A stretch of DNA of 15,437 nt from Octopus sinensis (GCF_006345805.1 NW_021825477.1:1-15437), one strand, 5' to 3'; counted from the stretch's first letter, positions 1 to 15,437 are shown. Program-made: numbers and translations. The notes: generated by a model not told the origin, from the sequence alone.

Positions 1-38
1 TCTATCTGTGTGCAGCCCTGTGTGGCTAATAAAGAAAC
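1..38 (+). mobile_element. Possible 3' tail of a SINE cut by the window edge
   Basis: Ends in ...gccctgtgtggctaataaagaaa followed directly by (TATC)n/(TC)n/(TA)n. Resembles SINE tails I recall from octopus; not verifiable here. Confidence 0.25.
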
Positions 39-65
39 ATATCTATCTATCTATCTGTCTATCTA

Positions 66-119
<54 letters not shown>

Positions 120-135
120 CATGCGTATATGTACA
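39..135. repeat. Compound microsatellite (TATC)n-(TC)n-(TA)n
   Basis: Directly visible simple repeats. Confidence 0.95.
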
Positions 136-374
136 TACTTACATCTATAAGTAATCGCATCAAGTGCGATTTTATTGAATAAATTTCCTCTTTAGTATTT
201 CAAGGTATTTGTATGAAATTTTGGTAAATATATTTGTTAAAATGAGATGTCAGCGTTATTTTCCGTTTTTCAGTGCTTCTCAAACTATCTGCTGTGGCAT
301 ACCGGCAGTTATTTTTTATCCAATGTGCCAGGGACAGGTAATATCTCTTAGCAATATCAATTTATTCCACCCTG

Positions 375-421
375 TATATGTGTGTGTGTTTATGTGTGTG
401 TTGTGTGTGTGTGTGTGTATG

Positions 422-492
<71 letters not shown>

Positions 493-500
493 ATAATATA
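375..500. repeat. Compound microsatellite (TG)n-(TA)n
   Basis: Directly visible; source of spurious YIYI/HTHT ORFs. Confidence 0.95.
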
Positions 501-749
501 ATAGTAAAAATATGTTACGAAAAGAAAATATAAATACACGTGGAAATGTAAGGGTAAAATATGAAAAATCAACGAAAATGCATATTGCAAATAGAAAAAG
601 GCTATTTATGACAGGTAACGACAAATATATACATTTAGATTGACTGAGGTAGTAATACGAGTCATAAAAGTCATTATTATGAGATGATTATAAGATAATA
701 ATAAAGTAAGAGAACAAAACGAACCAATGGTTTACGCAAAGCTATTCAT

Positions 750-1031
750 CAGCATGGCTCAGTGGTTAGAGCATCGAGCTTACGATTGTGAGGTTGTAAG
801 TACGAATCCCGGACCGGGCTGCGTGTTGTGTTCTTCAGCAAGACACTTTAATTCACGTTGCTCCAGTTCACTCAGCTGTAGAAATTATTTGCGACCTCAC
901 AGGTGCTAAGCTATATCGGCCTTTGCCTTTCCCTTGGATAACACTGGTGGCGTTGAAAGAGAAGAGCGGTATGCATGGGCGACTGCTGGTCTTCCATAAA
1001 CAACCTTGCCGGGACTTGTGCCTGGAAGGGG
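750..1031 (+). mobile_element. tRNA-derived SINE, 3'-truncated
   Basis: Pol III A box TGGCTCAGTGG (755-765) and B-box-like GTACGAATCCC (800-810), followed by gtgttcttcagcaagacacttt, a conserved-core-like SINE motif. Confidence 0.8.
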
Positions 1032-1119
1032 GCAAAGATATATGAGCATATATATAAGTGAACAGGTGTATTGTAAATGCATAAGCGAAAACACACAGAA
1101 TGGCAAGTTAACAAGCATG

Positions 1120-1178
1120 TATTAAAATGCATAGAGGAACGGAAAACATATATTAAATGCATAGGTGAACGGAAAACT
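1120..1178. repeat. Short tandem duplication, about 30-bp unit x2
   Basis: tattaaaatgcatagaggaacggaaaac followed by tattaaatgcataggtgaacggaaaac. Confidence 0.75.
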
Positions 1179-1242
1179 GACAAACATCTCTAATTCCTCA
1201 CCAGAGGGTAGTTATGAATTTTCGTGCCTTATACACTGCATA

Positions 1243-1724
1243 TATATTTAGGGCTAAAAACCACTATGTGGACAGCCATATGCTAGAAGTAGATCACATA
1301 CGATCAAAACTACAAAGAATGTTCTCTAGAGAAAATTCAGCGGACACCAGAACATAGGCGGCCAAGACAGATGAAAATTATATAAAAATCAAGAATTAAT
1401 CGTATACCGGTTTCGTCTATCAACGAATAAATTACTTACGTAATACTCTAACTGGTGGTTAGTTTTACAAATTATATTGCTTTTGGAACGATCGTACTGA
1501 CGAATCTACGGACGGAGGATTACGTAAGTAATTTGTTCGTTGATAGACGAAACCGGTATACGATTAATTCTTGATTTTTATATAATTTTCATCTGTCCTG
1601 CCCGCCTATGTTCTGGTGTCCGCTGAATTTTCTCTAGAGAACATTCTTTCTTTGTAGTTTTGATCGTATGTGATCTACTTCTAGCATATGGCTGTCCACA
1701 TAGAGGTTTTTAGCCCTAAATATA
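1243..1724 (+). mobile_element. Foldback element 1: about 202/206-bp inverted arms around a 74-bp spacer, hammerhead-containing (PLE-derived, inferred)
   Basis: Arms 1243-1444 and 1519-1724 are reverse complements with 4 substitutions and one 4-nt indel. An HHR motif spans the spacer/right-arm junction. Confidence 0.85.
1491..1564 (+). ncRNA. Type I hammerhead ribozyme motif (HHR-1)
   Basis: Stem I ATCGTA(1491-96)/TACGAT(1559-64); core CTGACGA (1497-1503); stem II TCTA/TAGA extended to ATTAC-GTAA-GTAAT; GAAA (1549-52); palindromic helix III ACCGGT; GUA cleavage triplet (after 1558). Only deviation is A.C at 10.1-11.1. Confidence 0.85.
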
Positions 1725-1830
1725 CACATGTATTGGAATTTTCTCTGATTTTTCAGATTTTTATATGCTAGGCTACTAGTTTTAAATTAATATTAATTAA
1801 ATTAATATTCAATTTATCTCCCTCATTATT

Positions 1831-2295
1831 TAAATATATATATAATATATATATATATATAATACATATACATATATATATATATTATGTATATATGTAA
1901 GTATGTATGCGTGCATGTATGTATGTATGTATGTATGTATGTATGCATGTATGTATGTAACAAAAGTAAAGTTGTAAGATACCGCACACTCACGTACATA
2001 CACTAACATCCCCACCAACACAAAACACACAAACATACTCAAGCACACATACAGATGCGCACACACAACACCCTAACAAATATCAATCATACACATACAC
2101 GCAAACACAAACGTGCACACATATACACACACCATCCTACTAAATATAAAATACACACAGACCCATATACACACGTCACAATACACCCTGGGACCAATCA
2201 AAAATGGCCCCCACACACAAACACAAACACATGTATATACACACACACCACACACATAGAGACGTGCACAGTGACACACACACACACACTCACAC
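1831..2295. repeat. (TA)n/(TATG)n microsatellites and degenerate CA-rich low-complexity tract
   Basis: Directly visible. Confidence 0.9.
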
Positions 2296-2756
2296 CATTC
2301 TGACCTCTGAGATCAGTCCCAAAAAATCACAGAACCATGACAGACTAGCCCCAAAACAAAAAACTCCTTTTAATTCCACATTGCTCTTCCTTCCCCCACC
2401 CCAACCAACCTCTCACACTGTCCCTTAAAATAGCAAGCATTCCTTAGCTACACACAAGACAGAAAAATGCCAAAAAGACAGGTCGGTTCCTCTCCAATTA
2501 TTTGTAAATTCTTAAATATAGCTCCTTCTATGTATATATATATATGCTATCTAACAAACATGATTTTTATTGAACTCTTAATACTTTTTGTTGAATACTT
2601 TCTTAAATACTTTCTTGTAAACTGTTTTTAACATTTTCTTATTACTATCAAAGAATGTATATATGTATTTTAATACGTTTGACAATCTTTTTCTAAAACA
2701 GTGAAAGCAGTCAAGTGAATAAACATCTTTAAAATTGCATTTTCAAACCTTCTCTC

Positions 2757-2792
2757 ATATATATATATGTATGTGTGTTTGTGTGTGTGTGT

Positions 2793-2845
<53 letters not shown>
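2757..2845. repeat. (TA)n-(TG)n-(TATG)n microsatellite
   Basis: Directly visible. Confidence 0.9.
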
Positions 2846-2848
<3 letters not shown>

Positions 2849-3918
2849 CAATATCGGTAAGTGTTTTGCCAGTTCATACGCAGGCTGCGATTTATAGGCT
2901 TCAGATGAAATTTTCATCGTCAATATGCCTGGTGTAAAAATATTTAGAAGTCATAGGCATGCGAGATAACTCACGCCAGGTCCCGTTAGAGAAGTCGTAG
3001 ACATTAATGTATCGTCATCTTTGTGACGCGCGATTGGTATTGATATGTTACATATACATGTGTGTGTGTGTGTGTGTGTGTATCACATATATACGAATGT
3101 ATGTATGCAAAATTACAAACATCACACAAACAAACACACACACATGCATACACACACATATCTATATATGGTTCTTCACTTATTTCCTCGCCAAAAATAT
3201 CTAAAAATGTGATTATTACATCATTACGTTAGAAATGTGAACATTCTAACATGTTTATTCATGTAAATGATAAACAGGGGTTGCATTTTCGAACAAACCT
3301 GTCGTTGTATTGTCCTTTTAATGTGCTTTGCATGTCAGAAATGTTCAGGATATAAGTTACGTTTATATAAGTTGCATTTCCACGCAAGTCAACTGTCCTT
3401 AATTATGCACTCGAACGTTCGCTTTGACAATCTTACACGAAATTGCCAAAGAAAGAAAAGTGCGTTAAAAATTGCAGTGGGACAGGGAATCAAACAGTTT
3501 TTCTGTCGGACAGGTGTAGCAAAACATTTCTTTGTCCCCAAAAGCTATCTATACAATGTTGTAGTCTGTTCTTTTCTCTTCATTTCCAATTTCATTTCGA
3601 AAATTGTCTGGTGATTGCAACTGTATGAGCCATCTTGTAAGTCAAACGATTTTTGAAGGAAACAACAACAAAAAGTTTATTATACAAAGTGACATAGGTG
3701 CAACTAAAACCATATGGATGTGACAATTAAACTAGAGTACTTGGAATGAATAATGATGTCACCCACCTCATAAATAGCTGTCTGAAAATGTCATCACAAT
3801 GCTCTATGTGTATAAGGTATGATATTGTGGTCAAAATTCTATGCAATGTAATCCATATAATTGAAAGTGCTACTGATAAAAACATAAAATGTTATTGTGA
3901 TGCAGAGAATATACTTAC

Positions 3919-3962
3919 CGATATTATGAATGAATTCTTGTGGGATGTTCCTATCAAAATCA
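3919..3962 (-). other. Candidate 44-nt micro-exon (DFDRNIPQEFIHNI)
   Basis: Minus strand: cctaac branch-like motif, gacttcag acceptor, open frame, strong donor G|GTAAGTAT. No partner exons or homology identified. Confidence 0.25.
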
Positions 3963-3996
3963 CTGAAGTCGTTAGGAAGTAACATTGTGTGATTAC

Positions 3997-4275
3997 ATTA
4001 AGAAACTCGTTGGGCAAGGCCGGGATAATGTGAGATGAGATATAAAGTAAACTACAAAAAGAAAATTGAACAAAGTTGGAGTTACTGTCCTCCCTCAATC
4101 ATCTGAACAGTGACTTTTTCTCTCTTTCAATTGTCCACATGTCCTGAAGAAGGGCTCATAACCCCGAAATATAAAGGTATATGATAGAACTCCAATTTTG
4201 CCCTGTTTTCTTTTCATAATTTACATTATATCTCATCTCGCATTGTTCCCACCTTACCGATCAAGTTTCCTTAAT
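3997..4275 (+). mobile_element. Foldback element 2: about 90-bp diverged inverted arms with a hammerhead-like motif in the spacer
   Basis: 3997-4083 versus reverse complement of 4188-4275 align at roughly 75-80% (shared gagatgagatataa, aaaaagaaaa, ttggagtt). The spacer holds CTGAAGA-A-GGG...CCC-GAAA. Confidence 0.75.
4137..4180 (+). ncRNA. Degenerate minimal hammerhead motif (HHR-2)
   Basis: CTGAAGA (4144-50), extra A, stem II GGG/CCC, GAAA (4166-69), palindromic ATAT helix III, AUA triplet. Stem I pairs poorly. Confidence 0.55.
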
Positions 4276-4628
4276 AAGTATAACTGTGCAGACATAATGA
4301 ACTGGACCAGAGAAAGAAGTAAGTATGTACTCAGTAGTAGAGATCAGTTATCCAGTATACGTTAAAGATGAAATAACAAGGAAACAAATATCTACGGATC
4401 CAAGGAGAATTCTGCAGATACAACACCCGTACAAAATTTTTTAGAATTATACCGTGATTATTGAAGTATCTGGTTATGTATCAGCACCCTTAAGAAACTG
4501 TGCTTTACAAAACCAGAAAGAGTATATCTAAATGTAAAATTGCTATTATAAGTCATTCATAGAACTATGAAAATGTTTCGTGCAGACTAAAACTATATCT
4601 GTACAGTCAAAACACATAGAAGCACATA

Positions 4629-5606
4629 ATGCTTTATGATTACAAAAAAAGAAATTCTGCAGCCGAAGTGACTCGAAACATACACTCAGTTTGTGGGAAA
4701 GAATTCTTCAATGAAAGAACCTGCAGAAGATGGTTTGCAAAATTCAGAAGTGGAGATTTCAGCCTTGAAGATGAAGATCGAACAGGACGTCCAGTTGAGT
4801 TTGATGATAAGCTCCTTGAGATGTTACTTGAAGGAAATCCTTCATTATCAGTTGAAGAATTGGCAATAAAGCTTAGTTCAAATCATCTTCAACAACTTGG
4901 AATGGTTCCTAAACTTAGAAAATGGATGCCTCATGAATTGTCCGAAAGCAACCGCAAATCCCGAGTTGACATCTGCCCTTCTCTCCATTCTCGCGAACTC
5001 ATTTCACCCTTTTTGGATAGACTTGTGACTGGTGACGAAAAATGGATCTTCTATCAAAATGTTAAACGTCGTAAACAGTGGCTTGGTAAAAGGGAAAAAG
5101 CTCAACCACAACCGAGAAAGGAGCTTCATGGGAAAAAGGTTCTTCTCTCTATCTGATGTGATTGCAAAGGAGTAATTCACTTTGAATTGTTACCACCTAA
5201 TGCAACAATCAATGCCCAAGTCTACAGTCAGTTATCAGAGCGTTTGAACCATGCTTTGAAGAAAAAAAGACCCTCTTTAGTGAATCGAAAAGGATTGATG
5301 TTTCATCAGGACAATGCGTTACCCTACACTGAAAAGATCAAATCACAGAAGATTGAAGAGCATGATGAGGAAAAAAATTCCTCATCAACCTTATTCTCCC
5401 GACCTTGCTCCTTCTACAACCATTTTTTTCGTAGTTTACAGAATCATTTGTGGGATATAGTTTTCGCAATCTAGGAGGAGGTCGAAACTGACATTTCAGA
5501 GTTCTTCGCTTTGATACCAAAAGAGTTTTACATTGATGGGATTAAAAAGCTTGTAAATAGATGGAAGGAAGTCATAGATAATCAGGAAAAGCACATTGAT
5601 GATTAA
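4629..5606 (+). pseudogene. Mariner (IS630-Tc1-mariner) transposase pseudogene
   Basis: HTH region, WMPHEL (WVPHEL motif), VTGDEKW, HQDNA, and YSPDLAPS in a shifted frame. In-frame stops at 5154-5156 and 5472-5474; compensating frameshifts about 5375-5415; ends GAT GAT TAA at 5606. Confidence 0.95.
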
Positions 5607-5653
5607 ATTTCAATTAAATATAACATTTGATTACTAATTTTCTTTATTCAAAA

Positions 5654-5683
5654 TTCGAACAGAACTTACGGGATGACCTGATA
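5654..5683 (+). repeat. Mariner 3' terminal inverted repeat followed by TA
   Basis: ttcgaacagaacttacgggatgacctga|TA; reverse complement TA|TCAGGTCATCCCGTAAG resembles mariner termini. No convincing 5' partner found. Confidence 0.7.
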
Positions 5684-5689
5684 TATATA

Positions 5690-5984
5690 TATTTATATAT
5701 AATTGGTGAATTGAAGAAATGGAGCTGAACGAAGATTGAACAGAAATCGTTTTATTTCATTCTACACGTGTTTCGAAAGGCACAATTTACCAAAATCCGA
5801 TTGATAATGAGACCATATTGTGTCTTTCTCTCTTCAGGAAGAATAGGAAATCCGTTGGAAAAAAAAAAAACAGAACAGAGGCGGAGCAAAACAAATCGAA
5901 CTAGGCTCCTGTGATTTTTGCTACCAAGGTATCGGTTAAACTTTTGATTAATCTACTACAAGATTATTCATCTTTCTATTTCAC

Positions 5985-5986
<2 letters not shown>
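5690..5986 (-). mobile_element. Short hammerhead-bearing element (PLE terminal-repeat-like) between two (TA)n tracts
   Basis: On the minus strand: pyrimidine-rich run, then an HHR, then a T-rich tail ending at (TA)n. Same layout as the 3' end of the PLE at 11157-12273. Confidence 0.55.
5756..5843 (-). ncRNA. Type I hammerhead ribozyme motif (HHR-3)
   Basis: Minus strand: TTCTTC-CTGAAGA-GA-GAAAGACACAAT...ATTGTGCCTTTC-GAAA-CACGTG-TA-GAATGAA. 12-bp stem II with one mismatch, palindromic ACACGTGT helix III, GUA triplet, 6-bp stem I with one bulge. Confidence 0.8.
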
Positions 5987-6020
<34 letters not shown>

Positions 6021-6040
6021 GTTGTGTGTGTGTGTGTGCA
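5987..6040. repeat. (TA)n-(TG)n microsatellite
   Basis: Directly visible. Confidence 0.9.
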
Positions 6041-6177
6041 TCAAGTCAGACAGAATGAAAGTCAATAACTCTTAGTCTCTAAACACTCATGCAGACATGT
6101 ATATGTTTATATGAGTGTCATTTACTCACATGTATGTCCACATGGGAATAATATACAGCTATAAAATATGTAATATG

Positions 6178-6252
6178 CTACGAAGATACTATGAAGTGTA
6201 TTGAACCTGCGACCCCGCGGTTGGTGGGCGAAGTCTTTACCCATTTGCTCAT
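6178..6252 (-). mobile_element. tRNA-like SINE head (degenerate)
   Basis: Minus strand gagcaaatgggtaa (A-box-like) ... ggtcgcaggttcaatac (B-box-like) at tRNA-like spacing; no complete cloverleaf. Confidence 0.45.
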
Positions 6253-6458
6253 TTAACTATTTTAACTATATATACGTACGCCCATGTTTATCTCCATATA
6301 TCATCTATCCATTGTACAGATTGAGATTTTATTGCCGCGAAGATGGAAACACTTTTCTTTATAAAGCAAAAAGAAAAAAAGAAAAAGCAAACTAAAAAAA
6401 AAAAAAATTAACTGAGACCCAGTGCATAGGAGAAGCGCAGCAGAAAATGGTAAAGAAG

Positions 6459-6459
6459 C

Positions 6460-6502
<43 letters not shown>

Positions 6503-6603
6503 GCACACACACACACACACACGCACACACATACGTATAATAGAAAGGCAACAGAAAATGGTAAAGAAGGTATATTCATATATATACATACACACACACA
6601 CAC

Positions 6604-6638
<35 letters not shown>

Positions 6639-6800
6639 TAATATATATATATAATATATATATACATATATATATATATACATATATATATATAACATAT
6701 ATATTATATATATATATATATAATATATATATATATATATAATATATATATAATATATATATATATATCTATATACACACATGTGAGTGTGTGTGTGTCT
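6459..6800. repeat. (CA)n and (TA)n microsatellite block
   Basis: Directly visible. Confidence 0.95.
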
Positions 6801-6956
6801 AAGAATGTTTTTCTTATATCCGCCATTTCTTCCAGCACACCTCCAACGCTGATATTTTTCGAAGAATGTATTTATGGTTGCTCTCTAGTGTTAAAACCAA
6901 GACATAGGAATCAGCAAACATCCTACTGAGCATTAGATATACCGATAACCCATTCT

Positions 6957-7030
6957 ATTGTTCTTGTTGTTACTGTTACTGTTGTTGTTGTTGTTGCTGC
7001 TGCTACTGCTGGTAGTAGTAGCAGTAGAAG
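6957..7030. repeat. Degenerate trinucleotide repeat (GTT/GCT/GTA)n
   Basis: Directly visible; source of the poly-L ORF. Confidence 0.9.
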
Positions 7031-7299
7031 TGTTGAAGTCGATATTTTTGTTGCTGTTGTTATCATTCGTATTCTCTTTTCATTTCTTTATTTTTTTCTT
7101 TTTTCATTTTTGCTCTGTGTTGTTGCTACTTGTGAGACATAGAGGTTATCACATCTGAGAAAGGCATGTTATACGACCGTTGTTTTGAGGCTGGCGTTTA
7201 ATATATCTATTAGATCTACTTAAACTGTTATTAGAAGAGTCAGAGATGACATTTAGCAGATAGATTCCTACCCACTGTATCTATCTTTCCCGAATGCGC

Positions 7300-7509
7300 T
7301 TATGTATATATGTGTATGATTAAATATGCATACACATACAGTCACACACACGCACACTCACATATATAAATACATATATATGCATAATAATGCGCGTGCG
7401 TTTATATACGCAGATGCAATATATATGTATATATGTGTGTGTGTATATATATATAATATTATATATATATGTGTGTGTGTGTGTGTATGTATATGTATAT
7501 ATAGACATA

Positions 7510-7560
<51 letters not shown>

Positions 7561-7807
7561 GCATGCATACATATATATATTTATATGTACACATGAATAC
7601 ATACACAAACACGCGCATGTGCACGCATGCCCCCCACACATACCTACACATATATATGTATATGCATTTACATACATATACGTATATACTTATATGCATT
7701 TACATACATATACGTATATACTTATATGCATCTGTGTGTGTATGTGTGTGTGTGAGTGTGTGTGTGTGAGTGTGTGTGTGTGTGTGTCTGTGTGTGTGTG
7801 TGTGTGT
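7300..7807. repeat. Long compound (CA)/(TA)/(TG) microsatellite region
   Basis: Directly visible. Confidence 0.95.
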
Positions 7808-9045
7808 AGCTTATGGCTGTCTGAGATTCGATGATGAATTTCTCCGTCTTCATTTCTATCCTTTGCTTGATGAATACGTACATGCGATACAAGGCAAATA
7901 CGCAAAGTATAGATTCGAGGTCAAATCGGATGCGGATGAAAAACTTATCCTGTGATTGAATTTGGCAATGGTGACGTGCCATCTTCGTTCACCCTGCTGT
8001 ATAGTTCATTCCGATTTAAACTGTTGCTTCCCATTATATGTAACAATTTCAACAAACTTACGTATCAGTAGCGAGTCCGTTGAGAATTGCACATGTAACG
8101 AAAATGCGCTCCAGTTGGTTTTCCCAATTTTTCTTAGAGCCCCTGTGTTCATGAGAGTCATGTATTAGTTCACCCATCGAGCAAGCACCATTCTTGACAG
8201 ATGGGATTTCTTGATACAGATTGGGTATTTGGTCCACCGGAGAATGTACTGATGAATCGCGTGCTCTTGGAAGTTTCAGCATGAGGGATTGTCTTATCCT
8301 TAGAGAGTTCAAATACACATTCCAAACAGCGCATGTAGGATGTTTCTATTATCCTGATCTGCTTAAGGCGGCAAGCCGACAGAATCATTTGCATGATCGG
8401 GCAAAATGCTTAGTATCATTTTGTCCGTTTTTACGTTCAGAGTTCAAATTCCACTGAGGTCTATTTTGCTGTTCATCCTTTCGGGGACGATAAAACAGTT
8501 ATCAGTTGATCACTGGGGTCGATATAATCAACTCACCCCTACCCTAAAATTGCTGTTCTTGACCAATATTTCAAATCAATATTCTGATTTGCTTCTACAA
8601 GAGCGTCCACTTTTTGCACCAGTATAACATGGATGAATAACTGACAACGTTTTCGTGAAAAAAAGGTGAAGTTTCCGGTTCGAGATGACACGTTTCAAAA
8701 AGCGTCCAAACGTCGAATGGCTCTCTTTGATTGTTACAGATGATACTTCCAAGATTCAAAATATCATAGGTGTAGCCTAATTCTTGATTTTTAAGAAGAT
8801 TTGGATGATAATGTCTGAAAGGTGTTTGCAATGTAAGAGTCTTCTGAATATGTAACTCGTTACATCCCAAATCGGTTTTTTTCCCAACTATTGCCGAAAT
8901 ACAAATATTATACTGTTTGTGTTGCACTGAGATGAGGTGAGATGAGGAGCCGACTTGAAACTGAGGAAGTGCTCTTGAAGCTGTCATGGAAGGGTGGCTT
9001 AGAAATAGGATGCGAGCGATTTTTCTTTCTTTCTTGCAACATATA
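7808..9045 (+). pseudogene. Unidentified decayed coding-like region
   Basis: High-complexity, CpG-containing stretch with protein-like plus-strand segments broken by stops and frameshifts (LRFDDEFLRLHFYPLLDEYVHAIQGKYAKYRFEVKS; YPVIEFGNGDVPSSFTLLY; STEVYFAVHPFGDDK; ESSEYVTRYIPNRFFSQLLPKYKYY). No family recognised. Confidence 0.3.
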
Positions 9046-9516
9046 AAAGAGATACGCCACGGTTGTTACTGCAACATGTATTTTTGCAAACATGTATTTT
9101 TAAATTGTATCTTAAATTGTATCTTACCTAAGTGTATTGAAAAATGATAATAATATAAGATAACGTTAGACAATACAAAACTGCATTAGTTTTCAAATAT
9201 GGATATTTAGTTGCTGTAATACAGTTTACACTGACCAATCGACAGTGAAAGAAAAAGAAAAAGTCTTTGTCTTAATACTATATAGACAGACAATTTAACC
9301 AGACGATGAGAAATGATTGCGCAACAATGCAGCTCTGTCAGAGAATGTAATAATTGTTTTATTACTCCGCAGTTCAGGAAATTTTTTTTCTCAAAAAATA
9401 TTTTCATGTTTGTCCCAGTTTTCTCCGAATCACCTCGTTAAGATAGTGCTTTTGTGGCTATCGAGTGACGTATTTATTTCTGCCTTTAGGTTGTAAAATT
9501 GCAAATTAGCCACCCA

Positions 9517-9589
9517 TATTATATATATATATATATATATATACATATATATACATATATATAATATGTATATATATGTATATATATAT

Positions 9590-9643
<54 letters not shown>

Positions 9644-9650
9644 TATACAT
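9517..9650. repeat. (TA)n microsatellite
   Basis: Directly visible. Confidence 0.95.
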
Positions 9651-9990
9651 ATATAATATTAATTAGAGACAAAACCCACTATTATGCAAATCAAACAAAA
9701 GAAATACTTAATCCAATACATAAAAAATTTTATATAAATTAAATAAAATTATGTTATCCACTACAATTTCTTAAACGCTGTAATAAGTTAGTCATTTAAA
9801 CTTACTTCATAATTTAAAATTGAATAGAAGGTCTTGAAACCACCTGATGAATGTCCTTAGAAGTGACAGAAAACAATTGTAGTGGATAACATAATTTTAT
9901 TTAATTTATATAAAATTTTTAATTATTGGATTAAGTCTTTCTTTGTTTGATTTGCATAATAGTGGTTTTGTCTCTAATTAATATTATATA
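9650..9990 (+). mobile_element. Foldback element 3: about 118-bp inverted arms around a 106-bp spacer, hammerhead at the inner junction
   Basis: 9650-9768 versus reverse complement of 9875-9990 differ at about 5-6 positions; HHR core lies at 9844-9885. Confidence 0.85.
9840..9885 (+). ncRNA. Type I hammerhead ribozyme motif (HHR-4)
   Basis: CCAC-CTGATGA-A-TGTC...GACA-GAAA-A-CAATTG-TA-GTGG: stem I CCAC/GTGG, stem II TGTC/GACA, palindromic ACAATTGT, GUA triplet; one surplus A after GAAA. Confidence 0.75.
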
Positions 9991-10067
9991 TTTTACTATA
10001 AAATTGGATTCAATCCTAAATCTGATTTTTCCCTGTAAATTTGGATTTATTCTCTAATATTTATTAT

Positions 10068-10069
<2 letters not shown>

Positions 10070-10130
<61 letters not shown>
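10070..10130. repeat. (TA)n-(TG)n microsatellite
   Basis: Directly visible. Confidence 0.95.
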
Positions 10131-10135
<5 letters not shown>

Positions 10136-10850
10136 AAAATACAAACTGGGACAAGAACGCAAAACATTTAGGAGACGATACAAAAACACGGACGGGACAT
10201 TCGAAGCCTTCAATCTTCAGTCAAGAAGCGGATCATCCTCGCAATTTCGGCTGGTTAATCTTGAGATTGCTCCAATCTGGCCAGCCCCAAGGAAAAACTA
10301 AGCTAAGCGCATTAGATTCCTTGGAAGAAAGCTTCGAATGCATACAAAATAAGGACGGGAAAACGGATGATGTTACACGAATATGAATACAGAAATAATA
10401 CGTAAAAGCAATAATTATAATACGTAGAAACAATAATAATAATAAAATAACAATAATAGAACATCACAAACAGGCGTCTTTCGACGAGACGAATTAAGCT
10501 CAGCTGGCGTGTTAGGAATGTGCCTTGGGGCAGAGAAAAAAATGTTGATGTTGCCGCTACCGCTGCTAGACCCGAAAAGACCAGCAGTCGATCAGTCAGT
10601 CACATGTGAAGAGAAGAGAGAGGAAAAGAGGGACAGAGGAATTAAGGAGGGGGAGAAGAGAGAGAAAAAGAGGAACAAGGAATTAAGGAGGAGGAGAAGA
10701 GAGAGAGAGCTAGAAAAAGAGACAGGGGCAAAGTGAAGTGCAAAGTAAGAAAGGCAAAGTAATGTAGGAGAGGGGGGAGAGAGAGACAGAGTCGTACCAA
10801 GTTTAGAGAAATGTGTACTTACATATAAGAGAGAGGGTACGCACGTCGCT
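10131..10850 (-). mobile_element. Non-coding interspersed element (about 720 bp) with a structured end; probably retro-derived
   Basis: Bounded by microsatellites on both sides; pyrimidine-rich minus-strand body; its terminal about 190 bp recurs at 10868-11058. Strand and class are inferred. Confidence 0.5.
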
Positions 10851-10867
10851 ATATATATATATGTATG

Positions 10868-11055
10868 TATAAAAATACAAACTGGGACAAGAACGCAAAA
10901 CATTTAGGAGACGATACAAAAAACACGGATGGAACATTCGAAGCCTTCAATCTTCAGTCAAGGACCGGATCATCCTCGCAATTTCGGCTGATTAATCTGG
11001 AGATTACTCCAATCTGGCCAGCCCTAAGGAAAAACTAAGCTAAGCGCATTAGATT

Positions 11056-11058
<3 letters not shown>
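10868..11058 (-). repeat. Truncated second copy of the 10131-10320 terminus (direct repeat)
   Basis: tataaaaatacaaactgggacaagaacgc...gcgcattagattcc occurs at both positions with only scattered substitutions. Confidence 0.9.
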
Positions 11059-11134
<76 letters not shown>

Positions 11135-11156
11135 TTATTTACATATATACATATAT
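11059..11156. repeat. (TA)n-(CA)n-(TA)n microsatellite
   Basis: Directly visible. Confidence 0.95.
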
Positions 11157-11159
11157 GTG

Positions 11160-11880
11160 TCCTTCACTATCCATGACCTCATCTCCTCCTCCCGTCTCCC
11201 CCACCGCCTCTAACTTCATTGTCCGCACCCCTCGCACTTTAATTTACTTCCTCCCCAAAATACACAGACCTAACAACCCTGGCCGTCCCATCGTCTCCTC
11301 CTGCAACTACCTCACCGAACGCATCTCCAGATATCTTGACCGTGTCCTTGCCCCGCTAGTGGCTTCCCTCCCCTGTCTCGTCTATGACACCAACCATGCT
11401 CTTCGTTTGTTCAACTCTTTCTCCTTCTCTCCTGGCCCATCTACACTTCTCTTCACTCTTGACATCGAGAGTCTATACACGGTGATCCCTCACCACGAGG
11501 GGATTCATGCACTCCAGCATTTCCTTGACCTTCGACCCAACCTCCAACCTGACATATCCATAGTCCTTCGTCTGGCCGAACTTGTCCTCCCACTTCACTG
11601 CTTCTCGTTCGCGGGTGAATTTTACCAGCACTCCTCGGGAGTGGCCATGGGAACGAGAATGGGACCCAACTATTCGAACCTGTTCGTTGGCTACGTTGAG
11701 GCCCAAATACTCTCAAGTTTCACTGGTCCAACTCCTGAACTATACGGTCGTTATATTGACGACCGTATAGTGCGAACTTACTCTCCCGCGAACATCTAGA
11801 CTCATTCCTCTCTTTTGTCAAATCTTTCCAACCTGGCCTCCACTTCTCCAGCACTATATCCGAGATCTCAGTATCCTCTC
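11160..11880 (+). pseudogene. PLE reverse transcriptase fragment
   Basis: YFLPKIHRPNNPGRPIVSS, LFTLDIESLYTVIP, GVAMGTRMGPNYSNLFVG, YGRYIDD. Continues after a frameshift as LSREHLDSFLSFVKSFQPGLHFSSTISEISVS, then homology ends. Confidence 0.9.
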
Positions 11881-12148
11881 TTGCTGTGGCACCTACTTCC
11901 TCTCTTCACTCTTACCCACCTTCTCCCCTCCACCCTCACCCATCATAGTCACTCCTTCCCTCGTTACCCCACCCCTACCATCCCTATGCATCCCATCCAA
12001 CCCCCACCCCATTCTTTAGACCCACACTTGCTTCTCTCACTCTCGTCTCCCCCACACCTCAAAACCACCACTCCACACCACACACCACCATCAGATCGCT
12101 AGCCACTAAACCTTTTTCTATTTTCTCTCTCTGTTTATTTCTGTGTTC

Positions 12149-12184
12149 CTTTCTGTCAAAGAGCGTAGGCTCGAAACGTAAAAG
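12149..12184 (+). ncRNA. Minimal hammerhead motif with non-canonical core (HHR-5)
   Basis: CTTT-CTGTCAA-A-GAGC-GTAG-GCTC-GAAA-CG-TA-AAAG: stems I and II perfect, palindromic ACGT helix III, GUA triplet; core differs from CUGANGA at positions 6 and 8. Confidence 0.65.
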
Positions 12185-12298
12185 ACTTTCTCACTTCCCG
12201 AGCATTAAACTAATTCATCTGTTTGTTGTTTACACACCCGTCTTTTGTTTTCTTTTTTTTTGTAAATTCTCCCTATATATATATATGTATATATGTAA

Positions 12299-13293
12299 GC
12301 ACAGGCGTGGTTGTGAGGTATGAAGTTGCAACCACATGGTTCAGGGTTCAGTTCCACTGCGTAGCACCTTGGGCAAGTGCTTTCTACTACAACCTCAGGC
12401 TGATATATGTTTTCTTAGTAGATTTGGTAGACTGAAACTGAAAGAAGCCCGTTTTGTGTGTGTGTGTATATGTATATATATATATATATTATATGAAAAC
12501 GTGCGTTTGTGTGTGTGTGTCTTTGTGCCTATGTTTGTCCTCTACCACCGTTTGACAACCGGTGTTGTCATGTTTACGTTTCCATAACTTTGTAGTTCGG
12601 CAAAAGAGACCGATAGAATAAGTCTTCTTTTTTAATATACCCAGGCCTATTCCCCATTTTTTAGGAGGGGGTAGCCACAACAGCACACACATAAGGCATT
12701 CCATTCATTTCCCACCTCAAGGGGCGAGCCTCATTTTATGCTCGGGTCAAGACATAGAACACAACCCCCTAATATCAGTAGTGAGACCCGACAGCATATT
12801 CTAACTTACCCCCGCCACATCATGCTGGTTCCGTACCCCTTTAAGCAACATCAATATTCACTCATCCATCCACAAACACTCTCCAAGCTTTCCTATCATT
12901 TATAAACTCTCATGCCACTCTCACTCCAACATAGCTTTCCTCACTCCATCCATTCACACTAACCGATGCCTGTCTCTATTTCTGCTGACTACCAATTCTG
13001 TCTTCATCACCTTCCTTACCATCTGCTCCTCATTCATTCTCTTCATGTAGCCAAACCACCTCAACATTCGTCTATCCATTTTGGTTGTTAGTTTTTCTTT
13101 CATTCCTGCTCGCTTTCGCACCTCCTCATTCCTCATCCTGTCCAACCGTATCATACAAACCATAGCTCTCAAACATCTCTAGGCTTAAAAAAAAGTCCTG
13201 ATGTAGATTTGTTCGGCTAAAACCCTTCAAGGTGGTGCTTCAACATGGCCGCAGTCAAATAACCGAAACACGTAGAAGATTAAAAGATAAAAG
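12299..13293 (+). mobile_element. tRNA-derived SINE split by a LINE insertion (parts 12299-12623 and 13179-13293)
   Basis: Co-linear with the intact copy at 14755-15178: ...gatagaataagt | insertion | ctaggctt...catggccgcagtcaaat. Confidence 0.8.
12624..13178 (-). mobile_element. RTE-clade-like LINE 3' fragment (ORF C-terminus plus 3' UTR)
   Basis: Minus-strand LRAMVCMIRLDRMRNEEVRKRAG...RMLRWFGYMKRM resembles the RTE/BovB C-terminal LRWFGHV.RM motif; A-rich end at 12624. Confidence 0.8.
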
Positions 13294-13319
13294 CCATATA
13301 AAAGTCATATATGTATAAA

Positions 13320-14129
13320 TCTATATATATAAAACTTGTGTGTCTGTGTGTGTATCTGTGTGTTTAACTTCCTGGCACATCTCCTAGCCAACACATCGTA
13401 GAACCACCAAAAATGGGTCACTTTAGGCGAATGAAAATTGAACTGCGCTATTTCTGTTCCGAAATTCATCTCGCAAGTGCAAAAATCGATAATGTGTTTG
13501 TTTAGGCCTTATCCCATGCATTGAATAGTGAACTTTACTCAGTCAGCTGTTTGACGTGAACTGTGTTCACCACGCGTGCAAGCATGCGTAAATTGTATGA
13601 AAAATAAAAAATCAAGATATAAAAACGAATTGCCGTAAACATTGTGGAAATTCGGCAAAGAAATGAATTTTCGGGATGTCGCCTGGAGGGTTTTTTCGAA
13701 TTAATCGTTTGGACTTTGTGAACACATACCAATTGTTTTCATAACATTTTTAACGCTTTGAATTAAATGTGACCATTTTGCGTTGAGTCTGCAGTTTGAA
13801 TCACTTTAACCAAATTTTAGCTGGCCGGATTTTTGATCATCACGATACATCGCCAACGACTCCCTGAAACTCTCCCCTGAAATCCCCGTTGAGAAATACT
13901 GATCTAAAAGAATAATTCAACAATGCAATTATTTGATTTAACAAAAATTTATGAAACGCTTCTACGTACTTCCTATCGAGGAAATGGAACACATAAGCGT
14001 AAAAATAGAGGGCGTTAAATGCTTGATTTTAAAACCAAAATAATTGAATTTTGATTGAACTTCATCCAAGTTTAGCTTAATTCGCGCGTGCATAGAACGC
14101 ACGAGCGCACGAGCCGAGCAATACTGCTA

Positions 14130-14130
<1 letters not shown>
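13320..14130 (+). mobile_element. Non-autonomous Helitron (about 811 bp)
   Basis: 5' A|TCTATATATATAAAA; 3' GC-rich hairpin (cgtgc/gcacg, about 14085-14110) followed by CTAG|T; inserted between A and T; no RepHel ORF. Confidence 0.7.

Positions 14131-14166
<36 letters not shown>
14131..14166. repeat. (TA)n microsatellite
   Basis: Directly visible. Confidence 0.95.
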
Positions 14167-14167
<1 letters not shown>

Positions 14168-14370
14168 CATGGAATTATGTCAGTGAACAGGTCGCGGTCT
14201 CAAAGTGACGAAAATATTTTGGCAAATTAAATTTAAATGTTGAAGTAAATCTGACGGTCTTTGTGTGTTTTTTAAGGGGCTTATAAACACCTCCACGCTG
14301 CAATTGTTTTCGTTCCACCACACCATCTCATATTGGGTCATTTGCTATGCAAGTACATCTCCTATATACG
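14167..14370 (-). mobile_element. Probable non-coding end fragment of a DNA transposon
   Basis: Complex sequence bounded by TA repeats; resembles an octopus Tc1/mariner-type end from memory only. Confidence 0.3.
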
Positions 14371-14379
14371 TAATGTCTT

Positions 14380-14677
14380 TTTTTTAAGCTGGTACTTATT
14401 TCTCGGTCTCTTTCTTGCTGAACTGCTAGGTTAGAGGGACGTAAACAAGCCAACACTGGTTGTCATGCGGTACGGATGGGAGGAAACACTCACAAACACA
14501 AACAACACACATAGATGTATACATACATCACTTTCTGTCGACCACATCCACTCACAAGGTTTTGTGCGGCCCGGATCAATAGTAGAGGATAATTGTCCAA
14601 GGCACCATGCAATAGGATCGAAACCGGAACCATGTGGTTGGAAAACAAACTTACTACCACACTGTCACGTTGCGCCT
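14380..14677 (-). mobile_element. tRNA-derived SINE (diverged, 3'-truncated)
   Basis: Reverse complement gives ggcgcaacgtg...caaccacatggttccggtttcgatcc...ccttggacaa...ccttgtgagtgga, homologous to 14755-15178. Confidence 0.8.
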
Positions 14678-14689
14678 ATATATATATAT

Positions 14690-14740
14690 AGCGGTGGTGC
14701 CCCAGCATGGCCGCGGCCTTCGGGCTAAAAAATTTTTAAG
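14690..14740 (+). mobile_element. Isolated SINE 3'-tail fragment
   Basis: ggtggtgccccagcatggccgc matches the tail motif ggcggagctccagcatggccgc at about 15112-15132. Confidence 0.55.
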
Positions 14741-14754
14741 GATTTAAGGATATA

Positions 14755-15178
14755 GGCGCAGGAGTGGCTGTGTGGTAAGTAGCTTGCTAACCAACCACAT
14801 GGTTCCGGGTTCAGTCCTACTGCGTGGCATCTTGGGCAAGTGTCTTCTGCTATAGCCCCGGGCTGACCAATGCCTTGTGAGTGGATTTGAGACGGAACTG
14901 AAAGAAGCCTGTCGTATATATGTGTATATATATATTCTATGTATGTGTGTGTGTGTTTGTGTGTCTGTGTTTGTCCCCTAGCATTGCTTGACAACCGATG
15001 CTGGTGTGTTTACGTCCCCGTCACTTAGCGGTTCGGCAAAAGAGCCCGATAGAATAAGTACTGGGCTTACAAAGAATAAGTCCCGGGGTCGATTGGCTCG
15101 ACTAAAAAAAAGGCGGAGCTCCAGCATGGCCGCAGTCAAATGACTGAAACAAGTAAAAGAGAAAAGAGAGAAAGAGAA
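14755..15178 (+). mobile_element. tRNA-derived SINE, full-length
   Basis: A box TGGCTGTGTGG (14765-75), B box GGTTCAGTCC (14808-17), internal (TG)n, tail ...gactgaaacaagtaaaagagaaaag. Confidence 0.85.
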
Positions 15179-15180
15179 TA

Positions 15181-15213
<33 letters not shown>

Positions 15214-15377
15214 ATGTATATGCATGTGTGCCTCTGTATGTGTGTATGTGTGTGCGTCTGTGTCTATGTGGGTTTGTGTATCTATGTATGTATACATATA
15301 TATGTATATATATATGTATATATATATATAGGTATACATACACACACACATACACACACAAACACACACACACACAC

Positions 15378-15408
<31 letters not shown>

Positions 15409-15437
15409 TATATCTATACACATATATATATGTATAT
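15179..15437. repeat. (TA)/(TATG)/(TG)/(CA) microsatellite block
   Basis: Directly visible. Confidence 0.95.

What the first reader, a model, noticed from the sequence alone, without database searches (positions are those of the whole stretch)
1243..9990. Recurrent hammerhead-centred foldback elements: three unrelated inverted-repeat elements, each with a ribozyme at the inner junction
Seen: three foldbacks (1243-1724, 3997-4275, 9650-9990) with no evident mutual sequence similarity share one layout: antisense arm, 70-105-nt spacer holding the HHR 5' half, then a sense arm carrying or abutting the HHR 3' half and a tail. The antisense arm stops at the tip of the stem II hairpin (element 1), inside palindromic helix III (element 3), or about 10 nt downstream of the cleavage site (element 2). 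Known: PLEs carry minimal type I HHRs in their terminal repeats and can have inverted terminal segments. Inference: these are non-coding head-to-head pairs of 5'-truncated PLE ends, perhaps from two TPRT events primed on both strands of one cut, with one cDNA stalling or switching template in the ribozyme fold. In elements 1 and 3 the arm extends past the cleavage site, so the template would have been uncleaved. A read-through RNA would fold back and mask the cleavage site in elements 1 and 3, acting as a built-in antisense switch. They would be mis-annotated as MITEs.
Basis: partly seen in the sequence, partly recalled or inferred. Interest (0 to 1): 0.88.

Follow-up and report, generated by a model that had tools for sequence, protein, structure and literature searches.

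The report
Back-to-back truncated Penelope retroelement ends
The three hairpin-shaped repeats are most likely pairs of short Penelope-like retrotransposon tail ends inserted back-to-back, each keeping one small hammerhead ribozyme motif near the middle; this layout is already described for these elements, so the finding is real but fairly ordinary.

Summary
Three foldbacks sit at the stated coordinates (arms 95.7%, 78.4% and 95.8% identical; spacers 66, 104 and 106 nt). Each carries a Penelope-type minimal type I hammerhead motif at the inner junction. Rfam finds none of them, but in a control it also misses genuine PLE hammerheads. A covariance model built only from PLE-linked hammerheads of other organisms returns the three motifs among its four best window hits. 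The fourth hit is a decayed hammerhead about 350 nt downstream of a PLE reverse-transcriptase remnant in the same window. Element 2's motif lacks helix I.

The best explanation is head-to-head pairs of severely 5'-truncated PLE 3' ends in AT-rich or (TA)n targets. This architecture is published (inverted 5'-truncated copy; both target strands nicked and extended). In seven head-to-head pairs from other invertebrate contigs, the short copy ends anywhere from inside the ribozyme to 1.9 kb upstream of it. Breakpoints are therefore set per insertion. The ribozyme sits at the junction mainly because it lies 34-160 nt from the element's 3' end. Ribozyme-directed stalling and an "antisense switch" are not shown. 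No other copies from the source genome could be retrieved, so a MITE-like alternative is not fully excluded.

The parts
1243..1448 (-). E1 antisense arm: inverted copy of the 3' ~210 nt of the unit
   Evidence: 95.7% gapped identity to 1515-1724
1449..1514 (+). E1 spacer: unique 5' part of the longer sense copy; holds helix I 5' strand, the CUGACGA box and the 5' strand of helix II
1515..1724 (+). E1 sense arm: apical hairpin and 3' strand of helix II, GAA-ACCGGU-A, cleavage site after 1558, helix I 3' strand, and a 160-nt tail
1490..1565 (+). E1 PLE-type minimal type I hammerhead (helix I 7 bp, long helix II, palindromic CCGG loop 3)
   Evidence: Passes the descriptor. PLE-HHR covariance model gives 13.8 bits, E 0.03. 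The MFE fold keeps helices I and II, z = -2.1. No Rfam hit.
3997..4083 (-). E2 antisense arm
   Evidence: 78.4% identity to 4188-4275
4084..4187 (+). E2 spacer; contains the whole hammerhead-like motif
4141..4179 (+). E2 hammerhead-like motif, probably decayed: CUGAAGA-a-GGG/CCC-GAA-AUAU-A with putative cleavage after 4173 and no helix I
   Evidence: Covariance model gives 20.7 bits, E 2.4e-4. Passes the core descriptor. Fails the strict descriptor for lack of helix I.
4188..4275 (+). E2 sense arm (tail)
9649..9768 (-). E3 antisense arm
   Evidence: 95.8% gapped identity to 9875-9991
9769..9874 (+). E3 spacer: 5' part of the sense copy, with helix I 5' strand, CUGAUGA, all of helix II, GAA and the first half of the helix III palindrome
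9838..9887 (+). E3 PLE-type minimal hammerhead, cleavage after 9881
   Evidence: Passes the descriptor. Covariance model gives 16.1 bits, E 0.006.
9875..9991 (+). E3 sense arm: second half of the palindrome, cleavage site, helix I 3' strand, and a 104-nt tail running into AT-rich sequence
5700..5990 (-). Fourth hammerhead-bearing unit (HHR 5840-5760, palindromic CACGUG loop 3). It is bounded by (TA)n on both sides and has no convincing inverted arm. Same kind of element as a solo copy.
11155..12275 (+). 5'-truncated PLE remnant: RT fragment 11155-11799, decayed hammerhead 12147-12186, and a ~90-nt tail ending in (TA)n
   Evidence: RVT_1 match. Relatives at up to 63% identity are RT + CxxC linker + GIY-YIG elements. 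The relic hammerhead is the best covariance-model hit in the window, E 1.6e-4. End in (TA)n.

Best explanation
Each element is a head-to-head pair of two very short, 5'-truncated copies of the 3' end of a Penelope-like retroelement (PLE), or of a short non-autonomous PLE derivative. The three elements come from three different families.

Inferred mechanism:
1. The PLE RT/GIY-YIG protein cuts an AT-rich or (TA)n target on both strands.
2. Each 3'-OH primes reverse transcription from a site a short distance downstream of the hammerhead.
3. One cDNA runs 190-280 nt, through the ribozyme and 40-70 nt beyond it.
4. The other cDNA stops after 88-210 nt.
5. The two ends are joined.

This gives an antisense arm, a spacer that is the extra 5' part of the longer copy, and a sense arm. 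The hammerhead ends up at the inner junction because in PLEs it lies only about 34-160 nt from the 3' terminus, and both copies here are that short.

Shown: the repeats, the ribozyme motifs and their PLE type, the (TA)n association, a PLE RT remnant in the same window, and the same layout in other genomes.
Inferred: two-strand priming, how the ends were joined, and that the units are PLE-derived rather than independently mobile.
For: Motif identity.
- A covariance model built from 19 hammerheads that lie next to PLE RT/GIY-YIG ORFs in other organisms was run over the window with filters off. Its top four hits are the RT-linked relic at 12147-12186, then E2, E3 and E1.
- Descriptor hits are 3-4 against 0.07-0.08 expected by chance.
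- All three motifs show features listed for PLE minimal hammerheads in PMC4209133: an unpaired nucleotide after CUGANGA, and a palindromic helix III/loop 3.

PLE context.
- The window holds an EN+ PLE RT remnant followed by a hammerhead and a ~90-nt tail ending in (TA)n.
- 6 of 10 unit termini lie within 10 nt of a (TA)>=4 run, against a 10% background. PLEs are reported to prefer (TA)n and AT-rich sites (PMC8557442, PMC11167929).

Same architecture elsewhere.
- L001 has a 1984-nt head-to-head PLE pair and a 175-nt mini foldback whose arm ends in the helix II loop.
- L084, L083, L009, L086 and L087 each have a short inverted copy (75-679 nt) upstream of a longer RT-bearing copy.

Published support.
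- Minimal hammerheads occur ~100-700 bp apart on opposite strands, and most motifs are solo, probably from truncated PLEs (PMC4209133).
- A PLE protein cleaves and extends both strands, starts RT about 90 nt downstream of the HHR cut, and mainly uses uncleaved RNA (PMC11167929).
Against: - No other copy of any of the three families could be retrieved. Homology of the arms to a full-length PLE of the same genome is therefore untested. The arms show no similarity to the 3' end of the RT remnant in the window or to any fetched locus.
- Target-site duplications cannot be read in the TA-rich flanks. A 'TA' duplication, as in Tc1/mariner MITEs, is possible at all three.
- E2's motif lacks helix I.
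- Rfam models do not recognise any of the motifs.
- Inverted pairs of tRNA-derived SINEs also occur: window 14378-15076 and L001 4700-5188. Head-to-head pairs are therefore not unique to hammerhead units.
- Self-cleavage is untested.
Confidence: 0.75

Rival explanations
1. They are MITE-like or foldback DNA transposons with long terminal inverted repeats and TA duplications, moved by a transposase. The hammerhead-like motif is a passenger or a coincidence.
For: - The structure is almost entirely palindromic.
- TA or TTAA can be read at the boundaries of E1, E2 and E3 (direct reading).
- E1 and E3 share a subterminal 11-mer at similar distances from their ends, as transposase-binding sites would (and direct reading).
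- A mariner-type transposase pseudogene lies at 4629-5600.
Against: - Three unrelated MITE families would each need a PLE-type hammerhead in the same polarity and position. Chance expectation is 0.08 motifs per window.
- The motifs match a model trained on PLE hammerheads.
- E2's ends do not resemble any inverted repeat around the mariner copy.
- The same layout is found attached to real PLE ORFs elsewhere.
- A shared subterminal motif is equally expected for an RT recognition or initiation site.
Confidence: 0.1
2. Each foldback arose once from PLE ends, but the foldback as a whole is now a propagating non-autonomous unit, copied with fixed breakpoints by PLE machinery or another route.
For: - E1 and E3 have young, 96%-identical arms.
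- Both copies in all three window elements are unusually short, whereas in other genomes the sense copy is usually more than 1.9 kb.
- Non-autonomous PLE derivatives are known to exist (bioRxiv 10.64898/2026.07.22.740005).
Against: - No second copy of any of the three is present in the window or in any fetched sequence.
- The solo unit at 5700-5990 and the relic at 12147 show that the same kind of unit occurs without an inverted partner.
Confidence: 0.1
3. The inverted duplication is post-insertional (replication template switching, or palindrome formation followed by an asymmetric central deletion) or an assembly artefact, and is unrelated to the insertion mechanism.
For: - PLE structures are noted to disturb assemblies (PMC8557442).
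- SINE inverted pairs without hammerheads occur in the window and in L001. This shows that inverted pairs are not specific to hammerhead units.
Against: - The arms differ by substitutions and indels (4-22% divergence). This argues against an assembly artefact.
- The outer ends of both arms coincide with the unit's 3' terminus at (TA)n in three unrelated families. This fits insertion-time formation better than random later duplication.
Confidence: 0.05

Closest known systems
Penelope-like element insertions with an adjacent inverted 5'-truncated copy (Evgen'ev & Arkhipova 2005; Craig et al. 2021, PMC8557442)
   Same: - Inverted repeat formed by two copies whose 3' ends point outward.
- Hammerhead near the 3' end.
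- (TA)n or AT-rich targets.
- Variable breakpoints.
   Different: - Here both copies are under 300 nt and non-coding. The whole insertion therefore looks like a 280-480-nt hairpin, and only one copy keeps a complete ribozyme.
- No pseudo-LTR tandem and no ORF.
- Homology to a full-length PLE of the same genome was not tested.
PLE minimal type I hammerhead ribozymes (Cervera & de la Pena 2014, PMC4209133)
   Same: - CUGANGA and GAAA boxes.
[quoted passage not shown]
- Short helix I.
- 1-bp helix III with a palindromic loop, suited to dimer formation.
- Motifs dispersed as solo copies or as pairs on opposite strands.
   Different: - G10.1-C11.1 is present only in E2.
- E1 has a much longer helix II (44 nt between the boxes).
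- E2 lacks helix I.
- Activity is unknown.
Two-strand cleavage and extension by the Anolis Poseidon PLE protein (Frangieh et al. 2024, PMC11167929)
   Same: - It provides a mechanism for oppositely oriented cDNAs at one AT-rich cut.
- RT starts a short distance downstream of the hammerhead.
- Uncleaved RNA is used, as the arms of E1 and E3 crossing the cleavage site require.
   Different: It is an in vitro result for one vertebrate element. Joining of the two cDNAs was not reconstituted, and nothing here shows which protein made these insertions.
MITEs / foldback class II elements
   Same: Small, non-coding and nearly palindromic, in TA-rich sites.
   Different: - They carry a PLE-type ribozyme in a fixed polarity.
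- No defined TSD could be established.
- The termini do not match any transposon in the window.
Animal non-LTR retrozymes (Cervera & de la Pena 2020, PMC7229834; Li et al. 2026 preprint)
   Same: Short non-coding units with a type I hammerhead, thought to derive from PLE terminal repeats.
   Different: Retrozymes are head-to-tail tandem repeats that give circular RNAs. No tandem repeat is present here; the copies are inverted.

Membership tests
Type I hammerhead ribozyme, PLE minimal variant | Catalytic boxes CUGANGA and GAAA in the right order and spacing | tested here: met
   E1 1497/1552, E2 4144/4166, E3 9844/9869
Type I hammerhead ribozyme, PLE minimal variant | Helix II closing on the core, with an unpaired nucleotide between A9 and 10.1 and a G10.1-C11.1 pair | tested here: inconclusive
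   All three have the extra A and a stem of at least 3 bp. G10.1-C11.1 is present only in E2. E3 closes with U-A, and E1 with an A.C mismatch followed by UCUA/UAGA (direct reading).
Type I hammerhead ribozyme, PLE minimal variant | Helix I formed by the flanks, and a non-G nucleotide at the cleavage position | tested here: inconclusive
   E1 has 7 bp and E3 has 4 bp, both with A17. E2 has A17 but 0 bp of helix I.
Type I hammerhead ribozyme, PLE minimal variant | Palindromic positions 15.2-16.2 / loop 3 (dimer-type helix III) | tested here: met
   ACCGGU in E1, AUAU in E2, (A)ACAAUUGU in E3
Type I hammerhead ribozyme, PLE minimal variant | Significant score against a curated or independently trained covariance model | tested here: met
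   Rfam gives no hit at E<=10, but it also misses true PLE hammerheads in a control. Model R1, built from PLE-linked hammerheads of other organisms, gives E2 2.4e-4, E3 6e-3 and E1 0.03. These are ranks 2-4 of the window (E-values are rough).
Type I hammerhead ribozyme, PLE minimal variant | Self-cleavage at the predicted site | not testable with these tools
   Needs in vitro transcription and cleavage assays. Published PLE minimal hammerheads cleave poorly as monomers (PMC4209133).
Penelope-like element insertion (head-to-head truncated copies) | Hammerhead within the 3'-terminal region, followed by a short tail to the element end | tested here: met
   Tails are 160, 96 and 104 nt in the window, and 34-65 nt in PLE copies from other loci.
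Penelope-like element insertion (head-to-head truncated copies) | Inverted 5'-truncated copy abutting the 5' end of a longer copy, with both 3' ends pointing outward | tested here: met
   The same layout occurs with RT-bearing copies in L001, L084, L083, L009, L086 and L087.
Penelope-like element insertion (head-to-head truncated copies) | Sequence homology of the unit to the 3' end or pLTR of an RT + GIY-YIG element of the same genome | not testable with these tools
Within the window there is no similarity to the 3' end of the RT remnant.
Penelope-like element insertion (head-to-head truncated copies) | RT / GIY-YIG coding capacity | tested here: not met
   No ORF longer than 51 codons lies in E1-E3. 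This is expected for ends truncated to under 300 nt. An EN+ PLE RT remnant lies elsewhere, at 11155-11799.
Penelope-like element insertion (head-to-head truncated copies) | AT-rich / (TA)n target preference | tested here: met
   6 of 10 termini of hammerhead units lie within 10 nt of a (TA)>=4 run, against a 10% background.
MITE (class II non-autonomous element) | Defined target-site duplication flanking the terminal inverted repeats | tested here: inconclusive
   TA (or TTAA for E2) can be read at the ends. The flanks are TA-rich and the inverted repeat itself runs into them (direct reading).
MITE (class II non-autonomous element) | Termini matching an autonomous DNA transposon | tested here: not met
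   No inverted-repeat relation exists between E2's ends and the adjacent mariner-like copy. No match in any fetched sequence.
Non-LTR retrozyme | Head-to-tail tandem repeats, each with a hammerhead | tested here: not met
   No direct repeats of these units are present.

The most novel reading that the evidence does not exclude
The hammerhead fold, or its self-complementary helix II and palindromic helix III, acts as a preferred stop, template-switch or annealing site when the two oppositely primed PLE cDNAs are joined. Short inverted copies would then end in or at the ribozyme more often than chance allows. That would give the PLE hammerhead a structural role in integration rather than, or besides, RNA cleavage.
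Probability: 0.15. Interest if true: 0.65.

Novelty: new member of a known kind. Interest (0 to 1): 0.3.

Why it matters
What hammerheads do in Penelope-like elements is still open. Cleavage is not needed for insertion in vitro (PMC11167929), and some PLE clades thrive without them (PMC8557442). If inverted-copy breakpoints proved to be enriched at the ribozyme genome-wide, that would point to a structural role during integration and would be easy to test.

As it stands, the loci are good small examples of a known but poorly annotated insertion architecture. They would probably be mislabelled as MITEs by repeat pipelines. Read-through transcripts would form long hairpin RNAs that might feed small-RNA silencing of the family; this last point is inference and was not tested.

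Tried and rejected
- Rfam over the whole window and over each element gave only low-complexity or hairpin miRNA look-alikes and no hammerhead. This was set aside as uninformative after Rfam also missed true PLE hammerheads.
- I tried to find other copies by searching translated short ORFs of E1/E3, and then of E2/E4, flanking ORFs and a SINE peptide, against the protein collection. There were no hits, so the source genome is not represented there.
- An exact 22-mer from E1 found nothing in metagenome contigs.
- Global MAFFT alignment of the four units was uninformative. Local alignments were not above shuffles.
- A first terminal-window comparison missed the E1/E3 shared motif because flanking bases were included.
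- My first inverted-repeat scripts were faulty. One search dropped self-palindromic HSPs. over-extended arms across spacers. A split-BLAST approach and the repeat tool replaced them.
- I considered that spacers are always short (a snap-back model). This was rejected: spacers of 1217-2402 nt occur in L084, L083, L009, L086 and L087.
- I considered E2 as a mariner-derived MITE and found no terminal similarity.
- I considered a short inverted arm for the 5700-5990 unit. The match is mostly (TA)n and disappears with low-complexity filtering.
- The hit at 8661-8563 from the relaxed descriptor was treated as chance, since 1.5 such hits are expected per window.

Full report
**What the window is.** The sequence is eukaryotic. 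It is full of TA, GT and CA microsatellites and contains:
- a Mos1/mariner-type transposase pseudogene at 4629-5600;
- tRNA-derived SINE-like repeats;
- a reverse-transcriptase fragment at 11155-11799.

The SINE sequence looks cephalopod (octopus-like) to me. That is recollection only and was not tested.

**The foldbacks are real.** The repeat finder and a split-BLAST give three inverted repeats.

| Element | Arms | Identity | Spacer |
|---|---|---|---|
| E1 | 1243-1448 / 1515-1724 | 95.7% over 210 nt, one 4-nt indel | 66 nt |
| E2 | 3997-4083 / 4188-4275 | 78.4% over 88 nt | 104 nt |
| E3 | 9649-9768 / 9875-9991 | 95.8% over 120 nt | 106 nt |

As RNA they fold into long hairpins of -353.6, -98.1 and -150 kcal/mol. 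The z-scores are -37, -9.9 and -23.9. The units show no overall similarity to each other. E1's left arm and E3 do share the 11-mer ATAGTGGTTTT, roughly 20-30 nt from the outer end (direct reading; sequences printed).

**The hammerhead motifs are real as motifs.** Rfam reports no hammerhead, either in the whole window at E<=1 or in each element at E<=10. I therefore wrote a type I descriptor and simulated Markov-1 windows as a null.
- The strict form requires CUGANGA, helix II of at least 3 bp, GAAA, helix III, H17 and helix I of at least 3 bp. It gives three hits against 0.07 expected: 1490-1565 (+), 9840-9885 (+), and an unlisted one at 5840-5760 (-).
- A second form requires the core, helix II and a palindromic helix III, but not helix I. 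It gives four loci, adding E2 at 4144-4173, against 0.08 expected.

All have an unpaired A after the CUGANGA box and a palindromic helix III (ACCGGU, AUAU, CAAUUG, CACGUG). Cervera and de la Pena list both as emergent features of PLE minimal hammerheads (PMC4209133). Read this way, E2's motif has A at the cleavage position and a G-C closing pair, but no helix I.

**An independent test of the motif class.**
- Relatives of the window's RT fragment reach 63% identity. I fetched 88 loci carrying such RTs from other organisms.
- These relatives are canonical endonuclease-positive PLEs: RT, a CxxC linker and a GIY-YIG motif. They carry clear minimal hammerheads downstream of the ORF.
- Rfam also missed every hammerhead in six of these loci. 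The Rfam negatives in the window therefore carry no weight.
- From 19 distinct foreign hammerheads I built a covariance model. Pair counts were 85% paired against 62% in shuffles. The sequences were chosen with a pairing descriptor, so that figure is partly circular.
- Run over the window with filters off, the model's top four hits are 12147-12186 (E 1.6e-4), E2 (2.4e-4), E3 (6e-3) and E1 (0.03). The next hit is at E 0.2.
- The best hit is a decayed hammerhead (CUGUCAA box) about 350 nt downstream of the RT fragment. It is followed by a ~90-nt tail that ends in (TA)n. The window thus shows the arrangement RT - hammerhead - short tail - (TA)n on a recognisable PLE remnant.

**What the foldbacks are.** In each one, the sense arm is the hammerhead-proximal tail of the unit, and the antisense arm is its reverse complement. 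The spacer is the extra 5' sequence of the longer, sense copy.

This is the published PLE insertion architecture. [quoted passage not shown] A bias to (TA)n is reported (PMC8557442). Minimal hammerheads were seen ~100-700 bp apart on opposite strands, and mostly as solo motifs from truncated PLEs (PMC4209133).

Biochemistry gives a mechanism (PMC11167929). A PLE protein nicks and extends both strands of an AT-rich target. It starts reverse transcription about 90 nt downstream of the hammerhead cut site and uses mainly uncleaved RNA. This fits the arms of E1 and E3 running across the cleavage site.

In the window, 6 of 10 termini of hammerhead units lie within 10 nt of a (TA)>=4 run, against a 10% background.

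**Is the ribozyme at the junction for a special reason?** I measured seven head-to-head PLE pairs in the foreign loci.

| Pair | Short-copy length | Where it ends relative to the hammerhead |
|---|---|---|
| L086 | 75 nt | 1 nt beyond the 5' edge |
| L001 mini-foldback | 82 nt | 21 nt inside, in the helix II loop |
| L009 | 129 nt | 40 nt upstream |
| L084 | 257 nt | 157 nt upstream |
| L087 | 306 nt | 216 nt upstream |
| L083 | 679 nt | 572 nt upstream |
| L001 | 1984 nt | 1879 nt upstream |

Spacers range from 20 to 2402 nt. Breakpoints therefore vary from insertion to insertion.

With the window's three cases, 4 of 10 short copies end in or at the hammerhead. My own arithmetic, using an exponential truncation model, expects 0.9-1.5. 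The window cases were selected for this property, though. Without them the count is 2 of 7 against 0.6-1.1 expected, which is not significant.

The simplest reading is geometric. The hammerhead lies 34-160 nt from the 3' end, and short copies often stop in that neighbourhood. Stalling or joining at the self-complementary helices remains possible but is not shown.

**Other points of the interpretation.** A read-through transcript would bury the cleavage site of E1 and E3 in a long duplex. That is a physical consequence and no evidence for a switch. E2's decayed arms and missing helix I argue against maintenance by selection.

**Alternatives.**
- A MITE reading cannot be fully excluded. TA or TTAA can be read at the ends, E1 and E3 share a subterminal motif, and no other copies could be obtained.
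- It would, however, require three unrelated families each to hold a PLE-type hammerhead in the same place and polarity. E2's ends do not match the neighbouring mariner copy.
- Inverted SINE pairs without hammerheads exist in the window (14378-15076) and in L001. Head-to-head pairs as such are therefore not specific to hammerhead units, which is a caveat for any mechanism tied to the ribozyme.

**Verdict.** The core interpretation, head-to-head truncated PLE ends, is well supported and already described in the literature. The ribozyme-stalling and antisense-switch ideas are untested extras. These are new instances of a known kind, of modest interest.

Noticed in passing
window 5700-5990 (- strand; HHR 5840-5760): A fourth hammerhead-bearing unit that is not in the finding. 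It reads CUGAAGA, a long helix II, then GAA-ACACGUGU-A. It is bounded by (TA)n on both sides and has no convincing inverted partner, so it looks like a solo truncated copy.
   Followed up: yes
window 11155-12275 (+): A 5'-truncated EN+ PLE remnant. It consists of an RT fragment (214-codon ORF, YIDD motif), a decayed hammerhead at 12147-12186 (box CUGUCAA) and a tail ending in (TA)n. Relatives in other organisms reach 63% identity and carry a CxxC linker plus GIY-YIG.
   Followed up: yes
window 14178-14224 (+): A hammerhead-like motif whose box is GUGAACA, that is G3/C8 instead of C3/G8 (a compensatory swap of the core pair). It has helix I of 5 bp, helix II of 5 bp and a palindromic AAUAUU, and it starts right after a (TA)n run. 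About 0.12 motifs of this quality are expected per window.
   Followed up: partly
window 1696-1706 region and 9957-9970 region: E1 (left-arm version) and E3 share the 11-mer ATAGTGGTTTT, roughly 20-30 nt from their outer ends. The elements are otherwise unrelated. It could be a shared RT recognition or initiation site, or a transposase site.
   Followed up: partly
window 14378-15076: Two tRNA-derived SINE-like copies lie head-to-head (about 68% identity over 734 nt of self-inverted alignment). This is a foldback with no hammerhead. Further SINE copies lie at 12293-12623 and 13187-13363.
   Followed up: partly
window 10126-10321 and 10862-11058: A 197-nt direct repeat (95% identical), each copy bordered by microsatellites. 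The second copy lies just upstream of the PLE RT remnant. On the minus strand it carries CUGAAGA...GAA, but no GAAA and no hammerhead fold. No similarity to the 3' end of the PLE remnant was found.
   Followed up: partly
window 4629-5600: A mariner/Mos1-type transposase pseudogene (HTH_48 plus partial DDE domain) broken by stops and frameshifts. E2 lies about 350 bp upstream but shares no terminal repeat with it.
   Followed up: partly
window 12954-13172 (-): A 72-codon ORF (..LRWFGYMKRM..). From memory it resembles the C-terminal region of LINE-type reverse transcriptases. It lies between two SINE fragments and has no Pfam hit.
   Followed up: no
L001 20316-20494: In another invertebrate contig (ENA ERZ25067889), a 175-nt mini foldback has the same layout as the window's elements. 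Its 20-nt spacer holds the hammerhead's 5' half, and the arm begins in the helix II loop.
   Followed up: yes
L001 4700-5188; L086 2023-2311: Other short foldbacks in foreign loci have no hammerhead at the junction. One is an inverted pair of tRNA-derived SINEs (98% identity, 29-nt spacer). The other is a 114-nt inverted repeat lying 380 nt upstream of a hammerhead.
   Followed up: no
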